A DNA stretch of 64,000 bases from Thalia democratica (lineage: Eukaryota): assembly GCA_965202585.1 (NCBI GenBank), contig OZ241829.1, forward strand, positions 63,550,001-63,614,000, written 5' to 3'. A program made the position numbers and the translations under genes. Of this stretch, positions 1 through 64,000 are shown one piece after another. How positions within the stretch are numbered: the first letter of the stretch is position 1; the number at the start of each line of letters is the position of its first letter. The notes below the pieces were generated by a model. The model was not told the DNA's origin, made no database searches, and saw only the letters and a list, made by a program, of their open reading frames with translations.

Positions 1-336
1 TTTTTAATTCTTCATTTGTTAAGATCTATTTTAACAGTTTTATATCGTAATATAGCTAAAAATGTAGAAGTGAAAACAAAAAAAAAACTAGCTTTTTAGA
101 TTTCTTCTACAAAAAATTTGAAACTTTGAATCTTAATACTGAAAATTTAATATTTTTAAATAAAAGATAAAAATAGTATATTAAAAACTGCAACAAACTA
201 AAAGTATGAGTTGTTTTGAGTTTAATATAATTCTTTTTGTTGATATAAAATAGATACTGAACATTATCTATAAATTGCACAGAGAAAATGTTTATAGGTA
301 TTAATTGTTATACTTAGTCGACTAATTATTTGTAGT

Positions 337-640
337 TTAAGGCCATAGGGGGGTAACCATGTTTTTAGAAGTTGATCTTATGTTATAGAATTCTTTCTAA
401 GCTTTAAGATGCTTTTTATGGTTTTAAAAAATTGAAATTATTTTTTGAGATTTGACCAGTCAACGTCGGGCTACATAATAGGTTCCCTATGGAAAGGGAA
501 AACTAAAACAGCAAAAAAGACTGTTTTGTTTAAAATTTATCTCCTCTTACATTTTTCAATTATCTTCTTCAAACTTTCACAGTCTAATCTTTATACAATA
601 ACAAAAAAAAACATTACTTGTGAACTTAAAAAATTTCTAG
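337..640. mobile_element. TTAA-flanked non-autonomous DNA element end (Kolobok-like), truncated
   Basis: Begins TTAA|GGCCATAGGGG (337-350). About 340-520 resembles the reverse complement of 30690-30856 (ends CCCCTATGTCC|TTAA). The internal motif AATAGGTTCC(C)TATGGAAAG near 478 recurs near 31582. Confidence 0.45.
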
Positions 641-650
641 TAAAAAATAT

Positions 651-2377
651 ATGTTAGAAAAAAATAAAAAAGATTTTTTTATTTTTTTTTTATTTTTTTT
701 AAATTTTGCAAAGCTTAGGCCAGAAGTAGATGTTTTGTATAACGTAATGCAAATCACTAATTTAATTGTGCAAAAAGTTAAACAACATGTGAAAAATTTC
801 CAATATGCTGTTAAAAGAGTTCGTAATTGTAGTGTTACAGATCATGCAAAAATATGCCTCTTTTTTTCCGCAAAAGAAGTTTGTGACAGTGTAAAGGTAA
901 ATGTTGCTAAAAGATTTAACTTTTCAGAACACTTGAGAATATTGCAGTTATTTTAGAAAACTTGTATTCGTTTTATTAAAAATTTTTTTCCTTCTGACCT
1001 TATCGAAGCAGTGAACAATTTTTATCCTGTTGTAGATTGTAAAAAGCTATAAACCGAATTAATAGTTATTTACAATCGACAAGAAATGCACAAAAGGGAA
1101 TTATTAAAAAATCTTCTGTACATTAAGAATAACAATCTTTCTGATAGTTTTTGTGAAAGTATAAAACTTCTAGAAACTCTAATAACTATACCTATGTGTT
1201 CAACTGAAGCTGAAAGGACATTTTTATCTTTAAAGAGAATAAAAACGTATTTACGAAATACCATGGGTCAGTCTAGATTAAACTCCCTAAGCGTTATTTC
1301 TGTTGGTAGAGACTTAATTAAAAAATGTAGTGGTTTTAATGAGGAAGTTATGAATTTATTTATAAACAAAAAAGATAGAAGGATAGATTTTCATTACAAA
1401 GGTTGAAAATAAGCATTTAAGTTTTTGTTTAGGACAAACATAGGTTTTTATTTGTAATTACTTTAGCTTTTGATAAATATGACATGTTTCAGATATATGT
1501 TTTTTATTATTAGATATTATTACTTGTAGTTTGTTTTACAAATTCTATGCTTTGTCTGACTTAAATTACATTTTATTTTGTTATTATTTTCGAAAATGTT
1601 TAGCTATTTTATATATTATATACATTTTATATAAAAAATTTTGCTTTTGTAGATATTCAGATATTAATATGTTTTGTAGATAGATATCTGTTCTTTAGCT
1701 ATTCAATTTTACTGTTGTTAAGTCTTACGTTTCGAACTTGCCATAAAACTGTTTTTCATTATGTCATGTGTTCTACATTTTTCATTAAATGTTTCTTTTA
1801 TGACAAGTTTTGATTTGTATTTTATAAAAATTAAAAAAACAATAAGCTAAGTTCACCTTGCTTTAACTTTGTTATAATTCAGATTTAATTTTTTAGCATT
1901 AATACCTAAATTACATTAAATAAGCAAGCAATCTATTCTATTTATAACATTTCAGTTTCTTTTACTAAAAAATAATTTTGTGTAACACATAATATGCAAT
2001 GAGGTGTTGTTATCACTGTTGTATTGCATATTTAAGAGATTGATTTCTTTTTTCTTAAATAAAGCAAGTTGCAACATATTTTTAAAGATATAAAGTTTAC
2101 TGTAAATAGTAAAAACAATTTTTGTATAGAAAGTTTACATCTGTGCAAGTATAAGTAATTTCTATAAAATTTATACCTTTTTTTAATTGTTTAATTTTAT
2201 AGTATGAAGTATATTTTTAAACATTTGCTTCGAACTTATTTTACTTGATGAACTTATTTCAATTGTATTACTTATAAAAAGATCTTTTTATAGCTAATTA
2301 CAAAAAGATTAATTTAGGGGATTTTTTGAGAAATAAAATTGCGCACCCCCTTACCAAAACACCACGCTACGCAACTG
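651..2377 (+). mobile_element. Decayed hAT transposon (ZMYM1-like transposase C-terminal half plus right end)
   Basis: ORF 1086-1406 has the hAT dimerisation motif TIPMCSTEAERTFLSLKRIKTYLRNTMGQSRLNSLSVIS. ORF 651-956 continues upstream with stops and frameshifts. Right terminus ACCACGCTACGCAACTG ends at 2377 (reverse complement CAGTTGCGTAGCGTG, hAT-like TIR). Confidence 0.85.
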
Positions 2378-2486
2378 GTAAGTAGAGATAAGTATGAATA
2401 TAGTAGAAGTGATATTGTTAACTGAGTATGTGATAAACGCAGTTACATGAAATGTAAAATTTAAACAATTCAAATCCTTAAAACAA

Positions 2487-3310
2487 TGTTTGAAGGGCAC
2501 AACTCAAAAAATAGTATATATTGGAAAAATAATACACTCCTTTGAATTCAAATAATAAGATTATGATAGCAAAAAAAGGATAAAAAATAGAACACTAATA
2601 TCTACTAAAAAAACTTCATTTTAGTAACTTTTGAAAATTAAAGACATATTTCAAAAAATAGTTAACATTTTTATAAAATAAGAGACGTTAACTATTTTTG
2701 TTAAATTAGTTAAAAGATTATGAAGGCAAAATACAACCTTTAATAAGAAACTTGTAAAAATTTTTTCAAGTTTTGCTTCAAAAGCTACACAGTAATCAAA
2801 AAGTCTAAATGATTTACTAATGCTACTTAAAAACTTTTTTTTTTTTGTTTGATCAGATAAGATATCAATCTTTTTGTTAAAACACCTTTAATTATTTTAA
2901 GTTTTTTTAAAAGCTTTGATATAAAGCTACTTTAGCATGGAAATTTAAAGAGAATTACAAATCATTATCATTGTTGAAACGAAGTTTGTTCATAATAGTA
3001 AGTTTAGTATTAAGAAAAAGTTTTAAAGTTTAGTCTACAAAAATTTTATTTAATCTTCTAATTTTATATAGTAAACATTAAAACAGAATTTGAAACCTGA
3101 TCGTTTAGTTTTTCTTTATTTAGATATTTGCAATTCTTTGTTTGGCAGTTGTATAAAATATTACTTTTAATAACAAATTAACTAAACACCGAGTTCGAAA
3201 GTATTTTAAATAAATTGTATATGAAACGTAAATTTTTTCTGCATATAAATAATCTTCTATAGGAGCACCACAAGTCATTAGTAAAAGTTAATAAAGGCAA
3301 AGTAGAAGTA
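2487..3310. repeat. Dispersed repeat, related to 26452-27120
   Basis: Shared collinear blocks: CACAACTCAAAAA..TATATTGGAAAAA (about 2498 / 26465), ATAAAGCTACTTTAGCATGGAA (about 2921 / 26711), TATAAATA..TTCTA..GAGCA..ACAA (about 3244 / 27054). Confidence 0.7.
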
Positions 3311-3720
3311 AAACTAGTTATAACAAAAAAAAATGTTGAATCTTTTCTATTTCAAATAAAAAATCATCAAAACTGACTTAAAGTAACTTGGCGATAAAAT
3401 ATTTGTGCAACTTACTAATTTAATAATATTCTATAAAAACAACAGTTTAATCCTATGTAATGTATATATTAAAAAAAAAACAACACTAAAGCAATATTAA
3501 AGAAAAAAAAGTAAAAATTAAAAGTTAGTATCAAATATATTTATTTTAGTAATTAAGTTAAACTAACAAATTCCAAAAAATTTTAACAAACTTTTGAAAA
3601 AAAAGAAAATTTTAACAAAACTAGTCGGTTTTTTGATCTAAAATGGAATAAAGAGCGAAATTTTATACTAAAAAGCTAATACAGGCAGTGTTTTGAAATT
3701 TTTGTAATTGCTTTAAACAC

Positions 3721-6700
3721 TCAAAAAGACAAATGAAGTTTTTCTAATTCTTCATTGGAGCTGCATGAAGATATTTGCAGATTGGATCTCGTTTCCAGAC
3801 TTTGAGTTTTCTTCAGTTCAGTTTTCGTTCTTTGGAAGGCTCTGAAAAGTAAAGATTTAATTTTCAAGCAGACTTGAGAACTTGCAATTAAAAAAAAAAC
3901 TTTATTCTTAGTTTTCGATTTTTACAACTATACTGTATAACTTACTTGTAAGTTATTTATATAAATAACAAAGTTATAAGGGATGTTTTAAATATATTTT
4001 TTTAATACTTGCTATGTTCGACTATGATGCTTTGTTCCAATGCGAGTAAATTTATGTAGAACGATGCTCAAGTGTTAGCTAAATAATATGAATGTCATTA
4101 GCAAGAATTTGAAACACAACGTTTTCAATTAGTTCAAATTTTTTATCAGTTATTAAATTTTTACTTTTATTGAAATTTTATGACTATTATCTACAATCTA
4201 TTTGAACAAGAGTCACAATTTGAAAATCCGTTCGCGCTGAAACTCAATAACCGTATATATTCTTCAATAACTATTTTTTTAATTATTTACAACAACCTTG
4301 CAGTCTTGGCTCTTTGCTGCCTTTTGTCCCACACGTGGTAGGAAGTTGCGACAGCCAGCGGCACGACCCCAAGGCCCAACAAAAAACCCCCTACTATGAA
4401 CATGACGAAGACGCTGTCGTGGGTCGAAGTCTTCTGCACTTTGAACTGGCCGCAAACCTTTGAATTAAAATTCGGTTTTTGATCGAATCAATGTTTATGT
4501 TTTTAATCGCGGCAAAAAAAAAAAAAAGAAAAGAACTAGTTTTTCTCTACTTATTTGTGCTAGTTTATTACATAAATAGGTCTAAAAAACTTGAAAAAGA
4601 AAAGCATTGTTATGTTAAAAACATTTAATAGTGATTCTTGACTGCTTTTTTAGTTTTTAAAAGTTTATTCAACAAAAAACTCATTCTTTTAAACCTTTAT
4701 TTACAAAAAAGAATGAAATAAATTTAAATGTTTAATTCATGTACTTTAATAAACAGTAATGAACAACAAAGTTCTATAACTGTAAAATTTAAAAGCAAGT
4801 ATTAACTAACTTAAGATGTACAAAATTTTATTATAGGTTTTTCACATAAATATATTTTTATACTTAACAACATGATTCGAAATCATTGACAGGTATTGAA
4901 GCTTTACACTGGGTCTCTTATACTTGCTAGAATACATAATTAAAATTTGCATGAAAATTTTAGCAAAATGTACCCCTCTTTTCTTTTCAGGTAATATGAC
5001 GCAACAAATGAACGAAGATGAGTGAGAATTGATCATTATTGAGTATATTTGTCTTTTCTTCCTCTTTTTCAAGTTCACTCTCATCATCTTAGATCCGAAT
5101 GTGTGACAAACTGTCATCTGTAACATTACGTACATTATGACATCATACCTACTTTTAATGTTTAAACAAGGTATAAAATCATATTAAAAAAGGTTTGGCT
5201 GGATAAAAACTATTTAAAAGATAGTGAGCTTTTTCATGCTTGTTAATTAATAGTACAGTTTAGAAACAGTTATTTGGGTAAAAGTTTGTTTTAGGTTCAC
5301 TTTCATTGTGAAAACAAACTTTGTCCGTTATGTTTAAATATATAAGTTAACTATCTTTGTAGTTTAGCTTTGTTTTAAAAACATATTTTAAGGTTTTAGC
5401 TTTCAACATGCATTTTAATAATAAAAAATATCAATATTTAGTTAAGTAAAAGTATTTTCCTTTCAGGCTAGACAAAACCTATGTAAGTCTCTAGGCACTG
5501 AAATATTTATATTGATCAGTATATATCTTTCCCAACTAAATTATAAATTTTTAATGTTAAATGTAATTGACGTAAAAATTTATTAGTAAAACGTCGTTAA
5601 GTTATTAGAAAAAAAAATTGGCTAGAAGTTTTACTTGTTATAAAAAATGCTTATAGTTTCTTGGATTTTTATTTTATTTTAAATAAATTTTTAATACATA
5701 AGTACACAACAGTAAAAAAAAAATTTAAGTACAAGAGTTATGAAACTGTATTTTTTAATATCTTGGAAAACTTTGGAAGTATTGTTTTAAAGTTAAATTA
5801 CTACATTACTCTATATGTAATTAACAATAGTAATTTAGAAAGTTTGTGAATATTTACAGTACACTATACGTATAAATTAAACGAAAGGAAAAATATATAG
5901 AAACAACTATTAGTAAAATGGATGTATTTAGATGTTTAACTACAACTATATTACTTAGCTTGAATCGAAAACTATTGAGAAAAAGTCATTTAGAAAGTGA
6001 GCTTTATTAATATTTAACAATTAAGTTTTGTTTTAAATGCATAATAGACGAATAAATTAAAAGTAAAATAATAATAAAAAACAGCAGGTTAAGTGAAAAC
6101 ATCTTTAGTTGTACTCAGTATATAATTATATAACTTATCGAAACTTTTATCTTTAAACCACATTGAAGAGTTGCTTACAAAAGTAAATGTAAAACCTAGC
6201 ATAACAAATTAATTATACATTGTTTTTTTATGTTTGTAGATTTAAAAAAAAAACTAAAAAGGTGAGTTTTGAAAATAAGTTAGAATACTTTTACAAGTTA
6301 AAACACAAACAAAACAAAATATTTAAGTTTTTCTACAACTTATTCAAAATTTAAGTTTTTGTTTGTTACTAATATAAATAACGATCCAATACTTTTCATA
6401 AAAGTTTTAATACATTTTCACTGAAACTGTTCAGAAAACTACTGCAGACATTTAAAATAAAACAATAAACTTTAGAAAATTACTTAAGTGATTAGTTAGA
6501 TTGCTATGAAAAAACATTTAAAAAAACTTTAGATTGTTTACATAATCTGTTTACTTTCTATTTACATAGTTCAGGTTTATTAATAAATACTGAGAACCAA
6601 ATCATTGAGTTTATACAATTGTTAATAACTTTAAATATCGATAAATCATAGCACAACCGACGTTATTAATCAGATGTTTTGCTATCGAAGATCTTTTTGT

Positions 6701-9700
6701 CGCATTTATAACAGTTTTGTCTTATTACTAGTCGTTCCTTTTATGAACTTTTATATAAATTTAGGTACATGTTCATTCACTCTCGTTTTTAGATGGTTTT
6801 GTTTTTTTTGTATTTTACTAAAGTATATAAAACTAGTAAAATGTTATGCAATTTTTTACTTTTGTACTGAATAGTTTTTGAAATCAGAATAAGAAGGAAA
6901 TAAAAAAATTTAAACGATTTTCCACTAACTAAAACTAAACCCTAGATGGATTTTAACAAACCAAACTTTCAAACAACTGCTAATTTCAGTAGTTTGTTCA
7001 GCGAAAAGTGTTTATCTCCAGTGTTTTACTTGTCTAAAACGCTTTTAGTGTTGCACTTAGTGGTTATTCATGCCTTAAATTTCGTCAACTTAGTAATAGT
7101 AGTTTTATTTTGAAGAGTGTTTCAGATATTCAAGCGTCAGCAGTTTTATTTCTAAAATGTCTAGGGAATTTACTGTTTTGCTAGTTGAAAATTAAAACGC
7201 AAAAAACATCGGTTGATTTTTACCCCGTGTTAACTTTGTTGCAGACATTTGTTTCTAGTTTGAATTAACTTTTCAATCTCTTTGATGGGATTTGTTTTGG
7301 TTTAGAAAATAGTAAACTGCTTCAACTGATTGCTTGGAAAAAAATTGGCCCGAGCAGATGTTTAATTTGCTAAAAAGATCAAAGAAATGATAAATCAAGT
7401 ATAGGAAATGTGTTGTACTTAGTTACAGTACAACAATCGTTTTTATATTTAGTTATCGAATTTAAAAATATAAGCTAAATTGGGATGATAGTTGGTCTAA
7501 TAAACGTTTATGTAAACCTAAATACATTTTGCATTGTTCAGTAATTAGTATCTGTAAACTCAAAAATCTGGTACGTTTAGCTTTAATTAGTCAATAAAAA
7601 CAAAGTTACAAACTATACTAAACTGCCATAGAAAAAGTTCTAATAAAATCCTTAAGTAGATTTAATGTTTAAGTAAGTTGTAACGTTTGTTATAATTGTA
7701 ATACCTTATTTAAAAGTTACACTTAAACGTATATTTTCGAGTATAATAACATAATTTACTTTTCAGAATCTATAAATACATTGCTTATTCACTTATCCGG
7801 ACGCTCACTTATCCGGACAGTTTTGGTCAGAAGAAATTTTAAATAAATTTCAAAAGTAAACACAAAAATTTATTCAAACAGTTTCGCAACTTTTTAAAAT
7901 CCGTGAGTTTTCTGCGGAAGGAAAACTATAAAACAAACGTCTATTATTTCTAATTTTAGTAAAACTTTCGATAAAAACTAGTTTGTTAGGAGTGATATGT
8001 TTCCGTTAAGTTGACTTTAAACTTAGTAAAAGTTTCCTGTTTTCTTTCTGCCTGTTTTTTTTTAATTAAAAAAAGTCTTTCATTTCATTTAAAGAGATAA
8101 GTTTACATTATTTTTTGTTTTTAAAGATAAATTTAATTTATATTTTCTCTTAAACAAAAATTAATATTTTTAAAATTAATAGTTAGGGCAAAACAAAAGG
8201 AATTACAAATGATGAATTTTACTTGCTTGACTTATAAAAAATGTATATATTTGAAGAGGATTAGTAAGTCTATTGTTTTTCTACCATAGAAAAAATAAAC
8301 TAATTAACCTTAAGCTTAGCTTTTATTATTTATCATTTTGTTATATAAAACTTACAATTACTATGTATTTGTTTTTACCATAACACTTTTATTATGCATT
8401 GCATTATATGTAGTGATGTACCGGACTCACTATCCGGGTCCGGGTCCGGCCGGATATTGCCATTTTTGTCTGATATCCGGATCCGGCCGGACTCTAATTT
8501 GAAAAAAAAGTCCGGATCCGGTTCCGGCCGGATTCTGATTTGAAAAAAAAGTCCGGATCCGGTTCCGGCCGGATTCTAATTTGAAAAAAAAGTCCGGATC
8601 CGGTTCCGGCCGGATCCTAACAAATATCCGGCCGGACCCGGATCTAGTTAGTAAAAAAGAGCATACTGAAAAGTATTTTTTCAAAAACAAACCCTGTGTA
8701 AATTAATAACAGTCATTTTCGTCAGTTAAAATTAAACACCTACCGTGATTTTCTAATTTAGTACACGTGACTAATTTACATTTGTTTGCATTTAAACTAT
8801 AAATAAACATTTCATGAAATGAAACTCTTTACATATGTTGTAAAATTGAAAACTTTGGAACGAATACTTGCATTATTTATTGTTTAAAGTTGAGCTCAGA
8901 GAATATTTAGAATTAAAACGGTTGAATGTACGAGCCAATGAGAATCATTCTACGAAATGTTTCAAACTAAATACTGATGCAACGAAACATCAGAACATGA
9001 CAGGCAGTTTATATGTAAGCAGTTAGTTAGTTTAGTGTGTAGCTTGAAGCAACAAAATATCTTGAACGTTTTTGTGAATGCTTATTGTAAGTAGTGTTTT
9101 GTTTTAAAAGTGAATATTTCAACAGGTGTTTAATTGTTTAAATATTTAAGCCAGGTTTATAGTTTAATAGTTTATCAAAAATTTTACAGTTTCTTGTTTA
9201 CTAAAAGTTTTATTTAATTTTAAGATTTTTGTTTTAAGTCTTTTGATATAGATTTAAATAGCTTCCAGTTTTTAAAGTGTTACCAAAGTAATTAATAATT
9301 TTGTATCTGCTAGTATTTCTTGTTGTGGTTTATATAAAAGATTCATCACTCAAAACTGTCGTGTCTGATTATAGAAAGTAGTCTCAGTTAGAATTTAGTA
9401 TTTGTTAGATATTAATTAAATAATTTAGGATTTAATTATGATGGGTAGTACTAATAAGTTAAGTGTACCACAATCAGTCCACAACTTTACTACCAAATTG
9501 TCAACCTTTGCTAGCTGTTCTACTGATTATTAGATTTAAGTTTTTTTTTTCAGTATTTTTAAAAACCTCATTCTGACTCAGGCTTGTTTATTTTCACTCT
9601 AGCTAGTTTTATTGACTTAAACAGTGGCAACCCTGCTATTTTGAAAGTTTTTGAAAAATTTAGAAAATCTTGGACTGCCTCAGGCTAGTTTAGTTTTTAT

Positions 9701-12700
9701 ATAAACTCAGGCTAGTTTTCTTTTAGATTTTAATTGAGTTTGAGCTGATCCAGTTTTCAATATTTTGTAATTTTCTAGTGTATTTTGTTCAAGAACTTGA
9801 TTTCAGATTTTTAAAAGTAAATAACACCTAAATTTGTAAACCTCTTGGCTAGCTGTTCTACTTATTATTAGATTAAAGTTCTTTTTTTTTCAGTTTTCAA
9901 AAACCTCATTCTGACTCAGGCTAGTTTATTCTAGTGATGTACTGGACTCACTATCCGGGTCCGGGTCCGGCCGGATATTGCCATTTTTGTCTGATATCCG
10001 GATCCGGCCGGATTCTAATTTGAAAAAAAAGTCCGGATCCGGTTCCGGCCGGACTCTAATTTGAAAAAAAAAGTCCGGATCCGGTTCCGGCCGGATTCTA
10101 GTTTGAAAAAAAAGTCCGGATCCGGTTCCGGCCGGATTCTAATTTGAAAAAAAAGTCCGGATCCGGGTCCGGCCGGACCCAAAATTGTGGGTCCGGTACA
10201 TCACTAATTATATGCAGCAGTTAAATTATTATATGAAAAAAATAATTTTTTGTAGTTATCCGGACACGTTTACAGAAAAATTTTGCCCAACGTGTCCGGA
10301 TAAGTGATTAAGCACTGTGTGTGACATTACAACTAAGAAATCTTGTGAAAAATGGCACGAAAGTTGTTTCGACCTGTAATTAGTTGTAAAAAACTTTTAT
10401 CGATGTTTGCTTCAACTAGTGGTTAAAATTCGTACGTTATGTACATAAGAAAATAAACACTATGGAGAAAAAATACCGGTAAAAGGAATGAAAGTTATGA
10501 ATGATTTATACGCTACGTAAATTTTTTAATGATTTTCTCTTTTCTAACGCTAGTTACCATAGTAACTAATTCAAGTGTATATTAAACAAGATTGAAAGGT
10601 TAGGTTTATTCCGCCCGGCTTTAGTACTTTATTGTTTTTATTTTCGAAACAAAATAGCTTCTATTTTGACAAATATGTAGTTTAGATACAAAAAAACTTG
10701 CTTAATATATATTTTAGACGTTATAAAAAAGGTCAAAAAAGTCTTTTTGTTTCAATAAAAACTTATTTTTGTATTATAAAGCTTAAGTTATTGTGAACAA
10801 AAAAAATCGCACAGAGTTATTAAAAGTACAAAAGATGAAATTTTAAGACTTATGTTAAAATATGCCTAATATAGGTGTCTTAAAGTATGGTTTTAAGAAA
10901 ATACTCAAGTAGTTACAAACCATCTGGGAATAATAACCTTTTAAAGCTGCGGTTCTACTCTAATGTATGAAAAAAAAAACATATAAAAGTTTAATTAGCG
11001 ACTTATTTATTTACTAATGCTTCTTTTATTTTCTTTTTTTTAACTCAATTAAACTAGCTTTTAATTGGCTTAGTATTTTTCGTTACTTTAGAAACCAAAA
11101 AAATAATAATTTTACCTCTCTCTTTAAAACTTTTGATCTGAAAAAATCAACGTCTACTGCATTGTGTTCATTGTGAAGTTGCATGGAAACTTTTAAATAT
11201 TCATCCAACTTGTAACTGTTTAAAATAAGCTTAATTAAATGATAGCTAACGAAGTTGAACAAAATAAGAATTAAAATATGATCTTTGAAGATAGTAAGAA
11301 TAAAAAAGATATGTAAATAAATGTTACAACCTCTAAAAACAAAAAAGAGCTACTATAAGTTTTTTAGTTGTATATAAATTTTTATATTAATTGTGGTTAC
11401 AAATATTATTTTAATTAAATATAATTTAATTTTTTCCCAAGAAAATATAACTGATCTGTATTCTATTTTTTTTTTTAGTTATTAGAAATATTAATGCAAC
11501 ATCAAACTTTTCAAAACTTATTAAAAATTAAAATAAATAACACGAAATATTTTTTCAATTATTAAAAAAAAAACTATTCTGTTTTCTCAAACAAACAATT
11601 AGCAACTTAAAAGATCCAATAAAACTGACTTTTTAAGTCTATATAAAGTACATGTTTTTAATCAATGTTAGGTTTTATTAGTATTTAGTTTTGTAAACCT
11701 TAAAAGTAGCAATTGGTGGTCTTGTCTCAATTTATAAGAAATCTTTTAATATTGTTGAAGTTAAATTTTCAGCATAACGTCATCTTTAGTTTATAGCAAA
11801 CTTTATTTTATTTGAACAAAATAAACCATATGTTAATACTCATAATTTTACTTTTCTTTTCAAATAACTTACGAGAAATGAGTTGTGTTGGTCTGTTTAT
11901 AAAGAGCCATTTTGAAATCGTCCTCGGCCCCACAAGCTTTATTGAAAAAATTTGTGTACTTTGGTTTCACCGCATGGCCAGCCTTGTCTTTTTTATTTCT
12001 ATCATCATGTTTTTCAGCCAACTTCTTTGAGGTCTGAGTCATTTTTAGTGTTTTATTTTACATTGGTACAAAATTAAAATGATTTGTTAAGTAGATAGAA
12101 GTATACAAAAAAAATGATACCTACACAATTTAAATTTTAATGCATGATTAATTCGAAAAAGTTTGTTGTTTTAATTAATTTCATTATATAAAATAAATTG
12201 TTTTAACGTTTTGAAAGATTTATTTTTTGTAGTTAAATATTATTTTCTTATAAAATCTAATATGTAAACTAATTTGTTTGAAAATAACTGATTCTTTAAA
12301 TAAATAGTTTCACAACAAAGTAAAATACTTATGTAATGTAAAATTAAATCGAATCATGCTAATCAAGTCTCACAATGTTAGCAAGAACATCGACGTCAAT
12401 GGATTTTGAACTTTCAACGCAATCAGCATTGGATGAAGTTGTGTTTTCCGTTGTAAATTTGATGACGTTCGTTGACTTTACTATTTCCATATCAGCGTTA
12501 GTCGTTGCTTTTTTAAAAATAATTAAATTAAGCGTCAATTTTTTTAACCAAATTCATTTAACTATTTATAATAAGTGGCTTTGGTTTTAAATCTATTCTG
12601 TGTGTGTATTAAAGGATATAAATCAGAAACACCTTTTTGAATTTACTATTTCAGGGGTCGGCTTAGTTTTAAGAATTGAAAGCAGTGAAAAAATTGTTGT

Positions 12701-14710
12701 AATAAAATTGTATTGTAAAAGTTATTAAGCTTCATGGTGCAAAATAACAAAATATTTAATTTTTTTTTGATAATTGAAATCAAACTAAAAACTAACTTTT
12801 TATACAATTATTACTTATAAACAACTAATGATAACTTTATACATTTTTCAAAACCAACCGAACACGGATAATTTCAGATAAGTGGTATCGGCCATCCGGG
12901 GCCTCCTGTCAACCAGGCAGTTGAAGGTCACGCTGCTGTTGGCAACCAGGGTCTGGTTTACAATCCCCCACCCCTCCAAGCTTTCCCCCCTCTTGAATAT
13001 GACGTACACTCGGGGACGGTAGCAAACGCCGTTTACGTACACGTCTGAGCGGTTGAGGGATGGGAATTCGGGGTGGAGATTCCTGCTTTTGCTCTTGCAT
13101 TGAAGGTTCGTCCACTTGGCGACGAACTCCTCATCGCTCGTTGCTAGGTAACGGGCAAACGCAATGACGTCACAATCACAACGAAGGTTGTCGTTTGGGT
13201 GCAGCCCGAGATCTGTGAGGTGACTCAGCCGCGTCATGACGACGTCGTCGTTGCCGGGCAACGTCAGGAGGCGGTTGTTGTTGAGGCTGAGATGGGTGAG
13301 ATTGGGGAGGTCTTCGAGGCAGCTCCAAGGAAAATGTTCGATTAAGTTGTCGGTGAGGTACAACCTAAATAATAAATTTGTAGGCTTGGATAAAATTATA
13401 ACCAACTGAAACTGAGTCGGTATTGATAAAAGATCAAATAATGTATGTTTTAAAGTTAAATTTATTAAAACTTAGATTTAGCAAAATTACTAACCCAGAG
13501 AATATAAATAAGATTCAGTTAGTTATTTTAAATGAATTCGAAATCTGTAATTTTCAAATATTATATCTATTTTCAATGTTTTTAAATTCAAGCCTTCTAA
13601 CCAACTTTTTTAATAAGCCAAGATTTTTAAATGCACTTTCGTTTATGCTGACTATTTGATTGTCTTCTAGTTTCAAAATAAGAACATTTGGCAGACCTTT
13701 AAACATCTGTAATTTTTATTTTACTGTTACATTTAATTTGTATCTAATTTATTTAAAGTTTGTTTTTTTACTAAAATTCATGTAAAAATAACACTCCATT
13801 CTATTAAGGATAATCAAGTTAACAAGTAAAAATAAATATCCTGGATAAGACCTTAAAAAGTATCCGTGGTGTTCGACTCGATTAGCGAAAGGTTTTTTTG
13901 AACACCAGGACCAAGGACCAAAATTTTTGAGAAGTTTTTTTTTTCCTTAAATAAACAACATATGAATAGCCAAAATAACCCTATTTCTAGTGTACACAGG
14001 ATTGACTTATTGTTTTTTGAATTTTGGTAAAGCTATTATTTTTACGATTTTGTACACATACTTCTTTTTAACATTTTATTTGGCAAAACTAAACTTGTAC
14101 TTTTTATTTATTTTGTCATCAAGTTTTATACTTTAAAAAAACTTTAATCATATGCTATTTGTGGGCATAAACTAATTCCGATTAAATATAAAACGTTTTG
14201 AAATTGAGATTTTATTTCATGTTTAGGGATAAAGTTTATTCGAACAAATTTTTGATCTAACAGAAAATCTTTAAAAAATAAGCTTCCTAGAGTAAATAAA
14301 ACTTGATCAAGTAAAACAAACTTACATTTGCAGTTAAATTTCTCATATTTTCTTGTCTCAGTCTGAACATTGTCACATTTGAAGGAACATCTTTAAAATA
14401 GTTTGTGCTTTTGTAACTAGAGCAACTGACATAAAATCCTTTTTCTGTATCCGTTTCTGAATAGTTCTTACAACTGTTAAAAAAAAAAAATAATCGATAT
14501 ATCTTTCTACTTGGCGGGAAATTTGTATAAATATTTAATACGACTTCAAAACTGTCTTAAAATATCCAAATATTCTTAAAATAAAAAAACTATTAAAAAC
14601 AAATAGTAAAACTAAATAAAAAGTTACCTGCAGTTTGTTAAGCAAGATTCACTAAACTTTACATACAAGTTTGTTAAAATGAACAGCACATGATAATCAA
14701 ATAACTTCAT
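3721..14710 (-). CDS. Type I membrane protein: signal peptide, LRRNT, 4-5 LRRs, LRRCT, Ig-like, FN3-like, TM, short tail (LRIT/LRFN-like), about 552 aa
   Basis: Exons (minus): 14710-14628, 14473-14326, 13706-13606, 13364-12859, 12507-12374, 12033-11873, 11215-11116, 5117-4974, 4457-4297, 3841-3721. All are GT-AG with matching phases; total 1659 nt. N-terminus MKLFDYHVLFILTNLYVKFSESCLTNCSC; LRR LYLTDNLIEHFPWSCLEDLPNLTHLSLNNNRLLTLP; LRRCT NLRCDC; Ig-like strand TLVANSSVTFNC; FN3-like FICCVILPEKKRGVCGQF; TM VFVMFIVGGFLLGLGVVPLAVATSY. The acceptor at 12033 is the least certain boundary. Confidence 0.85.
7779..10317. mobile_element. Tc1/mariner-pogo-like MITE (outer element of a nest)
   Basis: TIRs CATTGCTTATTCACTTATCCGGAC (from 7779) and GTCCGGATAAGTGATTAAGCACTG (to 10317), 22 of 24 matching. 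Flanked by TA on the left and TG (a probable mutated TA) on the right. Confidence 0.75.
8411..10206. mobile_element. Non-autonomous hAT-type element with 41-bp CCGG-rich subterminal repeats
   Basis: TIR TAGTGATGTACCGGA ... TCCGGTACATCACTA. Perfect 8-bp TSD ATTATATG at 8403-8410 and 10207-10214. Tandem unit TCCGGATCCGGTTCCGGCCGGATTCTAATTTGAAAAAAAAG at about 8470-8630 and 9990-10170. A second left end lies internally at 9932. Confidence 0.9.
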
Positions 14711-16893
14711 GTTTAAGAGAATGTATTCTAAGCTGTAATAAGCAGTTTTTACTTTAGATAAGTATGAAAACTAAACCTTTAATAATTAAGGTTTTTATAT
14801 GCAATCCGCTATAACATATTTCAAACAAAATTTTAACTTTGAATTTTTTTTCAGACTATTATTTTTCAGAAGAACTATAAAAAATAACTACTTTACTGAG
14901 ACTTTACTTGATTTACCTCAAAAATAAGCACTTCATAGCTTTGAACAAATAGTTTTAACTAACATAAATGCTTCTAAACATTGCAAGATAGATCAACTTG
15001 TGGTTTTGTAAACATATCAAAATACTTGAGAGTTTAAACTATTGATTTTACAAGAAGTAACGTTGCGGCTTATTTAAATCCCTTTTTTTTAAGTTATACG
15101 CTTTAAATGATGTTTTCTTAGCAAGCTTATTTCTAAAATGTTCTAAATCTTCACTGACTTAAAATTTTAATTTTTAAAAAACTAATCACCGAAATTAATA
15201 TGCTGTAAATATTAGTAGTTTAATTGAAGTAGTAGACAAGTTTATAAACTATATTCTCTGTAACGATAATTTTTGGTTCTACTTATTAACTTTTTTATGT
15301 TTGTTTACAAACCAAGCATTTGATTTGAAAAAAATATTCTTAAAACAAAAGTCTTTGCATAAATAAGTAATATTATAGCTAAAAACTAACACAGTTAAGT
15401 TTTGCTTAATTTTATAAATATTATTACTAATTTTTAGTAGCATAGTTTTGATTTTTTTGTAGTCTAAGTTTTTTTTGTAGCTTTATTTTGTACGTAAAGC
15501 ATAAGTCTGTATACAAAAAATAATCATAAACTTAAAAAGTTTTGAAATTAACGTAAAAAACTAGTATTAAATTGATTATATTTTAATTTTCAGATAAAAC
15601 AATTTTCAACTCTTGTAATTCCTTAACAATTTATTAGTAAAAAGAAACTGAGCTCATGCGATCAAAAAATATCGGTACTAAAACACAAAACTTTCTATAC
15701 CCAGCTTTACTCTAAAGTAAATTCTCGCCTAAAAAAATTCATTAAACCGAACAAAAAAAGCGTGATAAAATTTAAAACAAAAAATAATTAAAACGAACAA
15801 AAAAAGCGTGCTGAAAGTTTAAACACGCTTTTTTTTTCTTTTTTCCAACTGATTAAGGTAAACAAACAAAATGGTGGAGATGTGAAACTGCTTGCATGTT
15901 GAGGCGAAGACTTGTGTTGACTTTATTAAATATTCATATTGATTTTCTCTGTTTTATTGTTGGCAACCGACTGACTCTTGGATGGTGTCAACTGTTAAAG
16001 TAGAAGTTAATAAATCACGATTAGAATGTTTATCAAAAATTAAAAAAAAATCGGTTGTTTTTTTTTGTTGTTTTTTTTTTCATCGTGAACTCGGAAATAA
16101 GCTTCCTAATTAACAGTTTGTGGTTATATACGATTTGGTAACATTTTCAAATGACTGTTTCTCATTATTGAATCAACTTTTAATCAACTATAAATTTGTC
16201 AGTAATTTATGATTTAGATTTTTATTGATGACATAATAAAATGTTTTTGTACTTTGAACTTTATAACTTTAAATTATAAATTTTATTTAATTCATATACT
16301 TTTATATAAACTCTAAAAAATTATAGAATGTTTAAAAAACATTATTGATTAAACTTTTTGGTCTAGTTTTTTTCTTTTTAATTTTTGGTAAAAAAAACAA
16401 ACATTTGAAAATTAATTTTGCTACTCACGTTTCTTTAAGTTAATGCAAAAGTAAATAAAAAATTATCATTGGTTTTAAATGTGTTTTTTCAATATTTTGT
16501 ATAACTTTTGTTAAAGAAAAACTTTTCCAATGAACAACTTGTAAGTTTTTAAACATGTGCAGTGTTTTTATTTCTGTAAATTAAAATAATATAAAAATAA
16601 TTTCAAATTTTGTTTAGTGTTTAATTATAATTGATATTCAAACTTTGTAAACATAGTAGACTTGTACCAAATTTTTACTTTTTTATGTTTCATTTTATAC
16701 TCTCTTTTTTTATCTTTTTTTATTGAAATATTTATCTTCAACTAGTTGTATTATATATTATCAGGTTTTTTTATTATCTTAAAAACGTTTAAACGATGAT
16801 ACGTTTCAAAATTATTTTATACAAAAATTAAAAATCGAATGGTTAAAATCTTGTTAAAAAGTCAAGACTGATTTTAAAAACTTTTATTAGTTT

Positions 16894-17089
16894 TTAAGAT
16901 AAAAATATTTTTATTGTACTTGAATGTAGCTCCTTGCTGACAGAAGATGACTTTGCATCCTTGATAGTATCTTCTTCTTTGGTAGCAGACTTTTCTTCTT
17001 TGTATCTCCTACTTGGACGACGTCTCTTGTGCCTTCTGTATCCTTTTCCGTAGTAGCCTCTCGAATAACCCTTTCCTCCGTAGTAATGA
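16894..17089 (-). pseudogene. Paralog of the last exon of the secreted-protein gene, with a 1-nt frameshift relative to it (pseudo-exon or diverged alternative terminal exon)
   Basis: Reads HYYGGKGYSRGYYGKGYRRHKRRRPSRRY, versus DHYYQKGYSKGYY at 19799. Adding one A at TACAAAGAAG restores RRKVCYQRRRYYQGCKVIFC, which aligns with RRRTCYGRRHHIRGCGVHHFYC. Weak acceptor TTGTTGAG| at 17090. Confidence 0.6.
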
Positions 17090-18294
17090 CTCAACAAAAA
17101 TAATATGTGTTGAACTTAAATTGTTTTAAGGTTTTATATTGTGTTTTGCTGTAAACCCTGTCATAGTGTTGTTTAATGTGTAACTGTTGTTTATCTTTTA
17201 AGGAAGTTTAAAAAACCAGCCATAATATTTGATTAGAATCTAACTGCTTAGACAAAATAACGCTCGCTATTTGATGTTCTGATGCTCGATTCTAAATGGT
17301 CGCTGTTTGATGGTTGATATTAGATGCTCAAAACTAGATGTTAAATTTAACCTGATGATGTGTGGACCATGCGAACGTAGTTTGATGATCGTAACTTAAC
17401 ACACAGCAGAATGTAATATTCATCTAACGCGTATTTGAAAGACAAACGCCGATATATACGCATTGGAAAGAACTTATCTCTTCCGAATAAACAATGTTGT
17501 TTGAGAAAATGGAAAAATTGTTTTGAAAATCTTAGAGACTGTTTTTAATTTTACAGCTGTTTTAGTTCTAAAATAAATTCTTTCTCAAAACTATAAAATA
17601 ATGCATGCCTTTGGCACAAAATTTTTCAATTATTACTGATAGCTGAAAAGAATAAAAATAAAAAAAGTTTTTAATGAATAAAATGTATACATAAATGTAC
17701 ATTTTTTCAAACAAGTTAAATTACTTTTTATACTTTTACAAGTGTTCTGTAGCCACTTTGTCAATAAGTATTTTTAACAATAAAAAGTTTTAAAAAAATT
17801 CGAACAATCGAAATTTGTTCAACTTAAACCTTATAAAAGTTTTAGTACATATAAAATTAGTATTTACGATGAAAAATCAGAACTTCTAAATACGTTAGTC
17901 ATAGTTACTCCATAGATCGGCTTTAACTTTCTTACCACAGGTCTTGTAGTCGTCTATTTGTATGAAATTTATGGCTATTAATTGAAATAAACTAATTTGA
18001 ATTTATGTGGAGCAATTGGTTTTATTTTATACGGATTTTTGTGTTGAAACTTTTTCCAACTTTATTACAGCTCAAGCTATATTGATTGTAACTCCGCTAT
18101 TACAAAATTTTGAGTAACAAAAAGAAAATTTTGGTTATCTTCAGCACAACAAAACTTTTTACTTATTTTTTTTGCTATCACAATAGATTATATACCATTT
18201 TAAATTTAAATTAGTTGGCTTGATAAAAAAATAATTTTAATTTAGTTTTAGGTGGTACAGCTGAAGCAGGGCCCCATTTGAAACGAAATCAAAA

Positions 18295-18877
18295 CGTGTC
18301 AAGCATGCACGAAAGGACAATTTTGCACGGAGGGTCGAACTTGCACAAAGATACTTTTGCAGAAAAAAAAATTTGCACGAGAGGTCACTTTTGCTCGAAA
18401 ATACTTTTGCACAAAGGAACACTTTTGCACGAAAGGACAATTTTGCTCGAAATACTTTAGCACGGGTTTGATTTTTTATTTCTATTTTTTATTTCTTTAA
18501 TTTTTTTATTTTAATCTTTACTATCACTGTTACCCCTAACCCTTAACTGTTGATAAGTTATTTTTTCTTCTTTTTGATTTTTTTTTAACTCATTTAACAC
18601 TTTAACTTTTTATTTATAAGTAATTTTCATTCAATTTTTTTTTATCACTGTTGCCTAATATTTACCCTCGGTAGGTAATTTTTATTTAATTTTAGGTTTT
18701 CTAGTATTCTATTTTATATTTTACTTTTTTTTTTTTTTAATTTTGTATCCCTTGTGCATAAAAGACCCTTCGTGCTAAAGTGACCCCTCATGCAAAAGTG
18801 TCTATGTGCAAAAGTGTTCCTTCTTGCATATTTTACCTTTCGTGCAAAAGTTTTTCGTGCATATTTGACCCTTACCC
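18295..18877. mobile_element. Foldback/MULE-like MITE with inverted TTTGCACGA arrays
   Basis: Left arm repeats TTTGCAC(G)A and right arm repeats (C)GTGCAAAA; ends TGACCCTTACCC. The core CTATCACTGTTACCCCTAACCCTTA is shared with the 42262-42769 copy. Confidence 0.8.
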
Positions 18878-18934
18878 ATTTAGAATAGCCCCATTAAAAG
18901 CCTCAAATGCAAAAATAAACCTTTATAAAAACTT

Positions 18935-19080
18935 TATTTATTTTTTTTTTTTTTTTATTTTTTTCTAGGTTGAGCAACAGCTCAAGCGTTCTACCCCACG
19001 CATCGTCCCTTGTAACAAGTGTTTATTTTGCTTTGTAATACAACACATAGCCATATGTTTATTAAACTTCATCAGGTGCA
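18935..19080 (-). mobile_element. 3' end of a poly(A)-tailed retroposon (LINE/SINE fragment)
   Basis: Minus strand ...GGGGTAGAACGCTTGAGCTGTTGCTCAACCTAG is followed by an A-rich tail; there is a 6-bp stem TTGAGC/GCTCAA just before the tail. Confidence 0.45.
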
Positions 19081-19620
19081 ACAATAATTTAAGCTAATTC
19101 AAACTTGATGAGTAAAACTTTTATTTTTTTCTTTTTAAGCTCAAATTCAAATACTTCAAATATAATAAACTAAATATTACAACGGGTTTTAAAATAAGTT
19201 TTATTTGAGTAATGACACAACATAGAAAAACCGTAAAAGATTATTTTTTGTTTCGATTCTTCTTACTTTTTCATCGTTAATCTGAAAAAAAAATCATTAA
19301 ACATATTGTTTTTGCATAAACATAATCACTTATAAAAAAATTTGTTTAGAGATAACTCAGTGTACAAGGCTTTAAAGTCAGAGATACTAAAAAATAACTA
19401 TATAACTTAATTTAGAATAAATCTTTACTACACTAACAAAAAACGTTTCGAATTTAAATGTAAATAGTTTTGTTTTCTACCACTACTTTGTAATGAAGTT
19501 TTATTAGTGCTATGTTAATTACATCAATTTTATAAATTTAGAAACATCGACTTATTTAAACAGTTAGATGCACAATACTGCTTGTAGAAATAGTATTACG
19601 AAAATTATGTTACCATGTTC

Positions 19621-21166
19621 TTAACAGTAGAAGTGATGGACTCCGCAGCCTCTGATGTGATGTCTTCTTCCGTAGCAAGTTCTTCTTCTTCTGATGCACC
19701 TTGATCTTCTTCTTGGAAGACATCTGTATCTTCTTCTCACTGGAACGCATCTAACTGGGTGGTAGTAGCCTTTTGAGTATCCTTTTTGGTAGTAGTGGTC
19801 TGTTTAAATTTGGTGAAACACTTTTTGAATTTGTAAGCTTTGCGTATAATCAATTTTGCTATCGTATCAAAATTGTTAACTTAGAAGATAAATCATTTTT
19901 GGTAAATGGTTATGCTTAAAACTTATATTTTATAAAAGAATTAAAAGCTAAAATTATATAGTTCTTGTGTCCTTTAATAAGCTAATTTATATTTAAAGCA
20001 CACAATTTAATCAGTACTTTTAATTCTGTTAATTTCTTGACTTGTGTATAAACAAATGTAGTTATCTTGTTTATGTGATTTTTTTTACCTGGAATTCTGA
20101 GTCCGTTAGTTGGTCCGTATTTTTCTTTTGGGGTGTATGGGTGGTAATCTGTAAAACAAGTTATTTAGTTTTATTATATATATGACTTTGATGCTACATC
20201 TGCTTCTTTTACAACTAGTACATTTTTAAAAACTTTTTATAAATTTCTATACTTAAATCTCTATTTTATTTTTGTTTTACCCGGGATTCTGAGTCCGTTA
20301 GTTGGTCCATATTTTTCTTTTGGAGTGTATGGATGGTAGTCTGTAAAATAAAATTAAAACTATAAACTAGAATAACTATCAGTTTTTTACTATTACCTTT
20401 TATAGAAAATAGACAATATAGTTAACACGTAAGTTTAAAAATAGAAACTCTTTTTATTACATAGTAAAGCTAGTAATTTAAAAGTAAACTATATAAAATC
20501 TTAATCAAGTTAGTAAAATTAACTCCTAAATATCTAAGCAACATGTTCAAATGTTTTTTTGTTGTAGTTTTTAGTTAAAATAGAATTTTAGTTACCTGGA
20601 ATTTTAAGCCCGTTGGCTGGTCCGAACTTTTCTGATGGAGATGGCAAGTCTATAAAATGTTGATTTAATTATAAATAACAAATGTATGATATCATATAAG
20701 ATAATATACATCTTTTATAAGAAATTAAAAGAGAAACATATGTTGTACATCTCAATAGAAAATGTTGAAATGATTTAGTTGCAACTTGAAAAAAAAATTA
20801 TACTTTTATTACCTATATAAAGAATAAAATTAAAACTTCAAATTGTATTAAAAGTTTTAGTGTTAATCATCATTCATTCTTTTTAACACTAAACTTCGAA
20901 AAAATAGTTGTATATTTATATTAATTTGTAAAAAAAAATTATAATCTGTGTAACAAGAATTGGTAGCAACATTAACCAAAGAAAACTTTGTTCTTTCAAG
21001 TTGGAAACTGTACAACTTTTTACTCTGTTTTAAAATACCTATGTATAAACTACTAGTTGTTTTATTACTTTTTATTAGATTTACCTGGAATAACAATTTC
21101 TTCTGGGCATGGGTTTGGGATGGCAAGAGCACAACCAACAAGAGCGATAAGAACAATCAACTTCAT
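19621..21166 (-). CDS. Small secreted protein, 144 aa: signal peptide, three exon-encoded repeats, Arg/Cys/His/Tyr-rich C-terminus
   Basis: Exons (minus) 21166-21085, 20649-20596, 20340-20281, 20148-20089, 19799-19621; all introns phase 1, GT-AG. Protein MKLIVLIALVGCALA-IPNPCPEEIVIP-DLPSPSEKFGPANGLKIP-DYHPYTPKEKYGPTNGLRIP(x2)-DHYYQKGYSKGYYHPVRCVPVRRRYRCLPRRRSRCIRRRRTCYGRRHHIRGCGVHHFYC*. AATAAA at 19505-19500. Confidence 0.88.
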
Positions 21167-21185
21167 TTTAGTATCAGTAAAATGA

Positions 21186-21237
21186 TAATGAATACTTTAA
21201 GTTGATGTGTGCAGCGTTTTATACTAAAACTTTATAC
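21186..21237 (-). promoter_or_regulatory. TATA-type core promoter of the secreted-protein gene
   Basis: Two GTATAAAA boxes (TATAAAA at 21237-21231 and 21223-21217). An Inr-like TTCATT lies at about 21189, 28 nt past the proximal box and 23 nt before the ATG. Confidence 0.55.
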
Positions 21238-21974
21238 CAAAAATCACAAAGTATTTAGCAAGGGCAGCATTAATCTAATTCCGGGATCAGAAGCCACGAA
21301 GTAAGACTGTGTTTGGTTTTGAGAACCGCTTTTTGAAATGCACTAATCATATTTTGACATTCAATTACGAAATCACTTTACTTTTAACCTTAAATAAACA
21401 GAAGCGATGCTTTGTTTGTTTAAAGACCGCACTTTCACGTCCGCTTAACTGTAAAACAAACAGTTATGGATTAAAACTTAAAAGCTAAACTAAAATAAAC
21501 AGTTACAAATATACCAATTCAAATTTTTCTTTAAACGTACGATGACAATAAACGCTTGATAATATATTAGATCTAGAACTTAATGACTTAAAATATTTAA
21601 ATGTATACTTTTATATTACGTACAGAGATTGAAATTTAACCAAAATAAGTGGAATTAAACAATAGAATAAATGTTTCATGACAAAAATATTGTATTAAAT
21701 GCTCTTACACTTTTTATAAGTTGGTTTTAAAGAATATTACACATATTTGGTTTCTAAGACATACTGGACAAGTTTTTAATACTTATTTTTTATTAACATG
21801 TTTATTCCATAAAGTTGCATTTTATTTGAAAACAAAACTTCTTAACAGAAAATGTACTGTTATCAAAAGTAGTTAAATAAGTACTAATACAAATTTATAA
21901 GTTCTTTTAAGAATGCATGATATCGATAAAATTCATTTATTACAACTAGTTAAAAGTTAAACTAGCTTAGACCC

Positions 21975-21998
21975 ATATATATATATATATATATATAT
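21975..21998. repeat. (TA)n microsatellite
   Basis: Uninterrupted ATAT run of about 24 nt. Confidence 0.9.
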
Positions 21999-22519
21999 AA
22001 ATATAGACATAATCTTATTTGAATTGCATTCGTAAGATTTTTAATGTTAGGCCAAAATACTAAAAGAAAAACATTTCATTTATAAATTATTAATATAATT
22101 ATAAACTTCCGTACTTTACTTTTACAAAAATTATTTTATGTTTTCTCTCAGTGTACTGTGCTGAGTTATTTTAGTAAAATTATTAAAGTTTAAGGTTGTT
22201 TTGGGTTTAGTTACATAATTTCTGTAATATTTTTACTAAAATAGATCTATTATTATTATGCATTGTAAACTAACTTTATTATATTAAAACTTAATGCTTA
22301 AAAATACTCAGTTTCGGGGTAAAAAAGCTCTTTTTAAACTGTTATCTGAAATTCTAAACAACAAAAAAACTTATATTGTAGTATAAAATACAGCTTTCGT
22401 TTTTATTTCGGAATAGTAAAAATAAGAAATAAAGGTAATGTTTTATACATTTTATTTTTATTTAAATTAATCAACCTTAAAACTATAAAAATTGACCGTT
22501 GTGTTTATAAAAATATTGT

Positions 22520-22645
22520 AGTTTATTGAACGACAAAAAAAGGTGCTCAAAATAGTTGGTCCTAGGACCTGGTGCCCAAAGAACCTTTCGGTTATCGAGT
22601 CGCACACCCAGGATACCCTTAAAACGTCATGTACAGGACTAATAA
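22520..22645 (+). repeat. Unclassified dispersed repeat, copy 1 (copy 2 at about 62015-62125)
   Basis: ATTGAACGACAA..CTCA.AA....TTGGTCC.AGGAC...AA..TTTC.GTTATCGAGTCG.ACAC..AG......AACGTCAT...CAGGAC is shared between the two loci. Confidence 0.7.
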
Positions 22646-23114
22646 ACACAAAAAACTAAAAGCATATTTCATGTTGCTTTAATCAGTTAGTAAGTTAAAT
22701 GTTTTTTTTTTAAATTAAATACTGAATTACTTTAATGTTTTAATTTTAGTCATATTTTAATAAATTACTTTGTGTTATAACAATTGTACATTAGAAATTT
22801 TGGTTAAAATGAAAAGAATAAAAACACTCTTTTTTCTTTAAAGTTTATTGCATGGTTTTCGAAATTTAGCTTTAAAATTTTTAGTTTCCTTAAAAACTTC
22901 TACTTATTTTTAGTTACGAATTTATTTTTATTGTGTTATAACCGTATTATAATATAAATAAACATTATAGTAATTTTAACACCTAAATACTTTAATTAAG
23001 TTGGTTTTAAAAGTGTTTGTATAAAATCTAACATGTAATGACGTATCAAAGGAAAGTATAAATAAATTATGTAAACACTTTTAATCTTTTTTTTTTTTCT
23101 ACTTGGTTCTAGTT

Positions 23115-24004
23115 CAAAGATCGGCATGCTGCAATCCGCGGGCCGCAACAATGTACACTTTTGAAACTTGCACTAGATATTTTGGGATCTGAAATAAAAG
23201 GTAAACAATAATCTCAAGTACAGTTTACGGGAAGCCTTAATTATAAGAACCTATCAAAAATTAGTTTAAAATTTATACAAAAGTTAAATAGCATAAATCA
23301 AAGTATTGTATACGTTAGGTTAATTAACAAAAAAATAGAAAACCAAGGTTAGTGTGAGATAAGTAACTCTTGTTAAAGAAAAATTTAACCCGTTATTGAT
23401 TGACAAAAAATACTTTGAATTTTTTTATAAAAATATTTAAAATTAATATTACAGCTAGTCAATTTTTTTCACAAAGTTGTGTTAGTTAAATCTATGCTTA
23501 ACATTACCTCATGTTTTTTTGCATCTAATTTGAATTTTTTTGAAAATATATAGTTTTATTAATTACTTCACTTTAAACAAAGTAAATAAAAATATACAAT
23601 TTATTTTAGGTTTAGTGTTTATTTTACTAATTACAACATCAAGTAAGTTTTAATTTCTTCAAAATTAAAAAAAAAACGATCTTTTAAGGAGTTTGAGGTA
23701 GATTAGCTTAAGGCTGGGCAAAATTTATACTCAGCGGTTCAGATTTACAAAAAAACCACTCTACGCTAAATAAAAAACATATACTAAAAAGTTGAAAAAT
23801 ACCCTTCAAAAATATAAATATGCTGAAAAAATGGGTTAACCACTATACTACAAAACAAAATTATGAGCACGTTTATGTTATTCATTATAAGAATACTCAA
23901 TAAAATTTGTATAAACCAACTTTTTATAAAACTAGACAATAATTTTCCCGCCAGAGGGTGCTGCATTCGGATGCAAGCCGCGGGTTGTGAGTTGCCGACC
24001 CTAG
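23115..24004. mobile_element. Old hAT-type MITE (CAGGGGTCGGCA family)
   Basis: Degenerate TIRs CAAAGATCGGCA / TTGCCGACCCTAG with subterminal CCGCGGGCCGC motifs; related to the 47455-47804 element. No clean TSD. Confidence 0.5.
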
Positions 24005-24741
24005 CTTAGGTGGTCATAAAAACTTTTTTTTAATACGTTTTACGCTAATTTAACTTCAAAATCTTTTGGTAGATAACTGATTGTTCATCAATAAAAGTCA
24101 GCTGAAAACAGTCTTCTCAACGTACTTTAATAACAGCCGAAAAGTGCGTACTTAAAAGAAAGTGCGTATTCAAGTAGTCATAGTATAATTTTAACTAATG
24201 TTACTCTCATACTCAATTATCTTGAACTTAAGTAAAAACAAACTTAATTTTCTAAATAGTTGTGAAAATTTGTTTAATATTTATCCAAATTTGTTGAGGA
24301 CGAGAGTAAAACTTTTTAAAAGTACTGAAACCCTTAATGTGCAAAAAAATGTAAATATTTTAAAATAACTATCCTTTAGTTGTTTGCTTATTTGATGACA
24401 TTTTAAAACAGTATTTGAAAGTCTTTTACTGTGTTCTAAACATATTTAAGACTTATACTCGTATATACATATAAGTTTGTCTGTTATTCATGTCTGAATA
24501 TTTTTTTATATTTTGTGCTGTATGCTTTTAAAAACAGCTTTGCCGACAATTATTTTACCTTTTTACTGTTTTTAATTTAATTTGGTATCTAATTCTAAAT
24601 ATTCAGTCGGCATCATTTTTTATATACTATAAAGCTAACTAAAATTTTAAAACCTATTGTTACGTCAATAAAATTTCGATGTATAATTTTTAATTAGTTT
24701 CAAACTATATTTTTTCAAAACAACACGTTTTAGAAAACGCA

Positions 24742-25944
24742 ATGGAAAAGGCATTTATTATAAATGATCTTATGAATACAATGCTGACTGCAGTAGAAGA
24801 AAACTTGTCAACTAACAGTTTCAATGCTATCCAGCTGCAAACTAGCTTCGAAAAAGCGAATGAGATTGTTGCATATAATAATGATGTACCAACTCAAACT
24901 TCTGAGATTTGTAGTGGAAACAAAACTGAGTCTAACTTAAAAAGTGAGTTTGAGTTCTTAAATGTTCCTTCGTTGGTACAAAACAAAAGAAAAGGTAGTC
25001 TTATAACAGAAGACTCAGATGTAGTTAAAGATTGTGATATTCCTCTCAATATCGAGCACCAACCTAATTTGCGGAAAGTAAATGATACTGTTGTATCTAA
25101 TGCTCAAATAAAAAATTCTGAACCATCTTGTTCAGACAAAACTAAGTTTACTTTGGAGAGTAAGTCTGAGTTGTTAGACGTAGCTTCCATACAAAACAAA
25201 AGGAAAGACAGCCTTATAACTGGAAAATTTGATGTAGCTAAAAGTGGTGGTGCTTCTCTTAGTATGGTATCTGGCTCGGTTGAAAACAACATTTCTAAAA
25301 ATGAACTTAAAAATGACACTGTTTCAATTGATGCAGCAAAAGATGTAACGCGTATTAAGTCTGAATCAAGCATTGAACTCTCCTCTGAGCTGGAAATGAA
25401 AAGAAATTTCGACATGGGAGATAATGATGCATTGCTTTCTGTAAAGAATAAAGATGACATATTGAAACTCGAAAAAGAAAAAATGATTCATGATAAATTA
25501 TCTGTAAAAAAGAAAAAGATAATAGAAGTGTTTAGTTTCAGCTCACTCGAAAGAGAACTGACGCCAGATTACGAAAGTTTGTCTGATGATAGTGAGTTTT
25601 TTCTCACTAAAAGTCCTGATATTGAAAGCCACTTTCAACAAGATACTGAAATCTGTAGCTCAATAAAATCATCCAATAGCAAAATATCGAACACTTTTGA
25701 AATTACCAATGAACGAAAGATGAAATCAAAATCTAAAAAGTTCAGATGGTTTAGGTCAAACCGAGTTTCTCCCGACCAGCTGCAACAAGAAGTAAAAATT
25801 AAGTCAAAGGCAAAGAGGCTAGCTTCGAGTTTTGCTAAAGGATTGAGAGGTTCATTGAACAATGTAAGGAAAGCTTATAATAGCAGAAGACGACTAAATT
25901 TGATGGTTTTATGTCCAGTACCTTTGTTTTTCATGCATTTGTAA
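24742..25944 (+). CDS. Orphan low-complexity Ser/Lys/Asn/Glu-rich protein (or one large exon), 400 aa, with an internal duplication of about 72 aa
   Basis: 1.2-kb uninterrupted ORF in very AT-rich DNA. Repeat KTESNLKSEFEFLNVPSLVQNKRKGSLITEDSDVVK vs KTKFTLESKSELLDVASIQNKRKDSLITGKFDVAK. A possible acceptor TTTTAG at about 24733 means it may be an internal exon. No family recognised. Confidence 0.7.
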   Translation: MEKAFIINDLMNTMLTAVEENLSTNSFNAIQLQTSFEKANEIVAYNNDVPTQTSEICSGNKTESNLKSEFEFLNVPSLVQNKRKGSLITEDSDVVKDCDIPLNIEHQPNLRKVNDTVVSNAQIKNSEPSCSDKTKFTLESKSELLDVASIQNKRKDSLITGKFDVAKSGGASLSMVSGSVENNISKNELKNDTVSIDAAKDVTRIKSESSIELSSELEMKRNFDMGDNDALLSVKNKDDILKLEKEKMIHDKLSVKKKKIIEVFSFSSLERELTPDYESLSDDSEFFLTKSPDIESHFQQDTEICSSIKSSNSKISNTFEITNERKMKSKSKKFRWFRSNRVSPDQLQQEVKIKSKAKRLASSFAKGLRGSLNNVRKAYNSRRRLNLMVLCPVPLFFMHL

Positions 25945-26451
25945 TATAGTGCATTTCTAAATAAAATTGATACAACTGATTTTTTTTTATTTTCTTTTAT
26001 TTTAGTATGCAATGATAAAAACTTATTTAAATAATTACTGGCTTTAGCAGTTCATCTATGACAACATCTAAATTTAGAGTTTCAAATAAAGTTAAACAGT
26101 ACTGCAATTTGATAATTTGATATAAACTGAGTAAACTAGTACTGCAATAAGAAAAGTGGAATACTGATTTTATTTTACTTAGCTTTCGTAACTTATTAAT
26201 AAACAACCTTATAACTAACTAAAACATTTTTTAACAAAAAATTATAATTTTTTTACAAAAAATGTTTGTCGCTGTACTTTATATAAGCTTACGAAGAATT
26301 TAACAATAAAAACAAAAGTGATTTTGTAGTGAAAAGCAATAGTATAAATAGAGACAGATGTTTGATAAGAAGAAAATATATTTGGAACTGCATATTTGAT
26401 AATAGCAGTTACATAAAATTTCAAATTTTGACAATTCAAGTTCTTAAATCT

Positions 26452-28150
26452 ATGTTTGAGTGACCACAACTCAAAAAGTGTTTTATATTGGAAAAAATAA
26501 AATATGCTCCTGTAAACCTAAAAAATAAGATTATTTTAGCAAAAAAATTAATTAAAAAATTATTTATGTAAACAAAAATGATTATTTAATAAAGTTACTT
26601 AATTTTAGTAAGTTTAAAAACTCTTTTATCGTTCGCAGATAAGATATTTGCCTTTTTTTTTAAATTCTTTGAAATTTTTCAAGTTTCGTTAAGGGCTATC
26701 TATCTACAATATAAAGCTACTTTAGCATGGAATTTTTAAGAAAGACATTATTTTTGTTAAAACGGTATTTTTACAAAAAAGTAAGTTTATTTTAATAAAA
26801 GTGCTGAGGTTTAGTTTACAAGCATTTTATTTACTAATAGACTTTACAATATATGATGTTCAAACAGCATGGAAAATTAAGACCGTTAAATTTGTTTACT
26901 AATATGTTTAAAATATGTTTTTAGGCAGTTATATGTTTTAAACTTATGCTTTGTTCCTTGTATTTTTAAGAAAACATCCATAACAAACTAATTTAACCCT
27001 TAGTTTGAATTTATTTTTATATAAAGCGTACGAGAAGTGTAAAATTTAAGCGTATAAATAGTTTTCTACTAGAGCATTACAATTCATTATTAAAAGTCAA
27101 TATAGGCCAATGAATAGAAGTAGAGGGAAAATGCTCAGGGAACCAAGCACTCATTGACTAATGATACTTCAAATGATATGAAAAATAAACTTGATGAATC
27201 TTTTCTATCTGAAGAAAAAAACGTCATCAAAACTGACTTACAGCATCTTGAACGCATGAAAACTGACAAAGTAGCAAGTTATAATTCTGTATACAAAACA
27301 AACACCAAAAGAGTTAAGAAACGCAGGCAGAAAGTAGGCAAAAATCTCAGAGCCATCTTGCAGTAATGACAAATCAAGACATTACTGACGTTACTCTTAT
27401 TTATCCTTGCAATTTAGATGTGCCATCATTAACTAAATTATAAAAAAGGACCGCATAAAAGTGTAATCATAAAAATTGTATCATTGTTTTACTTGCTGAC
27501 TTTCTTAAAGACGATAGGTTAGTTTGAGCAGTAAAAAAACTAATATCTGTCTAGTTCAAAAATATACAAATGTTCTTTTATAATAGGTATTGTGAAAATA
27601 GAAGTTTTGTTAATAATCGAAAATATTTAAAAAAAAACTTAACAAGATCCCTACACAAGTTTCTTTCACTGTTAAGCAAAAGTTTTCCGCTTTAAAAAAC
27701 ATTCTAGTGCGTTGGGATGACGAATCTAGATGGCATTTTAAAGCAAAAAAAATTGACGGCTTCTGTTTCAGGAAAGCGTAGAACACCAAGAGTTCCTTAC
27801 TAGTATTAACGGCGAAAGTATTTGTAGGAAGTGATGAATCTTCTTAAAAAGTTAAACGGTATAAACAGCATTAATTGATTGATTTTTGACACTGCAGGAC
27901 ACACCACAGTTGTTTTTGTGACATTTGACTTGAACTGCTACTAAATAAAGCTAGCCTGTTTTTTTCTAGCCATGTAAAGTTCAAAAACTCCCTAGATAGA
28001 AGTCAAGTTTTACGAAGCATCGAAATGAGTCCGGCAACACCGTATGGGAGAGTTTGTTTTTACAGATATTATTTTCAAAACTCGTCACAAACGTTGGAAA
28101 TTTGTCTCGTCTGTTACTTATGGACCAATATTTAAGAAATATGTGTTTGA
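26452..28150 (+). mobile_element. Heavily decayed DNA transposon with hAT-like transposase traces
   Basis: The left part equals the 2487-3310 repeat. Broken frames give ILVRWDDE (about 27700), IFDTAGHT (about 27880) and DIIFKTRHKRWKF (about 28065), reminiscent of the LVVHWDGK / FDTTASNTG / ILLFKRFK.W motifs I recall from a divergent hAT group. Many stops. Confidence 0.35.
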
Positions 28151-29029
28151 AGTTTATAAAGTCAACTTTTAAGAAATAATTTGTTTAAAACTTAAAGATA
28201 AAATACTATTTATCAAAAAGAATAGACTTTGAAGATGTGGTAGGTACAAAAAGTAAGAAAAAGAATATAAGGAAACCAATTTGTTTAAAAATTAACATTT
28301 TTTTCAACTAATATACTTATTAACTAAACTGTTTGATATTTTTCTCTATGATGAAAAAACATCAGTCTCAAACTCTACCCCTATTTTATTCTAATAATGG
28401 AACTATTTTTATTATCTTGTACAAATAAATAAGATTATTATTTACTCAACCTTTTTAATAGCAGCTTTTAATTAGTTCTCTAATTTATTTTTTTAAGGAA
28501 AGAACTGATTGTAATAATTTAACTTTTATCATTCAATAAGACCTTTTAAAAAAAAATTAAGCTAAAATTTAAGTTAATTTAAAACTCACTTTAACCAAAG
28601 TTTTAATTATCATCATTAATTTCTGTTTTTAAGTTATTGATTGTGTTTTACTTTTTATAAAAAATTGTTTTAGAGCATAAAACTATTATTAAATGAGCTA
28701 AATGTTAGAATTTTAAGAAACTCAAAATTTCAAAGCTTTTAAAGTAAGGTTTTTTTTAAAGAATTAAACCGCAATAAAACAACATTATTTTCTTCTATAA
28801 GCTTGTAGTGAAAAATCACTTATAGCAATTATTTAAGGGCTAAAAGCGTATTCATTGCTAACTTCCAAAAAAGCAATTTTTTTACGAAGATTTAGTGCTT
28901 TATAGCTACCTATGGGAACTCTGCGTTTGTATGATGATTATAAGGAGCCTTTCGAACTAGCCCTAGTTACATTAGCATTAAACCCTTGTTTAGTATATTT
29001 TTTTAACGATAATGCATAAAATTAATCAA

Positions 29030-29169
29030 CGCAAACCGAGCAAAATTTGCACTCTGTGCAATGAAGAAAGATTGGAAACAGCATTTGCTGACAAAAGTCA
29101 TCCCTTAACTCTAAAACTGACTTAATTGGTAAATGCAGGCACTTCGCTAAACTTTATTTGAAATCATAA
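29030..29169 (+). mobile_element. Penelope-like element, C-terminal GIY-YIG fragment
   Basis: KPSKICTLCNEERLETAF..(frameshift)..LNSKTDLIGKCRHFAKLYLKS*, the CxxC...LNxxxELxxxCRH tail also seen at the end of the 51978-54161 element. Confidence 0.7.
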
Positions 29170-30349
29170 CATTGTCACGTCCGTATTTGCAAATTTTACT
29201 ATTTTATACGTTTATTGCATTTGTGCTTGTATTTTTATCGTATTTGTGTTTTCTATTATTTATTTTTATTTATTGAATTTATTTTTACTTTCTTTTTTTT
29301 TTACCACATCTAGCAAGTTTTTTTATATCTAAATTTATCTAACTCCCATTATTATATGAATAATAGCTCTTTGATAGTTATTTAGTTGACCATTAAGCAT
29401 TTTTGGTTTTTTTAAAATTAACAGACTTATCTAATTTAATCAGTTTTAATTCAAATATATTTAGTGCTGATTGTTAGCACGTAATAGTATAGTAGTATAT
29501 ATGACTTTGTCTGTCTTACTTTATATAGTTTTTAAATCGTAATCATTGCGTTTGCATGAAACACTGTGTTAAATAAAAACTCTCAATTTTAAGTTGTCTA
29601 ATTCATATTTATTTAACGTCCATTTGCTGTTTCTTAAGCTACCTAGATAAGTTTTACTTTTTTTATTTTACGCCCTTCAAATATTTTTCAAAGCAAAAGT
29701 CATTGAAAAAAGATTGACTTGACTTGACACTACTTGTTTAAAAAAACTTAACGACTTGTTGATGTTCGCACAAGTTGTTTCATTCCCTATCGGGTCAATT
29801 GTACTGTAGGGCTATTATAGTCAAATGTCAGTTTGATCTGAGCTAAGCTGAAAAAAATCCTGAGTCAGCAAAAATGTTTTTTTTAAAGATTTTTTGTTTT
29901 GGTTATCATATTTTATCTTAAATTAATTTCAAAATGTTTGGGTCAAGTTGGTTAAGGTAAACGGTATACATATAAAAAAAACAAAAAAAAACTTAAAAAA
30001 AATTGGTGGCTTAATTTTTTTTCCAGCTTAGATTGACTGGCCTTAAGATATTCTCTCCCTGACAGAGTAAATCAAAATTAAGCTGTTTGTTTACATTTTA
30101 CAGACTTCCCTAATACAAAACTGTTAGTAAATATTAAGGCTGTTCTTACCTTACAGAAAACAAATTTAAACAAAATTACTTTTTGATTTGGCTAAACAAA
30201 ATAAATTTATTGAAGTTTTTACAAAGAAATGTTAAAAAAATCCTGTATAAATTTTTCTTGCAGTTATTTGTTCTTTCCCCTAAGTCTTAATTAAAAAAAA
30301 ACTGTTTATTTGCATTAATTCTATATTTATAGTTTTTTTTTATATACTA

Positions 30350-30856
30350 AAGGTCTGCCAATAAAATTGGAATTTGAGAATTTAGGCAAAACAAAAGTCA
30401 GGAAAAACCTTGAATTTGAAACAAAAATTCTTGGATTTCAAGCTGAAACCTTTGAAAAGCCAGAAATTTTTAAGTTCTTTACATATAAAACAATAAAATT
30501 TGTATTAGATTCAATAAATTTCTTGCACCATTTAAAACTTTATTCGTTGAAAAATACATTTAAAGTAGCTTAAGTATATTTTCAGTGTTATTATATTATG
30601 TTCTGAAATTTTCAGCTTTTTATCTCTAAAAATGTAGATTAAGATAGATTTTTAGTAAAATAAACTTTTTTTGCCTTTTAGTTTGCCCCTCCTATAATGA
30701 ATCTATTGTAACCTCTATAATTGACCTGGTATATCTCAAAAATAAAATTGAAATTTAGAAATCTGTAAAAATAATTTTGTAGCTTATCACATCTATATAA
30801 AATAAGACTAAATTGTGAAAAAAAAAGATTAACCCCCCTCACCCCTATGTCCTTAA
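30350..30856. mobile_element. Fused MITE remnants: degenerate CAGGGTTGCC-family piece plus TTAA-flanked element end
   Basis: 30350-30650 has GAATTTG..AATTTAGGCAAAA..GGAAAAACCTTGAATTT as in the 50765 copy. 30690-30856 is the reverse complement of the 337-520 element and ends CC|TTAA. Confidence 0.5.
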
Positions 30857-31339
30857 AAAAATTATGATAAGTTAATATTAAAGTTTTATAAGGGCTAATA
30901 GAATTTATTATGATGTAACTTACTTGCTTGACTTTTAGTATGGTTTATTATTGTACAGTACATGTAAGAGTAAAACTGAAGTTTTTCTACTAAAAAAATA
31001 TGAAAATTAAACTTCAAAATGATTTTTTTCAATTGTTTAGTATTCCAGAAAATCTCAAAAAAGATAAGTTTAAATAAAGTTTAAAGTATTCTTGTTAAGC
31101 TAGAATGCTGACTAAATTTAGAATGCTTTCAATATATTATAGTTTGTGTTGCATGCAGATTGCTTTATTGTTATAGTTGGTATTTGTCATGTGTTTATCT
31201 AATTATATGTACGGTTAGCTTTGTGTACATTTTGGGAATGGTCTTGATTTTTACAAGCTTGATTTATTTTTTAGAGTTTTATCTGAGCTATCAGACTTAT
31301 TTGAACACTTTAAAAATCAAAGATATGAGAATTTATTTT

Positions 31340-31559
31340 GTTTTGTTCTATGTGCATACTAAGTTATTATTTATCGTACAGGACTATTTGTTTGTAATTT
31401 TATTTATTTATTTTTTTTTACTGTGTTGTTTTTAGATTTTAATTTTCATTGAATGTAATTTGTTTGTTTCTTTTCTCGTGTGTATCGTTTAAGCGGCTCG
31501 GGTTTTAATGCCCGAGTCCATCTTTGCACAATAAACTCCAATAATAATAATAATAATAA
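31340..31559 (+). mobile_element. 5'-truncated CR1/L2-type LINE 3' end with (AAT)n tail
   Basis: Near-identical to 48310-48488: TGTGCATACTAAGTTAT...AAGCGGCTC.GGTTTTAATGCCCGA.TCCATCTT.GCACAATAAACTCC(AAT)n. Confidence 0.85.
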
Positions 31560-32102
31560 GCCATCAAAGTTGGTATACTCAATAGGTTCCTAATGGAAAG
31601 CACAAATCAATAACATTATAAAAGACTATTTCAGTAAATATTTAACTTCTCCTTCACTTTCAAACCAATCTTCAAATTTTCACAGAAAGTCCATTACTGA
31701 AATTTGAATTAGGTCGAATGCAAAAAAATTTCCTAAAATATAAAAATTATTAATAAAACCACTTATTATTATTTTATTTGTTAAATTTTAGTTTTTTCTT
31801 TATAAAAGATTGCAACGTTCAAAGTCTTTTAAACTATAAAAGGAACGTTTCCTGAAAGTCTGAGGACTCTAGCTTAAAGAATTAAAGAAAAGATATATTT
31901 TTGTGATTTTTAAAGTATCCAAGAAAATTAACCCTGAAATTTTGCAGACTATACCTTTGTATCTGAAAATTTTTACAAAATTACAAAATCTCAAAGGTTA
32001 AATTTTTTTTTTAATTCTATAAAAACTGGTTTGTAGTTTGTACTTAAAGCTTTCATATAAGAGCCAATTTTGGAAAAAATGTAGGACTCCCTATGCCCTT
32101 AA
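31560..32102. mobile_element. TTAA-flanked element (same family as 337-640), left end missing
   Basis: Internal AATAGGTTCCTAATGGAAAG near 31582; right end CCCTATGCCC|TTAA at 32098. Confidence 0.45.
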
Positions 32103-35100
32103 ATTTATTTCTTTTTCTAAAAGATCTGTAAAACAGTTAAGGCTTAGTAGGAGTTGTAATTTTATATGAAAACCTAAATTTTTTTAATTTAAAAAAAACA
32201 GGAAAAACTTTGAAGTTTGAGGAATTTTTTATGTAAAATAATGAATTTTAGATACAATAAAAAAAGTGATTACTGTATTTATAAAACAATATATATAATT
32301 CAATATAGAATTCCCAATTTTTTAAGCAAAAAAATTAGTCTCAGTGACCTAAAACTAGCACGAATTTATGAAAAATTGTTAAAAAAGTGATATAAGCTTG
32401 AAATCTAACTCTGAATAAAAGGCTTAAACACTTATAGTAACAAAAGGACTTAGTAAAAACGTAGTTTTCAAGAAGTAATGATCTAAAGTCATAAAAAAAC
32501 TACTATGAGTGTTTAAAAAATCCAAACTAGTCTAAGTTGTTTAAAAAGTCTATGTGCAATCCTATCAGAGAGTTTTATTTACTATAAAACACATTTAAAT
32601 CGCACTACAATATTCATTAACTATTCAAAATAATTTTTTACCTTAAATTCAGTATTTGAAAATTTTTACTTTTAAAACATATAAAATATGTAGATACAAA
32701 GTTTCAAATACATCCTTTACAAAACCTGGAAAAAGCAGGAAATAAGAAAAAAAAACCACTACTGTTAAAAGGTGAAAGGCCACCCTGTTAAAACCAACAG
32801 TCTATTAAAGCTGCTCAAAAGTTGGTTAAAAAAATTTAAAATATATTGCAATATGCTAAAAAACAACTACAAATGCAATATACAAGGTGATTATTTAACC
32901 TCGAATATCATGGAGTTAAAAATAAGGAAAAAAAAACCTGGAATTAAAAAAAAAATCACTAAAAAACCTAGAAAAATATAGATTGTTGAACAACTTCACA
33001 TAAAAATTCATAAAACTTGAATTAGAAATCAAATATTTATTATACAATATATTTTTTAAAAGTTTTACAGTGTCTAGACAATATTTTTATTCTGAAAGAA
33101 ATTAGAAAATTTTGAAAATTTATAAAACCCAAAAACAGTGCATTTTACAATACATGGCCAAATACAGTGCCACCCTGAATACAGTGCATTTTTAGTAAAA
33201 TTAGTAAAACATCCTGTTACTTGAAGTTTTCTGTACACTTAAAAAAGACAACAGAACTTGTACTTTATCAACCTAGAACTAAATCTGAAATCATGGAGAA
33301 ATTTTCCAAAATAACCCTTTTTTTAGGTTCTAAAACTTTATATATTTATTAAGTGATAAATTGTATTTTTGTTTGTTGTTTTTATATATCTAATTATTTG
33401 TCATTTAAGATTATAACTATTGTCATAATTTTATTTCATTTGATTTATTGTTAATTTGTAGTATACTTCTAAAAGGTGTCTATTACTTATAAAAGTGTCT
33501 AATAAAGTTTAAGACTTAAAAAGAAATTGTCAGATGTTATAAACTTAATTTGAAAAATTTAAATTTTGTTCCATAATAGGTGTAGTACAGCCTGCGGGCT
33601 AAACAAGACCCCCAGAGATAAATTGACCAGCCCACCAAAGTTTACAAAATTTAATTGGAATCTAGATTACTAAACAAAATTTTAAAAAATGGAGATGCAG
33701 TAATTTGAAATGAAGAGTAAAAAATGAGATCTTGTTATAATTCATAGGTTTTACTTATTTAAGAAATTCTAAAAAAGGTCACTTAGATTTTTCTAATTTA
33801 TTGGTTAGTTGAGCAATTCTTGTCAAATAAATGAAACTAAAACACTCCTGTCCGCAAAGGACTAACTTTTTCAACATCTGGCCCGCTGACTTAAAATTTT
33901 GTCAACTTTTCCCACCTCTATATTATAACATGTTCATTAAACTTAACCACAAAACCATAAACAATAATACGTGTTACATACTGTAACTTGGTTTTGTATT
34001 AATTAGTATAGCAGGAAGGTGTCTTGGCAATGCCAAAGATGACAAAAAGGTTACTACTAAGTATTAGAGAATTAAAAGAAATTAATAAAAGAAAACTAGT
34101 GTATTTTTTGTAAAATAAGTTAATGAACAAGTGTTTAAAATTTTGATTTAGCTTATAAAAGTAAACTTAGATTAACAAAGTTAAAATGTTTAATGTCTCA
34201 AAATTACTAGCTTTGTTGAGGTGAGCTGATGTTTTAAAACTAAATAAAACAATAGTATTACATAAGCAATGGTATTTTTATGTATTGAACAAAATTTATA
34301 TATTCTTTAGTTAAGACTACAAATCAGAGATTTGGAAACTTCATAGCCTACAACCATGTAAGTCTGACCCGCTAAGCCTAAATTGTTCTAGATATTCTGG
34401 TGGCCCTGACCACCAATGCTTGCTCTCCCTGTTCTAGAGTTTAGAGAAGGGTTTCCTAAATTAGGGAAATATTACCCTTTAAAGGCTATTCGGCTATCAG
34501 AGGGTGATAATTTAGTAATGCAGCAAAAGAGTAGATCGGTAATTAACTAGTAAAGGGGCAATATCTAATAAATGAGGATGATTATTTCTAAATTTCTGCC
34601 AAGGGTTGTTTATGAAATTGAGTTCGGAAACCCTGGTTCAAAGGAGGTGTAAGCAAAATTAGATAAAAATATAGTTTTAATTTTTTAATAAAAGCTACAA
34701 GTAGGTTTTACGAGCATTTATATTTGTTACTGTTTTAAAAATATGGTCATTTAAAAAAAGTTTTAAGTACAAGTATATGGTGGTATTTTTTTATTTTTCA
34801 ATTAAATATAGTATCTTAAAATGTTTAAAGGTTGTTTAAACCAAGAACTTAAAAAATAAGAACTTAGAAACTTTTTTGTTGTTATTTGACAAAGTCAGCT
34901 CATGCTCACCAAAACCTGGTATTTAAACAAAGTAGTGCACAAACATTTGTATTATTAAACCAAGAACTATATATTTTTGAAAAGTTTGTAGTTACTCTAA
35001 AAGAAGATTCTTTATTTTAATAATTAAATAATAGTTTGTTGACAAAGTTTTAATCTCCTAAAGTTGTATATATATTAGATTCTAGTCTAGACTAATTCTG

Positions 35101-35201
35101 TAATAACTGTATAAAAGTTTTCTTTTTAGCTTTTGTAATCAATTTTTTTTTGATGAAGTCTTTAATTTGTCTCTTTCAGGTTTCAATTTTTAAAATTTGA
35201 T

Positions 35202-37976
35202 ATGAACTCACAGTGGAGAGTTTTCAATTTTTTCAAGACCGAACACAATGTGCTACCATTAGAAAGCAGCTGGAATTCCATCAGAGAGGACATTGATGTC
35301 ACATGCTCAGCATGTGGGCGTGGCCACATCTTGTTTGGAGATTCAGCTGGAAACATTCACAAAATAAACCACGCGTTCAATGTGACTTCATTCCAAGCTT
35401 TCAAGTGCACCGTGACCCATTTGGTTCAGTTGCAAAGCTACAATATACTAGCAGCGTGTGGTATAGATGAAGAAGGCATCAACCCTGTGATCAAAGTGTA
35501 CAACTTGGACAACACTAACAAGCAGGGTGTGCCGTTTTGCAGCAGAGTTCAAAAAGCCATTCCTGAAGATAACAACCCTTCATATGTGTCTTGCTTTGCA
35601 GTTCATGAAAGTTTGTCTACAATGGCAGTGGGTTTTGATCAGGGGTCTTGCATGGTCTACAAGGGAGATGTAACAAAAGACAGAAGGGGAAACAAATCAA
35701 TTCCCATTCAGACTTCAAGCAAGGACATGATTACTGGATTACATTTTGTAGCAAGTGGAAAGGAAATATTTTTGAATGTTAGTACACAGAATGAAGTGTT
35801 TGGGTATAGTTTGAATGAGAAATTTTTGAAAAAAACGTTTTTAAGTCAAAATAATGGCTGTGAGATGAATTGCAGTGCTTTGACTGACTCTACTTGTGAT
35901 TATAAGCTAGCTGTTGGTGGACCAGAAAAAATCAGTTTGTTTAAAGTTAAAGATTCATTTAGCACTGATGTGCATTTTGAAGGAAAGAAGCAAATGATAA
36001 AATATCTCAACGGTTATTTAGTGGTTGTTTACAAAGACAAAGTAAAACTGTCTTCTTCAATATCAGAGTTTGGTGAAAAAAATGTTGTTAAGATTGTTGA
36101 CTTAAAGCAGAACATGACTGTTTATTCATCATTACTACCGCAAGTGCGTCACTTTATGTTTGAGTGGGGAGCTTTTTATGTTTTGTCCAAAGCAAATAAC
36201 TTGATAAGGCTGCAAGAAATTGATATTTATGAAAAACTAAACAAGTTGTTCAGTAAAAATCAATACACTCTTGCAATAAGCATTGCAGAGAGTCAGGGTC
36301 TAGGCAGTGAAGGAATGATGGAGATATTCAAGTTGTATGGAGATCACCTCTATACTAAAAACGAGTTTGACAAGTCAATAGCTCAATACATAAAAACTAT
36401 AGGCAATTTAGAGCCAAGTTACATAATAAGAAAATTTCTTGATGCTCAGCAAATTGGAAACCTCACACTTTATTTGCAAGAAATGCATGAAAAAGGACTT
36501 GCTAACGAGGATCACACTACCTTGCTTTTAAACTGCTTTACCAAACTTAAGGATGAAACTAATTTGAACACTTTTATAATGAAACCTGATTGCAATCTGC
36601 ATTTTGATGTTGAGACTGCAATAAAAGTTTGTAGGCAAGCACATTATTTTAAACAAGCTTTGCAACTTGCTGAAAAGCATCAGAAACACAAGTGGTTTTT
36701 GAAAATTGTTTTGGAAGACACAAACAAATATAAAAAGGCTTTAAAATACATAAAAAAGCTTTCCTTTAGCTGCATTGAAAATGCTTTAAATCAATATGGT
36801 CAAACTTTGATGAACAGTTTACCATTTGAAACAACAGATCTTTTGATTCAATTTTCCACTGAGTTGTCTCTCAGTTCAAAGAAAAGTTCTTGTAAAGGAG
36901 AAGACTTTATTCATATTTTCCAGAACAACAGCTCAGATATGTTGGTTAAATTCCTTGAACATCTAACTGAAGTTGAAGAACAGCCCTCTTTGTTTGTATT
37001 TAATGATCTTCTAGAGTTTTATCTAAACAAAATCAAAAGAGAAGAAGTTTCAGATGGAAGTGTTTTTGACATAAAAGATAAAACTTTAGACCTTTTAAAA
37101 GATTTATTTAAAAAGCACCCCAAAGATACAGAAAGAGCTACTACACTTTGCACGCTGAATAATTTCGAAGAAGGCATAGTTTTTTTGTATGAGAGTTTAA
37201 ATTCGTATGAGTCCTTGCTTCGTTATTACATGCAAATAAAGTCTTTTGACAAAGTCATTGAAACATGCACTAAGTATAGTGAAAATGATGCTTCACTATG
37301 GGAGAAGGCGCTGACTTATTTTACGCAGCAACCAAACAGCTATGACTACCTGCAGCAAGTATTGGCTTTCATCGACAAACAAGATGTTATTCCTCCTCTG
37401 GTGGTGATCAAAATTCTTTCAGAAAGCCCTTGTGCCACGCTTGGTTTAGTGAAAAGTTACCTGTTAAAAAGAGTGAAAGGAGGACAAAATGAAATAGATA
37501 AGTACCAAGCCTCTATTGACAAGAGAAAAGCTGAAACTGAAGCTTTGGAGAAGCAAATTCACCAGTTAAAAACGGAGGCAACAGTCCTGCAAGAAACAAA
37601 ATGCAGCATTTGCAGTGGTAGCTTGGAACTGCCCACAATTTACTTTCTATGCGGCCATGCCTTTCACCAGACTTGTTTTGAAAGTTACGACGTTTCCGAG
37701 TGCCCGATTTGCATGGAGAAGAACAGAAAGCTGACTGAAGCCATTCAGCAGCAGCAGAGAATGCTGGCAAACCCAACTCAAATGCACAAGGACTTTATGA
37801 GAGGTTTGAAAGAGTCGAGTGATCCCTACCAGCACATTGCAAGTTATTTTTCAAAGGGAATTTTCACATCGAATAACACTCACAAACCGGTCAGGAAAAC
37901 TTCTAAAGATTCTAGTCTGGTTGTTATTGATGACTCTCTTGAAAAAGAACTCTTAATGTTACAAAGTAATGACTAA
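35202..37976 (+). CDS. VPS11: Vacuolar protein sorting 11 (HOPS/CORVET class C core subunit), 924 aa, single coding exon
   Basis: N-terminal QWRVFNFF (VPS11 QWRRFVFF-like), propeller region, clathrin-repeat region YIIRKFLDAQQIGNLTLYLQEMHEKGLANEDHTTLLLNCFTKLKD, RING-H2 CSICSGSLELPTIYFLCGHAFHQTCF..ECPIC, and C-terminal SDPYQHIASYFSKGIF. Acceptor TCTCTTTCAG at 35179 implies a 5'UTR intron. Confidence 0.97.
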   Translation: MNSQWRVFNFFKTEHNVLPLESSWNSIREDIDVTCSACGRGHILFGDSAGNIHKINHAFNVTSFQAFKCTVTHLVQLQSYNILAACGIDEEGINPVIKVYNLDNTNKQGVPFCSRVQKAIPEDNNPSYVSCFAVHESLSTMAVGFDQGSCMVYKGDVTKDRRGNKSIPIQTSSKDMITGLHFVASGKEIFLNVSTQNEVFGYSLNEKFLKKTFLSQNNGCEMNCSALTDSTCDYKLAVGGPEKISLFKVKDSFSTDVHFEGKKQMIKYLNGYLVVVYKDKVKLSSSISEFGEKNVVKIVDLKQNMTVYSSLLPQVRHFMFEWGAFYVLSKANNLIRLQEIDIYEKLNKLFSKNQYTLAISIAESQGLGSEGMMEIFKLYGDHLYTKNEFDKSIAQYIKTIGNLEPSYIIRKFLDAQQIGNLTLYLQEMHEKGLANEDHTTLLLNCFTKLKDETNLNTFIMKPDCNLHFDVETAIKVCRQAHYFKQALQLAEKHQKHKWFLKIVLEDTNKYKKALKYIKKLSFSCIENALNQYGQTLMNSLPFETTDLLIQFSTELSLSSKKSSCKGEDFIHIFQNNSSDMLVKFLEHLTEVEEQPSLFVFNDLLEFYLNKIKREEVSDGSVFDIKDKTLDLLKDLFKKHPKDTERATTLCTLNNFEEGIVFLYESLNSYESLLRYYMQIKSFDKVIETCTKYSENDASLWEKALTYFTQQPNSYDYLQQVLAFIDKQDVIPPLVVIKILSESPCATLGLVKSYLLKRVKGGQNEIDKYQASIDKRKAETEALEKQIHQLKTEATVLQETKCSICSGSLELPTIYFLCGHAFHQTCFESYDVSECPICMEKNRKLTEAIQQQQRMLANPTQMHKDFMRGLKESSDPYQHIASYFSKGIFTSNNTHKPVRKTSKDSSLVVIDDSLEKELLMLQSND

Positions 37977-39147
37977 CTAATGTGTTCATGTTAACAAATA
38001 TTAACTTTTTTATAGCAATCTCGTAATGCAAATGATTCAAATTATTTTTTATATTTAGTATAACTTGTTTTTAAATATTTTTTTACAAAATATATAATAT
38101 TTAATATTTTTACATTTACTCTTAAATCAAATGACTAATTTTTTATAATTTGAATACTCTTTTAAAAGTAATTATACGTATCATAACAAATAAAAACATT
38201 AGCAAGTATTGTCTACAAATTATAAAATGCTGTCTTTAAGTGAAATTATTTTAAATGGTGCAATAGAATTTACAGTATAAAAAAATTATTCTACATGTTT
38301 TTTAAAACTACTTGTATTTATGTATTACTTTGTAAGTTTTCTTACATTTTTTGTTTTTTCAGTATAAAAAAGCATGCTATTTTGTTAAGACAAGATTTCT
38401 TTAAGCATACTATTCTATCATACATAGTGCAGTCTGCAAGTAAGCATGATAACAAATTACAGCTATTTTACAAATAATCTTTGAATTTTACCAATATTAA
38501 AAAAAAATTCAATGAGCTTGTTGAATAAAAAAATTGTATTTTTAGATTTTTTTTAAAAGAAAGTAAAATTTTATATTTTTATATTTTAAAGTTTCAAACC
38601 TTATAATTTAGATACAGTTATTGAGTAATGCCTATAAGTTTTCAACAAATATTTTGTTGTGTGTTTTAATTTGTCATTCATATTAAACTTGTTTTTGTAT
38701 TTCTAAGTACTATTTTAAAATGTTTTTTATTCACCACATCTCAATTAAAAAGCAAATCATTGTATTCATATTTACAGTTAAATTATTAAAGTTAATAAAT
38801 TAAAATGTGTTCAAAAGAATGGAAAATTCTTGCAGGATGATTTTAAAAGAAACAATAAACTGAATGATAGTTTTTAATAAGAATATTTGTTAGTTTAGCG
38901 TTTTTTATGATTTAATTAATTGATGAAACAAATTTAGTTTTGTTACTGACTTACAGCCTTATAATTACTAGGTTATTTAACAAGCTTTGCTTGTTAACTC
39001 TGTAGTTTAACGTCTTGTTACGTTATATCTTATATAATGTTAATATACATACAAATCTAAAGTTTAATACGTTATTTTTCTAAAGTTTTAAAATTAAAGC
39101 TTTGTAGTACTTTATTTACTTAAAGTATATTTTTGTGTTTATCTATA

Positions 39148-39470
39148 CATGGTTGCCACAAAACCTTGAATTCTAAAAAACCTGGAATTTGACAAGTTTT
39201 GTAAAAAAACACCTGGAATTTTAAACAATTTTTACATGTTAAGTATTAAAATTTTGATTTTACACAAAAATCTCTAGTATAGATAAAAACAATTTGTCAA
39301 TGTCAAAAATATTTTTAAATAAAAAACAATTTTAAAGAAGCCTTACAGTATCTTTTTAATGTTTTTTAATTATTTAACACAGTTTTTGACATCAAACTCG
39401 ACCTTAAACTAAAAATTCAAGAAATTCAGTAACCCTACTAGATTTTTCCCAAAAATAAGTGGCAACCCTG
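39148..39470. mobile_element. CAGGGTTGCC-family MITE, older copy
   Basis: CATGGTTGCCAC ... GTGGCAACCCTG with AAACCTGGAATT internal repeats; TSD not conserved. Confidence 0.75.
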
Positions 39471-40645
39471 TACTTAAAAGTAGATCAGTTTCAAGTAGGC
39501 AAGGCAAGTAGTGATTAGAAATGTTTTATCATTTAGCCTGTTAAGTTATCAGACTTAGTTTACAAAGAAACTTGAACAAAACTGATTTTGTTGAATTGAA
39601 ATGAATGTTTGTTTTTTTAAGTACCACACTTGCTTAAAATCGTGACAAAATAAGGATGATTAAAATTACTTGATATGTTTTGCATTGTTTGCAAGTTATT
39701 CCTAGCTATTTAATATTTATACATATGCAACCAATTATTTTTGCTAAAAAACCTAAGAACAAACCCACACTGTCATAACAAACTTACATGATGATAAACT
39801 ATAAAACTATAGTACGTGTTTCTACACCTTAAATAAAAATTAGACAAAGTAATTTAATATAAACTATGTTTATGGTTGTAGTAAGTTTGAGTAAGTTTTT
39901 TGTACGTAAGTGTTTTTTTTAGAACTAATTTTGCTTCAATTTTCACCGCATTTCCTTGCTGGATTATTAGCATTTTTCATTTGCTTTATTGATTATGCAA
40001 ATAAACTTAGCTAAAAATAAAAGCAAATAAAAACTTTTAAGTATTTTATCTACATATAATAAATAATTTACCTATAAAAAAAATTTTAAGTGCAACATCT
40101 TTTCTTACCTAGTATAAAACATATGAACAAAATATTATTGTTTTGTATTTTAATATTTATATAGTTATTTGTCTCAATTAAAAAAGATTGCTCAATTTAC
40201 TATTTTATTATACTAGAAAAGGTCGCAATTTTTTTGCCACCGAAACCTAGTTGTAAATAAAGTATTTAATCGGCACATCTTTATTTTAATATTTACAAAA
40301 ATTTAATGTTGTTAATTTTTTAAATCACTTTTTTTTGTTTACAATTGGTATAGATTATTTGTTAACGTTTAAAATTTTTTTATTTAGTTTTTTATAATAA
40401 GTTATAATTATGGTAAAAGTTGTTTTTGTTAACTGGCAAAAACTACTTTGAAGTACTCCAAAAAGTCTTTGTAGGATTTTGAAGTTTTTATAGCTTATTT
40501 TGTTTAATAAAAGTTCTAGTTTATTTTTTATTGTAAACAGAAATTGTTTTATCAAAACCTTCTTAATAGACTGGTGATGAAATGAATTATTGAAACTTTT
40601 AGGATAATTATAATACTATTCCTTGTTTTTGATTAATCAGTTACA

Positions 40646-43600
40646 ATGTTGTCTTTGAAAGCTGAGATTGAAAAGAAAGAGAGAGAATATAATCGGAAAA
40701 GGGCACAAAATTCATCAAGCAGTAAAATACCTAGTTTGTTACTATGTTTGATAAACTAATTTGACCATTAAATAGGTTTTATCACCCATAGTCTATAGAA
40801 AATTCTTAAAAAAAAATTAATTTAGATAAACTTTAATAATTTATTTTAGTTTAACAAGTCAAATATTTAAAGTTTATGTTTGTTTAGTTGAGAATTAATT
40901 TGAAATTGCTTTATTTTACATATGCGTTTCTTAATTGTTTATAAACTTTGACAAATTTTTAAAAACCTTCGCACAACTTTTATACCACAACATAGAGATT
41001 AAATATTTTTACTGTTATAATTTTAGAAACAAAGTATTTCCTTATAAGTAGAATGCTTTAGGAAAAATGTTATATGAACTAAAATTTGTATAAATTAAGC
41101 TTTCTGCCATTTGGTAAAATTTTAACCCAGAATTATAGATTGTACCGATAAAAAATTAAAGTTACAATTTTTAAAATAGGTTTGTTCAATAAGTTATCAA
41201 CGTAGCTTTTTTCATATAAAATAAAAAGTTTAAAACCTAGTTTTAAATGAAAAATATTTTTACAGGTTTACCCAAGAAGCCTAAGTCATTTTCAAGTAAA
41301 AACAAAGGAGTAGAGATGAGAAATAAAAAGGACAAACTAGAAATGTCTATGGATGAAGTCGATAAACATCAAAAGTCAAGGTTTAATTTTTAAAATTTAT
41401 TTTATTTAAATTATGTAAAGTAAAACAAATATATGATATTTTATGTTTGAAGTTTTTATGGGCAATTTTCTTTTAATTTTTAAATACAACTAATTTTCTT
41501 GATGTTTTAAGCTTAACCACTAATTTCTATTTGCAAATTTTAATCTCAACAACTTATAAATGTCAGACTTGTATAGATTGTTACTACACCTACTTAAACC
41601 TATTATCAATAAGCTCTCGATGGTATGACAATTGAAAACTTCAACTCAGTCCTTTAAAGTTTGACTTTTAGTAACCTTGACCGGTAATTTTGAGGTCATA
41701 GCTCTCAAAAATCATTAAAAAATACTGAAATTAATACAATCAGTAATCATAGTCTCTATGTCTAACTTAATACGGATGCACTGCACAAGTATTCAAATTC
41801 TTAAAAAGTGTTTAATGGTCCACAAATAAAAAAGTAATGTATAGTTGAAAAAAAATGTGTATCTAACTACTTCTTACAAATACTTATTTTGTAAAATTTA
41901 AAAAAGTTTTAAAGATATGAATAACATTTTCAAATGTATAGTAATTTCTAATATTATTTTTAAATGTATTTTTTTTAATGCTATAATATTCTTATTAATT
42001 AGACTTACATACGCATTTTTTAAACATATAACACTTTTTTAATTGTGGCCCTTTAAATTTTTTTTAAGAATTTGAGTTCTCGTAATTTAAATTGTCATGT
42101 AACCCTTAGTACATATACATAGCTTAATTCTTTAAAAAATATGATAGTTTGAACTTTTTAATCAAAATTGTGCTAGTTAGATTTGAAATGTTCCTAAAAT
42201 AATCTTTTATTAACTATTGATTTTTTTTTCTGTTGAATTAAGCTTAGTATCAACTAGATAAGGGTAGGTGTCAAATTTGCACGAGGGGACTAAATTGCAC
42301 GAAGACACTTTTGCACGAGCAAAAAAAAATTGCACGGAGATATTTTTGCACGGGTTAAGTTTTTTATTTATTTTTTATTTTTTTTTTTTTTTTATATATT
42401 CTAACTTTTTTTTATTTTATTAATTAAATTTAGTTTATTTATTTATTTTACTATCACTGTTACCCCTAACCCTTACCCTCGGTCGGTAGCTTTTTTTTCT
42501 TTTTAATTATTTTTTTATATTTATTAGTTTTTCCGTTTTTTTTTAATAATAGTTTTTATAGATTATTTTTTTTACTATCACTGTTAGCCCTAACCCTTAC
42601 TCTCGATTAATAACTTTTTGTTTTTTTATTAATTTATCTTTTATTTTTTAATTTATATATTTTCTCTTTTTTTACTCTCGTGCAAAAATTACCCTCCGTG
42701 CAAAATTGTATCTCATGCAAAATTGACTTTTGGTGCAAATTTGTCTTCGTGCAATTTTGACCCATTCCCACTAGTAATCTTCTTAAACAAGTTTTATTGT
42801 TGAAGAACATATTTAAAACAATTAAGTACTACTGAATATTTAAAAAAAAAAAACACAGATTTACTGTGACTTTAGTAAAAGAAAATTAGTGTGCAATGCT
42901 GATGTTTATTACTTGTTTCTTACAGAGAAATTTTGGAAGCAAAAAGTAAGCTGTACGATAAAATGACTTCAGGGGAAGTAATATTAGACTCTCAATCTTC
43001 AGAAGTTTGTTTGTTTTATAAAATTATAATCAACTTCTCATTTAGTATGCAACTTAGTTTTAACAGCTTACTTTATAGTCTTACATTTCTGCTGACTTAA
43101 TATAAATAATCGTTTTCTATAAATTTATAAATTATTATATTAGTTTTTGAAAATAGTTTAAGTCATAATATCTAAGTTTATAACGATAAAGTTAATGAAA
43201 TATGAGAAAATAAAATAGCATAAACTGTTCTTCACCTGCAAAAATATTGATCAGTCAATGCTAGACATATGTTTATTCGGATATTTAAATACTTTTTTTA
43301 ATGTAAAATGGTGTAATTAGGTCAAGATTTATATTTATAAAAACTTAGCTCTCTTTTACAATCATTCTCCTAAACAATCAACAAAATACATCGACGAAAG
43401 TCAGCAGAGCAGAAGCCCGGACTTTCGTTTGCCGTGAGACAAGCTCAAGTTTAACTTTAAAGGGTTGATCATGCCAATTCGATCATCAGACCACAAGTCT
43501 CGGTAGACAGTCTATTCAGACTTGTGGTCTGATGATCGAATTGGCATGATCAACCCTTTAAAGTTCTCCTAAACAAGTGTGAAAATTTCTCATTGTTAAA

Positions 43601-46600
43601 ACTAGTTAAGTAAAGTCTGTGCTGTAGTCTTTTAACTTGTTGTTAGCTTAATTCGTTATAGCACTGTACCTTTGTACGACGGCACAGAAGCTTTACCTAC
43701 TATAATTGAAACAACTTTAAAATGTAAATCTAAAATTTATTGAGCTTAACAAATTTATTGGTTGCTTTTTTAAATGTTATAACTGAACATCTTAGTTTGA
43801 CCTCTGGTTATTTTCTTGATCACTAAATATCCAAGATGTACAGAAAACAAATAGTATATAAATTTTTATCAAATGCTTGTACATCAAAAATACATAACGT
43901 TATAAATATTAAAATAAGAGTTATGACATGATTTTTTTGGTTAAGTATGACCTTTGTTTAGAGAAAGACAATATACTTAGCACCCGAAAGAACACGTCTA
44001 GTCTTAGTATGTTTATGAACTACATTTAAATCAACATCATCAGTTTTCAAGTGAGCATAGTCAGGGCGTCACGACTTAAAAATTTGTTTAAAGTCAAATA
44101 GGCTTTTAAAAATTATAAATAAGTATAAAATAAACTCTTAATGAAATATATGAAAAGTAGGAAACAAATTCGAAATGCATTTTTACTCTATAGGCAGAAT
44201 AAATTTTAAGTTAAAAAGTAAAAGGAAATTTTCTGTATGATATTCCTGTTAAAAATATAGTTTTTATGATAGCATTTTAGTTTAATATATTGTACTAGAT
44301 CTACAAACATAATATAATACAGCAATAGTTTTGATATTAATTTAGCTGTCTTTGAATTTTATAATTAAAATTTAAGCTTACATATGTATGAAAATAGCCA
44401 AAATTAAAAAGATGTATCAATTAAACTAATAGTTTTTTTTCTACTTTACTGAAAAATTTACTTGTGTAATAATGAAGACAGTAACCAACTACACAATTAT
44501 TAATAAGAAAAAAAATAACTGTCTTAATAAGGACCACGAATTGATATTAAAAAAACTTTAAAGCAATTGAGGTTTTAATAATTAAAACTGTCTTGCTTTA
44601 ATTTTCTACTTATAACCCACCTACGCAAACATGTTGAATTAAACAAAATCCTTAAATTTTTAAGTCAAAAAATTATTGGCTGAGTTTTCTGAAATTTAAC
44701 TCTTTTTTACAACTATAAAATTACCATCTGCTCTAAACACAAAATAACTTTTAATTTTTATTTTAATATCCACAGTTTACTAAAAACTGTTTTTTTTTTC
44801 AAGTGAAGATAATCATAGGATCCAAGTATTATAAATAGTAATAAATCAATATTTCTATGGACAACAATAGCTAGAAATAAGTATAATTTATCAATTAATT
44901 ACAAAAATCAGTTTTAAAGTAGAATTAGTTGCAGGGTTGCCACTTTACCTGGAATCGTGGAAAAGCCTGGAATTTTGAACAAAAATCACTACAAAAACCT
45001 GGAATTTTAACAATTTTCACATGTTCAGTTGTAAAATTTTGATTTGACTCAAAAATTCTATCATATAAATAAAATTTTTTTGTCATCATTATTTTTTTTT
45101 TAAACTTAAAAACATATTTAAAGTAGTTTTACAGTATCTTTTCAATCTTTTTATACTATTTAACACAGTTTCTTACATTAAATTTAACTTTAAACTAAAA
45201 ATAGACCAAAAATGTTTACTTTTAAAAACCTGGAAGAAGTTTGGAAAACCTGGAGAAAAATTTGAAAAACGAGTGGCAACCCTGTTAGTTGTAACTGACA
45301 TATTATATAACAGGGGTCAACAACCTTTTATAAGTCGCGGTCGAGTTTTTCTATAAAATTTCGCTCATAGGCTGCAATTATTGAAAAAAAGCGTTATAAA
45401 TAAATACTAATTAAAACTAAAATTTCGATTAAATAAGCAATTATAGAGGACTAGTAAATTTGATTAAATTGAATGTAAGATTTTTACGAAAACAACACTT
45501 TTATTGTTTTTAAAAACTATGTTTTTCACTGAATAATACATAGCAGTTTGTACACCCCTTTTATGTAATTTTCAGGAAAAGTCATAATTTTTAAGCCAGA
45601 AAATAGCAAAATGTCACTACTTTTTATTTTGTTCCTTGTGCTTATGGAACTTGATTACTGATAAAGTTAAACTTTTGAACCAACTGTTAAAAAAAAACAG
45701 CCACAATATTGTGACCTAGTTCTCTAAATTAGTTAAAAAAAGTGTATTGCTTAAGTACAGGGTTGCCATTTAACCTGGAATTCTTTACAAACCCAGAATT
45801 ACCTAGAATTTGAAAAGTTAGGTAAAAATAATTTAGAAAAACCTGGAGTCTGATAATTCATGTAAAAAACTTTGAAAAACATGGAATTTTATATGTAAAT
45901 TCACGAATTTTCGATTAAGTAACAAGTACTAAATTGAAAATAGTATACCATTTAGAATTCGATTTATTATAAAATACATTTAAAGTAGCATTATATTGTC
46001 TGATTAATAATTTCAAAAAGTATCTTAACCTTAAATTTAATTTTCTACTATAAATAAAAAATTAAATTTCTACTTATAAAAACCTGGAAGAAAATCAAAA
46101 AGTTCGACAGAGTATTGTAAAAAACCAGTGGTAAGTAGCAACAACAACAAAAACATAATGAAAATTTTGAATGCAGTAGTCCTTGTTTTCCAAGCTGACG
46201 CATCAAACGTTTGCTTCTCTTTAAAAAAAGTCGTTTAGTCACATTTGAAATTTACATTGCATTAAAATAAGTATTAACTTCCTTTAAATGTGAAGGTTGT
46301 TGATTTTTTTAATTGTGTTTTTTAATTGTGACATTTCTATAGTGTCTATTATGATTAATTTTAATTTACAAGTGATAAGATTTAACTAAATGGTCCTGAA
46401 TTTTAACTTTAAATAAACTTTTAGAAAGCTCTAAATTTGTATAAGATTGGAATTTTTAATTAAGAATTTATTGTCTACCTTAACATTTAAATTTTAATTT
46501 TTACAGTTAGAAGTCAAACCACAACTAATATTATTATGTAATATATTTTAATTAATTTATTCTAACTATCGTGAACAACTTACTTAGACTAAAAGTACGT

Positions 46601-49600
46601 TTTCAGCAATTTTTATATTTCCGAATTTTTGAACACATTAATTCTCAAAAAATATTGAATCACTTCTTCAACTTTAATTTATTAACACCAAAACAATTTG
46701 GCTTTGTTCCCCACCAATCATAAGGAATTCAACTATTGGTATGTTTCCATACTTGGTTAATAACTTACTTATAAAATAATAGATCACAAAGAGTGCTCAT
46801 TAACAACACATTATTAGATCCTCTGGAAAATCACAGTGGAGTACCACAAGGTGGAGTCATTGGTCCTCTTCTTTTTTCAATTTACATCAACGATATTACT
46901 TTAAATACTCACATTCAAAGCAAATAAGTCTATTTTCATATAACGCAAAAGTATTTAGCAAGTCAGAAGCTTCTTTACAATTAACATTAAGAAATATTCA
47001 CAAATAGCTAAAAACAAGAAAACTTGATTTAAATCTGAAAAAATGCCAAGTTCTAACCATCAATAAAAATAAACTCTTCCCTATTAACCTTTAAATTAAT
47101 AAAACTAAAATACCAGCAGTAATATTTTTTAAAGACTTAGTAATTTATATATCTGGAAATCTTAAATGGAACGAACATGTAAATTGCTTACATAAAATTG
47201 CTCAAAATTCATCTTATCAAATACTTGAAAGTTTTAAGACCAATTCTGCTAGTTTTATTACTAAATTATATAAAATCTATGTTCGCCTTAAACTTGAATA
47301 CAATACCTTAATATGGTCCCCCTATTTAAAAAAAGACATTATCAGGATTGAGTCTGTGCAGAGAAATTTTACCCGTTTTGTTTGTAATAGATGCAACATT
47401 TAAAAAACCTCATACAAAGATAGATTGGTAAAACTCGGATTGGAGTCTCTAGAACAGGGGTCGGCAAACTGCGGCCCACGGGCCAAATGCGGCCCTTGAA
47501 GACAAAATCTGCGGCCCGCGAGGTACATTTCAGCTAAAAACATTCTTTTTTAAAACAATATAAAAAAAAATTTTGGTGGTGAAAACTTACAAATAGGTTT
47601 TAATTTAAGTAATTACTCATTACTAGTGCTGTTGTATAGCTTATTTTGTCCCAATTTTTGGTTTAAATAGTATTTTTGTATTATTTATTACAATAACTTA
47701 CTATAAACTGCGGCCCGCGAAGACTTTTTTCTGTATAGTGCGGCCCGCGAGCAAATTTTTGTAATAAAATTGGCCCGCTACTTATATAAGGCTGCCGACC
47801 CCTGCTCTAGAATATAAAAGATGGCAGTTTGATTTAATAATACTTTTTAAAATTATTAATGGTAAATATAAAGAATTTTTAAATCTATATTTTTGTTTTT
47901 CCTCAGGCAAATTATAATTTGAGAGGAAATTATAAAAAAATGAAATGTTAATATAATTTAATAACAGTCAGTGGCAAAGTTCTTTTTTTCTGCAGAACAA
48001 TGAATATGTGGAATAAGTTACCGCAGGATGTGGTTTCGTGTAGGAGGGTGGAACATTTTAGATTAAAACTAAAAATAAAAGATTTAAATAATATAAACAC
48101 CAGTAAAATACAGTGGTTGTCGATAAAAATTAGTTATAATGATGGTTTCAAGTATTTTTTATTTACTTATTTTAAAGTATTAGTATCACTAATATAATTT
48201 TTCTTTCCTACGCCTTCACCCTACAGATTATAAGTTTATATACATAATTTTTGTAAATGTGTAATCTTTTATAGTCAATACATAAGTTTATATATGGAGT
48301 TTTTGTTTTTTGTGCATACTAAGTTATGTTTGATCATACAGGACTATTTGTTTGTAATTTTTTACTATGATATGTTTAGTTTTTTCATTGAATGTAATTT
48401 GTTTCTTTCTTTTTTCGTGTGTACTGTTTAAGCGGCTCAGGTTTTAATGCCCGAATCCATCTTCGCACAATAAACTCCAATAATAATATATGTTTTAAAA
48501 CTTTGTAAGTATTACAATTGTTTATAGAATAAATCTTTAAAATATCTATTATGGTTAAAAAAATTGCTTAAAACGTACTGTTAAGTCTAAATAGTTTTAG
48601 TTGTTTTCAGATGTTTCTTGTTGACTTCGAACAAAAATCGGTTGATGCTTGGAGAGATAAAAGAGAGAAAGGTTGTTGTTTTTTTATTTGAGTTGTTGGT
48701 ATTTATAATGTTGTATATTATTATAGATCACTAGTCTACTTTTTTTAGTGTGGTAGTTTTTCTTAACACTTATTTCAAATATATTTCTTGAACTGAGTCA
48801 CTTTCAGGTATTTCTGCATCACAACCAGCAATTGATGTGAATTTAAAAGACCTGGTAAAATCTGAAAAAGTAGACAAAAGCAAAGGCGATGAATGGTTAT
48901 TTTTTGTATTAAAAAAAATTACTTTTACAACTTGTACAATATTTTATACTCCAGTAAATAATTTAATTTTTATTTACTACAATTTTGCTGTTAATTAAAA
49001 ATAAATAAAAATTATTGATACATAGTGGTTAAGCTTACATAACGTTAGTTTGTCGAAGTTAAAAATTTATATAGTTTTATTTAATTTTAAGTTTCTAACT
49101 AATGAAAAAAATCAAAGGGTCGAGTATGTCGATGTTTTGGGCAGAACTAGAAGTTGTAAGAAAAGTGAACTAGATAAGTTGCAAAAAATTGATGAGAAGC
49201 TCAAACCAAATCAGGTGATAATTGTTCTTTTAAAACAAATAAAGAGTTGCTATTTTTTTTTAATGTAGTGTTTTTCGCCAAAAAGAAGATCTTGGTTAAT
49301 CTGGATTTTAGTGCGTCTCGAAAAATCCTTCCGTTTCCTAAAAAATATTTTACGTTTTCGAAAAATTTTTTGTTTACGATGAAAGTGTTTATAGCTTTAA
49401 AAAAAGATATTTTATGACAAATTTTGAAATAAAATTTTTTAACAGCTTTTATGAGTTTTTAATTTATTTTAATGTTAATATTCTTATATAGGAAGAAACA
49501 CCTCATCAGAGTCAGTCGTCTTTTTTCGACAGAGAACCTGATAATGCTGATGGTGGATTAAAAAAAGATGAGATGTTTTATGAAGATTTCCGTGATTCAG

Positions 49601-52600
49601 GTTGTTTAAAATTCATTTGACTGCTAAAAAGTTTAAAAATAGTTTCCGAAGTTCATTTAGTAAGAGTTATTTTTTTTGGGAATTTGTGAAAGTTTTGTTT
49701 ATAACTTAATTTTAATAAACTCTTGAAAATAAGAACTATGGGAAATACATAACAAGTATAAAACACTCTCTAAATTTCTTTTTGTAATAGTTAAATACGT
49801 ATTTCTCTACTTTTCATCAGAAACTAACAGTAGTACAGAACATAAAATTGTGAGTTTTTTTTTTCCTAAAAACAAAAAAATAAAAACTAACAAAGTAATT
49901 AGCGCAATAAATAATCAGTGTAAATTAATAATTAATTAAACTAAAATACTATCAACGGAACCAAAATGGATAATTTAACTAAATAAAGACACTTTTTTAT
50001 CAAGTTCTTTTTGTTTGCACAATTCTGGTTTCTATAAAAATATAGAGATATCCTCTAACTTAACGAGATCAAATTCACTATTACAATGATGAATTATTTT
50101 AAATCTATATATCTTATATTCCTAGAACAATATCTTTTATTTTTTAAATATTCTGTAACTGAAGATCTTTTAGCTGCGTTTTTGGTTGCCGCTGTCTTAA
50201 TTCAGGTTCTTTTTCAATAAATTTCAACACGTAATTTCAGGTTTTACTAATTTGTACTAGGAAATATGACATATACAGATTTAAGATAATTCATCATTGT
50301 AATAGTGTATTTGATCTCGTTAAGTTAGAGGCTATTTCTATGTTTTTATATAAACCAGAATTGTGCAAACAAAACGAACTTGATAAAAAAGTGTCTTTAT
50401 TTAGTTAAGTTATCCATTTTGTTTCCCTTAGTAGTACTTTAGTTTAATTAATTATTACTTTACACTGATTATTTATTGCGCTAATTACTTGGTTAGTTTT
50501 AACTTTTTTTTTTTTAGGAAAAAGCTATTTATAATTTTATGTTCTGTTCTACTGTAAGTTTATGATGAAAAGTAGAGAAATACTTCTTAAAATATCAAAA
50601 AAAACTTTAGAAAGTGTTTTATATTTGTTATGCGTTTAATTAAAAGCTAATAGTGTTTGATCTATGGGAAAGTTAATAAATGAGATTTGTGCTAAACAAC
50701 TAATATAACTTAAAAAAAGTTGTATGATTCATCTAGGTTTTTTTATATAAAAAAATACATAATTCAGGGTTGCCACTTTACCTGAAAACCTGGAAAAACC
50801 TGGAATTTGACAATTTAGGCGAAAAAAACCTGGAAAAACAAAGAATTTGAGATATTTTAGAAAAAACCTGGAATTTTAACAATTTTCAAATGTTCAGTCG
50901 TAAAATTTCGTTTTGACTCAAAAAATCTATCATAATAATAAAAAATAATTTGTCATCATCAGAATTTTTTTTATTTTAAAACATATTTACAGTAGCTTTA
51001 CAGCATGTTTTCAATGTTTAATACTATTTAATACAGTTTCTAACAATAAACTTAACTTTAAACTAAAAATAGACCTAATAATGTGTACTTTTAAAAACCT
51101 GGAAGAAATTTAGAAAACCTGGAAAAATTTTTGAAAAAATGAGTAGCAACCCTGATAATTTAAAACTCATTTTTGCTGATCACAAGTTTAAATTATTATT
51201 ATTTTTTTTTTTTCTCTAACATAATATTGCTAACACATCAATTTTTAGCGGCCTTCTTTAATTTAAACGACTTTGGTAAGTCAATGATTTCAAACATAAA
51301 AACTAAATTTCAAAGTCTACATAAAATTAATTTTATTTCATAAAATAGAAGTTTGTAATTTTGGTGTTGTAGTATTAAACATGATGTAACTGCTTTAAAC
51401 GTTATCAAATTCTGTTTAGTTAAAATGAAGTTTCGGTACCGGTAGCCTTTTTAATTATTTATTCAGTTTTGAGAAAAGTTATTATGATACTACTTTTAAT
51501 TTTTTTGCTGTTGTGGTATTTTCAACATTATGTTTTTTGAAAAACTATAATTGAATTTCAGTATACTAGTTTTTAAAACGAGTAATTTTATTGTTTATAT
51601 TTTTTTATATATTGGTAATACTACTAATATTTTTGAAGTAGCAGTAGTATTAACTCACAGTTACTAAAAGACCTAGAATCTTGGAAAAACCTGGAGTTTC
51701 ACAATTTAGGCCAAAAACCTCAAATTTTGAACAAAAATGACGAAAAACATCGGAATGTTTATCAATTTTCAAATGTAAAATGATGAAATTTTCATTAGGT
51801 ACAATAAACCAATCATATACAGCATTTTCTCTTGTATCATTTAGATTTTTATTTATTAAAAAATTCAAGTAAAGTTACATTGCACTATCTTTTCAATATT
51901 TTTATCCTTTTTAAGAATAAGTACAGCAAGGCCCCAGAAAATCTCTGTTGAGCCAACTACACATTTTACTATTAATAATGGCACACTTTGAAAAAATCAA
52001 CTTCCATTATTCAACAAAAAATATTCCTATATGCAGCCAAAACGAATACAAGCTTAAGCTAATTGACAAGATAAGAAACTTCTGCAGGCGAATTAGATTG
52101 AAAGTTTTCTACTGCACAAACAAAGAAGAAAATGAAAGTATGTATGAAAATGAGGAAAAAATAGAAACTTTTGGATTTAAATCAGAATTCCTACCAAAAC
52201 AAGAAGAAGAACTCAAACTTTTTGAAAGTGATATGTTTGACATTGTTAGACTATTAAAATTCAGAAGGATAAACAATAAATTCCAAGAAAAAATTCAAAA
52301 AGATGTAAAAACAATAAGAAACAGCAAGCAAATCTATGTGGCCGCAGACAAAACAACAAATTATTATAAATTGAACAAAATGAATACATAAAATTAAAGG
52401 AAAATTCCATCAGAAAAACATACAAAAAGAACAATTATACTGTAATTGACAGTATAAATAAGGAAGCTAAACAAATAGTCAAAAAATTAAAGCTTGATAA
52501 GAAGCTAATCAACCAACTACCATTAAAAGATTGTTATGTAACACTCAAAGACCACAAAGACAACTTCTTCTCAAAGCCAGAAACAAGACTAATAAATCCA

Positions 52601-55600
52601 TCAAATTCAGACATTGGACAAATCAGCAAAATTATAATTGAAAAAGTCAACAAATCAATCAGAAGAACAAAAGAATTTAACCAATGGACTAGTACAGAAG
52701 AAGTTATAAAAATTTGGAAAAGAACAAATACAAATTAATGAAATTTGATATTAAAGATTTCTATCCCAGCATAACCAAAGCACTTCTAAATAAAGCAATT
52801 GAATTTGCAAGCAACTACGAAACAATCACTGAACAAGATAAATCCATAATAGACAATGCTGCAAAATCTGTTTTAGTAGACAAAGAAGAAATTTGGACAA
52901 AAAAAAGCATAAGTGAGAAAGATAATGAGCTGTTTGACATAACAATGGGGAGCAGACATGGAGCTGAAATAAGTGAACTAGTTGGACTTTATATACTCCA
53001 AGGCCTAAAGCAAACACTACCTGATAAAATAATAGGAATCTATAGAGATGATGGACTAATAGCTTTAGACAAATCAACAAGCAATGTTGAAATAGAAAAA
53101 ATAAAAAAAGAACTATAAAAAAAGAACTACATAAATTTGCTAAATCAATAAAAATAAAAATAATCATCGAAAACCCAGCGTTTCAAATAAACTTCCTGGA
53201 CCTAAACTTAAATCTAAAAAAACACAGCTTCTTCCCATACAGAAAACCAAACAACAGAATCAATTATGTAAATGCAAATTCTAACCATCCACCAGCAATT
53301 ATCAAACAAATCCCAAAGATGATAGAAAATAGATTAGCCAAAAATTCAAGCAGCAAAAAACTATTTGACAGTATAAAAAAAGAATATAATGAAGCGTTAA
53401 AACTAAATGGATACAGTCATGACATAAATTATACAAAAATAACCAATGAAACAACTGTGAAAAAGAGAAAAAGAAAAAGAAAATGTATATGGTTCAACCC
53501 ACCGTTTTGCTGTTCAGTGAAAACAAATGTGGGAAACAAATTCTTAAAAATAATAAAGAAGCATTTTAGCAAAGAAAGCAAACTAAATAAATATGTCAAC
53601 AGCAACTGCATAAAGCTAAGTTACAGCTGTATGCCAAATATCGAAATGACAATCAAAAGCCACAACAAAAAACTGTTGAATAAAGAAAAAATCACAGATG
53701 AGACGTGCAATTGCAGGGACAAAAATAAATGCCCCCTGAAAGGTGGCAATTGTAGAACTGAAAACGTCATATATGAAGCTTCAGTAAGCGCAAAAAACGA
53801 AACCAAAACATATATTGGAATAACAGCAAACCAATTAAAGAAAAGAATTTAAACGCACAATACAACAATCAATTGCAAACCTGATAACAGAAACTACAAT
53901 AAATACGTTAATTCAACAGAACTATCAAAACTAATTCACAAATTAAAAAACGAAGGAGAGGATTACAAATTAAATTGGAAGATCCTAGAAAAAGTAAACA
54001 AACACCAACCAGGAAAAACAACATGCAAGCTTTGCTTGAAAGAAGCCCTCAAGATATTACAAGCAAGTAACAACTGTATCAACAAAAAATCCGAACTTAT
54101 GGGCAGTTGCAGACATAGGAACAAATTTCTGTTGATGAATTGGAAGCAAGCAATTAGCTAGCATAACAAATGTTCAAATTAGGGTTTTGAATTTTGAGTT
54201 TTATTTGTTGTTTTTTATTATTTTGTTTTGTTAAATGTTAAATATTCCGTTTCAACTTAAATTCATGCATTGTGTTTAACCATTACTAGTTAATATGTTG
54301 CTTTTTAATGTTTTGTTTTATTTCGAAGTATATTAAGAATTAAAGCCAATCCTTTTGCCAAAACCTTTAACTATAATCAAACATTCTGATATTATTATTA
54401 TAATTACAATACAATATATTTTTCTAATTGCTAACTTAATCTAATCAAAATAATTAACAAAAAGCATTTCTACTTTCTCTCTCTCTTTTTTCTCTCTCTT
54501 TTTACTTTCATTTACTTTCTTTTTACGCATGAATAGTTATTTTGTATTTATTAATAGTTGCCTAAAACGTGCTTATTCTTATTTTGTTGAAGCCTGAAGA
54601 GATTGACTATATGTCTTTCGAAACAGCTGTTGTTAAACAAAATAAACTATAGCACTCTATTTGTATCCTTTTTAAGATAATTTTTTACCTTAAGTTTGTT
54701 TTCATTCTAACAGGGTTGCCACACACTCAGGGAGTTCAGGAAAACTCAGGGAATTTTCAAATTGTAGAAAATCTCTGGGAAACTCAGGGAATTTTGATTC
54801 TTTTTTTTTTTAACTCAGAGAAACTCAAGGCAGTTTTGGTTTTTTCTAAAAATTTCAGGAAAATTTTAAGATACTTTTTTAAATCTCAGGGAATTTTTTT
54901 TTCAGATCTAAAATGAGATTTAGTTAATCCAACTTCAATATTTTGTTCAAAAATGTTAATTTTATTTATTTTTAAGTACTTATATAGAAAATTTTTAGCC
55001 TTGCGGCTAGTTCTTCCATATTCTTGTGTTAACATTGTAATTTTTTAATAAAAAATAATTTTTTTAGGATTTGAAAAAAAACTCAGGGAAAGTTTAAGGT
55101 TACTCAGGGAATCTGGTCACTTAGGTAAGATTTTTTGACTCAAAGAGTGGCAACCCTGTTCTAAAAGAAACTTGTACTTTCAAAAACCTCGAAGTAATAT
55201 AGAAATCCTGGAAAAAAAATCAAAAAACCTTTGGCAACCTTGATTCACTGCAAAAAGTTATTTGAAGTACATCACAGAAGCTGACTTTAAAACATTGAAC
55301 TGTAAACATTGAACTTTCCAAATTAAACGTTTAAAGTTTTGTTTGGCTTTTCGTTATAAATGATGAAAAGTTATGGCTTTATTTATAATTTTTTTCTACT
55401 TTACATGGCTATTGATAAAAGATTGAAATTCAAAATGACAGAAGTAAAGAAAATCTATTAGAACAATCGAGCTGACTCGAAGGTTTTAAAGAGTATATTT
55501 AAATCGTGAAATGTTCAACAGAAGTGCGAGAGTTGGGAGTTGGTTATTTCAAGTTTTCGCAAGATGGAGCCACGCGCAAGGAGGAAATGGAAAGACTGGA

Positions 55601-58600
55601 GAAGCTGCGACAGGAAACGATCGATGCCAAGAAGAAGCATAAAGAGGAGAAGAAGAAAGAACAGGTTGAACAATTTTGTTTTAATATTTAAACGCTTTGA
55701 AAAGTGGTTGTAATTGTATATTTTAGATAAAAGGAAGGGGTAAGATTTTTTAAGCGATTAATAGTTTTAAGTTTTTTAAGGTTTATGAAAGGAATACCAT
55801 GTAAGAGTAAAAAAAATGGTATAAAAAGTTTTTTTTAATCTTGAAAAGAAATAGTTTTTAAAATTTATCTATTATAAATAGATATCGCATTTTTTTTACT
55901 TGTGACAGGGTTGCCACTTTACCTGGAAACCTGGAATTTGACAATTTAAGCAAAAAAAAAACCGAAGTTTTTAACAATTTCAACATGTTTTTATTAAAAA
56001 ACAGATTTAAAGTAGCTTTAAAGTATCTTTTAAATGTTTTTATATTATTTAACACAGTTTCTTACTTTAAATTTAACTTTAAACTAAAAATAGACCTAAA
56101 AAATGTGTACTTTTAAAAACCTAGAGGAAGTTTTGAAAACCTGGAGAAAATTTTAAATAAACGAGCGGCAACCCTGTTGTGATTCTTGTGTTATTATCAA
56201 AGGAATTTAAGCAATGCTATAAAACAGCGTTTCCCAAAGTGGGCCATAAGCTGCAAAGGCGCCAAATTCATGACTAGTAAGAGGTCATAATTTGAGACTT
56301 ACACTAGATATTCTGATGTTATGATAAAATGCAAAAAAATAGGTCTAAGGCGCATAATGGGCAGTTTTTTAGTTTAAATGAGATTAAGCCTTATTGAATT
56401 GGCTATTTCTTTTTTTATTTCATCGAGGGCCTGTGAAAGAAAGTTAGGAAAATCATGCTCTTAATTAAATGAATAAACTTACATTGTAACAAAGTTTTAA
56501 ATTAAAATGAAAAAAGTACTAAGTTTTATTATACAGAAAAAAAATATAAAATTTTATATTCAAGTTTATTAATTATGTTTTTAATGACTAAAACTATGTT
56601 GTACTAATTATATAAGTTTATGTGTTTTTTTTCATAGCTCAAGTGTTTAAAATTTGTTTCAGCTAGAAAAGTGCACACACTTTAAAAGTTCATTATTACA
56701 TGGTGTTGATATAATTCATTTTTTGTTATTAGAATTTTTTTATCATCATCTTGTTAACACCATAGTTTTTACTTTTTAATGTTTAATGTTAACTTTTTTT
56801 GTAAGCAACTAAGTTATATTAAGACTAAAAGCAGGGTTTTCAACTCACTTTCATAATCGCCCCCTTTGGCAGAAAAAAAAAACTTTGCTCTCTTACAATT
56901 ATTACTTCTCTCGGCAACCCTGCTTTAAAATAATCTATTATACTGTTTTTTATAAGTAAAACATTATCGGTACAGTTTTCTTTAAATTTTTTACCAATAA
57001 AATCTAAAGTTTCATTCGTAAGTAGTTGAAATTTAACTTATTTTATAAATATATCATTTTAATCCTTTAAAATTGAAAATGATCATTTACTGCAGAATGC
57101 CTTACGCGCCCGCTTAGAAAAAATAAGGTTGAGAAAAATTGAGAAATTGAAAAAGCTTGGTAAAAATATTCCAGCCAAACTGCTGAAACCAATTGAAATA
57201 AAAGAAGAAGCTAATGATGACGAGGTTAAAACTTTATTATTTTAATAAAACCATTTTTAATGTGCAAAATTTGTGAATTACGTTCATATTAATTTTACTT
57301 AATGGTTTTCTTGTATTTTTGCATAGTTTAAAAAATATTTTTAACATAGTAAAAATATAGAAGTTATGAATCTAAAGTTTTTGTTGTTCAAAAATTTTGG
57401 AAGAAAATATACTCGGAGATAAATGGTTGATTAATTTTAAATTTTCAATAAAATAAAATCTAAGGTAGATTAGTATAATAAGGTATCAGATGCAATTTCG
57501 TCTAAGGTTTTTTTTAATATGTAGGAAATTCCAAACTCACACTTTAAAAATTGTATATCAAAGTCGTTCATAGTAATTTAATGCAACATAGTAAACTTTT
57601 TAAAATTAAGAAAAAAACATTCTCTATTTTCTGTTGTTATTATTTTTTTTTTAGTTTCATTAAAAATTATTTAAATGATAAAAAATGAACGAGCAAAAAA
57701 AATATAAATACTGAAATTTTCTGGTAAAGTGTTACTTGCAATTTTTTCTTGTTGCCTTTTTTCAATTAACTAGCAGTAACGTAGAAAATGTTAGAAGTTT
57801 TATTAAGAAAAACCATTCAGTATTTTTGAAAATAAGTTATGAAATTTTTAGAACACTGATAATTTAAATAAACTATTTTGAGTTTAACCAGTCTATCATG
57901 ATATCATTAGTCTTACAATGAAATCTGTCCTCAATATATATATTTTTTTCAAACTTTTAAACATTATCGATATAAACTCGAGGAGAATATAAGCCTAAAA
58001 AAAATCAGAATATCTGAATAATTCTGGTTAAAACAGTTTTTATGTACCTGGTAAAAAGAATTGAGTCAATATTTTATAACTGTTCTTGCAAATTCGAAGT
58101 ATTATTATAATTAGAATTTATAGATGTAAAAATTTAATTTATAAAAGTATAAATAACATATAATTTTTTAAAGTTTTAAACATATGTCTGCTAATTTTAA
58201 TTTTTTATACATAAAACAAGTCTTTTTCAACAACACATATATATTTCAACAATTTTCTTCAGTGTGATTACAATTGTAACAAGGTAAAACAAATTTTAAA
58301 CTTATATAGCCTTTTTAATTATATGAGAAATTATCAATCAATTAGCAAAAAAAACCCTAAACTATAACAAAAAAAAAATTAAAAACAACAAGGAAAACGT
58401 AATTAACTGTAACAATTTAAAACAAAACAAAATTAGTCTAATTTAAACAAGGATAATGAGTAATCAAATTCTCTTTGTTTGCATAATTCTGGCTTGTTTA
58501 AGTGAATATAAATAGCTTCTATTTTAATTAAATCAAAAATGTTCGTGCAACTTCTTAAAACTTTGAACTTTGTCTCACTGTAATTATTACCACATTTAGG

Positions 58601-59989
58601 ATTTTTTACTAAGTGCTCTGAAATTGATGATCTTTTTGTTGCGTTTAAGGTTGCATTACTCATTTTCTTCGGTTGATTTTTGATATGGTCTTTCACGCAC
58701 TTAGGTACGTGCTCTTTTATTCTTGTTTCTAAATGCCTAGAAGTTTGTCCTATATAGCTGTTTGCGCAACAGCATAATATAATTTTTTGTCTAGTTGATT
58801 ATTGAATTAAACACAAAACTTTTTTCGTAAAAACTGACTATAAAATTCTCTACAAAAGCCTTAACAAGTATTCTAGAGAAATAAATGGATATGTTTTTTA
58901 AGTTGGTATTTTTATACAAAGCTGTTAGTATTGTTAGTTTTAATGACGTTTTTTAATGTTAAGATACCTAACACATACAATACTGTTTTACATGAATAGT
59001 CGTGCTTTAGTTTCTATTCTATTAATTTAATGATAAAGCAACTTCACTGTTATGATTTGATTCGGGTTTGATTTTTTATTAATAGTTATAAATTAATTTC
59101 TTATTTTTAATTTTAATAACCTTAGTTGCTTTTATAAATGTTATACGATACATATGTCATATTGAACATTTGTTAAACTAAAAAATGGGTTTAATTAAAA
59201 CCCAAGAATAGACGTGTTTCTCATCAAAAAATATTTTTATACTATGTTAAAATAGTTTTTTTCTAACATTTTTTCTAACCTAAGTGAATAAAAAAAAAAT
59301 TAATAAAAACTAAAAAAACAATACTTTCAGGAAAAACCAGTGGAAATTAAAACAAACATTTCGGTTGGTGACGTTTTGAAGCCAGCAAAAACAACTGGAC
59401 CCGACGAAATTAGAGAATGGGACAAAAACAAAACCGGTGTGTTACAGTATTAGTCATAACATTTATTGAAAGTATTGTTTTTAGTCTACTAAAGTTTAAT
59501 TTGACTATTTTTTATTGTTCTGTATTGCGCTTAACTAATTTTCATTCAAAAGTCTTGCAAAAAAAACCTGACGCACGTTAATTTTTGTCAGAAACTCTGT
59601 GGCTGCCCGCTCAACCGAAGAAAGCGCCGATGACGTGGCAAAACCCCCGAGAAAGCAGGAACTCCAGCTTCGCCCCTCCCTCCTCCTACTACCAGCAGCA
59701 CAAATCGAAAACGGCCGAAATCGACGGTGAAAAAAGCGCGCCAAACATCAGCGACCACGACAGGATGGTGAGGCTTCTGGAAAGCGTTGAAGCGGAAAAG
59801 CGAGCTGCATTGGACAAGAAAGTGGCTGAAGAGGAGAGAATTAAGCGAGAGAAAGAAGAGAAAATGAGACTGGAACGAGAGAGGGAGAAGCTTTACGTGC
59901 CGGCAGAAAAACCTGTGACAATTTCTGTGAAAAGGGCTCCTAAAAAACAGAACCTAGTTTTAAAAAAATCTGACATGTTTGACGAGTAG
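40646..59989 (+). CDS. CCDC174: Coiled-coil domain-containing protein 174, about 470 aa, 11 coding exons
   Basis: Exons 40646-40733, 41266-41380, 42926-43004, 48611-48671, 48808-48895, 49118-49214, 49492-49600, 55522-55664, 57096-57224, 59331-59436, 59592-59989; phases are continuous (1413 nt). Motifs LSLKAEI, LEAKSKLYDKM, MFLVDFEQK, DEWVEYVDVLGRTRSC, YEDFRDSEVRELGVGYFKF, IREWDKNK and FAPPSSYY match CCDC174 as I recall it. The start is uncertain: acceptor at 40640, so a short upstream exon is possible. Confidence 0.92.
42262..42769. mobile_element. Foldback/MULE-like MITE (second copy of the 18295 family)
   Basis: GGGTAGGTGTCAAATTTGCACG ... CGTGCAATTTTGACCCATTCCC; flanks ACTAGATAA / ACTAGTAAT (imperfect 9-bp TSD). 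Confidence 0.8.
43453..43565. repeat. Perfect 48-bp inverted repeat; probable TTAA-flanked (Kolobok-like) palindromic MITE
   Basis: Arms 43453-43500 and 43518-43565 are exact reverse complements with a 17-nt centre. TTAA at 43457-43460 and 43558-43561 brackets AGGGTTGATC...GATCAACCCT. Confidence 0.9.
44932..45284. mobile_element. CAGGGTTGCC-family MITE
   Basis: TIR CAGGGTTGCCAC / GTGGCAACCCTG; flanking duplication TTAGTTG (7 bp). Confidence 0.9.
45758..46030. mobile_element. CAGGGTTGCC-family MITE, right end lost
   Basis: CAGGGTTGCCATTTAACCTGGAATT at 45758 with the family's internal repeats. Confidence 0.65.
46560..48488 (+). mobile_element. Decayed CR1/L2-type non-LTR retrotransposon (RT C-terminal half plus 3'UTR)
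   Basis: SGVPQGGVIGPLLFSIYINDI (about 46835), LYKIYVRLKLEYNTLIWSPYLKKDIIRIESVQRNFTRF (about 47265-47385), LGLESLE|YKR, MWNKLPQDVV; stops and frameshifts; (AAT)n tail at about 48480. Confidence 0.92.
47455..47804. mobile_element. hAT MITE inserted in the LINE
   Basis: TIR CAGGGGTCGGCA / TGCCGACCCCTG; perfect 8-bp TSD CTCTAGAA (47447-47454, 47805-47812); subterminal GCGGCCCGC repeats. Confidence 0.95.
49748..50633. repeat. Large imperfect inverted repeat (foldback), arms of about 380 bp with a spacer of about 125 bp
   Basis: 49748-50127 is the reverse complement of 50256-50633, e.g. CCTCTAACTTAACGAGATCAAAT / ATTTGATCTCGTTAAGTTAGAGG and AATTAGCGCAATAAATAATCAGTGTAAA / TTTACACTGATTATTTATTGCGCTAATT. 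Confidence 0.92.
50765..51154. mobile_element. CAGGGTTGCC-family MITE
   Basis: TIRs CAGGGTTGC / GCAACCCTG; 6-bp TSD ATAATT. Confidence 0.9.
51978..54660 (+). mobile_element. Penelope-like retroelement (RT plus GIY-YIG endonuclease), near full length, inactivated
   Basis: Broken ORF 51978-54161: YSTKNIPI..EYKLKLIDK, IYVAADKTTNYYK, FDIKDFYPSI, MGSRHGAEISELVG, IYRDDGL, WFNPPF, YIGITANQLKKR, CKLCLKE, SELMGSCRHRNKF. At least four frameshifts or stops. The 3' region carries a hammerhead motif. Confidence 0.95.
54579..54645 (+). ncRNA. Minimal type I hammerhead ribozyme (Penelope-associated)
   Basis: Stem I TTATTTTGTTGAAGC / GTTAAACAAAATAA; core CTGAAGA 54594-54600; stem II GATTGAC-TATAT-GTCTTTC (two U-U mismatches); GAAA 54620-54623; palindromic stem III ACAGCTGT; triplet GUU. 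Confidence 0.75.
54711..55158. mobile_element. CAGGGTTGCC-type MITE (AAACTCAGGGAA subfamily)
   Basis: TIR CAGGGTTGCCAC / GTGGCAACCCTG; 6-bp TSD TTCTAA; internal ACTCAGGGAA repeats. Confidence 0.9.
55906..56176. mobile_element. CAGGGTTGCC-family MITE
   Basis: TIR CAGGGTTGCC / GGCAACCCTG; 6-bp TSD TTGTGA. Confidence 0.9.
58232..58269 (-). ncRNA. Minimal hammerhead ribozyme candidate
   Basis: Minus strand AATCACA-CTGAAGA-AAATTGTT-GAAA-TATA-TA-TGTGTT: 2-bp stem II, palindromic stem III ATATAT, triplet AUA, stem I CACA/TGTG. Confidence 0.5.
58232..58775 (-). mobile_element. Second Penelope-like family, 5'-truncated (GIY-YIG plus 3' end)
   Basis: CCANSYIGQTSRHLETRIKEHVP...SSISEHL...LIKIEAIYIHLNKPELCKQ, stop at 58433; a hammerhead-like motif lies about 165 nt downstream. 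Confidence 0.85.
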
Positions 59990-62014
59990 CTGTTCATATT
60001 TTTTTTCAGATATTTTGTTGTATTCTATTATATATACAATTTGTTTTAGTATTTAATTAAAGGATCATCAAAAAAATAAGCTGATCATACCATAGTTCAT
60101 AATTGATAATAATTAGAACCTGTTAAAACTGACTTTTATTGTTAGTAAAACGATAATAAATTTTATGTCATTCATCTATTATCCTTAAAGAACATCACTA
60201 TCACTCATACGATGAGTTCATTCGGAAACTAGGATCATCCGGATCTAGCGTTTAAGGTTGAATTATACTTTCTATTTTTTTGTTAGTGCGTTTGGGGCAC
60301 TTCAAAAATGTAACTTTTGTAGTAGCTAAGAAATTTTTCAGCTTGGAAACTCAACAAAAAGAAAATGTTTCCTTGCAACATCTTACCAAAGTTGAGCTAG
60401 TTGCATTTAATAATTATTTAATTTTTTTTTAAAGGTTAATGGGGTTCAAAGTTTTATTTCATACATATTTTGTTTAATAATTTTGTGCTTCCAATAACTT
60501 GGTAACATTTCTACAGAAATGTTTTAGTAGTTGTTCAGAGTTATGTCTTCAAAGAATAAAATTACAGATATTCGTTGATAGTTTTTTAAAACAATTTAAT
60601 AAAGTCGTTGAAAAGAACTTTGTCGAAGTTTTAAAATTGGTTTGCTACCCCTTTAACCCGAAGCGAACAACTTGAAACCCCTGTATGTTAGTAACTTCAA
60701 GTTCGAGTAAATATAGCAATCCCTTTTATCAGGCTAGGTATAGACTGAAAGACTTAAGTAAAATTTGTAGGATAAAGATTTAAGTGTCGGTGCGTTATCT
60801 CGTTTCAATATAACTACTAATGAAATAAATCAAACATTTTTCTGTACTGTACCTCATTAACTATTTAAACACGGAACTGTTACAGCTTTTAGATTGTTAA
60901 TGTGTATTTATTTATTTGTTAATGTTTTTTTTAATTCTAATGCGAAAAACACAATTAAGTTTTATAGCTTGTTTTTAAGTGTTTTCTTTTTAAGAGCTGC
61001 GAATATCCGATGTCAAAGGCGTATATTAATTTGGCTAGCACAATTTTGATTTTGTTTAATAATAAGTTGTTTCCATATTAACCTCTAATAAGGAACTTTT
61101 AAAAGTAATGTAAATATCTACTGAAATGTTAAAAAACATTTTAATGTAAGTAAGTATTCATAGAATTTATCCTTAACTATAAGAAACATGTTCTTTATTT
61201 ATGTATCTATATTTTAATAGTTATTTTATAAAGATATTTTTTCATGAACAGTGTCTATCTCAATAAGCACGTTAAAAAGACATTTTTTTGAAATACAGTA
61301 TTAAGTCGTAGTAGAGGTTTTAAAAGACATGAGCAGTTTTTGGAGATTTAAAGAATCAAAACCTGAAAATAAAAAGAATAACAAAAACATGCTTAATTAT
61401 AAGTAAAAAACTTCTTTAATATATGTTAATTTTAGTTTCAACATTATAAATAATCAAAACTTTGGTTTACATACATTTATTCTTCTATTTAAAAAGTGTA
61501 GTTTAAGTTTAATAACTATATAAAATAAAGTAAAACTGCAATATTTAGTTTAAAATAAAGCATAAATCAGTTGAAAGTTTTTTTTTGTAAACAAGCTCTT
61601 TAAAGTTACAAATTTATTATATAAACATAAAGAAATTGTTTTTTCAAACTTTTATAAGCTGTTTCTTAACAGCTCACAACACAAAAGTGAATTACAATAG
61701 TACAACTATGTACTTAATGTTTTTATATGTTGTTATGGCTTTTGATTGTTTATACACTATATCTAAAAAAAAACTTTAGTACGAGATTACAAACAGGTCT
61801 ACTAAAATAAGTAAAAACAACGATTTCATTAAACAATTGAAATTTACTTTTTGTTTTCATTTAATTTAAGAAGCTTAAAAAACTCAATGTTTGTTGATTT
61901 TTAATTAAAATCCAGGCTACAATGGCAAATATTGAATATGTTTGAAATTTTATGCTAGTCTTAATGAACTTTTTCAAAGCTTCATGTTTTGTTGTAATAT
62001 AAAAATTGTATTGT

Positions 62015-62125
62015 TAATTGAACGACAATAAAATACGCTCATAAATTTTGGTCCAGGACAGAAAAACTTTTCAGTTATCGAGTCGTACACCAGAACAGTA
62101 TAACGTCATATCCAGGACAGTCTAT
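62015..62125 (+). repeat. Unclassified dispersed repeat, copy 2
   Basis: Collinear similarity to 22520-22645. Confidence 0.7.
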
Positions 62126-63670
62126 ACAATTTATATTAAGTTTGTCAGAATACAAGGTTGATTAACAGTATTTATTTTTTTGGCCAGTGTTAATTATTGT
62201 ATAAAACAAAAATTTTAGGCTAGCCATTCTGTTTCAAATATAATAATTTAAAGAAATAAAACAAAGAATACATCTATATATAATTAAATGTTTCTGGTTT
62301 TACTAATTGGAACTAATTAAGAAATTTTATTAGAAATATTCTGCAGGTCAAACTTTATTACAGCAGATGGATTTTTATAATGACCAGTTGTAACCAAAAA
62401 ACTATTAGCAACAACATAAGATGCAAAAACTTTTTTTATTCAAGTATATTTAAAACATACTAATAAAGTGGTTTCGATTATTTAAAACATTAGTGATAAT
62501 ATGATCATAATGAATTTACAGAGTTTTGTTAGTAGTATATTTAAGTGTTAAGTTTAATTGGTTTTAAAACTTATTAGTTAATTTATCTGGTATTTTATTA
62601 AGTTAATATATCTTTTCTCCGATTTTAATATAAAAGAAGTAAATACAGATTTAAATATAGATTAATGAAACTATTACTTAAAATTTTTGTTTTTACCAGT
62701 TCTTTTTTTGCGTTGTGTTTATAGAGTTTGAAAAAAATATAAGATTATTGAAATTCATGTGCGAGTTATAGATTAAATGTAAACATTGACACATTGCTTT
62801 AAGATATTTTTTTTTTTATTAGTCATCTTATTTAAAGTTTATTTCAAAACTCAGAATAGATTGATTTTTTTATAGTTTTTTTGTACTTTTTATGATATCT
62901 TTTATTTTAAATTTACGTTTTTTATACTTAAAGTTTTTTATGCAATTACAAAGTTCTATTTAGTAATTAGCCACGCTTGTTGACAGTTAAAAATATTTTG
63001 AAATCTTTATTTAAGGTTAATCAATACAATTTAAAGTTTATTTTAGCTTTAGATTTAAAAAAATACCTTCCAGTCACGTACAAGCTGGTCGGTGTGTCAG
63101 AAAACATTTCTCAAACTTTTTTAAAGAAAATATGTCAATGACCTTAGATAAACAAGGTTAGATAAAAAATGTATAGTACATGTGTTTGTAATTGCTTTTT
63201 AAAGAAAATTAATTTTTTTATAGCAAAGTCTGAAAACAAAAAGTTTAATGAACATTTTTTCAGAGTTAAGTTTCAAAAATAAAAGTTTTTTCTTTTTTTT
63301 TTGTCATAAGATATTTCTAAACTACAAAATTATCTTTTAAAACTATGTTTTTAAATAATTAACATAATTTTTTTTTTTTTTATATTGTCAACCATAGTAT
63401 ATTGACTTAAGTATCATAAAATCTCTTTTTATTCAGTGCTAAACATTCTCGATTACATATAACAAACAAATAAAATCAACCTGCAGTTCTAAGACATTTT
63501 CTATTCTATAGATTTGGTTTAGCTAAAAGCCAAACACCACTTTAAAGTTTGTAATCTAGTTTGAATTTTTTTTATAAAGTTTTCGGTAACTATACATTTG
63601 ACAGCATTTTATTGAAGTTAGTCCAGTTTATTAGAACTATTTTGCTAAAATCAGTAACTTTTAGTTAGTT

Positions 63671-63935
63671 TAGGGGTGGGCACCGTTTTTTGTCGGTGGG
63701 CCCGGTCCAGAAAATTTTAGTCTTTGGTTGGCCGAAGCATTTCGAGTTAGTGACTTACCGGATCCAGTATCCGGATCTAGCCGGAAATACCTTTTTATTT
63801 CTGGATCATGCCGGATCCTAAATTCAAAATACTATTCAAATCCGACTGAATACTAGTTTTAAATCTAGATCCGGTCGGATTCTAATTTAAACAAAGGTTT
63901 AAGATCCGGCCGAAGTTTTATGGATACGGTTGATC
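63671..63935. mobile_element. Degenerate hAT-type MITE with CCGGAT repeats
   Basis: Left end TAGGGGTGGGCACCG; internal CCGGATCC/CCGGATCT motifs resembling the 8411 family; right TIR eroded. Confidence 0.5.
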
Positions 63936-64000
63936 GCTTTTCTGAATACTTCAAACTCACAAAAACTTCTTAAGTTTGACAACTTAAGATGTATATTGAG

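Follow-up and report, generated by a model that had tools for sequence, protein, structure and literature searches.

Salps form blooms of ecological importance, and almost nothing is known about the molecules that make up their tunic, chain-attachment plaques and mucous nets, or about their innate immunity. Positions 19621 to 21166 of the window, that is, of the whole 64,000-nucleotide stretch of DNA analysed here, raise the question of whether the minus strand carries a working gene for a secreted, arginine- and cysteine-rich protein, and what such a protein would do for the animal. Open reading frame tracks and gene finders overlook short multi-exon genes in this genome of 25% GC, and the gene described here is an example. 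The answer reached is an intact, lineage-restricted gene of a thaliacean tunicate, probably Thalia democratica.

A five-exon gene on the minus strand

The reverse complement of the locus was read and the exons were joined by script. Five exons of 82, 54, 60, 60 and 179 nt give a coding sequence of 435 nt with 144 codons, assembling exactly as a sequence-only reading of the stretch had described, with a signal peptide and three phase-1 cassette exons (54, 60 and 60 nt). Exon 1 (21166-21085, GC 0.43) starts at the ATG, encodes the signal peptide and a short acidic, Pro-rich stretch with Cys20, and ends at the donor GTAAAT. Exon 2 (20649-20596; 54 nt, phase 1-1, GC 0.48) lies between the acceptor TTTTATAG and the donor GTAACT and encodes a diverged unit of 18 residues with the core EKFGPANGLKIP. 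Exon 3 (20340-20281) and exon 4 (20148-20089), each of 60 nt and phase 1-1, encode the same 20-residue unit, DYHPYTPKEKYGPTNGLRIP, and are six synonymous transitions apart. Exon 5 (19799-19621; 179 nt including the TAA stop codon) encodes a Tyr/Gly/Lys patch and then a tail of 43 residues rich in Arg, Cys and His. All four introns are of the GT..AG type, beginning with GTAA and ending with a T-rich tract and YAG, and every exon junction is in phase 1.

Base composition marks the same boundaries, with a GC content of 0.43-0.48 in the exons versus 0.20-0.22 in the introns, in a window of 22-35% GC. A 40-nt GC scan of the locus found no island besides the five exons and a GC-richer stretch at 21245-21344, immediately before the TATA motifs, which suggests that the set of exons is complete. 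In a comparison of tunicate genomes published in 2026, no genome had a lower GC content than that of T. democratica (25.3%), whose coding GC lies about 17 points above this value (PMC13746493). The GC of the window and of the exons fit both figures, and the 25-26% GC of the host, a tunicate, agrees with T. democratica. The TATA promoter and the AATAAA signal claimed in the sequence-only reading are present as motifs, two TATAAA at 21236-21231 and 21223-21218 (a candidate core promoter, 52-70 nt upstream of the ATG) and one AATAAA at 19505-19500 (116 nt downstream of the stop codon), all on the minus strand; in DNA of 75% A+T they are weak evidence by themselves. The five-exon gene is very probably real.

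Layout and composition of the encoded protein

Residues 1-15 show the features of a signal peptide, namely a Met-Lys n-region, a hydrophobic core of 11 residues and an Ala-Leu-Ala cleavage motif. These features bear out the classical N-terminal signal peptide that had been claimed, and they make secretion of the protein quite likely. Cleavage is predicted after Ala15 and would release a mature chain of 129 residues with a mass of 15.3 kDa and a pI of about 9.9. This chain contains 14 Tyr, 19 Pro, 11 Gly, 8 His, 8 Lys and 18 Arg, together with seven Cys, an odd number. The full protein of 144 residues is without an N-glycosylation sequon, a second hydrophobic segment or a GPI-like end.

The predicted mature chain begins with the acidic Pro-rich stretch (residues 16-27), in which Cys20 is the single cysteine. 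Next come three units rich in Pro, Tyr and Lys, one per symmetric phase-1 exon: the diverged one of 18 residues and the two identical ones of 20 residues. All three share the core EK[Y/F]GP[T/A]NGL[K/R]IP, and the repeat motif occurs three times in the window versus not once in 100 shuffles. In the patch behind the units, 5 of 16 residues are Tyr. With a net charge of about +1, the chain ahead of the tail is non-anionic as a whole, and no clean processing site was found in the sequence between this front region and the tail.

The 43-residue C-terminal tail carries a net charge of +16, and its reported composition was confirmed by recounting: 16 Arg (37%), 6 Cys and 4 His, with no Asp or Glu, and also no Lys. 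Its cysteines stand at residues 103, 112, 120, 127, 137 and 144, all single and 7-10 positions apart, with 8, 7, 6, 9 and 6 residues between successive ones, and the last is the C-terminal residue of the protein. Two His-His pairs and three of the cysteines fall within the C-terminal 15 residues. Hydrophobic residues other than Cys make up only about 23% of the tail.

Genomic surroundings

A decayed duplicate of exon 5 lies at 16894-17089 on the minus strand, 2.5 kb downstream of the gene, with a core about 70% identical and gaps of 12 nt and 10 nt. It is preceded by a good acceptor-like AG at 17091-17090. The homologous frame would need a phase-2 acceptor, whereas all upstream donors are in phase 1, and the three reading frames are all open owing to the AGA/AAG-rich composition. 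When the window was searched with the exons (tblastn and blastn), exons 1-4 had no copies in the interval that separates this duplicate from the gene; the duplicate is likely a decaying pseudo-exon. In the same searches, made with all exons, no second full copy of the gene was detected, the decayed exon being the only copy found. A foldback or MITE-like element with TTTTGCACGAAAGG-type sub-repeats occupies about 18306-18873, between the gene and the relic exon; its inverted arms are about 80 nt long and 72-79% complementary, with one core of 23 nt at 91%.

The open frame at 35202-37976 on the plus strand is an intronless VPS11 gene of 924 codons. Its best named relatives are those of the ascidians Clavelina, Phallusia and Ciona, at about 50% identity, and its closest copies, at 96% and 88% identity, come from marine metagenome DNA of Tara Oceans, on contigs about 3 kb long (L001-L005). 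From these two levels of identity it follows that at least two close relatives of the animal were sampled in ocean metagenomes. As a synteny route to orthologues of the Arg-Cys gene, the VPS11 contigs of about 3 kb are too short to span that gene.

Neighbouring open reading frames had no exact record in the protein collection. The frame at 1086-1406 (plus strand) encodes a hAT-family C-terminal dimerisation domain (PF05699, E 4e-6) and is a transposase remnant. An exon at 12848-13405 (minus strand) is, at 53% GC, unusually GC-rich for this genome; it belongs to a larger gene that lies downstream of the Arg-Cys gene, and it encodes leucine-rich repeats (LRR_8, E 6e-7) and, behind them, a cap-like stretch containing Cys. 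At 24742-25944 (plus strand) lies an open frame of 400 codons, rich in Ser, Lys and Glu, without a Pfam family and absent from the protein collection, and its gene may have further exons upstream, marked by GC islands at 22523-24183.

Selection on the repeat unit and codon usage

Six of the 60 positions distinguish exon 3 from exon 4, each by a synonymous third-position transition, so that the 20 encoded residues are identical. With about 13 synonymous sites, this corresponds to a pS of 0.45 and a dS of about 0.69, at a dN of 0. Under neutrality, six of six substitutions would be synonymous with a probability of 1e-4 to 5e-4. Outside the splice consensus, the introns on either side of the two exons cannot be aligned. 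The sequence-only reading had offered purifying selection or a very recent duplication as explanations of this pattern. The former stands, since a dN of 0 beside a dS of about 0.69 and unalignable introns indicates that the amino-acid sequence of the 20-residue unit is held by purifying selection. The latter fails, as does gene conversion, because a pS of 0.45 and introns that cannot be aligned rule out both; on this evidence the duplication is judged to be old and to have escaped recent homogenisation by gene conversion.

Codon use in the gene is strongly biased when compared with that of the neighbouring VPS11: proline is encoded by CCA in 18 of 19 cases versus 6 of 22, TAC accounts for 13 of 14 tyrosine codons versus 15 of 37, and AGA is used in 17 of 18 cases versus 12 of 19. 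Such a bias suggests high expression, with VPS11 as the only reference in a window that holds no known highly expressed gene; this reading is based on the preference for TAC, which opposes the A/T mutation bias of the genome.

Search for relatives

Relatives of the protein were searched for exon by exon, the N-terminal 85 residues being compared as single-exon pieces and the tail as the 59-residue product of exon 5. Among 1.84 billion representative proteins, phmmer found no genuine relative of the exon-5 product. The sole match, P0001 (E 5e-4), was rejected as spurious, being a tandem-repeat translation of 394 residues with RRRR-A-C words. In Pfam, no family was found for exon 1, the 20-residue unit or the tail, and an hmmscan search of Pfam-A with the exon-5 product at E values up to 10 returned a single, chance match to Ribosomal_S6e. 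Among PDB sequences, the same product retrieved only compositional matches to eS6 (E 0.1-2). Similarity to vanabins or metallothioneins was likewise absent from Pfam, the 1.84 billion representative proteins and PDB sequences.

In the ESM Atlas, the nearest cluster was protamine P1, with a score of 0.68 and 133 of 256 shared features; the threshold of the tool for anything more than a lead is 0.9, and the match is treated as a compositional lead. JGI metagenome contigs contained no match to a degenerate DNA pattern that allowed for the cores of all three repeats. AlphaFold2, run on the tail alone as a single sequence, drew short beta-strands at an unusably low confidence (pLDDT 53, pTM 0.35). 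A literature search found no tunicate protein of such a description. The view that the protein cannot be assigned to a known family thus agrees with the absence of a match in 1.84 billion representative proteins, Pfam, PDB sequences and the ESM Atlas.

Possible functions of the protein

The composition of the protein is tentatively read as that of an abundant polycationic extracellular matrix or adhesive-type cross-linker, a reading slightly favoured over a penaeidin-like host-defence peptide. In such a cross-linker, the Arg-rich tail would bind polyanions, for example sulfated glycans or acidic polymers, and the odd number of cysteines would permit intermolecular disulfides. The parts rich in Tyr, His and Lys would permit oxidative or metal-mediated cross-links, and the Pro-rich units would serve as an extended spacer. 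The even spacing of the tail cysteines, together with the odd total, suits intermolecular disulfides as in protamine P1, and P1 itself, the lead from the ESM Atlas, is a disulfide-locked Arg/Cys condenser of polyanions. High Arg and low hydrophobic content in the tail point to a polyanion binder rather than a membrane-active peptide, and there is a resemblance to mussel-type adhesives and to matrices cross-linked by peroxidase or tyrosinase in the Pro/Tyr/Lys units and the Tyr/Gly/Lys patch. The codon bias suggests an abundant product. Cationic antimicrobial precursors usually carry neutralising anionic propieces, and a region ahead of the tail that is non-anionic and strictly selected is unexpected for a mere propiece. 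Several points speak against a matrix or adhesive cross-linker. Tyr makes up 11% of the mature chain, well under the 20-30% of DOPA adhesives, and salps do not attach to substrates, so that an adhesive would need a use in the tunic, the feeding net or the plaques by which chains attach. Furin-type cleavage could occur at Arg runs such as RRRR-T and cut the tail, a cationic six-Cys C-terminal domain behind a Pro-rich region also has the look of a penaeidin-type antimicrobial, and there is no homologue from which a function could be borrowed.

It is possible, though on the unlikely side, that the protein acts in host defence, either as a whole mature chain that is a chimeric Pro-rich and Cys-rich antimicrobial of the penaeidin kind, or through the tail alone. 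In the second variant, which shares this probability, the 43 residues would form a beta-hairpin-like knot with three internal disulfides and would kill microbes by binding anionic membranes or nucleic acids. A signal peptide and a C-terminal domain with six Cys and a charge of +16 are what such a peptide would show, the strands drawn by AlphaFold2 along the tail would suit it if their pLDDT were usable, and ascidians make six-Cys antimicrobial peptides, the turgencins (PMC7024374). Against host defence stand the lack of an anionic propiece and of a clean processing site ahead of the tail, a mature chain with seven rather than six Cys, and the low hydrophobic content of the tail. In addition, no defensin, penaeidin or other antimicrobial Pfam family was matched at E values up to 10, and the strict conservation of the 20-residue Pro/Tyr unit would be unexplained in a mere propiece. 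The failed family tests, by profile and by Cys pattern, rule out membership and leave a mode of action that may be similar. Another extracellular role is unlikely, whether as an egg or sperm coat protein, in metal binding through the His pairs and Cys, or as a source of signalling peptides cleaved at the Arg runs. Fast-evolving small secreted orphans are often reproductive, the His-His pairs and cysteines are concentrated in the last 15 residues, and by the general consensus of convertase sites RRRR-T and RRR-S/Y look like such sites. Yet the repeat units lack flanking dibasic sites and Gly-Lys-Arg amidation signals and so are not classical neuropeptide copies, no search returned a vanabin or metallothionein, and nothing positive favours any one of these options. 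Very improbable, finally, is a non-working gene, that is, a chance or decaying open reading frame without expression. The absence of its transcript or protein from 1.84 billion representative proteins and the decayed last exon downstream would fit it, but a single frame stays open through all five exons, the splice sites match the consensus, GC enrichment is specific to the exons, six of six differences between exons 3 and 4 are synonymous, and the codon bias is strong. Moreover, no RNA-derived, Logan-assembled VPS11 returned from the collections exceeds 52% identity to the VPS11 of the window; the collections therefore seem to lack transcriptomes of this lineage, and the absence of the gene from them says nothing about its expression.

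A bolder form of the extracellular cross-linker carries a small chance only, namely that with this protein a so far undescribed class of extracellular 'protamine-like' proteins has its first representative. A salp would here secrete a disulfide-lockable polyarginine tail on a Pro/Tyr spacer, and the tail would condense or cross-link acidic extracellular polymers, such as sulfated tunic glycans, by complex coacervation. To our knowledge, complex coacervation as a materials strategy is so far known from mussels and tubeworms and not from pelagic chordates.

Small secreted orphans are common in animal genomes, and current understanding is not overturned by one more. A selected, probably abundant secreted protein with a Cys-periodic tail of 37% Arg is a testable candidate for a component of tunic, plaque, net or immunity. 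Should it prove to be a cross-linker, wet adhesives or coacervates would gain a minimal design that is new; should it prove antimicrobial, it would represent a new tunicate peptide family.

Comparison with known systems

Penaeidins are shrimp antimicrobial peptides with a Pro-rich N-terminal domain and a six-Cys C-terminal domain, and the salp protein resembles them in having its signal peptide directly before a basic mature protein, without an anionic propiece, and a Pro/Tyr/Gly-rich front with a cationic six-Cys back. It differs in that the exon-5 product has no penaeidin match in Pfam at E values up to 10 and in its cysteines, which in penaeidins follow the pattern C-x3-C ... CC ... CC with two CC doublets and in the salp tail are all single and evenly spaced 7-10 apart. 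Further differences are the 37% Arg of the salp tail, a mature protein of 2-3 times the length in which exons encode repeats, and the phylum. The label 'defensin-like' in the sequence-only reading is not supported: no profile of the beta, big or CS-alpha-beta defensins was matched in Pfam, PDB sequences gave only eS6, and the tail lacks the closely spaced or adjacent cysteines of defensins.

Turgencins and St-CRPs are six-Cys antimicrobial peptides of the ascidian Synoicum turgens, with which the salp tail shares a tunicate origin, a length of about 35-45 residues, six Cys and a cationic character (PMC7024374, PMC13208793). No sequence match to them appeared in any of the searches made.

Protamine P1 (PF00260) is, like the tail, rich in Arg and Cys with scattered Tyr and His, and of similar length. 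Protamines are nuclear sperm proteins without a signal peptide, whereas the salp protein has a secretory signal, its tail ends a secreted repeat protein, and PF00260 was not matched at E values up to 10. The earlier label 'protamine-like' therefore holds for composition, at an ESM Atlas score of 0.68 that lies below 0.9, and not for the family. Since the defining features of penaeidins, defensins and protamines were looked for and were not found, the protein is, by these comparisons, not regarded as a member of any of the three families.

The adhesives of mussels and tubeworms are known systems comparable to the cross-linker that is tentatively favoured. Mfp-1 consists of Pro/Thr/Tyr/Lys decapeptide repeats, mfp-3 and mfp-5 are rich in Tyr, Gly, Lys and Arg, and mfp-6 is basic and rich in Cys and Tyr. 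The salp protein is likewise small, secreted by prediction and very basic, with short Pro/Tyr/Lys repeats, a GY/KGY-type patch and cysteines for redox chemistry or cross-linking, and its Arg and Tyr content suits condensation driven by cation-pi contacts. The likeness is compositional only: Tyr amounts to 14 of 129 residues, the adhesives have no periodic Arg/Cys tail, and the salp is pelagic.

In gene architecture, the closest parallel is with the schistosome micro-exon genes (MEGs), which also encode secreted products and have short symmetric internal exons, here of 54, 60 and 60 nt in phase 1-1, that could be skipped or duplicated in frame. In MEGs, micro-exons hold the greater part of the coding sequence and exon skipping yields variant products. 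The small exons make up only 174 of the 435 nt (40%) of the salp coding sequence and there is no sequence similarity, so that the MEG architecture is fitted in part. Taken together, these comparisons describe a new and so far orphan family whose overall design, a signal followed by Pro-rich repeats and a cationic Cys-rich end, follows known kinds.
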